From Gammaproteobacteria bacterium (GTDB lineage: Bacteria; Pseudomonadota; Gammaproteobacteria; Arenicellales; Poriferihabitantaceae), in NCBI GenBank assembly GCA_047639475.1, contig JBLIOD010000010.1:1454-65453 (forward strand): DNA of 64,000 nucleotides, read 5' to 3'. Below the pieces are notes generated by a model. The model was given only the letters and a program-made list of their open reading frames with translations. It did not search any database and was not told the DNA's origin. How positions within the stretch are numbered: the first letter of the stretch is position 1; every line of letters starts with the position of its first letter. Both the position numbers and the translations under genes were made by a program. Below, in pieces: positions 1 to 64,000 of the stretch.

Positions 1-1
1 T

Positions 2-142
2 ATCTGGCACGAAGGCGTGTTCCCGGTTACCGACAAACAGCGCTTTTTAGACCGACAAGGTAAAGTGCATGCACGGGTGAGTTGTGATTTTGGTGAAGAA
101 TTTGGCGTTTATATTTCGGTGCCAACACCCCTCACTTTCTAG
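2..142 (+). CDS. 3' end of a ureidoglycolate lyase/hydrolase-like (cupin) protein, partial
   Basis: Manual translation from position 2: IWHEGVFPVTDKQRFLDRQGKVHARVSCDFGEEFGVYISVPTPLTF*, TAG at 140-142. The WH-containing cupin segment resembles AllA-like proteins. Confidence 0.5.
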   Translation: MWHEGVFPVTDKQRFLDRQGKVHARVSCDFGEEFGVYISVPTPLTF

Positions 143-183
143 GGCTGCGCAGAGAATAGTGATCCATCCTCTTTTTCATAAAT

Positions 184-1395
184 ATGCTTTACAAAATTCA
201 AATACTGATTCTTGTCTTGTTTGCCTTCGCTTTCTACTATGAGGCCAGGTTATACCCCGAAATCAGAGAGCCCTCAATCAGCTTATGACGTAGATACGGA
301 TGAAGTAGACCCGATTGAAACAGAAAATTCTGTGACGCTAAACCGTTCATGACCTGTCGCAGCACGCTCTGATAACTTGCTCGAAAATGGTGAATTTGAG
401 AAATCACTGACTGCTTGGAATTATGAAACGGGCGTTTACTGGTCAGATAACGGGGGAACGGCTGATAGCGGAGCGCTTTTATTAAATGCCCCTCAAATCG
501 AAACCGAATCTAAGATCATCTACGAGAAGTGAGTTGCGCAATGTGTTCCCCTCAATGATGGCGCTCTTTTCGCCTTTGAAGCGAGCTTTTGATACCTCAA
601 CAGACTGCCTAGCAGTCCCAGTGTAAATCGAATAAACGTTATCTGGTATGACGCACCGGATTGCACAAATGTGGTCAATTTGGAGGTTACTTAGAACCAG
701 GACTAGAGAAACAAAACTGGCAGAAAGTTTATCGTGGGAAGTTAAAACCGTCTCTAGGTGCGAAGAGTGCGCAAATTGAAATTGTGCAAAGTCAGCGCGG
801 AAACAACCATCCCGAAGCGATTTGGGATGATATTTCTTTCTCGATTGCGAGCACCACAACCTATGAAGATACCTGCGAAGAGAGCACTGAGATAACCACT
901 CGGCCCTTGGGTGACAATTACTTACTTAATTCTGGATTTAATACCAACTTGCAGTCTTGGCTACCTACCCGATGAAAACGACTAGAATGGATATCTCTAA
1001 ACAACAGTGACAGAGGGGGTGTTATTTCAGCCACCTTACCGAACGAAAGAGATAGCTCAATCGGAACAGGGTCTTTTAAACAATGCGTAAATATTGGTTC
1101 GAACACGCGATTTAAGGTAGGTGCTCTGGTGAAAATTGCGGAAACCTCATCTGAGCGCGGCGGTGGACGACTTCGCCCTACATGGTACGAACACCATGAC
1201 TGCAAAGGAAGTCATCGTACCTCAAGCAGACATGCAGATGTAGACAAAGACGCTGGTGGGTGGCAAACGCTCTTTGTAGACAAGCTCATCCCTCCTCAAA
1301 ACTCGAAGAGTATGGCCATTTCTATTATTCACACCATTGAGGGACCGGGAGAACATGTGATGCTTTTGGATGATATCTATTTCAGAGCGTACTGA
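184..1395 (+). pseudogene. Degraded secreted protein with two tandem CBM4/9-like (galactose-binding-fold) domains
   Basis: Signal-like N-terminus MLYKIQILILVLFAFAF. Two repeats begin NLLENGEF / NYLLNSGF and end WDDISF / LDDIYF. In-frame TGA at 350, 530, 590 and 973, plus frameshifts near 270 and 670. ORFs 661..975 and 1129..1395 are fragments of it. Confidence 0.75.
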
Positions 1396-1510
1396 CTGCA
1401 TCACCTAGTCAGCTAAGTTTCAAGGAAGAAAAATGACAAAGAGGTCTTACCCCAATTCTCTACTTGCGGTTATAAAAGTACTTCCATTCAACCCCAATAG
1501 TAGCAAGACA

Positions 1511-2362
1511 CTAGGAAGATAACGCAGCCTCACGAACCGACTCCAGCAGCTGATCTATCCAAGGCCAACCTTCCATCGCGAGTTTATTTGTCACCAAATA
1601 AGCGTTTCTGGAGAATTCTGGCGCTCCTTCTACCAAATGCAACGCGCCGCTTCGTAGTTCATCCACTATGAGGTGATGAGGCAAGTAACCTGATCCGCCT
1701 TGCTTGAGCATGATGCCTTTGGCCCACACTGAAGAACTGATAGTTTTCAAAGGAGTGTCACCATCTGGATAGGCAGCGGCATGGTTTTTGCGAAAAGCTT
1801 CTCCTGCGTCGACATAAATGTAATTTGGGTCCCAGCGCATTAGCGGCCGCTTTGTTTGCGAAACCAGTACTCGCCTTTCAGTAAACATCAAGATTTCTTG
1901 ACGGGTATCACTCAGAGTTGGCGAGTAGCATAGAGCAGCATCTATTAAGCCGCTGCTCAACCAACGTTCTAGTTCAACTTGATCAGCAGACCAAGCAGAA
2001 GCTGCGACCTCTTCCCCTAACTCATCCACTTTTTGTATTAAGCCATCGCCATAAACCGGCCACAAGTCTGGATGGCAACCAAAATTAAACACGGCCGCAA
2101 CAGACGGTGACAAAGACGTTTCTTGCTGCGCTTGACGCCAAACATCGACCATTAATTGCGCATATCGATGGAAACGAAAACCGGCTGAGGTGAACTCTGC
2201 ACCTGACTTTTTACGGTGGAATAGTACCTGACCCAATTCCGCCTCTAAGGCGTTCAACCGAGCTGTCACCGTAGACTGTGTTACGTTAAGCTGTTCTGCC
2301 GCTCGATTTAATTGACCCACTTCAGCAATCGCTAAAAACGTTCTAACTGATGCTAAATTCAT
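1511..2362 (-). CDS. LysR-family transcriptional regulator
   Basis: N-terminal HTH (FLAIAEVGQLNRAAEQLNVTQSTVTARLNALE); divergent from the monooxygenase operon. Confidence 0.95.
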   Translation of the reverse strand: MNLASVRTFLAIAEVGQLNRAAEQLNVTQSTVTARLNALEAELGQVLFHRKKSGAEFTSAGFRFHRYAQLMVDVWRQAQQETSLSPSVAAVFNFGCHPDLWPVYGDGLIQKVDELGEEVAASAWSADQVELERWLSSGLIDAALCYSPTLSDTRQEILMFTERRVLVSQTKRPLMRWDPNYIYVDAGEAFRKNHAAAYPDGDTPLKTISSSVWAKGIMLKQGGSGYLPHHLIVDELRSGALHLVEGAPEFSRNAYLVTNKLAMEGWPWIDQLLESVREAALSS

Positions 2363-2470
2363 TTGATATTACAATATTTGATTTATTCGAACATAATGAT
2401 CAATATTATTCGTTTGTCAACTTTTATTGAGTAAGACAAACTACCTAAACAAACAAACCAGATTCTGTTC

Positions 2471-3493
2471 ATGTTATTCAGTATTCAACTTTCCGCCTAT
2501 TATCCTGACCGTAACTACGGTGGTGATCGCATCTATCAGGACATGCTCGAGCAAGCCGTGCTGGCTGACACACTGGGTTATGACGCGGTGTCTATTACCG
2601 AACACCACCTCATCAATATCCTGATGATGCCAGCGCCGCTACAATTCGCCGTGAAAATCGCTTCAATGACCAAACAGGTTAAGATCCTCACCAGCGTGAC
2701 CGTATTGCCATTACATGATATGAGAACTTACGCAGGGGAAGTTGTCTGCGCAGACATTTTCACAGACGGGCGCCTGATGTTAGGCGTGGGCCGCGGCGCC
2801 TTTGGATTTGAGATGGATCGTCTCGGTGTGCCGCTGAGCGAAAGCCGTGAAAAATTTGACGAATCACTCAATGTGCTACAAGCACTGCTCAATGAAGAAG
2901 AAGTGTCCTGGGATGGAAAATATTATCAATTTGAGCCCCTCACTGTTATGCCTCGACCAGTGCGTGAAATCCCTATCATGATGGGTGTTCTGGTTCCAGA
3001 AGCCATATACCACTGCACCAAACGCGGCTTTCACATTCAAACCACCCCTCTATCTGGCAGCAACCAGCATATGCTCGACCAAGTCGATGCCTTTAACCGT
3101 GGCAAGGCTGCGCTAGGTAAGGCAGGGGAACACTTGAGTCTGTCGTTATCACGCCTCTGCTTTGTATCGACCAGCGAGGCTGACCGCAACAAGAAAATAC
3201 AATTAGCGCATGATTACTATGGGCAATTCGATAACGTATTTACCGGGCCTGGTATTGTGAACAACGGCGTAATTAAACCCATGCCCCGAGAAATGACTAT
3301 AGACCAAACTGCTGAGAACTTAACCATTTGCACCACCAACGAAATGATTGATAAGCTTGGCATGTACGCAGAAGCGGGCGTCGACCGCTTTATCATGAAC
3401 GTGAATTTTGGCGTCAGCCAGACTGAAACACTAGAATCTATACAAATTTTCGCCGAAGAGGTGATGCCTCATTTCAGCAAAAGTACCACTTAA
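2471..3493 (+). CDS. LLM-class (luciferase-like) flavin-dependent monooxygenase
   Basis: TEHH motif, GRLMLGVGRGA, C-terminal FAEEVMPHF. Confidence 0.92.
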   Translation: MLFSIQLSAYYPDRNYGGDRIYQDMLEQAVLADTLGYDAVSITEHHLINILMMPAPLQFAVKIASMTKQVKILTSVTVLPLHDMRTYAGEVVCADIFTDGRLMLGVGRGAFGFEMDRLGVPLSESREKFDESLNVLQALLNEEEVSWDGKYYQFEPLTVMPRPVREIPIMMGVLVPEAIYHCTKRGFHIQTTPLSGSNQHMLDQVDAFNRGKAALGKAGEHLSLSLSRLCFVSTSEADRNKKIQLAHDYYGQFDNVFTGPGIVNNGVIKPMPREMTIDQTAENLTICTTNEMIDKLGMYAEAGVDRFIMNVNFGVSQTETLESIQIFAEEVMPHFSKSTT

Positions 3494-3515
3494 TGAATCG
3501 TAGCTAAAAACTAAA

Positions 3516-3713
3516 ATGCCTATTATCAGAGTAGAAATGTTCACAGGACGCTCGCGCGATCAAAAACGTGAACTCGTTAAAGAACTAACCGACACCTTTA
3601 TCCGCGTGGCGGGCGGTAAGCCGGAAACGGTTACCGTTGTTATCACTGACGTCGAGAAAGAAAACTGGGGCAGTGGTGGCAACCTAGTGGTTGATAGATT
3701 TCCAGGCGAATGA
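3516..3713 (+). CDS. 4-oxalocrotonate tautomerase family protein
   Basis: 65 aa, N-terminal catalytic Pro (MPIIRVEM..GRSRDQKRELV), NWGSGG. Confidence 0.92.
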   Translation: MPIIRVEMFTGRSRDQKRELVKELTDTFIRVAGGKPETVTVVITDVEKENWGSGGNLVVDRFPGE

Positions 3714-4483
3714 CAGCGGTAGATTGTGCTTATACCATCAGCGGACATGGCCCCGCGCTATACATGGTGCATGGCATTGGCTCTCGAAAAACCACTTGGG
3801 ATGGACTGGTACCAGAGCTTGAAAAACACTTTACTTGTGTACGCTATGATTTACGTGGTCATGGCGAAAGCCCCATTCCACAAACCCCCTATAGCCTGGA
3901 CCAATTGGTAGAAGACTTAGAGGCTTTACGCGCCAAATTAGGGCATTCGAAAATTCATGTTGTCGGCCACTCTTTAGGCGGAATGATTGGCCCTGCTTAC
4001 GCCAAAACCCATCCAGACAAAACGCTTAGTGTTGGCCTACTTAGCACCGCTGCCGGAAGGACAGAAGAAGACCGCAGCAAGCTGCAAGGGGTATATCAAG
4101 CCATGCTGGATAAAGGCATCATCCCCATACTTAGTACCTTAATTGAACGCTGGTACACCGATGACTTTATTGAAAAGCGCCCCGATCTTATCGAGGCACG
4201 CTTACAACAAGTTAGAGACACACCTGACGGCGTGTTCTTAAGCGTTTTCGATATTTACGCCACCACTGAAATGGCGCCTTGGTTACATGAAATAAATTGC
4301 CCCTGTTTGGTACTTACGGGCGAACTTGATGGCGGTTGCAATCCCCGGTTAAACAAGTTTATACACTCACAGCTGCCTAACTCAGAACTCGTTATTTTAG
4401 ATGGGATTAAACACTCAATATTGGTGGAAACGCCAGATAGGGTTCTACTGAGGCTTAAACAATTTTTACAACTTAATTCTTAG
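3710..4483 (+). CDS. Alpha/beta hydrolase (enol-lactone hydrolase-like)
   Basis: HGIG, YDLRGHG, nucleophile GHSLGG, C-terminal His (IKHSIL); ATGA overlap with the tautomerase. Confidence 0.92.
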   Translation: MTAVDCAYTISGHGPALYMVHGIGSRKTTWDGLVPELEKHFTCVRYDLRGHGESPIPQTPYSLDQLVEDLEALRAKLGHSKIHVVGHSLGGMIGPAYAKTHPDKTLSVGLLSTAAGRTEEDRSKLQGVYQAMLDKGIIPILSTLIERWYTDDFIEKRPDLIEARLQQVRDTPDGVFLSVFDIYATTEMAPWLHEINCPCLVLTGELDGGCNPRLNKFIHSQLPNSELVILDGIKHSILVETPDRVLLRLKQFLQLNS

Positions 4484-4685
4484 CAAGTAAATATTACTCC
4501 CCCCTGTAAAAAATACTGTTGCCTTGTTTACGCCATGAAATCGCTTGTAAAGTATAGTATTTTCTTTCCACGCACATTAAAGACTATAATGGCCACGGTT
4601 AACAAGAAAAATCGACCATTCAACAACAATAACAACAGATTTAACCTCAATTTGCATAGCCATCGTACTTTTTGTTTCGGCTCCA

Positions 4686-4964
4686 TTGTCAGCTAAAACA
4701 CCCGACAAACTGACACCGTCTGTAGAAACAATTTGTAATATATTTTCAGGCAATAATAGCGGCGCATTCGGCCTTTGCAATGCCTATTGTGAAGCCATGG
4801 ATTGCAGAGACCCCTATCAGCACGCTGCTAACCGAGCTTGTGGACGAGTAAACGATAACTTTGAGAAGCAATATGGCGTCCATTTACCCGAAGGCTTAAA
4901 CGGTACAGATGATGCTGGGAATCCAATAAACAACTGCTTAGGCGATGACGACTCCGACAACTAA
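4686..4964 (+). CDS. Small Cys-rich secreted protein, start uncertain
   Basis: Six Cys (GLCNAYCEAMDC core). A hydrophobic signal-like stretch LTSICIAIVLFVSAPLSA lies in frame upstream of and across the TTG start, with no in-frame ATG. Confidence 0.6.
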   Translation: MSAKTPDKLTPSVETICNIFSGNNSGAFGLCNAYCEAMDCRDPYQHAANRACGRVNDNFEKQYGVHLPEGLNGTDDAGNPINNCLGDDDSDN

Positions 4965-5311
4965 AATGCACATTACACAGTAGGCTAGAAATACTGTCTA
5001 CGCTCTTTAAAAAGCCCAGCATGTATTTGCCGTTCTTTTTTTTACGCTGAATAACCTACCATCCTTTTCTCAACCACGTGCACCAGTTCGTTTAGATTAG
5101 CCTAGGTTCTATCTAACCGTACTCGAATCTACGGAAAAGCCATCGCTATAATATCCACCCGCCATTACGCGATACCCTCCTTGATGCATTCGCAGAATCA
5201 ATAAAGGCTTATATCTAACCCTGTAATCTTTTATCATCGCTTATCTGAGAGTTTAATCTCATTAATCGCTAGGTAAAGTGCCGAGCACATTACTTTACTT
5301 TTTGCATCCCT

Positions 5312-6463
5312 ATGTTTCTTTCTACTATCACCGCTGGATTCATTGCCATTTTGGTAGGTTATACCGGTTCGGCAGCTATCGTATTTCAAGCTGCGTCCAG
5401 TGCAGGGGCCGACCAAGCCATGATTGCTTCGTGGATGTTTGCCTTAGGCATCGCCATGGGCGTGACCACCTTGGGTTTGTCTTGGTTTTATAAGGCGCCC
5501 ATTCTGACGGCTTGGTCAACACCCGGTGCTGCCGTTCTAGTAACCTCTCTAGGCGGCTTTTCGTTGGCTGAAGCCACCGGTGCTTTCATTGCTTCCGCCT
5601 TATTAATCATCTTGTTTGGGATTACTGGCTGGTTCGAAAAATTGATGAAAAAAATACCTTTGGGCATCGCAGCGGCTTTACTTGCGGGGGTACTGGGCAA
5701 ATTTGGCATGGATGTCTTCGTATCCATGCAAGCTAGTTGGCAATTGGTATTACCGATGTTTATTACTTATTTAGTGTGTAAACGTTTTACCAAAATTTAC
5801 GCCATTCCTTTGGTTTTTTTATTCGGCATTTTGTTGTCTAGCTTATTGGGTTTATCGAACTACAACGCCGTGGAATTATCAATTACCGAATTGATTTGGA
5901 CCACGCCTAGCTTCACCCTTGCCAGTATATTATCAATTGGATTGCCGTTATTTGTCGTCACCATGACTTCACAAAATGTACCTGGTGTTGCCGTCTTACG
6001 CAGCAATGGCTATGACACTCCCATTTCCCCAGTCATCACCACTACCGGCTTAGCCACCTTAGTGATGGCGCCATTTGGCGGGTATGCTATTAACTACGCA
6101 GCTATCACCGCAGCAATTTGCGCTGGCGAAACAGCCCACCCTAATAAGCAAAAACGCTACTACGCCACTTTAAGTGCTGGTGTTTTTTATCTGCTAACCG
6201 GTTTATTCGCGGCCACTTTCGCCAGTTTGTTTTTTGCATTTCCCAAGGCCTTGGTATTGTCCATTGCGGGCTTAGCCTTACTGGCCACCATCTCCAATGG
6301 CTTACATCAAGCGATGACCGAAGCCGAGCTAAGAGAGCCCGCCTTAATCACGTTCTTGGTCACGCTTTCTGGCATGGAGCTGTTCTCAATTGGTTCGGCT
6401 TTTTGGGGCGTGGTATTCGGTCTGCTCAGTGCGTTCGCCCTTAACTATCGAACCAGTCGATAA
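5312..6463 (+). CDS. benE: Benzoate/H+ symporter BenE family transporter
   Basis: PILTAWSTPGAA, PLFVVTMTSQNVPG and AAITAAIC motifs; polytopic membrane protein. Confidence 0.9.
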   Translation: MFLSTITAGFIAILVGYTGSAAIVFQAASSAGADQAMIASWMFALGIAMGVTTLGLSWFYKAPILTAWSTPGAAVLVTSLGGFSLAEATGAFIASALLIILFGITGWFEKLMKKIPLGIAAALLAGVLGKFGMDVFVSMQASWQLVLPMFITYLVCKRFTKIYAIPLVFLFGILLSSLLGLSNYNAVELSITELIWTTPSFTLASILSIGLPLFVVTMTSQNVPGVAVLRSNGYDTPISPVITTTGLATLVMAPFGGYAINYAAITAAICAGETAHPNKQKRYYATLSAGVFYLLTGLFAATFASLFFAFPKALVLSIAGLALLATISNGLHQAMTEAELREPALITFLVTLSGMELFSIGSAFWGVVFGLLSAFALNYRTSR

Positions 6464-6484
6464 ACCCTCACCCAGCCATTATTT

Positions 6485-8278
6485 GTGACTCAAACAGCGC
6501 TAGAAATTCTCAATAAAACCTATGGTTACGATGCCTTTCGTGACGACCAAGAAGCCGTCATCAATGCCGCCATCGAGGGCAAAGATGCTTTAGTGTTGAT
6601 GCCTACTGGCGGCGGTAAATCATTGTGTTATCAAATCCCCGCTTTAGTCAGAAAAGGCATGGGCATTGTGGTTTCACCTTTAATCGCGCTGATGCAAGAC
6701 CAAGTGTCTGCTTTGCAGCAACTAGGCATCAACGCCGCCTTCTTGAACTCTTCGCTGAATGAAGATCAAAAACGACATGTGGCCGCGCAAATGCACGCCG
6801 GCGAATTAGATATTTTATATGTTGCGCCTGAACGTTTATCTAAAAGCGGCTCGCTAGAATGGCTAAGCCAGTTCCCTATTTCACTAATAGCCATAGATGA
6901 AGCGCATTGTGTATCGCAGTGGGGGCATGATTTCAGAGTCGATTATCTCACCCTTAATCGACTTAAAACGGCATTCCCTGGTGTTCCACGTCTCGCACTC
7001 ACGGCCACGGCAACCCCGCGCTCTCGTGTTGATATTCTTAGTAATTTGGATCTAACCGATCCAACCGTTTTTGTCAGCAGTTTTGACCGAGCTAATATCC
7101 GCTACAACGTGGCATCGAAAACAGAACCTAAAGCGCAGTTGCTAAAGTTCCTCGACGGGCGCAAAAAGGAAAGCGGCATTGTTTATTGCCTATCGCGTAA
7201 AAGCGTCGATAGCACCGCATTGTGGCTACAAGATAAAGGTCTAAACGCTTTTCCATATCACGCCGGTTTAGATTCACAAACACGCTCGGAAAACCAGGCT
7301 CGCTTCTTGCGAGAAGATGCCATTGTTATGGTTGCCACAGTCGCCTTCGGTATGGGCATAGATAAGCCAGATGTCCGTTTTGTCGCTCACTTGGACTTAC
7401 CCAGCAGCATCGAGGCCTACTACCAAGAAACAGGCCGTGCAGGGCGTGACGGCCTACCCGCTGAAGCATGGATGGTGTACGGCCTTAAAGACGTGGTACA
7501 GCGTAGCCAAATGGTCGCCAAATCTGAGGGCAGCGAACAACATAAAAATAACGAACGAAACAAGCTAGACACTTTACTCGGTTGGTGCGAAACCACTCAC
7601 TGTCGACGCCAATCACTGCTGAGTTACTTTGGGGAAACCCTTGATGAGCCTTGTGGAAATTGCGATACCTGCTTAACACCGCCTGCCACTTGGGATGCGA
7701 CCACCGCCGCGCAAAAATTGTTGTCATGTGTATATAGAACAGAACAACGCTTCGGTGCCATTCACATCATCGACGTACTACAAGGCAAAGACAACGCCAA
7801 GATTCGACAACACAATCATCAAACCCTCAGCACCTATGGTATTGGCAACGAGCTTATATCCAATCAATGGCGCTCAGTAATTCGTCAATTAATCGTGCGT
7901 GGATTTTTAGTCTCCGATGCTGAAAAATTCAGCGCCTTGGTACTAACAGATTCATCTCGTGGTTTGCTTAAAGGAGACATTGAAGTTCACCTACGTGAGG
8001 ACGTGAAAGACCCTGAACCGAGTAAATCCAGTCGTTCAAAAATCCGCATTAACAGCGAAGACCGTGTACTTTGGGAAGCATTACGGGCGTGTAGAAAAAC
8101 CTTAGCAGATGAGCACAGCATCGCTCCCTATATGGTTTTCCATGACTCAACCCTGCTAGAGATTCTAGAAGAACAACCCATTAATGATACTGAGTTCTTA
8201 CAAATTAGCGGTGTAGGCGAAAGTAAACTAACTAAGTTTGGTGAAGCTTTTATGGATGTGGTGAGAGAACATATTTAG
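6485..8278 (+). CDS. recQ: ATP-dependent DNA helicase RecQ
   Basis: [36 protein letters not shown], Zn-binding CGNCDTC, RQC and HRDC domains. Confidence 0.98.
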
Positions 8279-8282
8279 AAAA

Positions 8283-8960
8283 GTGGCCACATGGAACATC
8301 GCTATTGTTGGCTCAGGGATTGCTGGTTTATCTAGCGCAGCCTTTCTAAAGCAAGCAGGTCATGAAGTTCACGTTTTCGAATCATTTGAGAAACCCGCCC
8401 CCGTAGGAGCGGGTCTACTCATTCAACCCACGGGCTTGTCCGTTTTGACTAAGCATGGACTGTCTGAGAAAGTTATCCAAGGTGGCCAGCGAATTAATCG
8501 CCTATTGGGAAAGCGAGCGGGGCCACTCACGCTACGCTAGATGTTAAATATCGTGATTTTGACCCTAAACTGTTTGGGATAGGAATACATCGCTCCACTT
8601 TGTTTTAGACGCTGCTAGAACAAGTGCAATCTATGGGAGTTGCTATTCATAACAGTCACAAAGCGACTTCTATTACCAAATCCGTTCTAACTTTCGAAAA
8701 CGACTCTAGCAGTGGCCCATTCGATTTAATCATTGACGCTTCAGGTGCTCGATCAGCCCTGAGAGATCTTTATGCTAAGGGTAAAACTAACCGACCTTAT
8801 GATTATGGGGCGCTCTGGTCTACAGTCAGTCTTTCGGGTTCCCACTTCCCTCTAGACCAACTTACACAAAAGTATAAAGGGGCTCATCATATGATAGGTG
8901 TATTGCCAGTTGGTCAGATTAACGGAGAAAAGCGTGCAGCTTTTTTCTGGAGCTTAAAAG
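8283..8960 (+). pseudogene. FAD-dependent monooxygenase, frameshifted and truncated
   Basis: GxGxxG (IVGSGIAGL) and DASGARS motifs. A 5-bp duplication ACGCT at 8529-8538 shifts the frame, there is an in-frame TAG at 8606, and the C-terminal half is missing. Confidence 0.85.
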
Positions 8961-9141
8961 CACCTACGACAAACAACTCCCAGTTTTGCCCTTTGTGGGC
9001 GTCAAACTGTGCTGCGTCATCCAAAAAAAAACTTACAACGGTCTTTGGCTAGCCTTGCGCGTCAAAACAAGTGTCAGCGTTTTTCAGAAGCTCAGGACGC
9101 TTGTAGGTAGGACATATACCACTCATATAGGCCAGCCTCAT
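8960..9141 (-). pseudogene. N-terminal remnant of a family 2 glycosyltransferase
   Basis: Manual translation MRLAYMSGICPTYKRPELLKNADTCFDAQG*PKTVVSFFLDDAAQF... matches the GT2 N-terminal pattern (PTYxR..L...Q.YP..E...DD). In-frame TAG at 9049-9051. Confidence 0.65.
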
Positions 9142-9189
9142 TTCACGCATATGGGGCGATAGTTAACGCTCGTTTTAACAAGTTTCAAT

Positions 9190-9660
9190 CTAGAAATCCA
9201 ATAGCTCAACATCAAAAATTAATGTTGACCCTGGCGTTATCTTTCCCGCACTGCGGTCGCCATAAGCCAAGTTACTGGGAATAAAAAAACGTGTTTTATC
9301 GCCAACAACCATTAGCTGCAGACCCTCTGTCCAACCTTTAATGACTTGATTTAAACCAAACTCAATTGGCTCACCCCTGTCTACAGAGCTATCGAAAACC
9401 GTGCCATCGATCAAGGTACCATGATAATGCACTTTGACTTTACTGGTTGCGCTCGGGCGAGCTGTACCAGCACCCTGATTTAATGCCAAGTACTGTAAAC
9501 CTGACCCGGTCACTACCACGCCCTCTTTCTTCGCATTTTCTGCTAAGAAAGCTGCCCCTTGTTGCTTTACCAATTCGGTATCAGCGCCACCGTTAAACAT
9601 TTTCTTTGCCATAAATGCGGCAACTACCACCAACAATCCGATAAAAATAAACTTAGCCAT
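9190..9660 (-). CDS. FKBP-type peptidyl-prolyl cis-trans isomerase
   Basis: [44 protein letters not shown]. Confidence 0.97.
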
Positions 9661-10099
9661 TGTGAAACCTTCTTTAATCTTATTAATAAAATAGTAGAGT
9701 CCGCACCATCAGTTGTCAACTGGGTGAACCGTAGGCCGGCCTTTACCGTAGTAGACCAGTTTATAGCTTATCAAAATATACCCACGTCTGGCCATTCTCC
9801 TTTTTTTAAAGTGCTCTAGCGTGTTGCGCACCCAGTAAGCAACCTTTGTATCGCTACGCCTTTTTCAAATGTGCCCATGAACTGCTTTAAAACCACTGAC
9901 GTCGGATTTCAATCACTCTCTCTAGGGCCAATTAAATGCATCGCTTGTATATTTAAACTGACCACTTCTTTGAGTTTTATAACAGCACAACCATAATACC
10001 ATCTAAGTAAGGTCACCTCAATCCGGTGCGCCCACGATACCGCTTTCAAACGATGTCCTAAAGTTGTTGATCACTGAATAATGAAAAGAAACCCCTAAG

Positions 10100-11176
10100 A
10101 TGAAACCAATTGAGTTTGAGACTAAAGTCCTAGCGTTAGTACTCACGATTTTCGCAGTAGCCAGTTTTTCCAGCAAGACGCCAGCTAACTCCTCCCATTC
10201 TGGCACATGTAACATCGGTGACGTTCCCACCGCGGTTATGGCTGGTATCGTCGCTGAAACAGGTGCAAGCTCGTTCTTCAGCGTTGCTATCTCACCCACG
10301 GAGGTGACACCAGAACAGGACCATATCATTGTCATTACTCGAACAAGTGGCTCACTCAGGTTTCGTGGCTTATTGCTTTATGTCGAGGATTCGAGCATGC
10401 CAACCCCGAACAGAATTGGATCTTTATCGACGATAGGAGGTGCCTCAGCAGCGGGGTTAACCTGCCCTGGTAACGCCAACGCACTCTCTACTCTCACCCA
10501 CACTGTCACTTCTTCATTTTCTGCCATACAACAGTTTAATTGGGCCGCGCCGGCCTCCATAACAGGCCCTATCACCATTAACGCGATCGCCTACGAGGAA
10601 AGAACACGCTGGAATGTACCCACCCCCCTAACAGGGGCCGTGTTGCCCCCTAGGTTACCAAGATGAACACCAATGCGGATACAGGCGATAGTGAACTCAT
10701 TGAGGCTGAAAACACCTCAGCAGCAATCACCCAAATTTTAGTGACACTGTGTCTATCCGTTGTTGATGTTGACGGCGATGATTCTGGCATTAACGACGTG
10801 ACCAACCCAGCCAACTATTTACTTTTTTCTCAGGGTAGCAATGAGACGTTCGACACCCAAGATTGCGCAAATGGGTTAGCCAATGATGACATTGCCATTT
10901 CCATCGACAATGTCACTTATGACGCCGCGAGCAGGACAGCTAGGCTTGAGCTTAACGCCGCTTCAGCGCTGACTGAAGCTCCTTATCGACTACTAGTTTG
11001 CGGCACCACATCAATAGAGAATGCGGCAGGGCAGAAACTTGATGGCAATGCCGATGGGGCAGGGGGCAGGGGGCGATGATTTTGTTATTAGCTTTGCCGT
11101 AGTACGACCAAATGATAACTGTGACTTCGTGGTTATTCCAGTTGCTGGCAGAGGCGGCGTGGTAACTTGTATATAG
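10100..11176 (+). pseudogene. Secreted Reeler-domain plus Ig-like domain protein, split by two frameshifts
   Basis: Signal peptide, then the Reeler pattern FRGLLL..IG...TC...LTH...W.AP...G.I.I.A (10100..10666). Continues in 10663..11079. A 7-bp duplication near 11056-11074 hides the true tail ...GGDDFVISFAVVRPNDNCDFVVIPVAGRGGVVTCI*, TAG at 11174-11176. Confidence 0.75.
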
Positions 11177-11309
11177 TAATGGGTGATTGTTAGAGACTTA
11201 CGGTAATTTACAGTGCCTGCGATCCCTTGCTGGGCACAGTGTAAGCCTTTAGCAAAAGTAGTATGAGTGACCGGAAAGAACAGCGCAAACTTCCTGCCAT
11301 ACACACCAA

Positions 11310-11717
11310 CTACTCAATAAATCGAGTGCTCTCTAAGGAATAAACTTCCTCGCCTTCAGCTAAAGTAATCGATACAAAAAAGAATTTTTCGGTAATCGGT
11401 GGTCGCTCGAAGTTAGCAGCGAGGGCATTGGTTTCTATTAACCATTGATCAAGATCAGCCTGACCTTTTTCCATTTTAACCATGTGACTTTTATCTGGGA
11501 TCGTAATCTGATCACATACTCCTGCTTCACTATATTGACCCAAACGCTCTTGTAATGTGAGTAAGGCATTCTTCAAAAACAATCGAGCCAACGTGTGTGT
11601 GGCGTCAAAAGAGGTACAGGCCATCGTGGTGACTTCAGCCTGCGTGATAGTTGATGCAACAAGTAGACTTAATGCCAAGGTGGCTTGTCCGAATTTGGGG
11701 TGAGTTTTGAGCTTCAT
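11310..11717 (-). CDS. Hypothetical secreted protein
   Basis: Signal peptide MKLKTHPKFGQATLALSLLVASTITQA; lies directly downstream of the racemase-family gene. Confidence 0.6.
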   Translation of the reverse strand: MKLKTHPKFGQATLALSLLVASTITQAEVTTMACTSFDATHTLARLFLKNALLTLQERLGQYSEAGVCDQITIPDKSHMVKMEKGQADLDQWLIETNALAANFERPPITEKFFFVSITLAEGEEVYSLESTRFIE

Positions 11718-11743
11718 ATTTTGGTTCGTTGTAGAGAGATCTC

Positions 11744-12775
11744 TTATAATTTGGTTGGCCATGTATCGGCCACTTTATAGCCTTCTGGCCAAGGGTCAGA
11801 GGGGCTTAACATATGTTGATGCGAGCCAGTTATCCACGCTTGCCCTCGTAATGAAGGCAATACTGCTGGCACATCGCCCAGCATAGTCAGTGATTCAATT
11901 TTACAATCAAATCTCGAATCAATAATGGACCGACCGATAAAAGGCTCACCTAGCGCGATTTCCCCTTTAGCGTGCATTAGAGCCAATCTAGCAGAGCAGC
12001 CCGTACCGGTAGGTGAACGATCCACCTTCCCCGGTTGTATCACCACGGCGCTCTTTCCTGACTTAACACCCTCTTCATCGTTGACAGGCAAAGTAAATTG
12101 GCAGAACGAAATGTGTTTCCAATCTGCGTTTTCAGGATGAATAAAACCCACTTGCTCATTTGCTGCCTTGGTGATTTTAGCACCGAGCATCGCAATATCT
12201 TTTGCTTCATCTGGGTTTAAACTAAAACCTAAGCTTTGAGCATCAGTAATGGCAAAACTGTCTCCGCCATAAGCGATATCGACCTGCAACGCACCTAAAC
12301 CCTCGATTTCAATCGTTTGATTTAAGGCGCTGACAAATGAGGGAAGATTGTAAGTTTTAACTGAGGTCACTTTGCCGTCTTTACACTGCGCCACCACTTT
12401 TACTAGTCCACCGGGCGCCTCAAGGGTTAATTCTGTGATTGGCTCAAGCATTGGTAAGATGCCCGTTTCCAACAATACCGTGGCCACACAAATGGAATTA
12501 GAACCTGACATCGGCGGCGTGTCTTCGGGCTCCATGATTATCCACCCCATATCCGCTTCAGGGTTTTTAGCCGGCACCAATAGGTTGAAGTGCCGAAAGA
12601 CGCCGCCTCGCGGCTCGTTCAGCATAAAGTTACGCAGGGTTTTATCTTGGGCTATCCAGCGCGATTGCTCCCATACTGTTTCACCTGGCGGCGCTTGAAC
12701 TCCGCCCACTATTACATCGCCCACTTCGCCCTCAGCGTGGCAACTAATGGTATGAATTACTTTGCTTGATTGCAT
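11744..12775 (-). CDS. Proline racemase family protein with a Ser/Thr active-site pair (likely trans-3-hydroxy-L-proline dehydratase)
   Basis: HAEGEVG, NEPRGG, PPMSGSN (replacing MCGH) and DRSPTGTG (replacing DRSPCGTG). Confidence 0.85.
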
Positions 12776-12789
12776 AAATCTATTGTTCC

Positions 12790-14181
12790 TTAACTTGTCC
12801 GAACTGACAAGGCATTATCAGCCCCATCTAACCGCGCTTGATTATATATTTGAGGCCGCATATTGGCATTCATTTCACACATAGAAACCGCCTGCCATTG
12901 CCCTTCTATTTCCGCTACGCCTTTAAAAGCGCATGCCTTGATACGCTGCTGCACATTTTCACTTTGTGGCTGCTTTAACTCATCGCCGTGCATAAAATTA
13001 TGCATAACAATATTAAACCCGCGTGCTTCTCCCTTTAACAAAGATGAGAAAAAGCCGATGCTTGCTTTTGAGGTAATTAGCAGTTCTAGTAGATATAACA
13101 AACCCCAAAAAGCCACATTCGGGCGACGCAACATAATACCCAGCTTTTGAAATTTAGATTTAATAGGGGTAATACTTTTAGATTCTAAGCCGCCAAAGGT
13201 ATGCAAAGCGCTGTTTAGAAAGCGTTTACCTAATTGGGTTTCGCTGCTTAGGTTAACCACTTTTTGGTCACTGGGACGTACCAGCACATTCGCCACACTG
13301 CTGCAGTCCTCATGACCAAATAACAAATGCTGTCTGGGTAAATTTTGCCCAATAGCGGCGCAAACTTTCGCCCACACTCTATTGGGTGTGACGGCTTCTC
13401 CACCTATCACTGTACGGCCAATATTGGCCTCTGTTTGAAAACTGATAGTGCGGCATACATCCATGTTTTCAGGCCGAGCCATTAACCATTTTAGTATGTC
13501 ACCAATGCTGTCGATATTTTTCTCCACCACCGTGACGGTTTGCGCTCCCACCAATGATTTGCTAGTTTTTTTGCGCACTGCTAGTACTAAATCAACAAAT
13601 TGATCCCGCAGGGGGTTTAGCAGTTTCTCGTTTGATAACTGTTTAATGGGATAACCTGCACGACCAGCCATCGTAATATCAATATGAATACTGAGTTTAC
13701 GTAAGCCACCTTCGAGCACCAGCCTTTCAAAATAAGCGGGTTGCTCAAGGAGCACTTGACCATGAGTCATTAACATCGGCACCAAACCCAACTTGGTCGC
13801 GTATTGCAGCACTTCTATTAGTTCATCGGGGCGCCCAGCGTGAAAGTAAGCATCCACCACGTCGTCGCCGGTAATTTGTAAGTTACCGCCCTCGCCCATT
13901 AACTTCCGCTGCGCCTCTATCTGCCGCTTCATTTGCGACAGGCTAACCAAAGGCACCTTATTGGCCGCTTTAGGCAAGTAACAGTGACTACAGCCGAAGG
14001 AGCAATAGGATGGGCCCAAAGTATAACCACATTGTACCCAGTGTCTGCCCACCATCTGGTTAGGCTGCTTTAGCCGTTCAGGCAATTCATTCCAGCGCTG
14101 CTTCAGTAGAGCGCGCTTGTTATTTGAAACCGGTTTAGTCAAGGCCTTGATGTAAGGTACGACCGAATGTATTACGCCCAC
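12790..14181 (-). CDS. Radical SAM protein of unknown function
   Basis: CxxxCxxC motif CSFGCSHC followed by a GGE-like segment (QITGDD) and LMTHG. Confidence 0.85.
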
Positions 14182-14250
14182 GAAATGCCCTGATTAAATA
14201 AAATTGATAAGCGTGAAAATACCTATTGAAGTTCCCTTCGTCAAATGGTT

Positions 14251-14279
14251 TTGACCTGACTGCACAAACCAAAGATAAT
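14251..14279 (+). promoter_or_regulatory. Putative sigma70 promoter of the MBL hydrolase gene
   Basis: TTGACC-N17-GATAAT, ending 26 nt before the ATG at 14306. Confidence 0.55.
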
Positions 14280-14305
14280 GGATCTTTATTATCCAGAAAA
14301 GATTT

Positions 14306-15013
14306 ATGAGCAAAGCTATCATACACGCATTGGAGTTAGGACCAATGGAAAATTTCGTCTACTTAATTGAAGACCCAAGTAGCCAACGTTGCGCGGTAGT
14401 TGATCCCGCTTGGAATGTTCAAAAGATTACGGAATTGTCACAATCTCGAGGGTTAACCATCAGCGATATACTGCTAACTCACTCACATGATGACCACATC
14501 AACGGTATCAATGGAGTTCTTGATAGTTACGACGCCCAAGTGCATTTATTGCATGATGAAGCCAAGCACTGGGGTGAAGCAGATGTCTCTGCTAGCTTGC
14601 ATCATGGCGGCGATGTATTAACACTCGGTAACACCGATATTACCTTGCTACACACCCCTGGTCACACACCAGGCTCAGCCTGTTTCCAGGTGAACGACGA
14701 ACTGCTCACCGGTGACACCATGTTTGTGTTTGGCTGCGGACGCTGCGACATGCACGGCGGTGACCCTGAAGTGATGTTTAATACCTTGAACAAAATGCGC
14801 AGTGAATTGCCCTCGAATACCCTAATTCGTCCCGGTCATAACTATGCCATAAAAGAAAGCTGCACTTTACACGAGCAAAGTGAAGGGAACCCGTTTATGC
14901 ATTTCCACGATCAAGAAGATTTTGTGAAGTTCCGTATGCAGGTACATGGCCAAGTTAGAAGCGGCCCGTATGATGCGGTCTCTCAAGCGCAGGCCAAGGA
15001 ATGGCTTGCCTAA
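14306..15013 (+). CDS. MBL-fold metallo-hydrolase (glyoxalase II-like)
   Basis: THSHDDHING, HTPGHTPGS, TGDTMF..GCGR, PGHNY. Confidence 0.93.
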   Translation: MSKAIIHALELGPMENFVYLIEDPSSQRCAVVDPAWNVQKITELSQSRGLTISDILLTHSHDDHINGINGVLDSYDAQVHLLHDEAKHWGEADVSASLHHGGDVLTLGNTDITLLHTPGHTPGSACFQVNDELLTGDTMFVFGCGRCDMHGGDPEVMFNTLNKMRSELPSNTLIRPGHNYAIKESCTLHEQSEGNPFMHFHDQEDFVKFRMQVHGQVRSGPYDAVSQAQAKEWLA

Positions 15014-15026
15014 GCAAACAGCCATA

Positions 15027-15052
15027 AAAAGGGCCGCTAGTGCGGCCCTTTT
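15027..15052. terminator. Bidirectional rho-independent terminator
   Basis: AAAAGGGCCGC-TAGT-GCGGCCCTTTT between convergent genes. Confidence 0.85.
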
Positions 15053-15058
15053 ACTTTC

Positions 15059-15152
15059 TTCGAACAGAGGCGTCGGCGTAATCACTAGTTTTGCCTCATT
15101 TCTTGGGGCATAGCGTAGCGAGCGACGGACGTTTAACGACGCCTAGTTATTC
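15059..15152 (-). repeat. Long imperfect palindrome, attC-like or REP-like
   Basis: Minus strand reads ATAAC-T-AGGCGTCG...CGACGCCT-CT-GTT, with unpaired extra bases and an inner TGCCCCA/TGAGGCA stem. Confidence 0.4.
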
Positions 15153-15189
15153 TCATTGTCTAGCGCAGTAGTTATGCTGGGGCCCTTCT

Positions 15190-16188
15190 TTAGAAGTCGA
15201 ACGCGTCTAAATAACCAAATAGTGCAACACTACCACCAGTGTGCAAGAACACCACGTTATCATCCTTATCGAAGTAACCATTACGTACGTGGTCAATTAA
15301 ACCCGCCAGGCCTTTACCAGAATAAACTGGATCCATCAAGATGCCTTCTTCCTGCGCCATCATGGTCACCGCTTCTAGCATGCTGTCTGTTGGTACGCCG
15401 TAGCCATCACCGACATAATCACAATTTGCAACCACCTTGTCTCGAGTAACCACGCCAGATATACCCATCATGTCAGCTGTGGCACAAGCCAATTTATAAA
15501 CGTTTTCTTCTTGTAGTTCCTTGGGTGCGCGAACACCGATGCCCAATAGAGGTATCTGGCTATTTGTTGCTTCTAAACCCACTATTAAGCCAGCTTGAGT
15601 ACCTGCACTGCCAGTGGCGGTAACAAAGTGGTCAATACGTAAGCGCATGTCATTAGCTTGCGTTAAGGTCTCGATAGCACAGTTAACGTAACCTAAAGCG
15701 CCGATAGGATCAGAGCCACCGCCAACCACGATATAAGGCTTACGTCCCGCAACACGTAATTCGTCAGCTCTTGCAGCCATTGCAGCGTTCATATCGGTAT
15801 CTTTCGCGAAGTGCGTCACCTTGGCACCAAATAGTTTATCTAAAAACACATTGCCTGATTCTGTGTAATCACGCTCGGTACTTTCCGTGCGATTTTCTAG
15901 CAAAATTTCACACTCCATACCCAGCTTACAAGCCGCCGCAACCGTCTGACGCGCATGGTTAGACTGTGTCGCACCTTGCGTAATAATAATGTCGGCGTTC
16001 TTCTCAATGGCATCAGCCATTAAAAACTCTAGCTTTCGTGTTTTGTTGCCACCCGAGCCTAAGCCAGTACAGTCGTCACGCTTAATGTAAATATTCGGAC
16101 CGCCTAAGGTCTTAGAAAAATTGGGCAAGTACTCTAGTGGAGTCGGCAAATGCGCCAAATTGACACGGGGAAATCTTGATAAATGCAT
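15190..16188 (-). CDS. cuyA: Cysteate sulfo-lyase (D-cysteine desulfhydrase/ACC deaminase family, PLP-dependent)
   Basis: [68 protein letters not shown]. Closely matches my recollection of Ruegeria CuyA, and a racemase is nearby. Confidence 0.85.
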
Positions 16189-16204
16189 AGTTAAATCCGG
16201 GTTG

Positions 16205-17412
16205 TTACGCGTGGCGCAATTGATTGAGTTGAAATTTGATGATCTGTGCGATGGTATCGCAATCAGATTCGGTTAAAGATAAAGGTATTCGCATATCGCA
16301 AGTAGTCTGCAGTATGGCGTTGGTTTGCGGTAAATCTTGCGGCGTTAAATACTCCCAATGCTGGTACAAGCTGGTATAGCCAACAGGCTCTGCACGACCA
16401 AACCACTTTATGGCAGCGTCTCTAGCGGTGCATTGTTCCGAAATTTGTTCAATTTGGCCTTTATTAAGGCCCGCCAAATCGAATTGAATAGAGCTAGCGA
16501 CAAAAGCCTCATTAGCAACCCACTCCTGCACTGACACGCCGTCAATGGTGTTTAGTCGCGCTTCTAGCCAGCGGTAGTTGCGGTTCCATGTTTCTCCTCG
16601 CTGCTGCATCTCTCGAAATTGAGGGCGCAACAAGCAAGCTACCAAATTGGACATGCGCATGCTGAAGTTTGGGGTGGCGCCTTTGTATTTATCAAACACC
16701 GCTTGAGAAGGTTTGCTCTCGTGCTGGCCATACAGCATATAACTGCCGGTATATAAAATCGCTTGTGCAGCCAGTTCTTCATCATTGGTGACTAGCAAAC
16801 CGCCTTCACCCGAATCAATGTGCTTGAAAGTTTGGGTACTAAAACAACCGACTTCACCAAAGCGACTTGTAAAGGTATCGCCCCATTTTGCACCCATGGT
16901 GTGGGCGCAATCTTCTATCAAGCTGATATCATATTTCTCGCAGATGCTTACGATGGCATCCATGTTCGCAATATGCCTACGCATATGAGTGAGTAATAAT
17001 ACTTTAGCGCCGCTGTTTGCCGTTTTTTGTCTAAGTCTGCTAAGTCGATTAGATAATCAGAATTAATTTCAACCAATACCGCTTCGCCGCCTGCATGGTG
17101 AATTGCACTGGGCACACGGGCCAGGTTAAAGGCATTTACCAGCACTTTGTCACCGTGCCTAACATCGGCTATTTTGAGGCTAATAAAAATTGCGCAGCCG
17201 CCGGAATTAACGCCTACGGCATAACGACTGCCAACATACTCAGCAAATTCTTGCTCTAGCAGCGCAGCATCCGGCTCGGTGCCACTGTACTCCCCATAGC
17301 GAAGCAGGCGGCCACTGCGTAGCAAATCAGCCGCGGCCTCAATAGTGCTTTCATCAATCGCACCAGGATCACTTAAATCAAGCGTCAAGGTCGGTTCTAC
17401 TTCTCTGTTCAT
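16205..17412 (-). pseudogene. DegT/DnrJ/EryC1/StrS-family PLP enzyme with a -1 frameshift
   Basis: ORFs 16948..17412 and 16205..16984 join if one base is restored beside the A6 run at 17023-17028 (DKKAANSGAKVLLLTHMR). Motifs EDCAH and FSTQTFKHIDSGEGG. Confidence 0.85.
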
Positions 17413-17440
17413 TTGAAATTCTCTACGAAGTAAGGTGCTT

Positions 17441-18202
17441 TTAACAGGTTGTTAAACCTTGGACTAACTCTCGCGAGCCATTGGCATAGTTAACGGTTTG
17501 CTGCGCGAGTATTTCTGTTGACTCCACCAGCGGCACGGGTATATCGTCATTGCTAAGCACCATCGGTATTTCTGTACAGGCCGCTATAAGAATTTGTGCA
17601 CCTGCTTCGATTAATTGACTCGCATAAGCATGCATCTGTTGCTGAGATTGAACTTCGATTCCTTGGCTTTTTATGCGGTAAATCGTTTGCATGAATTTTT
17701 CTTGATCTTCGTCAGGTAAAGTAAATACCTGCATGCCTAACGCTACCAGCTTCGGTTGATATAGCTGCGTTTGCAAACACCCATCCACTGCCAACAATCC
17801 TACCTTTTCAACTTGCGTAAACTCACGCTCTATATACCAGCATGTTTCATCAATAATACTGACAAACGGAATGCTGACCGCGTCGATGATCGCCGAGTCA
17901 AAGGCATGAGCAGTATTACAAGGCATCACAATAAAGTCTGCCCCGCTATTTTCTAGCATCTTTGCGGAGTTCGCAAATGAAGGTTCTGGCGACGGGCCAT
18001 GCCCTGCAATGGCATCATTGCGGTTCGGCGCTTTGGCATTGTTATCGACTATACACCGGAAGTGATCCTGGTCGCTACTGGCTGGCGTATTCTTTAGCAC
18101 ACGGGAACAGAAATCTAGGGTCGCCTCGGGACCTAATCCACCTAATACACCGATTGTTTTATCTGTCTGGCTTGCCACTGAATGTCTATTTTGTTTTCGC
18201 AA
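17441..18202 (-). CDS. cuyB: Asp/Glu racemase family protein, likely cysteate racemase
   Basis: IGVLGGLGPEAT, two catalytic Cys motifs PCNTAH and ACTEIP; same operon as cuyA. Confidence 0.75.
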   Translation of the reverse strand: MRKQNRHSVASQTDKTIGVLGGLGPEATLDFCSRVLKNTPASSDQDHFRCIVDNNAKAPNRNDAIAGHGPSPEPSFANSAKMLENSGADFIVMPCNTAHAFDSAIIDAVSIPFVSIIDETCWYIEREFTQVEKVGLLAVDGCLQTQLYQPKLVALGMQVFTLPDEDQEKFMQTIYRIKSQGIEVQSQQQMHAYASQLIEAGAQILIAACTEIPMVLSNDDIPVPLVESTEILAQQTVNYANGSRELVQGLTTC

Positions 18203-18265
18203 CCTTGAAACGAGAAGTCTAACAACAGAATCTGCTAATCGCTAATGCTATCTTGTTACAACATT

Positions 18266-18280
18266 ATGTATTTAATGCAT
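18266..18280. promoter_or_regulatory. Putative LysR recognition site
   Basis: ATG-N9-CAT (contains T-N11-A) between the LysR gene and the cuyB operon. Confidence 0.45.
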
Positions 18281-18304
18281 GATTACTGAAAAACAAATGT
18301 TGGC

Positions 18305-19189
18305 TTAATCTGACCAAATTGCATCGAGCAAGGGATGGTCTAAATTCTGGCGGCAATACAACATAATATCTAGCTGCTCCTGCCATTGCTGATTACCCAA
18401 ACCAATCAGGCGTTTATTTTGAATGTCCTCTGCGACCAAGCTAGCGGGTAACCAGCCAACGCCAAAGCCGGCCAGAACGTGAGCTCTCACCCCTTCTGAA
18501 AATGAATCCTCATAAATACGATTGAAGTATTCACCTGCGTTATTGCGATTGATAATGCCGCTGACAATTCGCCCCATGAAATCTTCCGGCCCTGAAGACA
18601 CCAAAGGCAAGCTTGACTGCCCTAGTTGTTTAGCCGAGAACAAGGCCTTGCCGTTTCTTAAAGCTGATACTGCCTGCATCGTTTCGCTGCCAATTTTTCT
18701 ACCGATATATTGCTCACTGTCTAAATACAGTGGTACTGAAGAGTGACTGTAGCAAATTAGAAAGTCGCTCTGTTTGTTTTCAAGCTGCTGCACGCAATAA
18801 GGCAAGTTACGGGCATCGACCTTCAACTTAAATGAGCCTTGATCTATCGATTTTTTGGACCACCAGGTTGTAAAAAATTCAGCGGCCAACACATGCTGCA
18901 TAACAAATTTAATACGGCTTTGTTGTTGATTATATTCAGCCTGAATTAGGCTTTTCCCGCGCTCAAGGTCTTCTACAGTCGAGCCCGCCAATTTAAAAAA
19001 CTGTCTACCCGCGGAAGTAAGTGTTACTGGGTATTGCTCGCGGCTCAGTAGAGGCACGCCCACCCATTGCTCTAGTTGTTTAATATGACGGCTAATGGCG
19101 GGCTGTGTAATGGCTCGAGATTCTGCCGCTTTTGAAAAGCTGCCCAATTCTGCAACGGCGATAAAATCAAGTAACCATCGAAGATGCAT
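18305..19189 (-). CDS. LysR-family regulator (CuyR-like by context)
   Basis: HTH WLLDFIAVAELGSFSKAAESRAITQPAISRHIKQLE. Confidence 0.92.
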   Translation of the reverse strand: MHLRWLLDFIAVAELGSFSKAAESRAITQPAISRHIKQLEQWVGVPLLSREQYPVTLTSAGRQFFKLAGSTVEDLERGKSLIQAEYNQQQSRIKFVMQHVLAAEFFTTWWSKKSIDQGSFKLKVDARNLPYCVQQLENKQSDFLICYSHSSVPLYLDSEQYIGRKIGSETMQAVSALRNGKALFSAKQLGQSSLPLVSSGPEDFMGRIVSGIINRNNAGEYFNRIYEDSFSEGVRAHVLAGFGVGWLPASLVAEDIQNKRLIGLGNQQWQEQLDIMLYCRQNLDHPLLDAIWSD

Positions 19190-19329
19190 ATAAGTTGGTG
19201 AATTAGTTAATTATTGAGTCGCCCAGCATAACGTAATGAACATTATTTATGGGGCTTAATCAACATTAGAAATGGCTATTGAGCATCGTTGCTATGTCAT
19301 TTAATTCAATGACAATTTGATACCGAGTG

Positions 19330-19776
19330 TTAGTGTGTAAGTGGTTGGTCGATTACCCACATATAATTATCTTGATCCGCAATGTGTACTTCTCTCAAAC
19401 CATGGTCAGGTTGATCACGCGGGGCGTCAAAAACATAAAAGCCTAGATCAGTCACTATTTTCGCGGCCCTGTCTGCGTTGCCGTAATGCAATCTAAATTC
19501 AGCACCCGCTCCACGAATGTTAACGGACTTGGCATGCTTTTAAAAGGGATGTTTATCGTAAGTATGGTCGCTATGTATCATCCATTGAAATTCGTCTTTG
19601 TACACAATGGCTGTGTCAGCATCCGCATATCGAAGATGAGCTTAAAGCACTTCACGCGCAAATTCTATCGCGCGCGGCATATCAGTGACTAATATATTTA
19701 GAGTAAATCCTTTTAGTGACCGCCCAAAGTCTGGTGGATCCATAAAGGGCGTTTGGTTAATTGAGCGTTTCTTCAC
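19330..19776 (-). pseudogene. Glyoxalase/VOC-family protein with two internal stops
   Basis: Manual translation: MKKRSINQTPFMDPPDFGRSLKGFTLNILVTDMPRAIEFAREVL*AHLRYAD...WMIHSDHTYDKHPF*...RGAGAEFRL...HGLREVHIADQDNYMWV. TAA at 19642-19644 and 19540-19542. Absent from the ORF track. Confidence 0.85.
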
Positions 19777-19815
19777 AATCCAATCCGCTGATGATGGTAG
19801 GGTTCAGCACAAATA

Positions 19816-19840
19816 GCGACTCAAAAAAACTCTGAGTCGC
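19816..19840 (-). terminator. Hairpin downstream of ftsZ (possible terminator)
   Basis: GCGACTCA-N9-TGAGTCGC inverted repeat; weak U-tract. Confidence 0.45.
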
Positions 19841-19924
19841 CCTGCATAGCATCAACTGCTTGCCACAGGCTGTGGCATGCTGAGGTTAGCAAACCTGCGC
19901 AAGCTGTTGCTGCCGACAGCCCAT

Positions 19925-21139
19925 CTAGTCTGCTTGCTGTTGACGCAAGAAGGTAGGTATTTCCAACTCCGCAAAGTCTAGAGAGCCATTGCCACCGACC
20001 ATTCGCGCTCCGCCTTCAAAGTTATTACGCGACGGAGAAACCGGCGTTGGAGGCACGAACTCAGGCTGCTGGCGCCGTGACGCTTCACCAACGGAGGCTT
20101 GGTTGCGCGCTGGGGCAGCCGTATTTCGCATTGGGGGCGCTTGCACTTCCGGCTCTTGCGTTGCCGCTTGAGCAATCGCTGCTTCTTTGCCTAAGCCAGT
20201 TGCCACCATCGTGACACGTAAGTCACCTTGTGCATCTGGATCGACCGCAGAACCAATGACCACTACAGCATCATCACCGGCGAACTCTTGCATCATATCG
20301 CCAATCTTTGAGAACTCACCGATAGTTAAGTCAGGCCCAGCGGTTATGTTAACCAACAACCCACCTGCACCGTGTAGATCAGTATCTTCTAGTAACGGAC
20401 TAGAAATCGCCTTGCGAGCGGCTTCTTCAGCACGGTTAGCACCCGAAGCCGTCGCGCTACCCATCATCGCCATGCCCATTTCAGACATCACGGTCCGAAC
20501 GTCTGCAAAATCGACGTTAATCATACCTGGCCGAGTTATTAACTCGGAAATACCTTGAACGGCATTAAGCAGTACCTGATTTGCCTCTGCAAAGGCATCG
20601 ATCATAGACGCATCGCTACCCATGTGCTCGAGTACCTTTTGATTAGGAATAATGATTAGAGAATCAACATGTCCTTTTAACTCTTCTAGACCAGCTTCGG
20701 CTAATGCCATTCTCTTTTTGCCTTCGAAGTGAAATGGCTTGGTGACTACCGCCACGGTCAGAATGCCTTTTTCACGGGCTAATTCAGCCACAACTGGTGC
20801 AGCACCCGTTCCGGTTCCACCGCCCATACCGGCTGTAATAAAGAGCATATCAGCTCCTTCAATGGCTTCGGCAATACGATCACGGTCTTCCATCGCCGCT
20901 TGCTTACCAACACTGGGGTCAGCACCGGCGCCTAAACCTTTCGTCAGGGTATCACCTAACTGCAGAGTCGTATCGGCGGTCGAGCGTTCTAATACCTGCG
21001 CATCGGTGTTGGCATTGATAAAATCCACCCCCTCGATATTATCTTTCATCATGTGGTCGACTGCGTTGCCGCCACCGCCTCCCACACCGATCACTTTAAT
21101 AACGGCTTGTAAGCCGACTGTATCCACTAACTCAAACAT
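19925..21139 (-). CDS. ftsZ: Cell division protein FtsZ
   Basis: GGGGGNA, tubulin signature GGGTGTG, NVDFADV, C-terminal LEIPTFLR. Confidence 0.99.
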
Positions 21140-21174
21140 ATATTACCTCTTGGTTTTGCCACATTTAATAAAAT

Positions 21175-22407
21175 TTAAAAACTTCCCTTAAACCAACTCT
21201 TCATCCGACTCAACACATCGGATAATTTGCTGCTTCTCAGTTGCTTGCTCTTCTTAGAGCTTTGCTCTTTATGACCGAATTTCACCAGGCCAGTGCCCGT
21301 TGCAAAAATCGGGCTTAATACCACTTCACTCAAGCTACCTTCGTATTTTGGTAGGCCCAAGCGAACAGGCATATGAAAAACTTCTTCTGCTAACTCGACC
21401 GCATTCTCTAGCTTTGAACTGCCGCCTGTTATCACGATTGAATTGACTATTTCTTCAAAGCCACTGCGCCTTAGCTCACCTTGTGCAAGTACAAATATTT
21501 CTTCCATTCGCGGCTCAATCACTTCCGCCAAGTTGTATCTTGATAACTTGCGTGAAGGCTTACCTCCTATGCTCGGCGCTTCAACACTTTCAGCGGCACC
21601 CACTTGACTGGCCAGTGCACAACCATATTTTTTCTTCAAATCTTCTGCTGCTTGAGTAGGCGTCTGTAAGGCAATGGCGATATCATTGGTGACTTGGTCG
21701 CCTGCGATTGGAATTACCGAGGTATGCTTTATCGTGCCACCATGGAATATGGCGATGTCTGTTGTTCCACCACCAATATCAATCATGCAAACCCCTAAAT
21801 GTCGCTCATCATCAGTTAACACTGATTCGCTTGATGCTAGTTGCTCTAAGATAATGTCATCTACTTGCAGACCACAGCGTTTAATACATTTAATAATGTT
21901 CTGTGCTGAACTTACAGCCCCGGTAATGATATGCACCTTTGACTCCAAACGTACGCCGCTCATGCCCAGTGGCTGTCTCACCTCGTCTTGGCCATCAATA
22001 ATGAAGTCTTGCGGCAATACATGAAGTATTTGTTGGTCTTTGGGTATCGCCATGGCTTGCGCTGCTTCAATGACCCTATCAACATCATCTTGACGCACTT
22101 CCGCATCTCGAATAGCGACCACGCCATGTGAATTAAAGCTATTGATATGGGCACCTGCTATCCCTGCATAAACAGAGAATATTTGGCAACCTGCCATCAA
22201 TTCAGCTTCTTCCACAGCGCGTTGAATAGATGACACAGTCGATTCAATATCGGCCACTACGCCGCGACGCAACCCCTTTGACGGATGATGACCCACACCA
22301 ATAATTTCTAATTTGCCTTCGTCGTTTTGCTCTGCAACGATAGCCAGCACTTTTGAAGTACCTATATCTAAGCCGACGATTAAATTGCTATCAGTTTTCT
22401 TAACCAT
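21175..22407 (-). CDS. ftsA: Cell division protein FtsA
   Basis: GLDIGTSKV, DIGGGTTD, C-terminal amphipathic SWFKGSF. Confidence 0.99.
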   Translation of the reverse strand: MVKKTDSNLIVGLDIGTSKVLAIVAEQNDEGKLEIIGVGHHPSKGLRRGVVADIESTVSSIQRAVEEAELMAGCQIFSVYAGIAGAHINSFNSHGVVAIRDAEVRQDDVDRVIEAAQAMAIPKDQQILHVLPQDFIIDGQDEVRQPLGMSGVRLESKVHIITGAVSSAQNIIKCIKRCGLQVDDIILEQLASSESVLTDDERHLGVCMIDIGGGTTDIAIFHGGTIKHTSVIPIAGDQVTNDIAIALQTPTQAAEDLKKKYGCALASQVGAAESVEAPSIGGKPSRKLSRYNLAEVIEPRMEEIFVLAQGELRRSGFEEIVNSIVITGGSSKLENAVELAEEVFHMPVRLGLPKYEGSLSEVVLSPIFATGTGLVKFGHKEQSSKKSKQLRSSKLSDVLSRMKSWFKGSF

Positions 22408-22416
22408 GTCGCGTGT

Positions 22417-23211
22417 CTATTGTTGTGTCTCTTTAGTTTGCGGTGCCCACTTAATGGAAAAACCGCTTGAATAACGTAAATCAACCCGTTCGATACCCCT
22501 GGGGTGCTCAATTAAACTTTGTCGAATACTTTTCAAAAAGCTGTCTAGTTGCGCAGACGAATTAGCCTCTAGCAATATCATTTCAAATGGCGCTCGCCGC
22601 ATTTTCCCTAGCACTTCAACTTGTAGCGTCCACAAGTGTTGAGCGCTTAATTTCACTGATACTAAGCGTAAGCCTTGATTTGAAAACGCAGACGCCCAGG
22701 CTTGGTATTGTCCGTATATATAGTCATGCTGATCAGCTTGGCCAGACAAAGTAGGTAACCACACGGTCTTCACTAAAGGCAGTTCAGCCAGCTTGCCTTT
22801 AGTCGTGAGTAACTTGTCTTCTCCCCACCGTGCTATCGGCTTGTGTTCCGTAACATCAATCATTAATGTGTCCGGCCAGCGGCGCCTAATGCTCACTTCA
22901 TCGACCCAAACAAATTCATCCATCGCTTGCTGAATGGCGGCCATATCAATGGAAAAATAATTCCCCGCCAATGCCTTCACCACTGCCTCCTTTAATAAAG
23001 CTTCGTCTACATGCTGTGGGTTGCCTGACAAAGCCACTTTTTTCAATTGAAAACCAGTGGGCTGATACAGTCGATCGACCAATAATCCTGTCGTCAATCC
23101 CACGATTGCCAAAGTAGTAATCCCTATCAGCACGCGAATAAAGCTGCCATTTTTGCTCGACTCGAGTTCAGCAACCCTTCCGTTTTGCACGCTAGCCGTT
23201 ATTGAATTCAC
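22417..23211 (-). CDS. ftsQ: Cell division protein FtsQ
   Basis: TM segment, POTRA domain (WVDEVSIRRRWPD), VDLRYSSGFSI. Confidence 0.93.
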   Translation of the reverse strand: MNSITASVQNGRVAELESSKNGSFIRVLIGITTLAIVGLTTGLLVDRLYQPTGFQLKKVALSGNPQHVDEALLKEAVVKALAGNYFSIDMAAIQQAMDEFVWVDEVSIRRRWPDTLMIDVTEHKPIARWGEDKLLTTKGKLAELPLVKTVWLPTLSGQADQHDYIYGQYQAWASAFSNQGLRLVSVKLSAQHLWTLQVEVLGKMRRAPFEMILLEANSSAQLDSFLKSIRQSLIEHPRGIERVDLRYSSGFSIKWAPQTKETQQ

Positions 23212-24110
23212 GTGCGCTCTCCAACAAAATTAATCAATGAATGCAGTTGCACATCAAATTTCTGTTTAACCATACGTTGCCCATAACCAACTAACGCTTC
23301 GACATCGGACACACTAGACCTATTTGATAGAGCCAATTCATTAGGCGAACGCCTATCAAAAGCAGCGCCCCCTAAGGCGTATCCCGCTAGGCCACACTCT
23401 TGTAATAAAGAGGCTGGATTCACCTGACTAGATGCATGATAAATACCGGTTGAGGTACTTTTCCCAGTAAAGCGACTTGGCATATTTTTAAATAGCAACA
23501 ACGCCTTATTTCGCTTGGTCTGTTGCTGTTTAAATTCGAATTCAGCACCGACAATCCAAGCTTGCTTTTTCGGGTCTGCGCACCCCAGTAGCTGCGGTAC
23601 TCGCGACATCTCACACCAAATCAAGTCACCATCGCGATTAACGCATTCCAGCTGTTTGATTGATGCCCATTTATCCTCTTCTACAGCGCCCATCGCCAAT
23701 GCACCGCCCAAGGTACCGCTCGATAAGCTTAAGAACTCAAGTTCTTCAAAGCCTTTATCTGACATGTATCTCGCCAATGTCGCGTTGTCTGCACCTGCTT
23801 CAGCATAAAACCGCTTATCACCCAACGGCCGTATAACTGCTAGTCCCACACGTGTACTGAGTGTGACGCCCTTAATCCCACCATCTCGCACCAGAGTATT
23901 GTTTCCACTGCCTAGCCACGTGATAGGGATATTCCCTGGTAATTGACACATCAATTGCACCACGCTGGTTTTTCCAGACGCGGAAAAATAGCATTGCGCT
24001 GTTCCACCCATGTTCCAACGAGAGTGTTTGCCCATCGGCTCATTGCGCGACAAGGTTCCTTCTATGCCATCTAAGAAGCTACCAATACTGTGTTTCTTTG
24101 TACTAAACAT
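23208..24110 (-). CDS. murB: Highly degenerate MurB-like protein, catalytic motifs lost
   Basis: Located between murC and ftsQ. NEPMGKH..W.MGG, WLGSGNNTLVRDGG and AEAG are recognisable, but IPG, MNAGA, YR, GSxFxNP, HANF and the C-terminal Glu are absent. Confidence 0.8.
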   Translation of the reverse strand: MFSTKKHSIGSFLDGIEGTLSRNEPMGKHSRWNMGGTAQCYFSASGKTSVVQLMCQLPGNIPITWLGSGNNTLVRDGGIKGVTLSTRVGLAVIRPLGDKRFYAEAGADNATLARYMSDKGFEELEFLSLSSGTLGGALAMGAVEEDKWASIKQLECVNRDGDLIWCEMSRVPQLLGCADPKKQAWIVGAEFEFKQQQTKRNKALLLFKNMPSRFTGKSTSTGIYHASSQVNPASLLQECGLAGYALGGAAFDRRSPNELALSNRSSVSDVEALVGYGQRMVKQKFDVQLHSLINFVGERT

Positions 24111-25494
24111 GTGAACTCTCAGCAATCAGTGACTGCGCGTAACGCCCTATATCACCTGCCCCCAAACACAACAGCACATCGTTTTGTTTTATTTGGTGGG
24201 CAATTATTGAGCTGGCCTCTTCAAAATTTTCTACAAAAACCACCTGCCCACCCCTAGCCCGTATCGCATTGGCTAGCGCACGGCCGTCGGCACCCACACG
24301 GGGTGTTTCTCCCGCTCCGTATACTTCCAGCAAAATCAAGTTTTCTTGTTCGCCCAAGACCTTGGCGAAATCATCAAACAATTCTTGCGTCCGTGAATAG
24401 CGATGAGGCTGGAATAAAGTAATGATGTTTCTATCGGGCCAACAGTCTTTGGCCGCTTCAAAGGTAGCCGAAAGTTCACGAGGGTGGTGAGCATAGTCGT
24501 CAACGACTAAGGCTCGTTTGGTGTCACTAAAAACAGCATCGCCCAAGATGCTAAATCGTCGAACTATGCCCTTGAACTCTAGCAGTGCATCTCGCACATC
24601 TTGATCCTTTACACCCAGTTTGGATGCAATCGCAATCGCCACTAATGCGTTCAGTACGTTGTGTTTACCCGGCATCGCCAACGAAAACTGACCCACATTT
24701 ATTCCGTGTCTCACTACGTCGAAATGGCTGATGTGACCGTCTTGACGAAAGTTGGCTGCCTGTATATCAACATCATCATCAAAGCCGTATGACAAAATCC
24801 GGCGGTTAATTTTCTGCGCCACTTCCCGCACAACAGGGTCGTCAAAACACAAAATCGCCAGACCATAGAACGGCAGTTTATGCAAAAACTGTACAAAGGT
24901 ACGCTTTAACTTCGCAAAACTATTCTCATAGGTTTGCATGTGGTCGTAGTCAATATTGGTAACAGCTGCAATAGTAGGTGTCAGCTGCAGAAAAGATGCA
25001 TCGCTCTCATCAGCTTCCGCGACCAATATTTCACCTTGACCCAAGCGTGCATTGGAATCCACACTATTCACAATACCGCCGATGACAAATGTAGGGTCTA
25101 AACCTGCTTTTATTAACACACTAGAAACTAAACTAGTGGTTGTCGTTTTACCGTGCGTACCGGCAATGGCGATGCCTTGGCGAAAGCGCATCAGTTCACC
25201 TAACATTTCCGCTCGCGGTACCACTGGGATTTTGTTTTTGCGTGCAGCAGCCACCTCAGGGTTGTTCTTGTCGACCGCGCTAGAGGTCACCACCACATCA
25301 GCATCTTGACTGTTCTGCTCAACATGGCCAATCATCGTCTTAGCGCCTAATCTTGCAAGGCGTTGTAAAGCCGGACTATCACGCAAATCAGAGCCTGTCA
25401 CTTTATAGCCTTGCTCTAATAACACTTCCGCAATGCCGCTCATTCCGATGCCGCCCATGCCAACAAAGTGAATATGTTTTACAAACTCACGCAT
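24103..25494 (-). CDS. murC: UDP-N-acetylmuramate--L-alanine ligase
   Basis: GMGGIGMSGIA, GTHGKTTT, EADESD, DDYAHHP, FQPHRYSRT. Confidence 0.98.
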   Translation of the reverse strand: MREFVKHIHFVGMGGIGMSGIAEVLLEQGYKVTGSDLRDSPALQRLARLGAKTMIGHVEQNSQDADVVVTSSAVDKNNPEVAAARKNKIPVVPRAEMLGELMRFRQGIAIAGTHGKTTTTSLVSSVLIKAGLDPTFVIGGIVNSVDSNARLGQGEILVAEADESDASFLQLTPTIAAVTNIDYDHMQTYENSFAKLKRTFVQFLHKLPFYGLAILCFDDPVVREVAQKINRRILSYGFDDDVDIQAANFRQDGHISHFDVVRHGINVGQFSLAMPGKHNVLNALVAIAIASKLGVKDQDVRDALLEFKGIVRRFSILGDAVFSDTKRALVVDDYAHHPRELSATFEAAKDCWPDRNIITLFQPHRYSRTQELFDDFAKVLGEQENLILLEVYGAGETPRVGADGRALANAIRARGGQVVFVENFEEASSIIAHQIKQNDVLLCLGAGDIGRYAQSLIAESSHV

Positions 25495-26560
25495 CTAACA
25501 CCTCCATGCAAACATCTGCCACTGCTTCAGTAGCGTTTAAGCGTGCGTGTTGTTGGGCTTTCTCAGCCAGGGCTATAATTTTTGTACGGTCTGTCGCATA
25601 AGAAGCTAATTGCTCAACCCAACTACCTTTCTCAAATTCCGGCTGTCGATAGCAAAGCGCTGATTGATCGGCTGCTAACTCTTGGGCGTTGAACCATTGG
25701 TGATCATCTATCGCATGCGGATAAGGCACAAACAAGGCCGCCACGCCTGCCGCTGCCACTTCCGAAACAGTCATTGCGCCGCTCCGACAAATAACAAAAT
25801 CAGCCCACTCGTAAGCTCTTGGCATATCGTTTATGAATTCTGACACCTCACACTCCAGCGCCAGTTCTTCATATAAGCTTTCTACAGGTGCGTTTCGCCC
25901 CTTACCAGACTGATGGCGAATAGTTATCGGGGTTGAATCAGATAGGGTTTTCAACAACGCAGGCAAAAACTCATTAAACACCTGTGCGCCCAAACTGCCG
26001 CCAACGACTAATAGCCGTAAGGCACCTTCGCGACCAGACAACCGCTCAGCAGGCGCATCCAATGCCTTCATAGCCGGCTTTACCGGGTTGCCCGTGTGTA
26101 GATTGCTGTCAATTCCTTTGGCTTGACTAAACCCAGACAACTTCTTCAACGCTTTACTAGCGAGTATTTTGTTGGTCGTGCCCGCAATGGCATTTTGTTC
26201 ATGGATAATAAGCGGTTTGCGCAGTATCCATCCCACTAAACCGCCCGGCCCCGATGCAAATCCGCCCATGCCCAGCAAGGCGGTGGCCCGGCTACTGATG
26301 ATGATGATTAACGCTTGAAACGCGGCACTTATGAGTACAAATGGCGCCACCAGTTTTCGCATCACCCCGGTACCACGCAACCCTTTGATATTAATAAAGC
26401 GCAATTCAAAACCAGCTTCAGGCACTAAGGTAGACTCAATCCCATTGCGTGTGCCCATCCAAACAATGCGCACTCCTCGATCTCGCAATTCTTTCGCCAC
26501 GCTCAAAGCGGGGATTACGTGCCCGCCTGTACCACCCGCCATCACTAACAAAGTCTTCAT
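25487..26560 (-). CDS. murG: Undecaprenyl-PP-MurNAc-pentapeptide GlcNAc transferase
   Basis: GGTGGH, HEQN, GGSLGA, RSGAMTVSE. Confidence 0.98.
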   Translation of the reverse strand: MKTLLVMAGGTGGHVIPALSVAKELRDRGVRIVWMGTRNGIESTLVPEAGFELRFINIKGLRGTGVMRKLVAPFVLISAAFQALIIIISSRATALLGMGGFASGPGGLVGWILRKPLIIHEQNAIAGTTNKILASKALKKLSGFSQAKGIDSNLHTGNPVKPAMKALDAPAERLSGREGALRLLVVGGSLGAQVFNEFLPALLKTLSDSTPITIRHQSGKGRNAPVESLYEELALECEVSEFINDMPRAYEWADFVICRSGAMTVSEVAAAGVAALFVPYPHAIDDHQWFNAQELAADQSALCYRQPEFEKGSWVEQLASYATDRTKIIALAEKAQQHARLNATEAVADVCMEVLDA

Positions 26561-27744
26561 CGCTTGCCCCGTGCTGGTATAGCGCGTTTAAGCACTGGCA
26601 ATCGGTTGGCTTTGTCAACAGCGAACAGTAAGCCTATACAAGCCAAGCTAATGACCATACTGCTGCCGCCCGAACTCATTAAGGGCAAGTTCAAACCTTT
26701 TGTCGGCAGCAATCCCGTGCTAACGCCGACATGAATGGCTGCGTTAAAAGTAAGCACCAAACCAATGCCATAAGCCAAGTAGGCGTTAAATCTCTGCGCA
26801 CGTTGCATGGCAGTTGACGCGATAGCGAAAGCTCGCCACAACAAGAGTGCGAACAAACCCATCACGATAAATATACCCAAACTCCCCAATTCTTCACCAA
26901 CGATGGCGATAAGAAAATCATTGTCCGCGTGCGGCAAATAATTCAGCTTTTGCAAGCTATTGCCTAGACCCACACCCAGCCAACCACCACGGCCAATGGC
27001 CATTAACGATTGAGTAAGCTGAAAGCCTTTATTAAAGGGGTCAGCCCACGGGTCTTGAAACACCATTAGCCGATCAACGCGATAAGGCTCTAGATAGGCG
27101 ATTAGCGCCATGGCCACAGCAATGCATAAAAATACACCGATAAAATAACCAATGCGCACACCTGCTAAGTACATCAGCCCTCCCGTGGTGGCCAATATCA
27201 CTACCGTGGTGCCAAAATCAGGCTGCGCTAAAAGCAAGCCGCACACGACTAAAATAGGCAAACCGATGTTTAACACGCCCACTTTGAATAAATGTACATT
27301 ACTCTGTTTGCGCGCGTAGTAGTCGGCTATGTACATCAAACACAATAGCTTAATGAGCTCTGCTGGCTGAAGGCGCACGCCGGCAATCTGCATCCAACGT
27401 GTGCTGCCGTTTACCTCCATCCCTACGCCTGGAACAAACAAAGCAGCCAACAATACTAGGCCTACCAATAACAATACGCCGCTCATGGCTTGTACCCAAT
27501 CTAAGCGCAGAAAACGAATAATCATTGCCATGGCAATCAAACCCACACCAACATGAACACCATGTTTCACGATATGTGCGGTATGTAAGGCAAATTCTCT
27601 TGATCCTTTTGCAATACCTGCTGAGTAGACCATCACCACGCCCAGTAATAATATACAACTAACGACCACCGCCAAGCCAAAATCAAAGCTGAATGATGGT
27701 GCGCGTTGATCAACCTGTCCATGCACTTGCGCTACACTGACCAT
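26557..27744 (-). CDS. ftsW: SEDS peptidoglycan glycosyltransferase FtsW
   Basis: NGSTRW, QPAE, QPDFGT, LPTKGLNLPLMSSGGSS. Confidence 0.97.
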   Translation of the reverse strand: MVSVAQVHGQVDQRAPSFSFDFGLAVVVSCILLLGVVMVYSAGIAKGSREFALHTAHIVKHGVHVGVGLIAMAMIIRFLRLDWVQAMSGVLLLVGLVLLAALFVPGVGMEVNGSTRWMQIAGVRLQPAELIKLLCLMYIADYYARKQSNVHLFKVGVLNIGLPILVVCGLLLAQPDFGTTVVILATTGGLMYLAGVRIGYFIGVFLCIAVAMALIAYLEPYRVDRLMVFQDPWADPFNKGFQLTQSLMAIGRGGWLGVGLGNSLQKLNYLPHADNDFLIAIVGEELGSLGIFIVMGLFALLLWRAFAIASTAMQRAQRFNAYLAYGIGLVLTFNAAIHVGVSTGLLPTKGLNLPLMSSGGSSMVISLACIGLLFAVDKANRLPVLKRAIPARGKR

Positions 27745-29111
27745 TAGTATTGGCCCTCAGCCAAGGCAGACACAGCCATCTTAAAACACTCGCCGCGAGC
27801 CATGAAATTGGCGAACATGTCCATACTTGCGCAGGCAGGTGAAAACAATACTACGTCGCCAGCTTGTGCAATGTTTTGAGCTTTGCTTACGGCCTTTTCA
27901 AGGTTCTCGACGTGAATGCACTTCAGCAAATCACCTATCGCCTTTTCAATTAGAGCAGCATCCTCACCGAGTAAAATTACTGCGCGAACCGTTTCATCCA
28001 TAGCGGGGCGTAGTTCACGAAAATCAGCGCCTTTGCCTAAACCGCCGAGTATCAACACCTTTTGTTCACTAAAGCCGCTGATGGCCGCCAAGGTTGCACC
28101 GACATTGGTACCCTTAGAATCATTCACCCAGCTAACTGAATTAATGGTTGCAATCGCTTCGCAGCGATGCGGCAAGCCTGCAAAATCACAAGCAGCATCG
28201 ATGACGGCTTGAGTGACTTTAAGCCCTGCCAATTCGACTAACGCCAACGCCGCCATTACGTTAGCCCAGTTTTGCTTACCTCGTAGCTTAAGGTCTGATA
28301 CATTGAGTAATTGCTGCTCACCTTTGACTATCCAATGGGCTTTGTCGTTGCTTAGCAAACCGTAATCATTTTCAGTGAGCGGCTTGTCCAGTCCAAAAGA
28401 CAGTGTATTGTCATTATGAATCGTGGGTGCTGACGTATCATCACGGTTGACCAACTCCTTTTTTGCCCCGCGATAAATCGATGATTTAGAGGTCACATAT
28501 GCTGCAAAACTGGCATATCTATCTAGATGGTCTTCCGACACGTTCAGTACAACCGCTACTTGTGCGTCTAGGCTTTGTACGGTGTCTAACTGGAAACTCG
28601 AGAGCTCAAGCACATAAAAATCGGGGTCTGCTTGTTGAAATAGATCTAATGCAGGGACGCCTATATTACCGCCTAATAACGCGGTCTTGTCCGTTGCATT
28701 GATCATTAAATCAACCAAGGTAGCAACCGTACTTTTACCATTTGAGCCTGTAATGGCGATAATGGGCGCACAGGCAAAATTTCGAAACAATTGGATATCA
28801 CCAACTACCCTGGTATGTTCGCCTATTTTCTTTTCCAACTCCAGATCATCAGCGCCGATACCAGGACTAAGCACGACAACGTCAGCTGTCTCTAAAGTGT
28901 GTTGATCGAGGCCACCCGTCACTAATCGTGCTCGGGGAAACAAACCTTGCAACTCTTTCTTGTTTGGCGGGAATTCCCGTGTATCCATTGCAATCAACTC
29001 AGCAGTTGATTCTGCAAAAAACCGCATCACAGATTGACCTGTCATGCCGAAACCAATCACGGCAATTTTTTTGAAATTTGGCAAATTGGCCTTTTTCAAA
29101 ACGATTGACAT
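27744..29111 (-). CDS. murD: UDP-MurNAc-L-Ala--D-Glu ligase
   Basis: GSNGKSTV, ELSSFQL, NDSKGTN, SPACAS. Confidence 0.98.
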   Translation of the reverse strand: MSIVLKKANLPNFKKIAVIGFGMTGQSVMRFFAESTAELIAMDTREFPPNKKELQGLFPRARLVTGGLDQHTLETADVVVLSPGIGADDLELEKKIGEHTRVVGDIQLFRNFACAPIIAITGSNGKSTVATLVDLMINATDKTALLGGNIGVPALDLFQQADPDFYVLELSSFQLDTVQSLDAQVAVVLNVSEDHLDRYASFAAYVTSKSSIYRGAKKELVNRDDTSAPTIHNDNTLSFGLDKPLTENDYGLLSNDKAHWIVKGEQQLLNVSDLKLRGKQNWANVMAALALVELAGLKVTQAVIDAACDFAGLPHRCEAIATINSVSWVNDSKGTNVGATLAAISGFSEQKVLILGGLGKGADFRELRPAMDETVRAVILLGEDAALIEKAIGDLLKCIHVENLEKAVSKAQNIAQAGDVVLFSPACASMDMFANFMARGECFKMAVSALAEGQY

Positions 29112-29112
29112 T

Positions 29113-30195
29113 CTATCTCGCTTTCAAGGTTGCTAAACCTATAATGACCAATATAAAAGTAATGATCCAAAAGCGGACAATCACCCGAGGCTCTGGCCAA
29201 CCTTTCAATTCAAAATGATGATGGATAGGTGCCATCCTTAATACACGGCGCCCCAACAGTTTGAATGAGGCCACTTGTACTATTACCGACAAGGTCTCAA
29301 CGACAAACAAACCGCCCATAATCACCAACACCAATTCTTGACGAACAATCACCGCTACCACACCAATGGCAGCGCCTAGGGATAAAGCACCGATATCTCC
29401 CATGAATACTTGAGCTGGGTAGGTGTTGAACCATAAAAAACCCAAACCGGCGCCTACCAAAGCCGTACAGAAAATTAACATCTCTCCGGCGCCCGCAATG
29501 TACGGTACGTTTAAATATTCAGAATAAATAGTGTTGCCCGATACATAACTAAATACCCCAAGACCCCCTGCGACCATCACCACTGGCAGTATCGCCAAGC
29601 CGTCCAAGCCATCGGTTAAATTCACAGCATTACTGGTACCCACGATGACAAACCACGCTAAGGGTATAAACAACCAACCTAGGCTAATTGCGATGTCCTT
29701 AAACAGCGGCACAATGAACTCTAAATCAGCTGCACTACTCGCCGTGCTAAATAAGAAATAGGCCGCACAAAAAGCCGCCAGCGCTTGAGAGATAAACTTG
29801 GCTTTGGCGCCCATACCGCGCGGATTCTTGTCAATGAGCTTTCGATAGTCGTCAAACCAACCAATCAGGCCAAATATCACCGTGACAAATAAAGTAACCC
29901 ATATAAAACGATTAGTTAGGTCACCCCAAAGTAACGTTGAAAAAACCACTGAGAACAAAATCAATAACCCCCCCATTGTAGGTGTGCCTACTTTCGAAAA
30001 ATGACTCTTAGGGCCATCATCTCGAACGGTTTGACCAATTTGATATTTCGATAATTTTCGAATCATAAACGGACCAAACATTAACGACAAACTCAACGCC
30101 GTTAACACGCTCATTATCGATCTAAAAGTGATGTACTGAAAAACACCCAGTACACTGTATTGCTCCGAAAGATGGGCAAATAACCAAGTTAACAT
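29113..30195 (-). CDS. mraY: Phospho-MurNAc-pentapeptide transferase
   Basis: [35 protein letters not shown]. Confidence 0.99.
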
Positions 30196-31562
30196 GCGTA
30201 AGCCTCTTGTTGTAATAGCGCAACCACCCTTTCCATCTGAGCAGCGCGCGAGCCCTTAATTAATACCGTCGACTGAACGTCAAGGGCATTGTAAAAATAT
30301 TCTGAAACTGCGTTCAAACTGGTCAGTAAAACAGCATTGACCCCAAAGCCGTTCACGTAGGCCTTGGCTAAAATCGCGTTGTTGGCGTTGTCACAGAAAA
30401 CCACTAAATTTCCAACTCCTTTTTGGTTCGCCAAGCGGCCAATTTCAAAGTGCGCCTCAGCGGTACTTTTACCTAACTCCCCCATGGTGCCTAGCACCAA
30501 GGTCGTACCGGTATTGATCTCCGTCAGTACATTGATGGCAGCGCGCATAGAAGCGGGATTGGCATTGTAGGTATCATCAATAAGGGTGAGCACCTTGTTC
30601 GATGGTTTCACTTCTAGGCGCCCGTTAACCGCCTTAACATTTTGGACTCCTGATTTGATATTTTTGATATTCATACCAGCACACAGTGCAGCCGCACTCG
30701 CAGCGGCTACGTTTAAATGGTTATGTTCCCCGAGTAATGCGCAATCGATGGTGGTCGTTTCTCCCTCAACAGTTAGGTCTAGCTGCTTAGCACGACTTGC
30801 ACTAACTTGAACATCTGCCGACTCACTCAGTCCAAACGTCAGCATCTTGCGATTACCGACTAAATCAAGCCACAGAGAATAAAAAGCATCATCTCTATTT
30901 AGCACCACCCAGCCATTTTCTTCGACAGCCTGGATTAATTCACCTTTGGCAACCGCTACGCCATCCACGGTTTTTAAGCCTTCTAAGTGAGCCGCCGCTG
31001 CATTGGTGATCACACCGATCGTAGGATTCACTATTGCGCCTAAATAACTTAATTCTCCCGGGTGATTCATGCCCATTTCTATCACCGCGGATTGGTCATT
31101 CTCACGTAACTTAAGCAGCGTCATCGGGACGCCCCAATGATTATTAAAACTACCTTCTGGGGCAATGCCGGGCATGGCAACGGCAAAGATCTCGCGCAAT
31201 ATTCTAGATACCGTGGTTTTGCCATTGCTCCCTGTAATGCCGACAACAGGAACCACAAATTGAGTACGCCAATAACGGGCTAAGTCACCTAGCGCTGCTG
31301 TGGTATCTTCAACGACAATGGCATTGGACGTCAGCGCGTCTCGCTGTGTTTCTCCAGATTCATCCATTACCACCGCCAGTGCACCGTTTTCTAATGCTGA
31401 ATCGATATAATGGTGGCCATCTTTCTCTAAGCCTCTAATAGCGAAAAACAGATCATTTTTTTTGACTTTGCGTGAGTCAAATTGCACCGACGCAAAATGA
31501 TCATCTATCGTTCCCATGAGACGGCCATTCATCGCGTTGTTGGCAGTGGTTAAAGTCATCAT
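30189..31562 (-). CDS. murF: UDP-MurNAc-tripeptide--D-Ala-D-Ala ligase
   Basis: [28 protein letters not shown]; ATGA overlap with murE. Confidence 0.97.
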
Positions 31563-33022
31563 GCGGCCAGCCCTTCCCATGCAGCCAGCGCATCAACTGA
31601 AATTTGTCGGTCATTCACCTGTAGCGTATGATCAGCGTACACCTGCTCAGTCTCATGCCCTTTGCCGGCGACCAAAACCCAGTCTTCTGACTGTGATTGC
31701 GTTATCGCCATATTGATGGCCGCAGATCGATCATGATTCACTGTCGCGGGGAACTGCATACCGGTCAAAATGTCTGCCACTATGTGACTGGGTGTTTCAC
31801 TGCGGGGATTGTCGTCGGTCAGCAACACATCGTCTGCTAAGCGCTCTGCAATAGCACCCATTAGCGAGCGCTTCGCTTTGTCTCTATCACCGCCGCAACC
31901 GAACACCACACTGAGTTCGCCTTCGCAATGTGTTCGCAAAGCTCCCAGTGCTTTCTCTAAAGCATCCGGTGTATGAGCGTAATCAACCACCACGTTCGGC
32001 TTGGCTTTATCAAAACCAATTTTCTCAAGACGCCCTGGTGGGGCTTGGCATTCTTTCAATGTCATTGCGATGTCTTCTACAGCAAAATCCAAACTGATTA
32101 ACACCCCGATCACCGCAGTGAGATTCATCACATTGAAGTCACCCACTAATAGAGATTCAATCAACTGCGATTTGCCGTCAAACGTCAAACTGAACTGCAC
32201 ACCACTAACGCGCAGCTCAATATCACTGATTGCCAGTTTTCCCTTCTCACCGAAGGTCAAACTTGTTGCGGGAAATCGCTTAATTAAAGTCTGCCCAAAG
32301 GCATCATCTGCGTTTATCAGCGCCGTTTTAACGCACCTCATATTAAAGAGCAGACCCTTAGCCTCTGCATACGCTTGCATAGTGCCGTGGTAATCAAGGT
32401 GATCTTGACTCAAGTTGGTAAACACCGCCACTTCAAATTCAACTGCAGCCACCCGATGCTGTACTAAGCCATGTGATGAAACTTCCATACACACGACCTG
32501 AAAACCATCATTAACAAGTTCACGTAGCTGACGTTGCACGCTAATGGCGTCTGGTGTTGTTAAAGTAGAGGTTTGCAAACAAGTCGAATCACCATAACCA
32601 ATAGTGCCTATCATCGCTGTGGGCACACCCATTTTGGCGGCGGCTTGCGCCAACAAATAACAGGTAGATGTTTTCGCATTGGTTCCTGTCACCCCGATAA
32701 CGCGGCAATCCTTCGACGGATGACCATAAAAACGGGCAGCTAGTTCACTGACTTTTTGATCTAAGTCTTCGATCAGTATATAAGGTACCCCAATTTTGGC
32801 ACCGGCAAAGCCTTGTCGCTCGGCGATCACTACCACGGCTCCGTGTTCGATGGCCTGCGAAATATAATCTCTGCCGTCAGCTAGCTCGCCCTTCACCGCA
32901 ATAAAAGCATCACCGGAATTAACTTGCCGGCTATCTAGATTAAGCCCAGATACCCAAATTTCTTGCTCTACTGCACCGATTCCTTCTAATAGTTCAGCTA
33001 ATACAATGCTTCTGTCAATCAT
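31559..33022 (-). CDS. murE: UDP-MurNAc-dipeptide--meso-DAP ligase
   Basis: MEVSSH, DHLDYH, DYAHTPD, DAP-specific DNPR, GKGHE. Confidence 0.98.
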   Translation of the reverse strand: MIDRSIVLAELLEGIGAVEQEIWVSGLNLDSRQVNSGDAFIAVKGELADGRDYISQAIEHGAVVVIAERQGFAGAKIGVPYILIEDLDQKVSELAARFYGHPSKDCRVIGVTGTNAKTSTCYLLAQAAAKMGVPTAMIGTIGYGDSTCLQTSTLTTPDAISVQRQLRELVNDGFQVVCMEVSSHGLVQHRVAAVEFEVAVFTNLSQDHLDYHGTMQAYAEAKGLLFNMRCVKTALINADDAFGQTLIKRFPATSLTFGEKGKLAISDIELRVSGVQFSLTFDGKSQLIESLLVGDFNVMNLTAVIGVLISLDFAVEDIAMTLKECQAPPGRLEKIGFDKAKPNVVVDYAHTPDALEKALGALRTHCEGELSVVFGCGGDRDKAKRSLMGAIAERLADDVLLTDDNPRSETPSHIVADILTGMQFPATVNHDRSAAINMAITQSQSEDWVLVAGKGHETEQVYADHTLQVNDRQISVDALAAWEGLAA

Positions 33023-34773
33023 TAGGTCGCCTCCTTGTCTAGCGCGATTTTGCTCAGCGCCATATTAGAAGGTTCTCCTTGAATCAGGCCGGGCTGATCA
33101 GGTGCTACATTATATAAGCGCAAGGCGTCACGCATTAAACGGGAGAACACGGGAGCCGCGACTTGACCGCCGTAATGATATTTACCGCGGGGGTCATCCA
33201 TCATCACTACCATCACAAACTGTGGGTCTGATATCGGCGCTAAGCCTGCAAACCAAGACACATAACGCTCTTTATCGTAGCCGTTATTAAGCAGTTTATA
33301 GGTTGTGCCCGTTTTTCCGCCGACTCGATAGCGAGGTACCGCTGCTCTACGCGCCGTACCATCAACACTCACCACCTCTTCAAGCATCGGCAGCATCTGT
33401 TCAATGGTTTTTTTGCTAAAGACAGGAGTCGGCATTTTCGCCGCCGTGGTGCTGTCTCTCACCAGACTCAGCGGCAGCAAATTGCCGCCATTGGCAAAAA
33501 CAGTGTAAGCACGCGCCAATTGCAACGCAGTTGCATTTAAACCATAACCATAAGACTGTGTAGCTCGGTCAATGAGCTTATCTCGTTTGGGTAAAATGCC
33601 ACTTACTTCTGCCGGCACTGCACCCACCATTTTGCCAAAACCTGCCTTTGACAAAGTCTCGTGAAATAGAGATGCATCAAACTCGAGAGATAGCTTGGTC
33701 ACGCCGATATTGCTAGATTTAACAACGATGTCGTGCAAACTAAGTACTCCATTTTCATGGGTATCGGTGATCGTGCTGCCGCCAATTTTAAAACGGCCTT
33801 TGCCGGTATCAATCGTTGAAGACGGGCTATATCGACCACTCTCCAAGGCCATTGCCACGGTAAATGGCTTAATGGTTGAACCTGGCTCTTGCACATCAGT
33901 CACCGCCCGATTACGAAACAATTCAGGTTGTAACGTTCGCCGGTCATTAGGATTAAATTGTGGTGAGTCCACCATCGCCAATATTTCGCCAGTGGGCACA
34001 TGTATTACAATGGCGTTCGCGGCCGCAGCCTGGTGCTTACGTCGCTCTTCCTCTAAATAGGCGCTGGCTAAATATTGCAAACGACTATCTAAGGTCAACG
34101 TTAATGCTTGACCATTTTCTACCGCTTCTAGTTGCTCAACATATTCTACAAACCGGCCGCGGCTATCTCGGTGTAATGTTTTTTTACCGGCGCTGCCACT
34201 TAAGTGCTGGTCATACATCTTTTCGATGCCTTCTTGCCCCATACCATCTCGATCAGTAAAACCGACCACGTGCCCTGAAGCTGGCCCGGTTGGGTAAAAG
34301 CGTTTGTATTCGCGGCGCTTATTAAGTCCTTCTATACCCAGTTCGATTACTTCGGCAGCGTCGGCGGGAGAAATTTGACGTTTAACAAACATAAAATCAT
34401 TGATAAAGCCGTCTGTCTCGCGTTTTTTGCAAATGGCTTTCAGCGTTTTTTTATCAACGGCCACCAACTTATCAATGCTGTGCCATCGATCTGTCTGTTT
34501 ACAGAATACTTTGGGCTCTGCCCATAAAGTATCTACTGGGGTACTGACCGCCAATAACCGTTCATTACGATCATAAATCGGACCACGTAATGGTTGTATA
34601 TCTAAGGCGCGAACATGTCTCGCTTCAGCTCGCGACACCAAGTTCTCATGGCCTTTTGTATTGATCACTAATAGCTTGGCCGCCAAAAAACAAAAACCAA
34701 TAAAGCCAATGCTCAGCAACACGTTTTTACGCATCAACGTGCGATTAATTTGATCTTGGTCTTGGCGCTTCAC
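33022..34773 (-). CDS. ftsI: Penicillin-binding protein 3
   Basis: SxxK (EPGSTIKP), SxN (KSSN) and KTG motifs; dcw position. Confidence 0.97.
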   Translation of the reverse strand: MKRQDQDQINRTLMRKNVLLSIGFIGFCFLAAKLLVINTKGHENLVSRAEARHVRALDIQPLRGPIYDRNERLLAVSTPVDTLWAEPKVFCKQTDRWHSIDKLVAVDKKTLKAICKKRETDGFINDFMFVKRQISPADAAEVIELGIEGLNKRREYKRFYPTGPASGHVVGFTDRDGMGQEGIEKMYDQHLSGSAGKKTLHRDSRGRFVEYVEQLEAVENGQALTLTLDSRLQYLASAYLEEERRKHQAAAANAIVIHVPTGEILAMVDSPQFNPNDRRTLQPELFRNRAVTDVQEPGSTIKPFTVAMALESGRYSPSSTIDTGKGRFKIGGSTITDTHENGVLSLHDIVVKSSNIGVTKLSLEFDASLFHETLSKAGFGKMVGAVPAEVSGILPKRDKLIDRATQSYGYGLNATALQLARAYTVFANGGNLLPLSLVRDSTTAAKMPTPVFSKKTIEQMLPMLEEVVSVDGTARRAAVPRYRVGGKTGTTYKLLNNGYDKERYVSWFAGLAPISDPQFVMVVMMDDPRGKYHYGGQVAAPVFSRLMRDALRLYNVAPDQPGLIQGEPSNMALSKIALDKEAT

Positions 34774-35063
34774 GGGTTAAAACTCTTCGCCAACTGGATG
34801 GTTTTTATCTCTTCATCTTGAGGTGGATTAAGCCCGCTCTCGCCGCGCACTTCGTTCTCTACTTTATGTTCAAGGCGCCAAGTTGAGTATTCAGCCATTA
34901 GCTGACGCCACTCTATACTTAAGTCGTCACGTTGATGTTGTAGCTTTTGGGCCTGGTAAAAGCTCACCCTATTTAACTGTCTCACCGTCACCACAGATAA
35001 TGCGGATGCAACGACTGCAAACACCAATACCAAACCCCAACCTATTTGTGTGCGCTCGGTCAT
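34770..35063 (-). CDS. ftsL: Cell division protein FtsL
   Basis: Small TM plus coiled coil (EWRQLMAE) between rsmH and ftsI. Confidence 0.9.
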
Positions 35064-35998
35064 AAGCGCAATCTCTGAGCAATGCGCATGATCGCACTGC
35101 GAGAGCGCCGATTTGCCCGCACTTCTTCTTTAGATGCACGAACCGGCTTACCGATCAACTTCAACTTGGGCTTAATCAGATCGGCTTGGATAGGTAAATC
35201 AATCGGATACGGGTCTCCTTTTGCTTCATCGCGGAAATAATTCTTCACCATTCTGTCTTCTAAAGAATGGAAACTGATAATCGCCAGCCGCCCTTCAAGC
35301 GCAAGCGCCTCAAATGCCACGGGCAATACGGTTTCAAGTTCTTGTAACTCAGCGTTTACCGCAATGCGAATAGCCTGAAATGAACGGGTTGCTGGGTGTT
35401 TATCTTTTTCTTTGAAAGGAACAGCATCATCGACAATGCGCGACAATTGCAAAGTGGTTTCAATTGGAGTTTCAAGTAGCACTGCTTTGATCGCGGTAGT
35501 GATGCGCTTTGCGAAACGCTCCTCACCATATCGTTTCAATACCCGAATCAATTCATTCTCTTCAACTTCAGCCAACCACTGAGCTGCAGTCAAACCTTGG
35601 GTGGTGTCCATGCGCATATCCAACGGGCCGTCTTTTTGAAAGCTAAAGCCGCGCTCTGCCACGTCAATCTGTGGCGATGACACACCCAAATCCAGGACAA
35701 TACCATCAACGTCGCCGTATAAGCCTAGTTCGTCAAGCTCTTCTTTCATCGAAGAGAACGGCGCATGAATAATGACCACACGTGGGTCGTCACCCAATAG
35801 CTCTTCAGCCGCCGCGATAGCTTCTGGGTCTCTATCAAATACAATCAACTTTCCTGACTCACCCAAACGAGAAAGAATAAGTAAACCATGCCCACCGCGA
35901 CCAAAAGTCCCGTCGATATAAACACCGTTCGGCTTTAGAGACAGCGCATCGACCGCCTCATTGAGCAAAACGGTTTGATGCGCTGAAGGTGGCATCAC
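35060..35998 (-). CDS. rsmH: 16S rRNA m4C1402 methyltransferase
   Basis: [34 protein letters not shown]. The real start is probably the GTG/ATG overlapping the mraZ stop. Confidence 0.98.
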
Positions 35999-36453
35999 AA
36001 CTGTAAGCTCTCCAACTCTGGGGAGGTGTCGTTGGGGTCGGGGGCATGCCCGACCCATGCTTGCATTTTCTTCTCCCAGTTGGCTTGGCTCCATATCTCA
36101 AATTTCTCTCCCTGTCCAACCAAATAAATACCTTTCTCTACCTGCGCAAATTCTCGCAATGTGGGAGGTAATAAAACTCGACCAGTTTTATCTAGTTGCA
36201 CGTCTGTGGCATAACCAATGAAAAAACGTTTTAGCTCTTGGTGTTGTGATTTAAAGCTGGGCAGGGCGTTGACCTTCTCTTCAGCTCTTTCCCACTCGTC
36301 GAGCGGATAAAGCACCAAACAAGGTTCGTAGGTGTGACTCACGGTAACCACCAAGTTGCCCGCGCTGCGCTGCGAAATCGCTTCGCGCAGACGAGTCGGC
36401 AAGGCCACTCGACCTTTGCCATCAACTTTTATATAATTTGCACCGCGAAACAT
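35995..36453 (-). CDS. mraZ: Transcriptional regulator MraZ
   Basis: MFRG...[10 protein letters not shown] and a second repeat [10 protein letters not shown]. Confidence 0.97.
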
Positions 36454-36473
36454 GAAATATTTTCCGAGAAAAC

Positions 36474-36497
36474 CCGTTTATTACCACTTTTTACCAC
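36474..36497 (-). promoter_or_regulatory. MraZ-binding repeats
   Basis: GTGG-N6-GTGG-N6-ACGG at 10-bp periodicity just upstream of mraZ. Confidence 0.65.
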
Positions 36498-36506
36498 TAG
36501 CGTTAA

Positions 36507-36535
36507 ATAATAGGTTTCACCCCGAAATAAGTCAA
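36507..36535 (-). promoter_or_regulatory. sigma70 promoter of the dcw operon (Pmra)
   Basis: TTGACT-N17-TATTAT on the minus strand, directly upstream of the MraZ boxes. Confidence 0.7.
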
Positions 36536-36648
36536 GGTTTTTCAATAAGATACGTGCTTTTAGGGGATTAGAAATGCGAAATTAAACTACGTTTAAAATC
36601 AACGAGCTATGGCTTTAAGTTAACCCATAACAATAGGTATGTTAAATA

Positions 36649-37028
36649 AAGTTGGTCGATAAGCCGGGTTCTGTCGTTGGACGATCATTCATCTAGGGCA
36701 TTTGTCGCCAAATACCTCATGCAACCTACCCGAAACCAACGCGGGTCGCGCCTAACCAGCCTGTATCCGAAAATACAAGCCAGACTGGTTTCCTATTTGG
36801 TCTTGCTCCGAGTGGGGTTTACCCTGCCACACTTGTTACCAAGTGCGCGGTGCGCTCTTACCGCACCTTTTCACCCTTACCATCTCAAAAGAAATGGCGG
36901 TTCATTTTCTGTGGCACTGGCCATCGGCTTACGCCGCCCAGACGTTATCTGGCACTCTACCCTTTGGAGCCCGGACTTTCCTCGATAAAATTGCACAAGG
37001 CAAGTTACCGCGATCGTCTGACCAACTC
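36649..37028 (-). ncRNA. rnpB: RNase P RNA, type A
   Basis: Minus strand contains GAGGAAAGTCCGGGCTC, AGTGCCACAGAAAA, GGTGAAAAGGTGCGGTAAGAGCGCACC, GGTAAACCCCACTCGGAGCAAGACCAAATAGG and ACAGAACCCGGCTTAT; the termini pair (P1). Confidence 0.98.
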
Positions 37029-37035
37029 TGCGCCG

Positions 37036-37064
37036 ACATTACGTTAAAATACCCATTTATTCAA
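37036..37064 (-). promoter_or_regulatory. rnpB promoter
   Basis: TTGAAT-N17-TAATGT followed by a GC-rich discriminator (CGGCGC) and the RNA 5' end. Confidence 0.65.
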
Positions 37065-37086
37065 CCGCCAAATACACTATCAGCCC

Positions 37087-37302
37087 ATGTCAATTCAAAC
37101 CGGCAAATATCAGCACTACAAAGGCCAAAATTACCACGTTATTGGCGTGGCAAAGCACAGCGAAACAGAAGAAGAATTAGTGGTATATCAACCCTTATAC
37201 GGCGAAGGCGGCTTATGGGTGCGCCCCTTAGAAATGTTTACTGAAACCGTTTCAATCTACGGTGAATCACAGCCACGCTTTCGTTTTTTAAATGAGGCGT
37301 AA
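37087..37302 (+). CDS. DUF1653 domain protein
   Basis: GKYQHYKG..Y.VIGVAKHSETEEELVVY..LYG...LWVRPLEMF. Confidence 0.92.
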   Translation: MSIQTGKYQHYKGQNYHVIGVAKHSETEEELVVYQPLYGEGGLWVRPLEMFTETVSIYGESQPRFRFLNEA

Positions 37303-37304
37303 AT

Positions 37305-38372
37305 TTAGCTTAACGGCGAGGCCATTTGCTCGAGTTGATCCATCAAAGTGCGCATTTCCTCATCGGTGCCAACGGTAATACGCACATATTCGTTGATGCG
37401 ATCTTGGCTAAAATAGCGCACCAATATACCGCGTTCCTTGAGGCCGAAGTAAAGCTGCTCAGCGCCCATAAACTGGGGCTTGGCAAGCAGAAAATTGGCG
37501 CCAGACGGCAATACTTCAAAACCCAGAGAAGTCAGTTGTTTTGCGGCCCATTCACGGGTTTTAATTATTTTCGCCGTGCTTTGCTCAAAAGCCGCTTCAT
37601 CCTCAATTGCGGCAACCGATCCCGCCAGGGCCACCTTATCTAGAGGATACGAATTAAACGAATTTTTGACTCGCTCTAAGCCTTCGATAAGCGATTTATC
37701 GCCGACCGCAAAGCCCACTCGCAAACCGGCTAAGGAACGTGATTTTGACAGGGTTTGCGTCACCAATAAATTGGGGTATTTGTCGATCAGCGCGATCGCG
37801 GAGTCTCCTCCAAAATCAATATACGCCTCATCGACCACCACCACGCTTTGAGTGTTCAATTTTAGAAATTTATCTATTTCTATCAATGGTTTAGTGATAG
37901 AGGTAGGTGCGTTGGGGTTGGCAAAAATAACGCCGCCGTTTTGCGTAGGATAGCGGGTTAAATCAATTTCAAACGACTCATCCAAAGCCATCTGTTGGGT
38001 TTTTTGCCCGTATAACTGTGCGTATACTGGATAAAAACTATAGCTTATATCAGGCAATATCAACGCTTGATCATGATCAAATAATCCAGCAAAAATATGC
38101 GCCAGCACTTCATCTGAGCCGTTCCCTACAAACACATTAGACACATTACAACCGTAATAATCAGCAATGGCTTGTTTAAGCTGCTTACAGTGAGGATCAG
38201 GGTATAACTGCAAACCTTGGTGCAGCGCTGACTCCATCGCTTTCACAACCCGCCCTGAAGGCGGATAAGGGTTCTCATTAGTATTGAGCTTTATGTAGGC
38301 CTGATCTTGCGGCTGCTCGCCGGGCACATACGGGCTTAACGAATGGGTACGTTTATTCCAAAATTGACTCAT
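37305..38372 (-). CDS. hisC: Histidinol-phosphate aminotransferase
   Basis: YVPGEQP, KLNTNENPY, GNGSDE, NPNAPT, DEAY, TLSKSRSLAGLRVG. Confidence 0.95.
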   Translation of the reverse strand: MSQFWNKRTHSLSPYVPGEQPQDQAYIKLNTNENPYPPSGRVVKAMESALHQGLQLYPDPHCKQLKQAIADYYGCNVSNVFVGNGSDEVLAHIFAGLFDHDQALILPDISYSFYPVYAQLYGQKTQQMALDESFEIDLTRYPTQNGGVIFANPNAPTSITKPLIEIDKFLKLNTQSVVVVDEAYIDFGGDSAIALIDKYPNLLVTQTLSKSRSLAGLRVGFAVGDKSLIEGLERVKNSFNSYPLDKVALAGSVAAIEDEAAFEQSTAKIIKTREWAAKQLTSLGFEVLPSGANFLLAKPQFMGAEQLYFGLKERGILVRYFSQDRINEYVRITVGTDEEMRTLMDQLEQMASPLS

Positions 38373-38396
38373 GTTTAGGTTTAGTTTTGATTAGCC

Positions 38397-39239
38397 TTAC
38401 TTGTCTTGTTGTAATTGTACTGCCTTCTCATAGCAGATATTTTTACTAACCCCACTTAATTTCGCCGCCAGCTTACTGGCTTGCTTCACGCTGAGCTCTT
38501 CAAGCAATACAGTCAGTATTTTTTCGATATCGACATCTTCTGCAACTAGCTTCAGGCCTTCAACCAAAATGACAAATTCGCCCTTTTGATTTTCAGGGCT
38601 ACTTCCAATTTGCCTGATGACATCATCAAATGCCCCCGCTACAACTGTTTCAAATTTCTTGGTTAATTCTCGCCCAACTACCACCTCTCGCTGCGCACCG
38701 AACACCTGCGCCATGGATTGCAAGCAAGCAATAATCCGATGCTTGCCTTCATAAAATATCAGCGTGCGAGGCTCTTGCTTAAGCATTTCAAGCGCCGCCA
38801 AGCGTGCCGCTGTTTTGGCTGGTAAAAACCCTTCAAACGCAAAACGATTAGTGGCCATACCCGAAACACAAAGCGCCGCGATGGCCGCACAAGCACCAGG
38901 AACGGTTAAAGCTTGAATGCCCGCAATCTGTAATTGGTTGACCAATTTATAGCCCGGGTCGCTTATCAATGGCGTCCCCGCGTCACTGATCATTGCGTAC
39001 GACTCTCCTTGTTGTAATGCCTCCATAATAGTCGGGATCAGTTTTAACTCATTGTGCTCGTGAAAGGCTTGCAATGGCGTGCGAATGGCATAATGATCGA
39101 GCAAAGTGCGCGCATGCCGGGTGTCTTCTACCAGAATTCGATCCACCTTCTTTAAGGTGTCGACTGCCCGATAGGTAATATCCCCTAGGTTACCAATGGG
39201 CGTTGCCACGATATATAAGTTTCCTGCTTTGCTGTTCAT
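38397..39239 (-). CDS. rsmI: 16S rRNA Cm1402 methyltransferase
   Basis: LYIVATPIGNLGDIT, SDAGTPLISDPG, RELTKKFE. Confidence 0.98.
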   Translation of the reverse strand: MNSKAGNLYIVATPIGNLGDITYRAVDTLKKVDRILVEDTRHARTLLDHYAIRTPLQAFHEHNELKLIPTIMEALQQGESYAMISDAGTPLISDPGYKLVNQLQIAGIQALTVPGACAAIAALCVSGMATNRFAFEGFLPAKTAARLAALEMLKQEPRTLIFYEGKHRIIACLQSMAQVFGAQREVVVGRELTKKFETVVAGAFDDVIRQIGSSPENQKGEFVILVEGLKLVAEDVDIEKILTVLLEELSVKQASKLAAKLSGVSKNICYEKAVQLQQDK

Positions 39240-39296
39240 CGTCCGCTACCGTATACTCTCACATCTCATTTAGGTCTGATTGTGGCAAGGTTCCCT

Positions 39297-41330
39297 ATGG
39301 CTCGCAAGCGCTTGTTTAATTTATTCACGGCAACGATTTTGGCGTTCCTATTAAACGCCTGTAGTTCTACGCAAACTGAGCTCCCACCGGTTGACGTTAT
39401 AGAGCCCACCCCCCCTACTGAAACAATCGCACCCACCACTGAAGCACCAGAAGCTACCACCTCTGCTTTGGACGATGAAGTTCTCTCGGAACAGGCACTG
39501 GCTATTAAAGTCGACCCGTGGAAATTAGTTGAACAAGCTGACGCCCAAACCAATCTATCCGCAAAAAGCACACTGCTGTTTAAGGCCAGCAAAGTATTTT
39601 TAGACCAAGGTCATGTATCAACGGCTGAATCGGTGCTTTCGCAAGTTGATATACAAAACCTTAACCCCGACCAAGCTTACGAGTACCAACTTATCCGAGC
39701 GCAGTTTAAGTTTCTGTTTGGTGACACCTTGGCAGCACAGCAATTACTCCGAGCGCTTAGCGTCGCACCCATTACTACAAAGTTACAAGCAGATATCCTC
39801 GACTTACAAGCAGATATTCTTACCTCGCAGCTGCAATACGAGCAGGCCATTGAGTCCCGCTTATTATTGGGCGACTTATTAGCCGACGAAGCCGCTGACA
39901 CCAACCTAACCAAACTTTACGCCTTACTAAACCAGCTTAGCAAACCACAACTATATCAGTTAGAACGCAACGTGAACCACGCTGATCTAGCTGGCTGGAT
40001 AGAACTAGTCGAACAACGACGCGATGGCCACATGGATGATCACGCCTGGATTCGTTGGCAGCAACGGCACATTAGCCACCCTGTCAATCCCAGTCTGTTC
40101 ATAAACGACTCACAATCCATCGCGGCCAATATTTCTGCAAACAGTATTGCCTTGTTATTGCCACTCACCTCAGGCTTAGGACACGCCGCTGAAGCCTTTA
40201 GAGCAGGTTTTTTTGAAGCCGAGCGTGAAGCCACCGGGCAAAACCGCTCACGCGTTTACGATATTGGCGCAGAGTCTGACTTAAGTCCGCTTTATTATCG
40301 ATCTGCGATAAACGATGGCGCTGACTTCGTGGTCGGCCCGCTAGGGCGTCAAGCCGTTAAGGTGTTACACGAACAACCTAACTTGCCTGTACCCACGTTA
40401 TTGGTTGGCTTGCTACCGGAAAACAGCCCTCACCTAAACGCATGGGGCTTGGGCTTGTCTCCTGAGCAAGATGCCCAGGCCATAGCGGAAAAAGCCATTC
40501 AAAGCGGCCTCAAAAGCGCCGTAATATTGCGCAAAAATAATGCATGGGGAGAGCGAGTTGCCCTGGCTTTTAGCAAGGCATTCAGCGAAAAAGGCGGTTC
40601 TATAAAAGCTGAACAACGCTATTTACTTGATAACGAAGACATTGCTATCAGCGTTAAAAACGTTCTAACCATCAATGACAGTGAAATTCGCCATAAACGC
40701 TTAGAACAATTATTGGATCGCAGATTAGAACACAGCGTCCGCAGACGTGATGATGTTGATTTTGTGTTCGTTGCCACCTCGGCAGGAGATGCGCGTAAAA
40801 TTGTACCCCTATTAAAATTCTATCGAGCACATGACCTCCCTTTGTTCGCCACCTCTAGCGTGTTTTCTGGTAAATTCAATAAAATCAGCGACGCCGACCT
40901 AAACGGCCTGAGCTTTGTTGACTTACCCTGGCTTTTAAACGGCTTGGTCGATTCAGACTCTGACCTCAAGTTAAATCTCAACTCGGACCTAGACGAAGAG
41001 CTAAAACCAAACACGGATTCAAACACAAACCCCGACATCGCCACTGAAGCAGACCTAACCAGTAACACCCCTTTACTGGTGACAACCACGCAGGACATTC
41101 TAAAGTATGGGGGCTCAAGCTTAGATAGACTCTACGCTTTAGGCTACGCCGCTTACGAAGTCATCCCGCAAATGGCTCGCTTACAAGCTGACCCGTGGCA
41201 ACAATTTAAGGGCAAAACCATGAGCTTGCGCTTAGATCAACACCGCAACCTAAATCATGAGAGTACGTGGGCCAAATTCACGCAGGACGGTGTTAACGTC
41301 AGTGTCCATGATAAAGAAAGCCCTCAATAA
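39297..41330 (+). CDS. lpoA: Penicillin-binding protein activator LpoA (lipoprotein)
   Basis: Lipobox LNAC, IALLLPLTS, VVGPL, RRRDDVDFVF, DLNGLSFVDLPW, RLYALG; divergent from rsmI. Confidence 0.92.
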   Translation: MARKRLFNLFTATILAFLLNACSSTQTELPPVDVIEPTPPTETIAPTTEAPEATTSALDDEVLSEQALAIKVDPWKLVEQADAQTNLSAKSTLLFKASKVFLDQGHVSTAESVLSQVDIQNLNPDQAYEYQLIRAQFKFLFGDTLAAQQLLRALSVAPITTKLQADILDLQADILTSQLQYEQAIESRLLLGDLLADEAADTNLTKLYALLNQLSKPQLYQLERNVNHADLAGWIELVEQRRDGHMDDHAWIRWQQRHISHPVNPSLFINDSQSIAANISANSIALLLPLTSGLGHAAEAFRAGFFEAEREATGQNRSRVYDIGAESDLSPLYYRSAINDGADFVVGPLGRQAVKVLHEQPNLPVPTLLVGLLPENSPHLNAWGLGLSPEQDAQAIAEKAIQSGLKSAVILRKNNAWGERVALAFSKAFSEKGGSIKAEQRYLLDNEDIAISVKNVLTINDSEIRHKRLEQLLDRRLEHSVRRRDDVDFVFVATSAGDARKIVPLLKFYRAHDLPLFATSSVFSGKFNKISDADLNGLSFVDLPWLLNGLVDSDSDLKLNLNSDLDEELKPNTDSNTNPDIATEADLTSNTPLLVTTTQDILKYGGSSLDRLYALGYAAYEVIPQMARLQADPWQQFKGKTMSLRLDQHRNLNHESTWAKFTQDGVNVSVHDKESPQ

Positions 41331-41718
41331 AATACTGCGCCCCGCTGGTTTCGACACCACACTAACAACCCGAGAGATTGGGCAAAACACGGAGCAACTT
41401 GCCAAAGCCTATCTAGTAGAGAAAGGACTAAAGGTACATACCCAGAATTATCGATGCCAACACGGGGAGATCGACTTAATTATGCGAGATGCAGATTGTT
41501 GGACGTTCATCGAAGTTCGTTATCGTAATAGTGTTCAGTTTGGCGGCGGAATTGAAAGTGTAGATTCGCGCAAACAGAAAAAACTTATTCGCACGGCCGA
41601 ACATTTTATGCTCACCCACACCGACGAATTCGATTCTTGTCGATTTGACGTAATAGCCATGAGCGGCCCGCTAAAACGGGTTAAAATCGAGTGGATACAA
41701 GACGCTTTTGTCAGTTGA
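41308..41718 (+). CDS. yraN: YraN family protein
   Basis: NYRCQHGEIDLIM, FIEVRYR, CRFDV. Confidence 0.95.
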   Translation: MIKKALNKILRPAGFDTTLTTREIGQNTEQLAKAYLVEKGLKVHTQNYRCQHGEIDLIMRDADCWTFIEVRYRNSVQFGGGIESVDSRKQKKLIRTAEHFMLTHTDEFDSCRFDVIAMSGPLKRVKIEWIQDAFVS

Positions 41719-41748
41719 ATTTGACCCCTTAAAAACAGCCCTTAGAAG

Positions 41749-42333
41749 ATGAGTCCGGATACGCGCATAACCCAACACTTTGACCGCAGCATTGCGGCGC
41801 TCACCGCTTCACTGCCTGCGTTACAAGCCGACATTGCGTTGGCAGCAATGGCATTGGTAGATTGCATTAACAGCGGCGGCAAAATATTAATTTGCGGTAA
41901 TGGCGGCTCAGCCTGTGACTCATTGCATTTTTCAGGTGAGCTATTAAACAAAATGGACATGGAGCGCCGCCCACTCCCAGCCATGAGCTTAAGCGCTGAC
42001 GTTTCCACCATCACCTCAATCGGCAACGATTACAGTTATGATGAAGTATTTAGTAAACAAGTTGAGGCGCTAGGTAATCCGAACGACATTCTCGTTGCGT
42101 TTAGCACCTCGGGGGAATCAGCAAATATCTTGGCGGCCATCAACGCCGCTCATAATAAACAAATGCGGTGCATTTTTCTAAACGGTAAATCGGGCGGCAA
42201 GATGACCACACTAAAGCAAACCAACGACATAGAACTGCGCGTACCTAACAACGAAACTGCGCGCATCCAAGAAGTACACGGCCTTATTATTCACTGCCTG
42301 TGTGATTTAATTGATCATCATTTATTCGGATAA
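41749..42333 (+). CDS. gmhA: Phosphoheptose isomerase / DiaA-like SIS protein
   Basis: CGNGGSA, NDYSYDEVFSKQ, STSG, ARIQEVH. Confidence 0.9.
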   Translation: MSPDTRITQHFDRSIAALTASLPALQADIALAAMALVDCINSGGKILICGNGGSACDSLHFSGELLNKMDMERRPLPAMSLSADVSTITSIGNDYSYDEVFSKQVEALGNPNDILVAFSTSGESANILAAINAAHNKQMRCIFLNGKSGGKMTTLKQTNDIELRVPNNETARIQEVHGLIIHCLCDLIDHHLFG

Positions 42334-42338
42334 GCCTT

Positions 42339-42938
42339 ATGAGCAATCAACCAAGTCAGCTAAGAAATTTAATTCGCAACTCAATTCTTGCGAGTTCGAT
42401 CGCCCTTTTAAGTGCCTGCATACCTGCGGCAATTGGCGTCATTAGCGTTACCGCCATCGATTTGATCAAAGAACGTCGCACCATGGGCACCATCATTGAC
42501 GACAATTTAGCAGAAGCTAGCATTAAAGGCAGCATTCTTAAGGACAAAAGCATGCGTCCTGGGGTTCATATCAGCGTCACCGCCTTAAATGGGGTGGTAT
42601 TACTTTCTGGCGAAGTCACCAGTGAAACACAAAAAGCGCACGCAGAAGATATTGCCAACAGTTATCAAGGCGTGGCCCAAGTGGTTAACCAGCTTGAAAT
42701 TGCCGGCACCAGTAGCTTAACCAGTCGCGCCAATGACACCCTCATAACCGCTAAAGTTAAAACGGAACTCGTTCGCAGCAAAGACGTTGATTCAACCAAC
42801 ATCAAAGTAGTGACCGAGCGCGGCGTGGTTCATCTGCTGGGCATCGTAACGCCTATTGAAGGTGAAACGGCAGTTGCACTGGCAAAGAATGTCAGCGGCG
42901 TAACTCGCATCATTAAAGTATTTATGCCGCCTGTTTAA
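42339..42938 (+). CDS. Dual BON-domain lipoprotein (DolP/YraP-like)
   Basis: Lipobox LSAC, RRTMGTIIDD, two BON domains. Confidence 0.92.
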   Translation: MSNQPSQLRNLIRNSILASSIALLSACIPAAIGVISVTAIDLIKERRTMGTIIDDNLAEASIKGSILKDKSMRPGVHISVTALNGVVLLSGEVTSETQKAHAEDIANSYQGVAQVVNQLEIAGTSSLTSRANDTLITAKVKTELVRSKDVDSTNIKVVTERGVVHLLGIVTPIEGETAVALAKNVSGVTRIIKVFMPPV

Positions 42939-42945
42939 ACACCCC

Positions 42946-43431
42946 ATGAAAAGTGATCACGCCAAGAAAATCTTGGCTCAGCCAAGCGACCTTATAAGCT
43001 GGCTGAAGCAAACTGCCAGACCATTGGTATTTACTAACGGTTGTTTTGATTTACTGCATCGTGGCCACATCACTTATCTGGAAGAAGCGGCAGCATTAGG
43101 CGATAGACTGATTGTTGCGCTTAATAGCGATGATTCTGTACGTCGCTTAAATAAAGGCCCCGAGCGACCTTTGAACTCTTTAGAAGACAGAATGGCGGTG
43201 ATTGCGGCATTGCACTGCGTCGACGCAGTGTGTTCTTTTGACACTGACACACCGCTTGATCTCATCACACAAATTTGCCCCGATCACTTGGTTAAAGGAG
43301 GCGATTGGCCGGTTGAGGCCATCGTTGGCTATGAATTGGTTACCGCGCAAGGCGGTCAGACGCATTCACTCACGTTCAAACACCCCAACTCAACCACCAA
43401 ATTGGTTAACAAGATTCTCACCTCAGGCTAA
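42946..43431 (+). CDS. rfaE2: D-glycero-beta-D-manno-heptose 1-phosphate adenylyltransferase
   Basis: VFTNGCFDLLHRGH, NSDDSV, LVKGGDW, STT. Confidence 0.93.
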   Translation: MKSDHAKKILAQPSDLISWLKQTARPLVFTNGCFDLLHRGHITYLEEAAALGDRLIVALNSDDSVRRLNKGPERPLNSLEDRMAVIAALHCVDAVCSFDTDTPLDLITQICPDHLVKGGDWPVEAIVGYELVTAQGGQTHSLTFKHPNSTTKLVNKILTSG

Positions 43432-43520
43432 ATCTTTTCCGGCATAAGTCTCGTTGATTAAGCAACAGCCACCCAATGCGCTGCTCCCTAGTGGCTATCC
43501 ACACGTTTAATCCCAACCAT

Positions 43521-43547
43521 GAACCAACCCGGTTTAGCGCTGTCGAA
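43521..43547 (+). promoter_or_regulatory. Possible ECF-sigma promoter
   Basis: GAACC-N16-GTCGAA just upstream of the TPR gene. Confidence 0.3.
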
Positions 43548-43565
43548 TGGCAATCTTAACTAACA

Positions 43566-44057
43566 ATGTGTGCTCGCACGAAAACCAACCTTTCACTGAT
43601 TTTCATGATCCTCCTGACATTTAATGCAAATCATTTATTTGCCGCTGGCAGTAGTGAGCCTGCAGTAGAAGCGGAAGCTTTATCTCATAAAATTGTTGCC
43701 ACTGTGAAGGCCGGAGAATACCAAAAAGCCATTTCTGAGTTCCGCTCCTTTATCAAGACAGAGAAAAACAACGCCAATGCATGGAATTGGTTGGGTTATA
43801 GCGAACGCAAAAACGGCAACTACAAAGCGTCACTGAAAGCGTATAAGAAAGCCTTAAAGATAGATAAAAAACACTTGCGCGCGAATGAGTACCTTGGTGA
43901 ACTTTACCTTAGCACTAATAAGCCAAGGTTAGTCAAAAAGCAACTTAAGCGCCTAGCAAAGTATTGCGGCGAATGCGAGGAGTACCACCTACTTTCAGCT
44001 TCAATAGCGTCATACAACGATAGCGACAAAACCCACGAAGAAGAGCACGACTACTAG
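43566..44057 (+). CDS. Periplasmic TPR-repeat protein
   Basis: Signal peptide; TPRs ANAWNWLGYSERK..Y..AL and ANEYLGELYL; CxxCEEY end. Confidence 0.85.
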   Translation: MCARTKTNLSLIFMILLTFNANHLFAAGSSEPAVEAEALSHKIVATVKAGEYQKAISEFRSFIKTEKNNANAWNWLGYSERKNGNYKASLKAYKKALKIDKKHLRANEYLGELYLSTNKPRLVKKQLKRLAKYCGECEEYHLLSASIASYNDSDKTHEEEHDY

Positions 44058-44112
44058 ATCAAGAAAGCAAGCTTCCAACAAAGTCGATTCCCAGGCCAAC
44101 TAAACACTGCAC

Positions 44113-44136
44113 TAGCTTTAGCTTTAGCTTTAGCTT
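44113..44136. repeat. Hexamer tandem repeat (TAGCTT)x4
   Basis: Seen directly; overlaps the glutaredoxin stop codon. Confidence 0.85.
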
Positions 44137-44387
44137 GCAAATTCGGCGATCAAATAGTTGGCTATATCAATCGATTCTGGCAGCCATTTTGATTGACCTT
44201 GCTCATCAACGATTCTCAGTACGGGCACCGCCCCCCTGCCAGTGGCGGCTTCTAACTCGTCGTAACTGGCGTCATCTTCCCAAATGTCGCGGAGTTCGAT
44301 CTCGATGTTTAATTTTTTGATCACGCCTTCGACCCGACCACAAAAGCCACAATAGTCTCGACGATACAGGATATGTTGTTTCTTCAT
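44130..44387 (-). CDS. Glutaredoxin-like protein
   Basis: CGFC, TGRGAVPVLRI, WLPESIDI. Confidence 0.9.
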   Translation of the reverse strand: MKKQHILYRRDYCGFCGRVEGVIKKLNIEIELRDIWEDDASYDELEAATGRGAVPVLRIVDEQGQSKWLPESIDIANYLIAEFAS

Positions 44388-44403
44388 AGTGCCAAACAAA
44401 AGG

Positions 44404-44952
44404 TTACAGTAAGCCGCTGGCGGCCAAATTCAGACTAAGCACCTCGGCGTTAACTAACCGACTCGCCGTAAAGCTTTCTGTCATTTCCAAAGCGAATTTA
44501 AATGGCCCACTTGGCCTATAGTATTGTGGCTGGCCCTCGGTATTCGCTTCAGGTGACATCCACAACTTATCCACTAAACCGCCTTGTGCGTCAAAAAATA
44601 TGATATTCAACGGCACGTAGACATTACGCATATGAAAAGCAGTATCAATCTCTCCCGAAAAGGGGAATAATATCGCAGTGTTTTCTGCTTGTTTCGGGCA
44701 AACCCACTGGTAACCTGCGCGGCGTTCATCGCTTTCGTCGGCCATGCCCACTGGCAATGTAATATTTTGCTCAGCGCCTAGTTGTAAAACCAAATCCTGC
44801 TGGTGCATTCCCACCCATTCGGCAGGATCTATCCGGCAACCTCTGTTTGGGTCTTCTTGCACAGAAATAATCTGCGCGTGTGTTGCGCAGCTAGCTGCCA
44901 AAAATGCACTCACTATCCATTTCGAAATCATACTGGTTCTGTCAAATATCAT
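44404..44952 (-). CDS. DUF192 domain protein
   Basis: MAD...RRAGYQ, FHMRNVYVPLNIIFFD, FALE. Confidence 0.85.
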   Translation of the reverse strand: MIFDRTSMISKWIVSAFLAASCATHAQIISVQEDPNRGCRIDPAEWVGMHQQDLVLQLGAEQNITLPVGMADESDERRAGYQWVCPKQAENTAILFPFSGEIDTAFHMRNVYVPLNIIFFDAQGGLVDKLWMSPEANTEGQPQYYRPSGPFKFALEMTESFTASRLVNAEVLSLNLAASGLL

Positions 44953-45272
44953 GATATTCCTGCCTAGGTAGAGTTAGCCGTGACACAGCTGAATGCTTTA
45001 CCTACTATTTTACACTGGAAAAGTCGCGCAGTACTGTTTGATGCCGCCTTTTCCTTTGGCTTACCACTCCCCTATTCGTCTTCTAATTTACGGCATTTGC
45101 GTGGATTATGATTTCTAAAGTTTGCTTCTGAACAGCCATCGTTTGCAGTTGATAACGCGTTCGAAAGTGTCGGTTTTGAGGATTGAAGCAAAGTAGGCCC
45201 TCGCGATTAATAATGCATTGTTACATTGTGAGGTTATAAAACCTCTAACACCACCCCAAAAAGCATCAGAAT

Positions 45273-46125
45273 ATGAAATCTAATAATAAGCGGATAACCT
45301 CTTAAAACCCTTTCCAATTGCTCGTTCAATCGTTACTTTTCGCACTGACATTAGCCAGCACTGACTGCATTAGGACTAACTCCCCTAATACGACTGTGAC
45401 AGCGGCGCCCGGCAGAAACAGCGTTATATTGGATGCGAGGGGTAACTCAATATTTCCTGGCTCTGAGGTATTGTCTAGCGGCGCCAACTGCACAGTGACG
45501 GTTGATGTCATCGCAACGACCGCGGAAATGCTTCACAATTTTTCTGGCGAGCTATTATCTGATGACTTCGCGAGCGGCAAAGCCAATGCGACCCTAGAAG
45601 TCACGCGCACCGACTTAGCCATCACCAAGTCGTTTACCGACGACCCTGTCGCCCCCGGCAGTTCGGCCACATTAGAGTTTGTCATTTCTAATTTTGATCG
45701 AAGCCATTCTGCTTCTAATGTCTCCTTTAAAGATGATTTAACCGCGTTGGTTCCAGCCTAATGGGGCTAAGCTTTGGCAGCTTGATATCGAATGATTGCG
45801 GCATTGGTTCTATGGTATTAGGGATGGGAAGTGCTAGCATCTCACTGAACAGCGGCACTATTGGCGCTGAGTCGTTTTGTACAATACGTGTTAGCTTAAC
45901 TGTTCCGGGGACTGCAGCGAGTGGCGCTTACACCAATACCACCGATGTCATCACCGCCACGATTGATGGCTCTCCTACCATCGGGAATATGCCTAGCGAC
46001 GACTTGTATGTAGACACCAGCCCTATAATCACCAAAACCTTCTTAGACAACCCGGTCAATACAGGCGACACCACTGAGCTTGAGTTCACCATTACCAATG
46101 TCAGCGCTACAACAACAGCGATGAA
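45273..46125 (+). pseudogene. Remnant of a large secreted repeat protein (DUF11-like Ig repeats)
   Basis: ATG at 45273 with an early in-frame TAA, then a signal-like segment. Repeats ITKSFTDDPVAPG..ATLEFVISN and ITKTFLDNPVNTG.TTELEFTITN. Break at 45761; truncated at the mutM 3' end. Confidence 0.75.
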
Positions 46126-46139
46126 AACCCATAGCCACA

Positions 46140-46958
46140 CTATTTCTGACAGCTGCTGCAATAGTAAGTCGCTCTTTGCCCCTGAATTATTTTTGTCACT
46201 TGTCCAGTTTTACAATTTAAACAAGGTTGGTTCGCTCGATCATAAACTGCCAGCGCCTGTTTAAAATAACCCGGCTTACCATCGCTATTGGTAAAGTCTT
46301 TTAATGTGGTACCGCCAGCCTCTATCGCTTGCTTCAACACCTGTTGAATGACGTCTACAAACAGCACCATACGTTTTAGTGATATTTTATCTGCTGAACG
46401 CAGGGGAGAGATGCCCGCAATATGCAACGCTTCACTGGCGTAGATGTTGCCAACGCCTACCACCACCTGCTGACTCATGATGAATTGTTTGATTGCGGTA
46501 TTTCTTCCTTTTGCGGCTGTATGCAAATAAGCGCCCGTGAACTCAGCACTCAGCGGCTCTTGACCCAAGCTAGCCAGTAGCTTGTGCGTGGCTGCGTTTT
46601 CACTCCACAAAAAACTGCCAAAGCGCCTAGGATCGTTATATCTTAGGCAATAGCCACTATCCAAAATCAGATCAAAATGGTCGTGCTTTTTGAGTTCCTG
46701 CTGATCAGGCTTGACGATACGTACCGAGCCCGACATACCCAGATGCAACAGTAATGTACCCACATCAAGATCAATCAAGATGTATTTTGCACGCCGTTTC
46801 ACTGCGGAAATAGTCTGCCCAGCAATTTGTTGTTCTAAGCCCGCAGGCACGGGCCAGCGAAGGCGGCGATCTCGCACGGTTAGCTGAGCAATTTCGTGCC
46901 CTACTAAAAACGGTTCAATGCCGCGTCGCGCCGTTTCGACTTCAGGTAATTCGGGCAT
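46140..46958 (-). CDS. mutM: Formamidopyrimidine-DNA glycosylase
   Basis: MPELPEVE, HLGMSG, GVGNIYASE, C-terminal Zn finger. Confidence 0.99.
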   Translation of the reverse strand: MPELPEVETARRGIEPFLVGHEIAQLTVRDRRLRWPVPAGLEQQIAGQTISAVKRRAKYILIDLDVGTLLLHLGMSGSVRIVKPDQQELKKHDHFDLILDSGYCLRYNDPRRFGSFLWSENAATHKLLASLGQEPLSAEFTGAYLHTAAKGRNTAIKQFIMSQQVVVGVGNIYASEALHIAGISPLRSADKISLKRMVLFVDVIQQVLKQAIEAGGTTLKDFTNSDGKPGYFKQALAVYDRANQPCLNCKTGQVTKIIQGQRATYYCSSCQK

Positions 46959-47066
46959 AAAATACGCTATGAGTGGAGAATAAAAAATGGGATGATCGTG
47001 ACAAAATCAATGCGCTGGGAAAAAAACTAAACTAAAATTGCGCGCTATTTCGTCGAGCTTCAAATT

Positions 47067-48092
47067 ATGACACACACTATCACCAACGAGCAAAATCAAT
47101 CGAGTTACATAGCCAACGAAGGAGAGAGTATCTTGGCCGCAGCACTACGAAACGGACATATGTACTCCTACGGTTGCCAATCAGGCGTATGCGGTGCCTG
47201 CAAAGCCACTGTGGTTAGTGGTGAAATTGATTACGGTAACAGCGATCCAAGCACCCTGACTGAAGCCGATAAATCCGCCGGTCAGTGTTTGTTATGCCAA
47301 GGCATCCCACTGAGCGATGTGGTTATTAGCGTAAAAGAAATAGAAGTGGCTAACAGCATTGAAATCAAAACAATGCCGACCCGAGTTTCACAGAAAATTC
47401 TCTTAGCACCCGATGTGGTACAGCTATTTTTAACTCTGCCGAAAACCCAAACCTTAAATTTTCTGCCAGGCCAATATCTACAAATTCAATTGAAGGACGG
47501 CAAACACCGTAGTTTTTCTATCGGTAACAACGTAACCTCTGCCAAAGAGAATGGACTTGAGTTACATATTAGAATTGTTCCTGATGGTCATTACTCCCCC
47601 TTCGTGCTGGAGCACCTTAACGTAAAAGATATTCTGCGGATCCAAGCTCCGTTCGGCACCTACTTTCTGCGAACTGACGAGAGCCGCCCTATTATCATGG
47701 TCGCCGGCGGCACCGGCTTTGCCCCTATAAAAGGCTTAATAGAAGAAGCGATTGAAATCGGTCATGGTCAACCCATTCACTTATTTTGGGGTGCTCGCGC
47801 TAAAGCCGATTTGTATTTGGATGATTTGGCAATACAATGGGCGCAAGACCATGACTTTATAAGCTATACCCCCGTACTATCAGGTGTGACAGAGGACGAC
47901 AGTTGGCAAGGGGAAACGGGTTTTGTTCATGAAGCCGTTGCGCGCGCCTACGATGACGTAAGCGATTACAGTGTTTATGCAAGCGGCCCGCCCATTATGA
48001 CGGACTCTGTTTTGGGCGCCTTGAAAAGCAAAAACCTAAATACTGATTTTTACCATTCAGATGCGTTTGATTATGCTGCTGTTAGCGAATAA
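47067..48092 (+). CDS. 2Fe-2S ferredoxin-NAD(P)H oxidoreductase (CDP-6-deoxy-delta-3,4-glucoseen reductase-like)
   Basis: YGCQSGVCGAC..C, RSFSI, AGGTGFAP, YASGPP. Confidence 0.9.
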   Translation: MTHTITNEQNQSSYIANEGESILAAALRNGHMYSYGCQSGVCGACKATVVSGEIDYGNSDPSTLTEADKSAGQCLLCQGIPLSDVVISVKEIEVANSIEIKTMPTRVSQKILLAPDVVQLFLTLPKTQTLNFLPGQYLQIQLKDGKHRSFSIGNNVTSAKENGLELHIRIVPDGHYSPFVLEHLNVKDILRIQAPFGTYFLRTDESRPIIMVAGGTGFAPIKGLIEEAIEIGHGQPIHLFWGARAKADLYLDDLAIQWAQDHDFISYTPVLSGVTEDDSWQGETGFVHEAVARAYDDVSDYSVYASGPPIMTDSVLGALKSKNLNTDFYHSDAFDYAAVSE

Positions 48093-48113
48093 GCGGCGCA
48101 GTTAACCGCCGCT
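48092..48113. terminator. Hairpin between convergent genes
   Basis: AGCGGCG-N8-CGCCGCT. Confidence 0.45.
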
Positions 48114-48140
48114 AGATCGGGCCATAAGCTAAGCTAAAGA

Positions 48141-49484
48141 CTAAGGTTTTTTAACAATCTCGGCTTCAATCACTTCAATGGCCTTAGTCGCTTTTGAAGC
48201 GTTTGCTACACCCAAGCGTTGGTCATCTTCCCCCATGCCTGGCGTGACTACAGAATCTAACCTGGCAACTGAACCTAAGCCATGAGGCGCTGCCAACGCC
48301 GGCGCCAGCGTGGTTACAGACTGTAAACCCTTTTTGTAATAGCTCAGCGCTGCGACGTCGTCACCCTGCTCTTCAAAGTAAGCACCTAACTCATAGAACG
48401 CTTCATAACCCGCACCGAGTTTGATGGCTTTCTCATAATACCCTTTGGCTTTTTCAACTTGGTTATTGGCCATGTTTAACCGTGCCAAACTTAAGTGAAC
48501 CATTGCATCGTCTTCGTGCTTTGACAACCAGGTGGTGGCCAAATTAATTTGTGCCCGCATATCCCTCGAACGGGTTTTGCCATACAAACCCGCTAATTCG
48601 GTAGTCCATCTCTTGCTTATCGCTTTGCGGATAATCGCTTCAGCCGTTTTAAGGTCTCCTTCCTGAATCAGTTTTTTGGCATACATGGTTGCCATGGTAG
48701 CGTCAGTTTTACGCTTCCGCGGCAGCGCTTTGAATTCTTGCTCAGTGGTGACACCTGACTCATCTAAGGCATCCGTCATTTGAGATTCTCGCGCAAGCAG
48801 GTCTAGCTCACAGAGTTGATCATGTCCGATTGCTTTACATTTTTCCAACTTAGGCAACAAGCTCGATAATGCCGTCCAGTCTTCGGTATTTTTATAAACA
48901 TCAGACATTAACCGTAGTACAGTTTTATTCGCCGGCGCCAGCTTGTGCATAGAGTCTATCAAAGTCTTAGCAGCGCCGTAATCTCCAGCCTGGGTCAACA
49001 TGCGCGCACGAGTCAGGTCGACGGCCATTCTATTTGCTGGATCACTCTTTTCCGCTAAGGCCAAATATCGATCACGTTTGATAAAATCTTGGCGTTGTTG
49101 AGCGGCATAAGCCACCCCCAGATAATTTAGTAACGGTGTTTGACAGTGATCTAAGCGCTTAATCAGGTCTTTCTCACCGCCATCCCAATCGCCTTCAATT
49201 AAACGTGCATAGCCGCGTAAAGTGTCATTTTGGGCATTTTTACCTTGACGCTCCTTGTTCCATTGCTTGGCTTTTTTAGGCGCACGAAAAATACTGAATA
49301 GCCAGCCGCATACTAAGTATAGAACAGCAAATGCGGCGACTAAGGCGACGACAAATAAGGGTAATTGAATATCTATTATCTGGTCGCCAAAGAAGACCCT
49401 AACTAAATCTGTACCCTCAAGCGTTCTGTCACCAAACCAAATACCAAATACTAGCGCGACAACAACAATAGTTAATAATTTCAT
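48141..49484 (-). CDS. hemY: HemY-family TPR membrane protein
   Basis: HemY_N-like TM N-terminus, EGDW..GEK.L, TPRs; downstream of hemX. Confidence 0.85.
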   Translation of the reverse strand: MKLLTIVVVALVFGIWFGDRTLEGTDLVRVFFGDQIIDIQLPLFVVALVAAFAVLYLVCGWLFSIFRAPKKAKQWNKERQGKNAQNDTLRGYARLIEGDWDGGEKDLIKRLDHCQTPLLNYLGVAYAAQQRQDFIKRDRYLALAEKSDPANRMAVDLTRARMLTQAGDYGAAKTLIDSMHKLAPANKTVLRLMSDVYKNTEDWTALSSLLPKLEKCKAIGHDQLCELDLLARESQMTDALDESGVTTEQEFKALPRKRKTDATMATMYAKKLIQEGDLKTAEAIIRKAISKRWTTELAGLYGKTRSRDMRAQINLATTWLSKHEDDAMVHLSLARLNMANNQVEKAKGYYEKAIKLGAGYEAFYELGAYFEEQGDDVAALSYYKKGLQSVTTLAPALAAPHGLGSVARLDSVVTPGMGEDDQRLGVANASKATKAIEVIEAEIVKKP

Positions 49485-49487
49485 TTT

Positions 49488-50996
49488 CTATTGTTCTCCT
49501 TCGGTAACTTCAGGGCTTGACTGAGAGAGCACTCGGTCCATTGCTTCCTTTGACTTTAAAGTCAGGTTTGCGGTGTTATTCAACGTCAAAGAGCTTAATC
49601 CGCCAAATGTATTTGACCAAGAGGTAACATTGTCAGATTGCTGATCTAAGTAGAGTCTTGACGTTTCTAATGCAGACTGCAAAGCGGCTACAAACACGGC
49701 GTCATTCCTCTTCAGCAAAGCCAATTGGGCTGACTTGAGATCTAAACGAATGGCTTCGTTGATCATGAATTTAGTATTCGCGTCGAGTAAGGCCATCGGG
49801 GCCTCACCGACTGTTCTAACTTTGACCATGCTACCAATATCCGCGAGCAAGCTTTTACCAATGGCCTTAAGTTTGTCTCCTGTGCTGTCTTCCTGCTCTC
49901 CTACAGAGGAGTCGCTAGCGCTCTCTCTTTTGGGTTGTTCAGCGCCAAAATTAGTGTCTTGCATAAACGTCAAAGAAGCCACTTGACTGCTTAAGCTAGC
50001 TAGCTGTTGATAAGTCGCTTCTACATCTACAGGTTCAATCGCTTCTAGCACCGCGATATCGACTGCCAAGGCGCTGCTTACTGCTGCAAAATCGTCGCTA
50101 TCTAATGAGTTTATTTCAGTACCCAGCATTTTCAGATTTGTTACAGCACGCTTAGTATCATCCGTCCAAGCTAAGTTGCGCTCAACAGAAGACAACACTG
50201 ATAAAAATTCTTGCCGCTGCCATTTTGATACAGTTTGACCAACTTGTGCGCCAAGCTGATTGATAGACGCTAGAGACTGTTTTTGCAAAATCTGCGAGCG
50301 AGTTTCCAACACTTGAGTTTGCTCCAGCAGAGCCATTGGCTCTTTGCCTTCTACAGTAGAAATTTGAGCCTTTAACTGCTCTAACAATGCCGTGTTTTCT
50401 GTGAAGCTAGTCTCAACGCTTAAGAATTGATCACTGACTCGCATCTCAATTGAGTCAACGCGCGCAGTGACTCCATCCAATACGTCCACTGACTGCGTTT
50501 GACTGGCTGACAAAGTGTTCAACTGCGTACTCATTGAGGTCACTATTCCGCCGACACCCTGTTGATTCAATGTGCTTTGGTAAAAAGCATAACCCCCTGC
50601 CGCCAAACCACCTAAACCGCACAATAAGGCAAGCCACGCGATGCCATTCCCACCATTGGTTTTCTCGATCAATTTACGCTCCGTGACTACAACGTGTGAC
50701 GGTGATTTAGCGGATAGGGTGTCAGACTGAGTTGCTTTAGTCGATGTTGCTTTATCTGTTACCGCTTTACTCGACCCCCCTTCTGGCACTCTCGATTTAG
50801 CACCTAATTTGCTTTTCTTCGCACTGGCTTTGGTCATTGTCTTAGTGGCCAACGCATTGTCCGCTCGACTTTGCTGTACGGTTGTCTTGGCAGCAGTCGT
50901 TGCCTTAGCACTGCTTACCTTTTCAGAAACCACTTTGGCGCTAGCTTTAGGTGCGTTTTTTTTGGCGGGACTACTTTTATTACTCGGTTTTGCCAC
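49488..50996 (-). CDS. hemX: HemX-family membrane protein
   Basis: Single TM, coiled coil, C-terminal VKVR...ALL...IRLDLKSAQLALL; paired with hemY. Confidence 0.8.
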   Translation of the reverse strand: MAKPSNKSSPAKKNAPKASAKVVSEKVSSAKATTAAKTTVQQSRADNALATKTMTKASAKKSKLGAKSRVPEGGSSKAVTDKATSTKATQSDTLSAKSPSHVVVTERKLIEKTNGGNGIAWLALLCGLGGLAAGGYAFYQSTLNQQGVGGIVTSMSTQLNTLSASQTQSVDVLDGVTARVDSIEMRVSDQFLSVETSFTENTALLEQLKAQISTVEGKEPMALLEQTQVLETRSQILQKQSLASINQLGAQVGQTVSKWQRQEFLSVLSSVERNLAWTDDTKRAVTNLKMLGTEINSLDSDDFAAVSSALAVDIAVLEAIEPVDVEATYQQLASLSSQVASLTFMQDTNFGAEQPKRESASDSSVGEQEDSTGDKLKAIGKSLLADIGSMVKVRTVGEAPMALLDANTKFMINEAIRLDLKSAQLALLKRNDAVFVAALQSALETSRLYLDQQSDNVTSWSNTFGGLSSLTLNNTANLTLKSKEAMDRVLSQSSPEVTEGEQ

Positions 50997-51208
50997 GTTT
51001 GAGCTCTCAATCTTGCATTAAAGTTGTTGTTAGCTAATTAAAATATCACTGCAAGCTAACCTTATTATCGAGTAATTTTACACTTAACAGGTGACCTTTT
51101 ATCTAAATTTTTGTCATTTGGTCAGATTATTCCCTCTATAGCTACTGCGCTTGAATGGAATAGCTAAAGACTATGCATCGCTTGGATGTGATTAACCTAG
51201 CAAAGCTT

Positions 51209-51237
51209 TTGCCCATTAAGCCTCGTTCTTGTAGAAT
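51209..51237 (+). promoter_or_regulatory. sigma70 promoter of fabAB
   Basis: TTGCCC-N17-TAGAAT, 30 nt before the fabA ATG. Confidence 0.6.
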
Positions 51238-51267
51238 GCGGCGCTGCTACTACTCCCTATAAATCAA

Positions 51268-51786
51268 ATGCAACGACAAAATAAATTCAGCTACGATGAA
51301 ATAATCTCATGCGGTAAAGGTGAGTTATTCGGCGAAGGCAACGCTCGATTACCCTTACCAAACATGTTGATGATGGATCGGATTACCCATATCTCTGAAG
51401 AGGGCGGCACGTTTAATAAGGGAGAGATCATTGCTGAGCTCGATATCCATCCTGATTTATGGTTTTTCGCTTGCCATTTCGAATCTGATCCAGTGATGCC
51501 AGGTGCGTTGGGGCTTGATGCATTATGGCAACTGATCGGTTTTCACTTAGGCTGGTTAGGCGGACCGGGTAAAGGACGCGCGTTAGGTGTTGGTGAGGTG
51601 AAATTCTCGGGGCAAATATTGCCTACAGCAAAGAAGGTAACTTATCATTTAAATTTGAAGCGCGTAATTTCAAGAAGATTATTCATGGGTATCGCAGACG
51701 GGACCGTCGCCGTTGACGGCGAAGTGGTATACGAGTGTAACGATTTACGTGTCGGACTATTTACCGATACCAACGCAGCAGGTTAA
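51268..51786 (+). CDS. fabA: 3-hydroxyacyl-ACP dehydratase/isomerase
   Basis: [41 protein letters not shown]. Confidence 0.98.
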
Positions 51787-51789
51787 ATT

Positions 51790-53007
51790 ATGAAAAGAGT
51801 GGTGATTACCGGCCTGGGCATTGTATCTAGCCTGGGCAATAACAAAAAAGAAGTCCGCGATTCATTGCACGCCGGAAAATCAGGCATCGCAGCCGCGCCA
51901 GAGTATGCTGAACTAGGTATGCGCTCACATGTTGACGGCAAAATGAAAATTGACGCCAGTGAACACATTGACCGAAAAATCTATCGATTCATGGGTGATG
52001 CTGCAGCATTCACCTATATTGCCATGCAAGAAGCCATTGAAGACGCGGGCCTAGAAGCCAGCATGGTTGAATCCGAACGCACTGGCTTGGTGTTAGGTAC
52101 GGGCGGCGCCTCTCCTGAAAACTTGGTAAAGGCAGCCGACACGTTGCGAGAAAAAGGCATTCGCCGTGTGGGGCCATATATGGTGACTAAGACGATGGCC
52201 AGTACAGTGCCTGCGTGCATTAGCACGCCATTTAAGATAAAGGGCGTTTCGTATTCTATCTCTTCAGCCTGCTCCACTAGCGCGCATTGCATTGGCCATG
52301 GTGCAGAGTTGATTCAACTGGGTAAGCAAGACGTAGTTTTTGCAGGTGGCGGTGAAGAAGTTCACTGGAGCATGTCGGTATTGTTCGACGGCATGGGCGC
52401 GTTATCTAGCAAGTACAACGACAACCCAACCTCAGCATCACGCCCTTACGATGTTGATAGAGATGGATTCGTTATCTCTGGCGGCGGCAGCGTTTTAGTG
52501 CTGGAAAGCCTGGAACACGCCCAAGCGCGTGGTGCCAAAATATACGGTGAATTAGTCGGTTACGGCGCCACCTCTGATGGCTATGACATGGTGCAACCTT
52601 CAGGCGAAGGGGCCGCACGTTGTATGCGCATGGCCATGCAAGATCTTGATCAGCCAATAGATTACCTCAACGCACACGGCACCAGCACTCCCGTAGGAGA
52701 CACCAAAGAATTACAGGCAGTTAAGGCCGTTTTCACTGATACGTCGCCTGTCATCACTTCAACCAAGTCGTTAAGCGGGCATGCACTTGGTGCAGCGGGT
52801 TCAAACGAAGCGATCTATTCGTTGATTATGATGGAGTCTGGTTTTATCGCAGGCTCCGCTAACATCCAGAACCTTGACCCAGATGCCCAAGGATTCAACA
52901 TCGCAAAAGAAAGAATCGACGACGTAACGATTAACACAGTGATGTCTAACAGCTTTGGCTTTGGCGGCACCAATTGTTCTTTGATATTTCAGCGTTTTAG
53001 TGATTAA
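51790..53007 (+). CDS. fabB: Beta-ketoacyl-ACP synthase I
   Basis: [36 protein letters not shown]; follows fabA. Confidence 0.97.
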
Positions 53008-53113
53008 CCAATGCGCTTAAAATAAGCTTAACAAACAGACGTCACATTAGCTGACAGTTCAGCCACTATAGGTATAATACGACCTTTAATCTATTAGTTC
53101 ATTCAATACACTC

Positions 53114-54310
53114 ATGAAAATAGCACAAGCAACAGTTCGGACACTCATTACCGCGAGTTTATTTGCCAGTATGGGCGCTCAACTAGCGTTCGCCGCAGAA
53201 TACACCAAGGTAACTCGTTTAGGCGGTCAACCCACTTCGATCTGTCGTCCTGCCATTAACAGCGCGGATGAACTACAGTCATTTGCAATAAATCAATCGC
53301 AAGACGTGATCGACATTCTAAATTCAGCTGGATGGACAGGCAACTCTGCAGATTTCTTTTCAGCAGTCGAGCAAGGCCAGTTTACTGAGAAAACTTACGA
53401 AGTCGGTTCAAAATTTGAATGGATGGGCGAGCGATCTAAAGGCAATGTGGTAGCCAAGCCTAAAAAGATCTGGGCCGGTAAACAAGCTTTTGGCGGCTTC
53501 GAGCTCAACGTGGTTTCTAACTGCCAACAGCATACTATCGTCATCCCCAAGGCCTGCTGTAACGTATCGTTAGTCGCAAGCAGCACCGTAGAGATGCCCT
53601 CGCCAAAAGTGACTACCAGCCTAGCAGGCGACATGGTCAGAATCAAAACACACAGCGGCAGTGCAAGCACCATCACTGAACTGGTTCACCCTGATGGCAG
53701 CACCGAAATGTTAGACACCTCAAGCGGCAGCTGGTCAGGCAAACTCGATCCTGGAGATTATAAAGTTAGCTCCAAAACAGCCAGTGATTGTGGTGAATCT
53801 GCAGCAGCGACCAACGGATTCACTGTTGATGAGCCGGTAGCTCCCACGGTTGTTGAAGCAGCGACTCGCAGCGGTTTCTTCATAGCGCCATTTGTAGGTC
53901 GTCAAATCCGCGCTATCGACCCACCATTAGTAGGCGTTACGATAGGTCATTTAAAACCACTCAGCGAAAACGTAGATTTCTTGATGCAAGGCGGCGCTTC
54001 GTACAACTTAAAACACGAAGAGCTATCACTATTTGTTGATGTCGGCCTAGAGCGCAAGTTTGGTAACAACGGCGGCTTTATCGGCGCCGGCATTGGCTGG
54101 TGGGATTTCAACACAGATGACTTCTTAACAAACAGCACCCAATACACGCGAGAAGACACTACTTATTTCGTGCACGGCGGCGCCAACACTCGGTGGTCAT
54201 ATCGCGATGCGCCGGTACAGTGGTTCGCAGAAGCCCGCGTATTTAGCGACTTCACTGATGACCTCACCAATCACCAGATACTAAAACTGGGTCTTAGATA
54301 TAATCACTAG
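53114..54310 (+). CDS. Hypothetical exported protein with a probable C-terminal outer-membrane beta-barrel
   Basis: Signal peptide; Cys-containing N-domain; alternating beta strands ending LKLGLRYNH. Confidence 0.65.
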   Translation: MKIAQATVRTLITASLFASMGAQLAFAAEYTKVTRLGGQPTSICRPAINSADELQSFAINQSQDVIDILNSAGWTGNSADFFSAVEQGQFTEKTYEVGSKFEWMGERSKGNVVAKPKKIWAGKQAFGGFELNVVSNCQQHTIVIPKACCNVSLVASSTVEMPSPKVTTSLAGDMVRIKTHSGSASTITELVHPDGSTEMLDTSSGSWSGKLDPGDYKVSSKTASDCGESAAATNGFTVDEPVAPTVVEAATRSGFFIAPFVGRQIRAIDPPLVGVTIGHLKPLSENVDFLMQGGASYNLKHEELSLFVDVGLERKFGNNGGFIGAGIGWWDFNTDDFLTNSTQYTREDTTYFVHGGANTRWSYRDAPVQWFAEARVFSDFTDDLTNHQILKLGLRYNH

Positions 54311-54332
54311 TTATTAAACTAGTATCAAAATT

Positions 54333-54358
54333 AAAAGCGGCCATTGGCCGCTTTTTTT
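54333..54358 (+). terminator. Rho-independent terminator (bidirectional)
   Basis: AAAAGCGGCCA-T-TGGCCGCTTTTTTT. Confidence 0.88.
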
Positions 54359-54396
54359 ATGTAACTCAGCCCCGTATAGGGTGAAGATTTTGCCCT

Positions 54397-55608
54397 TTAT
54401 AATAGTAAAGTCAGCAGGGCTTTCTCCAAGGCTGCCAATCCCTCTACAATTTCCGCTTCAGTCACCACCAAGGGCGGCGCTAATCGCAGCACATCCGGCC
54501 CTGCAACTAGCACCAATAAGCCGTTGGTCATACATGATTCAACAATTTCTCTCGCTCTACCAGCGTGACTCGGCTTTAGTTCGCAGCCGATCAACAAACC
54601 TGCACCGCGAATATCAGCAAACAAATTTGTTTTATCATTTATCGCCTTCAAACCATCAAATAGTTGCTTGCTTCTTTGTTGTACCATCACCTGCATTTCA
54701 GGCGTGTTAGTCAATTCCACCACTTTGCTCGCCACCGCACAAGCCATTGGATTACCGGCATAAGTTGAACCATGCACGCCGACGGTAAACGCATTGGCCA
54801 CCTCATCTTTGGCCAGCGTCGCACCAATTGGCATACCACCGCCTAAGCCTTTTGCACTGGTTAGAATATCCGGTTCGACGCCAAGGCTTTGATATCGGTA
54901 AAAATGTCCTGTGCGCATAACGCCCGTTTGCACTTCGTCAAAAATAAGTAGGGCATTGTGTTCATCACACAATTTGCGCAAACCCTCCATGAAAGACTGT
55001 TTCGCCGGTAACACCCCGCTTTCACCCAATATAGGCTCGATGATAACCGCACAGGTATTCTTGTTCAGCGCAGCTTTAGCAGCATCAAGATCATTGTAAG
55101 GGATGTGGCGAATACCTTCGGGCTTAGGCCCAAAACCGTCGCTATACTTCGCTTGCCCTCCAACACTAACTGTAAAAAATGTCCGCCCATGAAACGATTC
55201 GTTAAAGGCTACTATTTCATTTTTTTCTGCCCCATACTTATCAAACGCGTAACGTCTCGCCAATTTAAGTGCTGCCTCATTGGCCTCTGCACCGCTATTG
55301 GAAAATATCACCTTATCGGCGAAAGTAGCGCCAACCAACTGCTTCGCCAGTTTGATGGCCGGTTGCGTAGTCAGCAGATTGCTGACATGCCAGTATTGCT
55401 CAGCTTGAGCGTGTAACGCACCGATTAAAGCGGGATGCGCGTGCCCCAGCACACTGACAGCTATACCGGCGGCAAAATCTATATATTCTTTATTTTCGGT
55501 ATCCCATAACTTCGCCCCCTTGCCATACGCAGGCATAATTGAAATCGGTGCATAGTTCGGAAAAAGGTATTGATCGTATTCGGATCTTGTTGGTTCAGAT
55601 AGAGACAT
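54397..55608 (-). CDS. argD: Acetylornithine/succinylornithine aminotransferase
   Basis: YIDFAAGIAV, NSGAEANEAA, SFHGRT, FDEVQTG, SAKGLGGG, HGSTYAGNP. Confidence 0.9.
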   Translation of the reverse strand: MSLSEPTRSEYDQYLFPNYAPISIMPAYGKGAKLWDTENKEYIDFAAGIAVSVLGHAHPALIGALHAQAEQYWHVSNLLTTQPAIKLAKQLVGATFADKVIFSNSGAEANEAALKLARRYAFDKYGAEKNEIVAFNESFHGRTFFTVSVGGQAKYSDGFGPKPEGIRHIPYNDLDAAKAALNKNTCAVIIEPILGESGVLPAKQSFMEGLRKLCDEHNALLIFDEVQTGVMRTGHFYRYQSLGVEPDILTSAKGLGGGMPIGATLAKDEVANAFTVGVHGSTYAGNPMACAVASKVVELTNTPEMQVMVQQRSKQLFDGLKAINDKTNLFADIRGAGLLIGCELKPSHAGRAREIVESCMTNGLLVLVAGPDVLRLAPPLVVTEAEIVEGLAALEKALLTLLL

Positions 55609-55792
55609 AATTTGAAGGCAATCAAAACTGGGTGTATCAGAAAAAATAAAACGCTGGTAAACTTAAAATCCGTGACTATATTACAGGGTAAGCTGATAAT
55701 TGAGCATTCTAAATTATCTCTCAGCTGTAAATAGATAGACAGTACGCACTTAACCTTAACAAAACTCGTCCCCATTTTCTCAATAAAACCTA

Positions 55793-57064
55793 ATGGAGTC
55801 TAGTTCAAATCAGCGGCTAAGCGACCGCTTTTCAGATATTGAAAGATGGATGATTCCCATTTTACTGCTATTGATCGTGGTGGTAGGCGTGATCAGAATC
55901 ATACCGTGGGCGGAAGAAAAGATTTTCCCGTCGCCAATTCAAGTTGCGGATGTGGTTTCTGAAAATAGCACCTCGCAAGACAACTCCACCATTGAAGTTG
56001 ATTTAGAGTTAGCACCAGTCATCCTTGTAGATGGTAAGGATTTGCCCGAGGCTCGCAGTGAAGACTTAACCAACTCACTCAATAAAATAAATGAAACCCT
56101 GACCATTGAGATTCAGACTGACGCAGCCGACAATATTCTAACCAACGAGTTAGCGATGGACCAAGTCATTGTCGAAGAAGCGGGCGTGATTGAAGTCGCT
56201 TCAGTGGTTAATCCTGATGACCCCATTGCCGAGTCTAAACAGACAGTCTCTGTTGAAAACACAGGGAAAACAAAGGAAATTCAACTAATTTCGAATAAAA
56301 GCCCTGAGCAAGTTATAGCGGTTGAGACGAATACTGTGCTGGATGAAACTGACTCAAATATTGTCCCAGTTGAATTAAGTGAATTGGCCGGTTTGGCGCC
56401 CATCAAAGATGACTTAGCGATCAAAGAACTGGATGAACTGAACAATCAAGCCAGCAACACCCTGGTTAGTACTGTGGAACCAATTCCTGTCGTTGCAGCG
56501 GAGTCAATCAGTCAAGAAGATCTCGCCTCTGTTACTGAGAAAGGGTCCAACGAGACGGCGACCCCCAACATAGCGGAACCTGAACTTAAAATTGAGCTAG
56601 TATCAGATGCCCAACAGCAAGCGACACTGAACGCTCCAGAGTCTGCAGACGAAACATTCAGTGAAATCCCTGAGAACACCATTGCTGAAGCAATGCCATG
56701 GGAAAGTGTTAACACACTAATTGATCGTTGGGCTTCAGCTTGGGAAAACAAAGAGGTGGTTGAATATCTAACCGCCTACGCGTCAGACCATAAAGGCCAG
56801 AAACATGCAACGGCAGAGCAGTGGAGACAATGGCGAACCCAACGCCTAACTGCCCCTGATTCTATTAGTATAAAACTATCTGACCGTGGGGTTAATTACG
56901 ACAACAGCAACCCAAACTACGCGTCAGCACAGTTCACTCAAGACTACCAAACAACGAATTACTCAGACACGGTCATTAAGCGTCTTGAATTCAAGAAACA
57001 GTCCTCGGGGTGGAAAATCATCAAAGAAAGCACTATCACCACCCTAAACGTTAACCGATCGTAG
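55793..57064 (+). CDS. Membrane-anchored protein with a long acidic linker and a C-terminal NTF2-like (Cds6-type) domain
   Basis: N-terminal TM; W..AWE.K....YL..Y....W...R..RL, F.Q.Y....YSD...K.L......WKI.KE. Confidence 0.75.
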   Translation: MESSSNQRLSDRFSDIERWMIPILLLLIVVVGVIRIIPWAEEKIFPSPIQVADVVSENSTSQDNSTIEVDLELAPVILVDGKDLPEARSEDLTNSLNKINETLTIEIQTDAADNILTNELAMDQVIVEEAGVIEVASVVNPDDPIAESKQTVSVENTGKTKEIQLISNKSPEQVIAVETNTVLDETDSNIVPVELSELAGLAPIKDDLAIKELDELNNQASNTLVSTVEPIPVVAAESISQEDLASVTEKGSNETATPNIAEPELKIELVSDAQQQATLNAPESADETFSEIPENTIAEAMPWESVNTLIDRWASAWENKEVVEYLTAYASDHKGQKHATAEQWRQWRTQRLTAPDSISIKLSDRGVNYDNSNPNYASAQFTQDYQTTNYSDTVIKRLEFKKQSSGWKIIKESTITTLNVNRS

Positions 57065-57102
57065 CTCCAAGTCCCTGGCTTTGTCTGCGCCTTATCTCGG
57101 CT

Positions 57103-58137
57103 TTACCTGACATTTCGGCTCAAGGCCAACTGTGTAACAAACAAACAAACTGTCAACAACAGCACTGCCCCTATTTGATGCAAGGCTGCAATAGGGATTG
57201 GCACATGCCATAACAGCGTTAATAAGCCCAGCGTATACTGAACGCCCACCGAAATAATTACGCCATACAGACCCATTTTCAGCAAGCGCTCTAAGGGTAA
57301 CTTCAAAGCACAGACTGCTACAATAATGGCGACCAGTGTCGTCAAGGTCGCGAGCAAACGATGGTTAAATTGCACGGTAGCCACATTTTCAAATAAGTTA
57401 ACCCATGGTGGGTTCAGCGCCAGATACCCCTCAGGCACCCAATTTCCATTCATCAACGGAAAAGTGTTAAAGGCGAATCCTGCTTTAGTCCCCGCAACAA
57501 ATCCTCCTGCAAGAATAGTAATAAAGACTAAAAGACATAACGCAGACAATGTGGTGACATATCCCAGAGGTAGCGGATAGCGCTGTTTAAAATTGCTAAA
57601 CCTAAGGCTAAATGCCGTCCACATAATTGAGGCATAAAGTAACAATGCCAAACCCAGGTGGGCCACCAACCGATATTGACTTACATGCGGATTACCCACC
57701 AAACCGCTTTTAACCATATACCAGCCCAATAAGCCTTGCGCACCACCAAGTATAAACAAGATCAGTAGCTTTAATTTTAGCGTTACCGATAAAGGATAAC
57801 GAATAAAGAAAAAAACCATTGGTATTAAAAATAACAACCCGATCAACCGACCTAAGAGGCGATGCAAGTACTCAAACCAGAAGATAGACTTAAATCCACC
57901 TAAGGCCATAGTTTGGTTTATTTTGATAAACTCGGGGCTGGTCTTATAAAGATCAAAAGCGGCGATCCATTGCTCTAAATTCAAAGGCGGAAGTACGCCC
58001 ATAATTGGCTGCCATTGCACCATTGACAAACCCGATCCAGTCAAACGGGTGACGCCTCCCAGCGCAATCATACCTATCAGCACCAACCCGACAGTGAACA
58101 GCCAGAATGCGATCTTATTATTTTGCTGCTGATTCAT
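57103..58137 (-). CDS. ctaA: Heme A synthase (COX15/CtaA type 2)
   Basis: GGVTRLTGSGLSM..W, FEYLHRLLGR, GWYMVKSGL, RLVAHL, QFNHR, HQ. Confidence 0.95.
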   Translation of the reverse strand: MNQQQNNKIAFWLFTVGLVLIGMIALGGVTRLTGSGLSMVQWQPIMGVLPPLNLEQWIAAFDLYKTSPEFIKINQTMALGGFKSIFWFEYLHRLLGRLIGLLFLIPMVFFFIRYPLSVTLKLKLLILFILGGAQGLLGWYMVKSGLVGNPHVSQYRLVAHLGLALLLYASIMWTAFSLRFSNFKQRYPLPLGYVTTLSALCLLVFITILAGGFVAGTKAGFAFNTFPLMNGNWVPEGYLALNPPWVNLFENVATVQFNHRLLATLTTLVAIIVAVCALKLPLERLLKMGLYGVIISVGVQYTLGLLTLLWHVPIPIAALHQIGAVLLLTVCLFVTQLALSRNVR

Positions 58138-58155
58138 AAAAGGAAAAAACGACCC

Positions 58156-58980
58156 TTAATTAAAGCTAGGCTGACAGCCATGTTGATATACCTTGATCTT
58201 TCGACCACTGACTTTCGCCAAGGTCATTTGACCTCCCCATAGGCAACCGCTGTCCAAGGCCACGTGATTGCCATCATACCAATGCCCTGCCGAAGACCAA
58301 TGGCCAAATATAATTCGCCAGTCTCCTCTAGGCTGCGCCCCCAGACGATACCAGGGGTATAAGTTGTTTGGTTGCGAACCGGGCGCACTGTTGTAGACAA
58401 AGTTAAGCCCACCTTGCTTAGTGCAAAACCGCATTCGCGTAAATGCATTAATAATGAACCGATACCGATTCCAACCTTTCAATTGGGGTTTCCACTTCAC
58501 GGGTCGTTTGCCGTACATCTCTTTTAGTAACGTACAGTAGTCATCACTTTGCAAAATCTCTTCAACCTCCGCGGCATAACTTTGCGCTTGGGCCAAGCTC
58601 CAATAAGGATAAATTCCCGCGTGCACCAGCACGCAATGAGACTTCTTATCGGTGATCATCAGCGGTTGACGTCGCAGCCAATTCAATAACTCGTCGCAAT
58701 CTGGGGCATTGAGAATGGGATCCAAAGTGGCCGTGTTTTGAATTTCTTTGACTCCGGCGTGCAATGCCAGCAAATGTAAATCGTGGTTGCCCAATACGAC
58801 CTTGGCGCGTTTACCCAAGCTCTTAACGTACCTGAGTGTTTCTAGAGACTGTGGACCGCGGTTGACCAAATCACCAACAAACCAAAGTTGATCTTTGTCC
58901 TTCTGGTATGGGGAGTTGCTTAATACCTTTTTCAGGGAACCTAAACAGCCTTGTATATCACCAACCGCATACTTAGCCAT
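58156..58980 (-). CDS. apaH: Symmetrical bis(5'-nucleosyl)-tetraphosphatase
   Basis: GDIQGC, GDLVNRGP, GNHDLHLL, FTRMR, FGHWS, LDSGCLWGG. Confidence 0.97.
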   Translation of the reverse strand: MAKYAVGDIQGCLGSLKKVLSNSPYQKDKDQLWFVGDLVNRGPQSLETLRYVKSLGKRAKVVLGNHDLHLLALHAGVKEIQNTATLDPILNAPDCDELLNWLRRQPLMITDKKSHCVLVHAGIYPYWSLAQAQSYAAEVEEILQSDDYCTLLKEMYGKRPVKWKPQLKGWNRYRFIINAFTRMRFCTKQGGLNFVYNSAPGSQPNNLYPWYRLGAQPRGDWRIIFGHWSSAGHWYDGNHVALDSGCLWGGQMTLAKVSGRKIKVYQHGCQPSFN

Positions 58981-59012
58981 AAAGCGTTACTAATTTTTTA
59001 AACATTTCCGAA

Positions 59013-59786
59013 TCAATCATCAAACAAGTCTTCTTCAAATTCATCTTCTTCCGTCTCTGGAAGCACACCATCGTGAATGGCTTTCAGTCTAGCCTGAGCG
59101 TAGCTTTCTCTAATAAAGGCATAGGGGTCAACTTGCAGATCGAAGGTCTCATCGAAGCCCAGCAACCCTGCACGCTGATCAATAAGCCGTAACGTCGTTA
59201 GGCCCGTTGCTAAATTCGCATCCAAATCTAGAACCGTGGTTACATCGGCTAATGCGTAGCGTGCGATGGTGCCACCAAAATCACGCACATTGCTCGGACC
59301 TAAAAATGGCAGCATAATATAAGGGCCTGATTCTATCCCCCAAACCGCAAAGGTTTGACCAAAATCTTCTTTGTGTTTGGGTAAGTTCATCGAAGTGGCA
59401 ACGTCAAAAATCCCTAGAATGCCGACGGTAGAGTTAACTAAAAACCGGCCCAAGGATTTTGCTGCTTGTTTAGGCTTCCCTTGTAACAGGTCGTTTACCG
59501 TGGTTGCTGGCTCGAGTAGGTTCGAGAAAAAGTTTGCAACGCCGGCACGCACAGGCCGCGGCAATACTTTTTTGTAACCTTTGGCTACTGGCTTCAAAAT
59601 AGCATTATCTAGCGCCACATTGAACCCATAAACTGCCCGATTCATTTTTTCAAACGGGTCGATATTAGTGTTTTTATCTACTACCTCTGTAGATTGAGTC
59701 TCAACCTGGTTAGGCGAAGAAGTGGTGGCACAACCCGTTAGTAGTAAGCTGGTCGCCAGTAATAGAGCTAAAATTGATGATCGCAT
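59013..59786 (-). CDS. mlaA: MlaA/VacJ lipoprotein
   Basis: Lipobox LTGC, DPFEKMNR, EDFGQT, GPYIMLPFLGPS. Confidence 0.96.
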   Translation of the reverse strand: MRSSILALLLATSLLLTGCATTSSPNQVETQSTEVVDKNTNIDPFEKMNRAVYGFNVALDNAILKPVAKGYKKVLPRPVRAGVANFFSNLLEPATTVNDLLQGKPKQAAKSLGRFLVNSTVGILGIFDVATSMNLPKHKEDFGQTFAVWGIESGPYIMLPFLGPSNVRDFGGTIARYALADVTTVLDLDANLATGLTTLRLIDQRAGLLGFDETFDLQVDPYAFIRESYAQARLKAIHDGVLPETEEDEFEEDLFDD

Positions 59787-59904
59787 TATGAGTCTTAATT
59801 TAGGGGCTAAGTTAAACAGAAATTAACATGAGTCGTATGCACTGCAACTTAACAGTGAAAAAAGGTTACCTGACCTTATTTCGTCCTCTTTCGCTGAAGA
59901 AGGT

Positions 59905-62358
59905 TCAAAACAACTCTTCTGTTTCTTTTCCTTCTACTGTCGTAGAAGTTGAATTGGACGTAACAGCCGCACTAGAAGTCGTTGGTTCACTGCCTAACTT
60001 AAACACTTCCCAATAACCATTTGGGCTGTCCGCTGGCAACAAACCCCCAGTGTCTTTATCTATGTAAGCGGTAGTGATATTAACCGGCTGCGGAATAGGT
60101 TGCTCTGGATAATCTTTCAACACGTTGCCCATGTGTTCTACCCAGATCGGCAAGGCTGCTCCAGCACCTGACTCTCTACGACCCAAGTAAGATGGTTGAT
60201 CAAATCCTACCCATACAGACGTAACAACCTGAGGACTAAAGCCCGAAAACCAGGCGTCGTTATAGTCATTAGTGGTCCCGGTCTTGCCTGCTAAATCTGT
60301 TCTGTTCAGTGCTAACGCACGCTTACCTGTCCCTTGCGTGATCACCTTTTGCATCATGTTACGGATAAGATAATTCGACTCCACCGTCATGGCTCTGACG
60401 TCCGCATCAGCATCATTCAAATTAGTAAACGGCCTATTTTGAGGGTCCAAAATAGAACATATATCACAGCTTGATTCAAATTTTGAGACGTAATTGCCAT
60501 CACGATCAGAGATACTTTCTATCAAATAGGGCCTTTTTTTCAGCCCACCATTAGCCAAGGTTCCGTAAGCACTTGCCACTTGTAACGGCGTAACCGATGC
60601 ACTACCTAATGCCAAAGAAAGGTTGTCCGGCAGCTCTTCTTGGTTAAATCCAAAACCCGCCAAAAACTGCTTAACTGGAACAACACCAATGGCTCGCAGC
60701 AAACGTACCGAAACCAAATTAAGCGACAAACTCAACGCCTTACTTAATCGGGTAGGCCCAAAGAATTTTTTAGAGTAATTTTCAGGGCGCCAAATACCTT
60801 TAGCACCATTTTCAACAATAATGGGCGCACCGCTAACCAAGCTCGCTGGCGTTAACCCTGCCTCTAAAGCAGCTGCATAAATAAATGGCTTAATATTTGA
60901 TCCCAGTTGTCGTTGAGCTTGGGTTGCGCGGTTAAATTTTGATAAGTAAAAATCAAATCCACCCACCATCGACAAAATAGCGCCGCTGTGTGGGTCTAAT
61001 GTGGTCATCGCACCCGATACTGTAGGCATTTGGCTCAATATCGCGGCATCGGGCGTCTCTTCATCATAAATGATGTAAACCACATCACCCACTGATAATA
61101 CTTTACTGGCGGAACTAGGCTCGGGGCCCATACTATTAGGCGAGAGGTACTTTTTAGCCCATTTAATAGCCTCCCAATTCAAATTCACTTCGGTATTATT
61201 TGCTAGACGTACCGTGGCAGATTGTTCTTCAACACTCATCACTAAGGCTGAGCGTGACGATTGACTGGACGGAAAATCACGCAGTACCTGGGTCGCCTTA
61301 GAAAGCTCGTCGTCTTCTAAGGCTAAGAGGCTCAAATCATAGTTAACCAGTGGACCACGATAACCATGACGCAAATCATAGTCCAGTAAGCCTTTGCGCA
61401 AAGTGGTTTGCGCTGATTGTTGATATCTAGAATTAACCGTCAACTTAACGTTATAGCCGTTAGAGTAAGTGGCCTCTTCTCCAAAATGGTTAATCATGTA
61501 TTGCCGCGCAAGCTCGGTGACATAAGGCGCTTGCAAGTCTAGTTTGGCCACGTGCACACTTGAGGTAATCGGTGCTTTACGCGCCACCTCATGGCTTAGA
61601 TCATCAATCAAATTGAGCTGATGCATGCGATCAAGAACATAGTTCCGGCGTATTAAAGCTCGCTTGGGGTTGCGAATCGGGTTATAAGCCGAAGGCGCTT
61701 TCGGCAGGCCCGCCAACATGGATAGTTCGGGCAAATTTAAATCAACCAAATCACGGCCGTAATAAGTGTGCGCCGCTGCTGCGAAACCATAAGAACGATG
61801 GCCCAAGAAAATTTTGTTAATATAAAGCTCTAGAATTTGTTCCTTGGATAAATTCTTTTCTAATCTAAAGGCCAGTAATACTTCTTTGATTTTACGTTGG
61901 TAAGTTTTATCGTTAGATAAAAAGAAGTTTCGAGCTACCTGCATCGTTATGGTACTGGCTCCTTGCCCTTTACCGCCCGATTTTAGGTTACTCACTACCG
62001 CACGCATTATGGCGCGATAATCCACGCCGCTGTGCTGATAGAAATTATCGTCCTCAGCGGAGATGATTGCGTCGTGCAAAATGGACGGCGTGTCTTGAAT
62101 TAAAACAGGAATGCGACGCTCCACGCCAAATTCGCCAATCAGCTTATCGTCCGAGGTAAATACGCGCAGCGGTACGTTCAATTCGATCTCAGTAACGGAT
62201 TCAATCGCCGGCAGGTCATCCATTAAGCTCAACACGTACCAACACACCAATACGCCGACCAAGATACCCGACATAATTAAAAAACCAAACAAACGCCCGA
62301 GAATACCGCCAAAGGCATTTCCAACAGCCATGAATAGTAATTTAATAAATCTCCACAT
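59905..62358 (-). CDS. mrcA: Penicillin-binding protein 1A
   Basis: Glycosyltransferase motifs EDDNFYQH, GASTITMQ, RKIKE; transpeptidase motifs SNIK, SLN, KTG. Confidence 0.97.
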   Translation of the reverse strand: MWRFIKLLFMAVGNAFGGILGRLFGFLIMSGILVGVLVCWYVLSLMDDLPAIESVTEIELNVPLRVFTSDDKLIGEFGVERRIPVLIQDTPSILHDAIISAEDDNFYQHSGVDYRAIMRAVVSNLKSGGKGQGASTITMQVARNFFLSNDKTYQRKIKEVLLAFRLEKNLSKEQILELYINKIFLGHRSYGFAAAAHTYYGRDLVDLNLPELSMLAGLPKAPSAYNPIRNPKRALIRRNYVLDRMHQLNLIDDLSHEVARKAPITSSVHVAKLDLQAPYVTELARQYMINHFGEEATYSNGYNVKLTVNSRYQQSAQTTLRKGLLDYDLRHGYRGPLVNYDLSLLALEDDELSKATQVLRDFPSSQSSRSALVMSVEEQSATVRLANNTEVNLNWEAIKWAKKYLSPNSMGPEPSSASKVLSVGDVVYIIYDEETPDAAILSQMPTVSGAMTTLDPHSGAILSMVGGFDFYLSKFNRATQAQRQLGSNIKPFIYAAALEAGLTPASLVSGAPIIVENGAKGIWRPENYSKKFFGPTRLSKALSLSLNLVSVRLLRAIGVVPVKQFLAGFGFNQEELPDNLSLALGSASVTPLQVASAYGTLANGGLKKRPYLIESISDRDGNYVSKFESSCDICSILDPQNRPFTNLNDADADVRAMTVESNYLIRNMMQKVITQGTGKRALALNRTDLAGKTGTTNDYNDAWFSGFSPQVVTSVWVGFDQPSYLGRRESGAGAALPIWVEHMGNVLKDYPEQPIPQPVNITTAYIDKDTGGLLPADSPNGYWEVFKLGSEPTTSSAAVTSNSTSTTVEGKETEELF

Positions 62359-62572
62359 GGCCGTATTTTAGTTTATTCGAAACCTCGTTTATAGCTAAAT
62401 ACTGATCAAGAGCCGATTAGAACGCTAATTGTTGCATCGCCTTTCACAGCAATTATTCTCTTATTTAGCCAAAATTTACTGTAGATCTTTTTGCTATTAT
62501 CTAACGTGCTAGATAGCTAAAAGGCGGCCCAATTCATATAATCTCTTTCTTTAGGTTTATTAGCCAAACTCT

Positions 62573-63451
62573 GTGACTTTTCAAGAAATCATACTCACGC
62601 TGCAACAATATTGGGCGAAACAAGGCTGCATCATCATGCAACCCTACGATATAGAAGTCGGTGCGGGCACGTTTCATCGCGCCACGTTTTTAGATGCCAT
62701 TGGCCCTGAACCCATGCAAGCCGCTTACGTGCAAGCCTCTCGCCGCCCAACTGATGGGCGCTATGGCGAAAATCCTAATCGATTACAGCACTATTATCAG
62801 TTCCAAACAGTACTGAAGCCATCTCCCGATAACATCCAAGAGCTTTATCTCAATTCATTGCGCGCACTGGGCTTAGACCCCTTGCTTGATGATATTCGCT
62901 TTGTCGAAGATAACTGGGAATCGCCCACCTTGGGCGCCTGGGGCTTGGGCTGGGAAATCTGGCTTAATGGCATGGAAGTCAGCCAATTCACTTATTTTCA
63001 GCAAGTTGGCGGCATTGAGTGCCGACCGGTAACGGGTGAACTAACCTATGGTTTAGAACGTCTAGCAATGTATATACAAGGCGTGGAAAGCATTTACAAC
63101 TTAGTCTGGACAGAAGGTTATAGCTACGGCGACCTGTTCCATCAGAATGAAGTAGAGCAATCGAAATATAATTTTGAGCTGGCCTTGGTACCCGAACTCT
63201 TTCGTCAATTTGATGCCGCCGAAACGGCTTGTCAATTAGCCTTAGAACACAAGGTATCGCTGCCAGCTTACGAGCAAGTCTTGAAAGCCTCACACCTTTT
63301 TAATTTGCTGGATGCCCGTAAGGCAATCAGTGTAACCGAACGTGCTCGCTTTATCGGCAGAGTACGTGTCTTATCAAAAGGCGTTGCAGAAACCTATTTA
63401 GAGAGCCGTGAAGCTCTCGGTTTTCCCCGCGGCAAGAGGGCTTCATCATGA
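62573..63451 (+). CDS. glyQ: Glycine--tRNA ligase alpha subunit
   Basis: [38 protein letters not shown]. Confidence 0.99.
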
Positions 63452-64000
63452 ACCCGTCGTTACTAATCGAGCTTTGCACTGAAGAGCTACCGCCCAAGTC
63501 TCTGTCAAAGTTAAGTGCTTCCTTTTGCGCGAGCCTAACCGAGACTTTGTTACAAAATGAACTGATTACCGCAAGCACCGAATGGCAGGCTTTCGCCAGC
63601 CCACGGCGACTAGGCATACTAATAAAAGACGTCTCGGCGCAACAGCAAGATCGCAGCCAACAACGTAAAGGCCCTGCCTTGCAAGCGGCTTACAACGATG
63701 CGGGCGAACCCACAAAAGCAGCGATGGGTTTTGCCAGATCCTGCGGGGTAGAGGTTGCTGACCTAGTCAAGAGTGAAACTGACCAAGGCACATGGCTTAC
63801 TTTTGAGCAAAGCATCAAGGGCAAGAACATCACTGAGATTGCACAAGAAGCTCTTGACACCGCCATCAAGAATTTACCGATTGCTAAACGCATGCGCTGG
63901 GGCAACTCAACGGAAGAATTTGTGCGCCCCGTGCATAGATTACTCGCCCTGCATGGCTCTACCATCATCGAATTAACCGCCTTTGGATTGCAGGCAAGCA
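63448..64000 (+). CDS. glyS: Glycine--tRNA ligase beta subunit, partial
   Basis: ATGA overlap with glyQ; manual translation [17 protein letters not shown]...SPRRL...KGP...PIAKRMRWG...FVRPVH. Confidence 0.97.

Follow-up and report, generated by a model that had tools for sequence, protein, structure and literature searches.

Several bacterial pseudoenzymes act by binding, the CspC and CspA pseudoproteases of C. difficile among them, and the degenerate LytM factors EnvC and NlpD activate amidases. MurB (UDP-N-acetylenolpyruvoylglucosamine reductase, EC 1.3.1.98), which reduces UDP-GlcNAc-enolpyruvate with NADPH, is usually treated as a plain essential enzyme and antibiotic target. The E. coli protein has three catalytic residues, two of which we take to be Arg159 and Glu325. 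The remaining one, Ser229, is named in a passage of PMC10058398 and in the title of PDB entry 1UXY. Natural MurC-MurB fusions (chimeras) and a proposed Mur multi-enzyme complex, as presented in a portion of PMC10214165, suggest that physical coupling of MurB and MurC is possible, and murB2 of Corynebacterium glutamicum is, in a portion of PMC9671496, an essential second MurB paralogue. No description of a dead MurB, or of a pseudoenzyme of the cytoplasmic Mur pathway, was found in the open-access literature searched.

The gene that we describe here lies in the dcw cluster of a gammaproteobacterial genome (G000), within a window (the whole stretch of DNA that was analyzed) of 64,000 nucleotides. 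An earlier note, made from the letters alone, had proposed that it encodes a full-length but catalytically gutted MurB retained as a pseudoenzyme. The three genes concerned are the following.

22417..23211, minus strand: ftsQ, 264 aa from GTG; its start overlaps the stop of the murB-like ORF as GTGA.
23208..24110, minus strand: murB-like ORF, 300 codons plus a TGA stop at 23208-23210; a short-type (type II) MurB homologue without the catalytic residues.
24103..25494, minus strand: murC, 463 aa; its TAG stop overlaps the murB-like ATG by 8 nt.

The longest murB-like frame, 23208..24125 on the minus strand, opens with TTG and gives 305 aa. Because all orthologues start with MF(S/A/T) at the position of the ATG at 24110, and a GAGAG Shine-Dalgarno-like motif stands 5 nt upstream of it, this ATG is the likely start codon, giving 300 aa. 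The uninterrupted frame of ~300 aa and the 8-nt overlap with the murC stop reported in the earlier note are both confirmed; the ATGA overlap that it gave for ftsQ must be corrected to GTGA, because the junction reads ACGTGA, GTG being the start of the longest ftsQ frame. Of 41 genomes sampled from the order, 34 have a short-type MurB in the slot after murC. Within the genus, four of nine species (G000, G007, G003 and G002) carry the degenerate copy and the other five a canonical murB in the same slot. All four genomes with the degenerate copy retain the Shine-Dalgarno-like motif and the start/stop overlaps, and in the canonical congeners, too, the murB frame overlaps murC and ftsQ. A promoter and terminator scan of positions 22000-25600 gave nothing above shuffled expectation, with no sigma-70-like promoter on the coding strand.

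Homology to the short-type enzyme extends over the whole length, as the earlier note had aligned it by eye. The NCBIfam model PRK13905 matches at 5e-40 and pairs residues 17-304 with positions 8-301 of its 303, the Pfam domains FAD_binding_4 and MurB_C are found at 7e-11 and 8e-8, and the sequences of the short-type structures 4PYT, 1HSK (S. aureus) and 3TX1 (Listeria) match residues 18-299 at about 1e-20. An AlphaFold2 model (mean pLDDT 84, residues 200-219 below 50) returns MurB in all of the top 18 Foldseek matches, with 4PYT among the best (TM 0.81); a further run on five clade sequences only gave a pLDDT of 56 and is uninformative because the alignment is shallow. The ORF encodes a full-length short-type MurB homologue with a predicted three-domain MurB fold (TM 0.70-0.81 to short-type structures), placed after murC as its relatives are. 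Where it differs from them is in function-bearing sequence: the catalytic Arg, Ser and Glu, KHANF and GSxFxNP are absent, the MNAGA loop is two residues shorter, and both equivalog models are failed (NF010480, 137.2 bits versus a cut-off of 259; TIGR00179, 75.9 versus 144.5). Scores on NF010480 range from 134 to 173 bits across the degenerate clade, as compared to 359-367 bits on the equivalog model for the canonical congeners and 339-374 for a further 34 short-type MurBs from the 41 genomes sampled in the order.

In an alignment with the canonical congeners every motif change listed in the earlier note can be seen: GLGSN to GSGNN, AGIPGS to SLSSGT, MNAGA to M--GA, YRH to none, GSVFKNP to TGIYHAS, KHANF to RSPNE and LEPEV to LHSLI. 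The segments involved, together with the best-kept part of the protein, are located as follows.

23931..23963, minus strand: VVQLMCQLPGN, residues 50-60, sharing ~80% identity with canonical congeners; no other stretch of the protein is as well kept.
23898..23912, minus strand: GSGNN, residues 67-71, replacing GLGSN, the FAD-domain glycine motif; G67 and G69 are kept.
23676..23729, minus strand: SLSSGTLGGALAM/GAVEE, residues 128-145, replacing AGIPGSFGGAVAMNAGAYGG; two-residue deletion after M140, in all clade members.
23577..23588, minus strand: LGCA, residues 175-178, where canonical MurB has Y-R-H-V; catalytic Arg lost.
23430..23450, minus strand: TGIYHAS, residues 221-227, replacing GSVFKNP; Gly in the catalytic Ser column.
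23337..23351, minus strand: RSPNE, residues 254-258, replacing KHANF.
23232..23246, minus strand: LHSLI, residues 289-293, replacing LEPEV; Leu in the catalytic Glu column.

The catalytic Arg, Ser and Glu columns read G, G and L. Among 195 full-length short-type homologues these columns hold Arg in 190, Ser in 169 (Cys in 18) and Glu in 185; the MNAGA loop is kept in 189, and the two-residue gap within it is confined to the four proteins of this clade. Loss of the catalytic and substrate motifs is common to all members (G000, G007, G003, G002 and protein P0004), and the dcw copy is in all probability catalytically inactive.

The damage is unevenly distributed. FAD-domain Pfam scores are 42-53 bits in the clade versus 55-68 in canonical congeners (42.4 for the present protein, cut-off 26.4), while MurB_C scores fall to 30-42 bits versus 112-115; erosion is concentrated in the C-terminal substrate domain, with the FAD-domain score nearly kept. 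In canonical MurB the FAD-binding motifs are GG.A, G.GSN and GGA..MNAGA.G. The glycines and alanines of the FAD site, G35, G36, A38, G67, G69, G135 and A137, are invariant in 34 aligned MurBs including this one, and the motif alterations on this side are GSN to GNN, the loss of two residues from MNAGA and R33 to N beside the GG loop. On the Pfam scores, gutted is too strong a word for the FAD site. Of the positions that do not vary among canonical congeners, 84 vary within the clade; newly fixed positions are mostly hydrophobic, and the clade has conserved motifs of its own, TG(I/L)Y, PN(E/Q/D)L and INFVG. No new set of conserved polar residues that would mark a binding or active site was seen in the clade alignment. 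In the model a helix, residues 47-56, overlaps the VVQLMCQLPGN stretch. A DNA-level element behind the conserved VQLMCQLPGN was considered and rejected because synonymous sites there vary across the genus.

The four genomes with the degenerate copy are monophyletic in trees of MurC (99/99) and FtsQ (92/93), and the degenerate state arose once, in this single clade. The branch that separates the clade from all other MurBs in the MurB tree measures ~2.9 changes per site (1.45 and 1.48 on either side of the midpoint root), as against stems of 0.14 for MurC and 0.53 for FtsQ. Horizontal acquisition was rejected because the gene occupies the same slot as in the congeners, shares genus-specific motifs with them and follows the MurC and FtsQ trees; to all appearances it is the genus's own, vertically inherited dcw short-type MurB. 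Relatives are few: among 1.84 billion proteins two representatives score 515-534 bits, after which scores drop to 189 bits, and a scan of JGI metagenomes for closer relatives gave only one distant locus, 31% identical. The slot between murC and ftsQ can also be empty, since in families of the order that have only a type I MurB murC is followed directly by ftsQ (G027, G040) or by ddl and then ftsQ (G034).

The earlier note had envisaged another MurB as one possible source of the missing reduction, and a search of the genome turned one up. It is a type I (long-type) MurB on another contig (G000:C1:71523-72554; 344 aa, 406.6 bits versus an equivalog cut-off of 277) whose motifs YRDS, NAGSFFKNP and EIEP are intact. 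Like the E. coli-type enzymes (1MBB, 2Q85) it belongs to the same superfamily as the dcw copy, to which its similarity is weak, and it differs in having the type I insertion, intact catalytic motifs and a separate locus beside alkB-like and greB-like genes. The order murB, alkB-like gene, greB-like gene recurs in G000, G007 and G003. No type I MurB was found in the G002 assembly, which is 89% complete and also misses the alkB-like neighbor, nor in any of the five canonical congeners. The type I MurBs of the clade group together (99/96), apart from those of the order's other families, and their nearest named relatives, at 46-51% identity, are from Cellvibrionales. The type I enzyme would perform the UDP-GlcNAc-enolpyruvate reduction in this genome, and the catalytic job of MurB is presumably covered by this other gene in G000, G007 and G003.

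In order to gauge the selection acting on the degenerate copy we used codon-model fits, because in pairwise Nei-Gojobori estimates dS was incalculable or >2 in nearly all pairs. Within the clade omega is 0.093 for the murB-like gene, 0.034 for murC and 0.146 for ftsQ, absolute values being rough since dS is saturated; omega = 1 is rejected for the murB-like gene (2dlnL = 304), and both of its halves are constrained (0.083 for residues 1-195, 0.117 for residues 196-300). The p-distances at the three codon positions are 0.40/0.30/0.64, and dN is comparable with that of ftsQ (0.33-0.53 versus 0.26-0.44 in the same genome pairs). When 300-codon frames were left to evolve neutrally in simulation, 1.8% remained open at 0.1 substitutions per site and no more than 0.15% at 0.2 or above, whereas the actual frame is open at JC distances of 0.53-0.71. 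Having lost its catalytic residues, the copy is under purifying selection and is not drifting, in agreement with the selection on the protein that the earlier note had argued for. Of two observations that the same note said would, taken together, count against its idea, a canonical murB at this place in close relatives is indeed found, in five of nine congeners, but neutral evolution of the copy is not. The gene nonetheless changes quickly, with terminal-branch rates relative to MurC of about 3-7x as opposed to 1-1.6x for canonical copies. A 1-nt deletion follows residue 36 in G007; either this is an assembly error or the N-terminus may be dispensable in at least one lineage. The stretch, or part of it, occurs in 24 sequencing runs, all available as Logan contigs and none of them an RNA run; 13, from ice and seawater metagenomes, match at half or more of its words. 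In the four runs compared no difference was seen inside the murB-like ORF, and two low-depth differences fall in ftsQ and murC, variation too sparse for a pN/pS estimate.

The pairing of a degenerate dcw MurB with a type I MurB recurs in two other lineages. G153 has the order murC, a degenerate MurB of 284 aa, ddl, ftsQ, together with an intact type I MurB, and its degenerate copy is only 23-28% identical to those of the present clade. Two Chitinivorax-like betaproteobacteria, G041 and G042, present a milder case in which the dcw MurB has Ser replaced by Arg and Glu by Asp, again alongside a type I MurB; omega for this pair is 0.17. Across 151 genomes, sampled at one per family, a degenerate short MurB co-occurs with type I in 2 of 2 cases, and a canonical short MurB does so in only 1 of 110.

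The reading that we favor, with a probability of roughly 0.55, is that of a pseudoenzyme freed from catalysis by the second MurB and kept for a non-catalytic role. In the ancestor of the four-species subclade a type I MurB would have taken over UDP-GlcNAc-enolpyruvate reduction; a burst of change on the stem branch would then have stripped the dcw copy of its catalytic Arg, Ser and Glu and of most motifs that contact the substrate, and purifying selection would since have preserved it as a translated protein that folds into the shape of MurB. It would be expressed and act by binding a partner and not by catalysis, most likely through its N-terminal, FAD-type half, which is well kept and contains the helix VQLMCQLPGN, invariant in the genus. 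This partner may come from the wall-precursor or division machinery encoded around it. MurC is the first candidate because of the gene order and of the MurC-MurB fusions found elsewhere, which makes it a guess; the fused MurBs are, in the portion of PMC10214165 noted above, catalytic, whereas here the two genes are separate frames with an 8-nt overlap and no fusion. The C. glutamicum case is similar in having two murB genes per genome, but nothing in the corresponding portion of PMC9671496 suggests catalytic death of murB2. The likeness to CspC and CspA, and to EnvC and NlpD, is that each is homologous to an active enzyme and conserved although its catalytic residues are gone; those proteins have demonstrated regulatory roles, whereas for the present one such a role would be a proposal, and it descends from a cytoplasmic Mur pathway enzyme.

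It might instead be argued that the gene is a relic kept as a translated spacer, functionless in itself and read through from murC to ftsQ for translational coupling of ftsQ, with selection acting only against stops, frameshifts, and misfolding or aggregation. The overlaps retained on both sides in all four genomes and in canonical congeners are what such a spacer calls for, as is the lack of a sigma-70-like promoter on the coding strand between 22000 and 25600, and the ~4-fold accelerated rate, the 84 once-invariant sites that now vary, the G007 frameshift and the poorly modelled loop at 200-219 all fit a protein of little consequence. We nevertheless think this unlikely: an omega of 0.09, below the 0.146 of ftsQ in the same genomes, is much tighter than mere avoidance of misfolding predicts, both protein halves are constrained, and the same retention arose independently at least twice more. 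Moreover, a translated spacer is in principle unneeded because type-I-only lineages have murC directly next to ftsQ.

Somewhat less likely again is a flavoprotein with a new activity, in which the FAD half would persist and the C-terminal domain, remodelled, would bind another substrate or serve as a redox or ligand sensor. Here the deletion and the changes that hit the MNAGA loop, so widely kept elsewhere, the R33 to N exchange next to the GG loop, the mostly hydrophobic character of the newly fixed positions and the confinement of the family to a small clade have to be set against an only slightly lowered FAD_binding_4 score, the seven invariant FAD-site residues, purifying selection on the C-terminal domain after its remodelling (omega 0.117) and the clade's own conserved motifs. 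That the protein is still a working MurB, using other residues and redundant with the type I enzyme, we regard as very improbable, since Arg, Ser and Glu are all gone, as are the His of KHANF and the Asn of GSxFxNP, MurB_C scores are low and all equivalog cut-offs are failed; the predicted whole fold, G002 with no other MurB in its incomplete assembly, and the 18 of 195 homologues with Cys for Ser, which imply some plasticity of that catalytic column, count in its favor.

If the favored reading of a non-catalytic pseudoenzyme is extended beyond the genus, the dcw short MurB in general might have a second, catalysis-independent role within the machinery of wall-precursor synthesis or division, for example N-terminal docking to MurC or another dcw product. 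Nature would then have made separation-of-function alleles at least three times (the Arenicellales-labelled subclade, the G153/P0137 lineage, and, in a milder form, the Chitinivorax-like bacteria), the dcw copy losing its active site yet staying selected wherever type I takes over. This wider proposal is tentative, and we hold it to be doubtful.

Annotation by similarity gives, or would give, every member of the clade and the look-alikes elsewhere the name UDP-N-acetylmuramate dehydrogenase, so that pathway reconstructions could count the wrong gene. If the spacer explanation were the true one, the locus would be a clear example of operon architecture slowing gene loss. If the pseudoenzyme reading is true, the long retention of an active-site-less MurB in a division and wall operon would mean that the MurB fold has a structural or regulatory task, and such a role would bear on the long-debated assembled complex of cytoplasmic Mur enzymes. 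The dead copies would then be ready-made probes, whatever they still bind being a candidate for a non-catalytic interaction of normal MurB.

An open frame without interruption extends over 23208-24125 on the reverse strand, between murC and ftsQ, in a dcw cluster that is complete and tightly packed from the ftsI region to ftsZ. The three genes are:

24103-25494, reverse strand, murC
23208-24110, reverse strand, murB-like open reading frame, 300 residues from the ATG at 24110
22417-23211, reverse strand, ftsQ

The likely start is the ATG at 24110: it has a Shine-Dalgarno-like motif, GAGAG, 5 nt upstream, and every orthologue starts MF(S/A/T) there. The 8-nt overlap of this ATG with the murC stop, noted earlier, is borne out; the overlap with ftsQ, read then as ATGA, is GTGA (murB-like stop and first possible ftsQ start). 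No sigma-70-like promoter was found around the frame on the coding strand. Neither this genome nor its relatives have a ddl gene between murC/murB and ftsQ (22417-25494 here); a D-Ala-D-Ala ligase gene lies outside the dcw cluster, at C3:49275-49892 on another contig. Just two differences were seen in public contigs from the same organism (runs X13 and X14; depth <5): 23199, in ftsQ, changes from T to C and 24241, in murC, from C to T. Both lie outside the murB-like frame.

By sequence and predicted fold the protein is a MurB homologue along its whole length. It contains the Pfam domains FAD_binding_4 (7e-11) and MurB_C (8e-8), the NCBIfam short-type model PRK13905 aligns with residues 17-304 (numbered in the longer frame), and the PDB MurBs 4PYT, 1HSK and 3TX1 match residues 18-299 at ~1e-20. 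An AlphaFold2 model built with 34 homologues has a mean pLDDT of 84.1, falling below 50 only at residues 1-4 and 200-219, and its best Foldseek matches are all MurB structures (TM up to 0.81, 4PYT).

The protein nevertheless fails the cut-offs of PRK13905 (137.2 bits vs 259) and TIGR00179 (75.9 vs 144.5), and all of the motif changes listed in the earlier note are present in an alignment with canonical congeners: GLGSN has become GSGNN, AGIPGS SLSSGT, MNAGA M--GA, GSVFKNP TGIYHAS, KHANF RSPNE and LEPEV LHSLI, while YR is absent. The catalytic Arg and Glu of MurB are Arg159 and Glu325 in E. coli numbering. Ser229 is described as a key residue of the E. coli enzyme (PMC10058398), and the title of PDB 1UXY points to it as well. 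Among 195 full-length short-type homologues the catalytic columns hold Arg in 190, Ser in 169 and Glu in 185, and the two-residue gap in MNAGA occurs only in the four proteins of a clade comprising the source genome (G000) and its congeners G007, G003 and G002. Cys replaces the catalytic Ser in 18 of the 195, with Arg and Glu kept (e.g. P0061, P0066, P0082), and may be a natural active-site variant; one further short-type representative (P0083, 294 aa) has Glu in the Ser column and Arg in the Glu column.

The four genomes of this clade are the degenerate members of a genus with 9 species genomes; a fifth degenerate protein (P0004) comes from a public contig. One congener's protein record carries the label Arenicellales, the sole ground for that taxon name. 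In the other five genomes (G004, G008, G005, G006, G001) the murC-murB-ftsQ slot is filled by a canonical murB, the situation that the earlier note had paired with neutral evolution as grounds for abandoning its proposal. Degenerate copies are 44-58% identical among themselves and 33-38% to those of the congeners. A sample of 41 genomes from the order yields 34 short-type MurBs with scores of 339-374 bits; the clade's four, at 134-165, are the only short-type matches under the cut-off. When a clade profile was run against 1.84 billion representative proteins, two clade representatives scored 515-534 bits and no other match exceeded 189, so the degenerate form is confined to the clade. MurC (99/99) and FtsQ (92/93) trees both unite the four genomes as a sister group of the canonical congeners, so the degenerate state arose once within the genus. 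In the MurB tree the branch between the clade and all other MurBs amounts to ~2.9 changes per site (1.45 + 1.48 around the midpoint root), the clade's own stem measuring 0.14 with MurC and 0.53 with FtsQ. Degenerate copies have terminal branches of 0.33-1.2, canonical ones 0.065-0.29. Both forms retain the genus-specific VQLMCQLPGN, with variable synonymous sites, which speaks for vertical descent and for a constraint acting on the protein rather than on the DNA.

Pairwise dS is saturated, so that absolute selection values are rough, and all measures agree. For the same genome pairs dN is 0.33-0.53 in degenerate murB, 0.10-0.16 in murC and 0.26-0.44 in ftsQ.

Table. Codon-model omega (degenerate clade; canonical congeners)
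murB: 0.093; 0.051
murC: 0.034; 0.038
ftsQ: 0.146; 0.097

Fixing omega at 1 for degenerate murB costs 2dlnL = 304, and both halves of the protein are constrained (0.083 for residues 1-195, 0.117 for 196-300). The p-distances at codon positions 1, 2 and 3 are 0.40, 0.30 and 0.64. In simulated neutral evolution of a 300-codon frame, 1.8% of runs kept the frame open at 0.1 substitutions per site, and at most 0.15% did so from 0.2 upwards; the real copies stand at distances of 0.53-0.71. Omega, codon-position asymmetry and the open frame together exclude neutral decay, and the earlier suggestion of selection on the protein stands.

A second murB, envisaged earlier as a possible source of the reduction, is present at C1:71523-72554 on another contig of the source genome. 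It encodes a 344-aa type I (long, E. coli-type) MurB with intact YRDS, NAGSFFKNP and EIEP motifs, scores 406.6 bits against an equivalog cut-off of 277, and could carry out the reduction. In the order sample type I MurB occurs in G000, G007 and G003, where the clade's type I proteins form one group in a tree (99/96) and share the arrangement type I murB, alkB-like gene, greB-like gene, and also in G027, G034 and G040, from two other families, which are without the short type. In G027 and G040 murC is followed directly by ftsQ and in G034 the order is murC-ddl-ftsQ, so the slot can be empty. No type I gene was found in the five canonical congeners or in G002; the G002 assembly, at 89% completeness, is missing the alkB-like neighbour too, so the result for this genome carries no weight either way. 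The canonical congeners G004 (L039) and G001 (L040) have the alkB-like gene at a distance of ~6-10 kb from their dcw murB, which means that the region was rearranged between the two subclades.

The same combination recurs in a class sample of 151 genomes, one per family; G158 and G080, flagged unpublished, are counted only as canonical.

Table. MurB complement in the class sample (151 genomes)
Canonical short type: 110, of which 1 (G113) also has type I
Type I only: 31
Fragmentary or slightly sub-cut-off short type: 6
Clearly degenerate short type plus type I: 2 (G000, G153)
No match at the thresholds used: 2

Fisher's test on this table gives p = 0.0005; leaving out G000, which prompted the search, raises it to 0.018. 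With two cases these values are descriptive only. In G153, an unrelated genome of the class, the order is murC, a 284-aa MurB-like gene, ddl, ftsQ (L088, G153:C147:6600-11500; ORF 1867-2838), and an intact type I MurB lies on another contig (L089, ORF 1023-2048). The MurB-like protein lacks YR, shows GTGCN and DDANY, has LERQV for LEPEV, and carries both a remodelled MNAGA loop and a deletion ahead of the Ser motif. It is 72% identical to P0137 but only 23-28% to the clade's degenerate MurBs, so it is an independent event. In G113 the short-type (C199:4499-5377, 398.8 bits) and type I (C178:1617-2612, 396.2 bits) proteins both exceed their cut-offs; the assembly has 290 contigs and 2% contamination, and the pair may represent the process at an early stage or else a contaminant. 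Two betaproteobacterial genomes, a Chitinivorax-labelled MAG (G041; L044, ORF 2938-3903) and G042 (L045), present a milder case, in which the dcw MurB (35-member cluster of P0142) carries Arg for Ser, Asp for Glu and QNSGC for MNAGA but keeps a high MurB_C score. Type I MurB is intact in G041 (L087); in G042 a second MurB_C match is truncated by the end of a contig. The two genomes give dN 0.176, dS 1.01 and omega 0.17. Their 56% relative G043 has a single MurB, of the canonical form.

We favor, at a probability of roughly 0.55, the reading that the murB-like protein is a pseudoenzyme, its catalysis taken over by the type I MurB, kept for a non-catalytic role. Of the 300 positions compared between the clade and the canonical congeners, both groups hold 57 invariant; 84 vary in the clade but not in the congeners, 24 in the congeners but not in the clade, and 11 are fixed differences; residues 1-60 are best kept, and constraint is most relaxed over 61-145 and 196-230. 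MurB_C scores drop to 30-42 bits vs 112-115, whereas those of FAD_binding_4 nearly hold (42-53 vs 55-68), so erosion is concentrated in the substrate-binding, catalytic domain. A MurB that is still active, despite its predicted fold, is very improbable beside the motif losses. A flavoprotein with a new activity is doubtful; the FAD_binding_4 score, which is nearly kept, speaks for it, and FAD binding may or may not be retained.

Slightly less doubtful, yet still unlikely, is a spacer whose translation serves only to couple ftsQ; the overlap with ftsQ speaks for it, the constraint on both halves of the protein against. Counted against function are the rate acceleration of the degenerate copies, the low-confidence loop 200-219 of the AlphaFold2 model, and a 1-nt deletion in the G007 orthologue (L015, reverse strand) after residue 36. 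This deletion lies ~100 nt into the gene, right after the WNVGG codons, leaving the first 36 residues in one frame and the other 264 in another; the public record has a 249-aa product (P0005) from an internal Met, beginning MCQLPGN. In G079 and G191, class-sample genomes with the short type only, the short-type MurB is split in two adjacent pieces, so assembly frameshifts of this kind do occur, and the G007 deletion may be genuine or may be an artefact of assembly.

Pseudoenzymes are known in bacteria, as is the MurB family, but the open-access literature searched gave no account of a catalytically dead MurB; the recurrence of such copies adds interest. As a pseudoenzyme, the dcw copy would have lost its active site with type I MurB taking over catalysis, and would be kept for a non-catalytic role, probably the binding of a partner from the wall or division machinery. 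MurC-MurB fusion proteins are known elsewhere (PMC10214165). Because of these fusions, the gene order and the translational coupling, we propose MurC as the first candidate partner.
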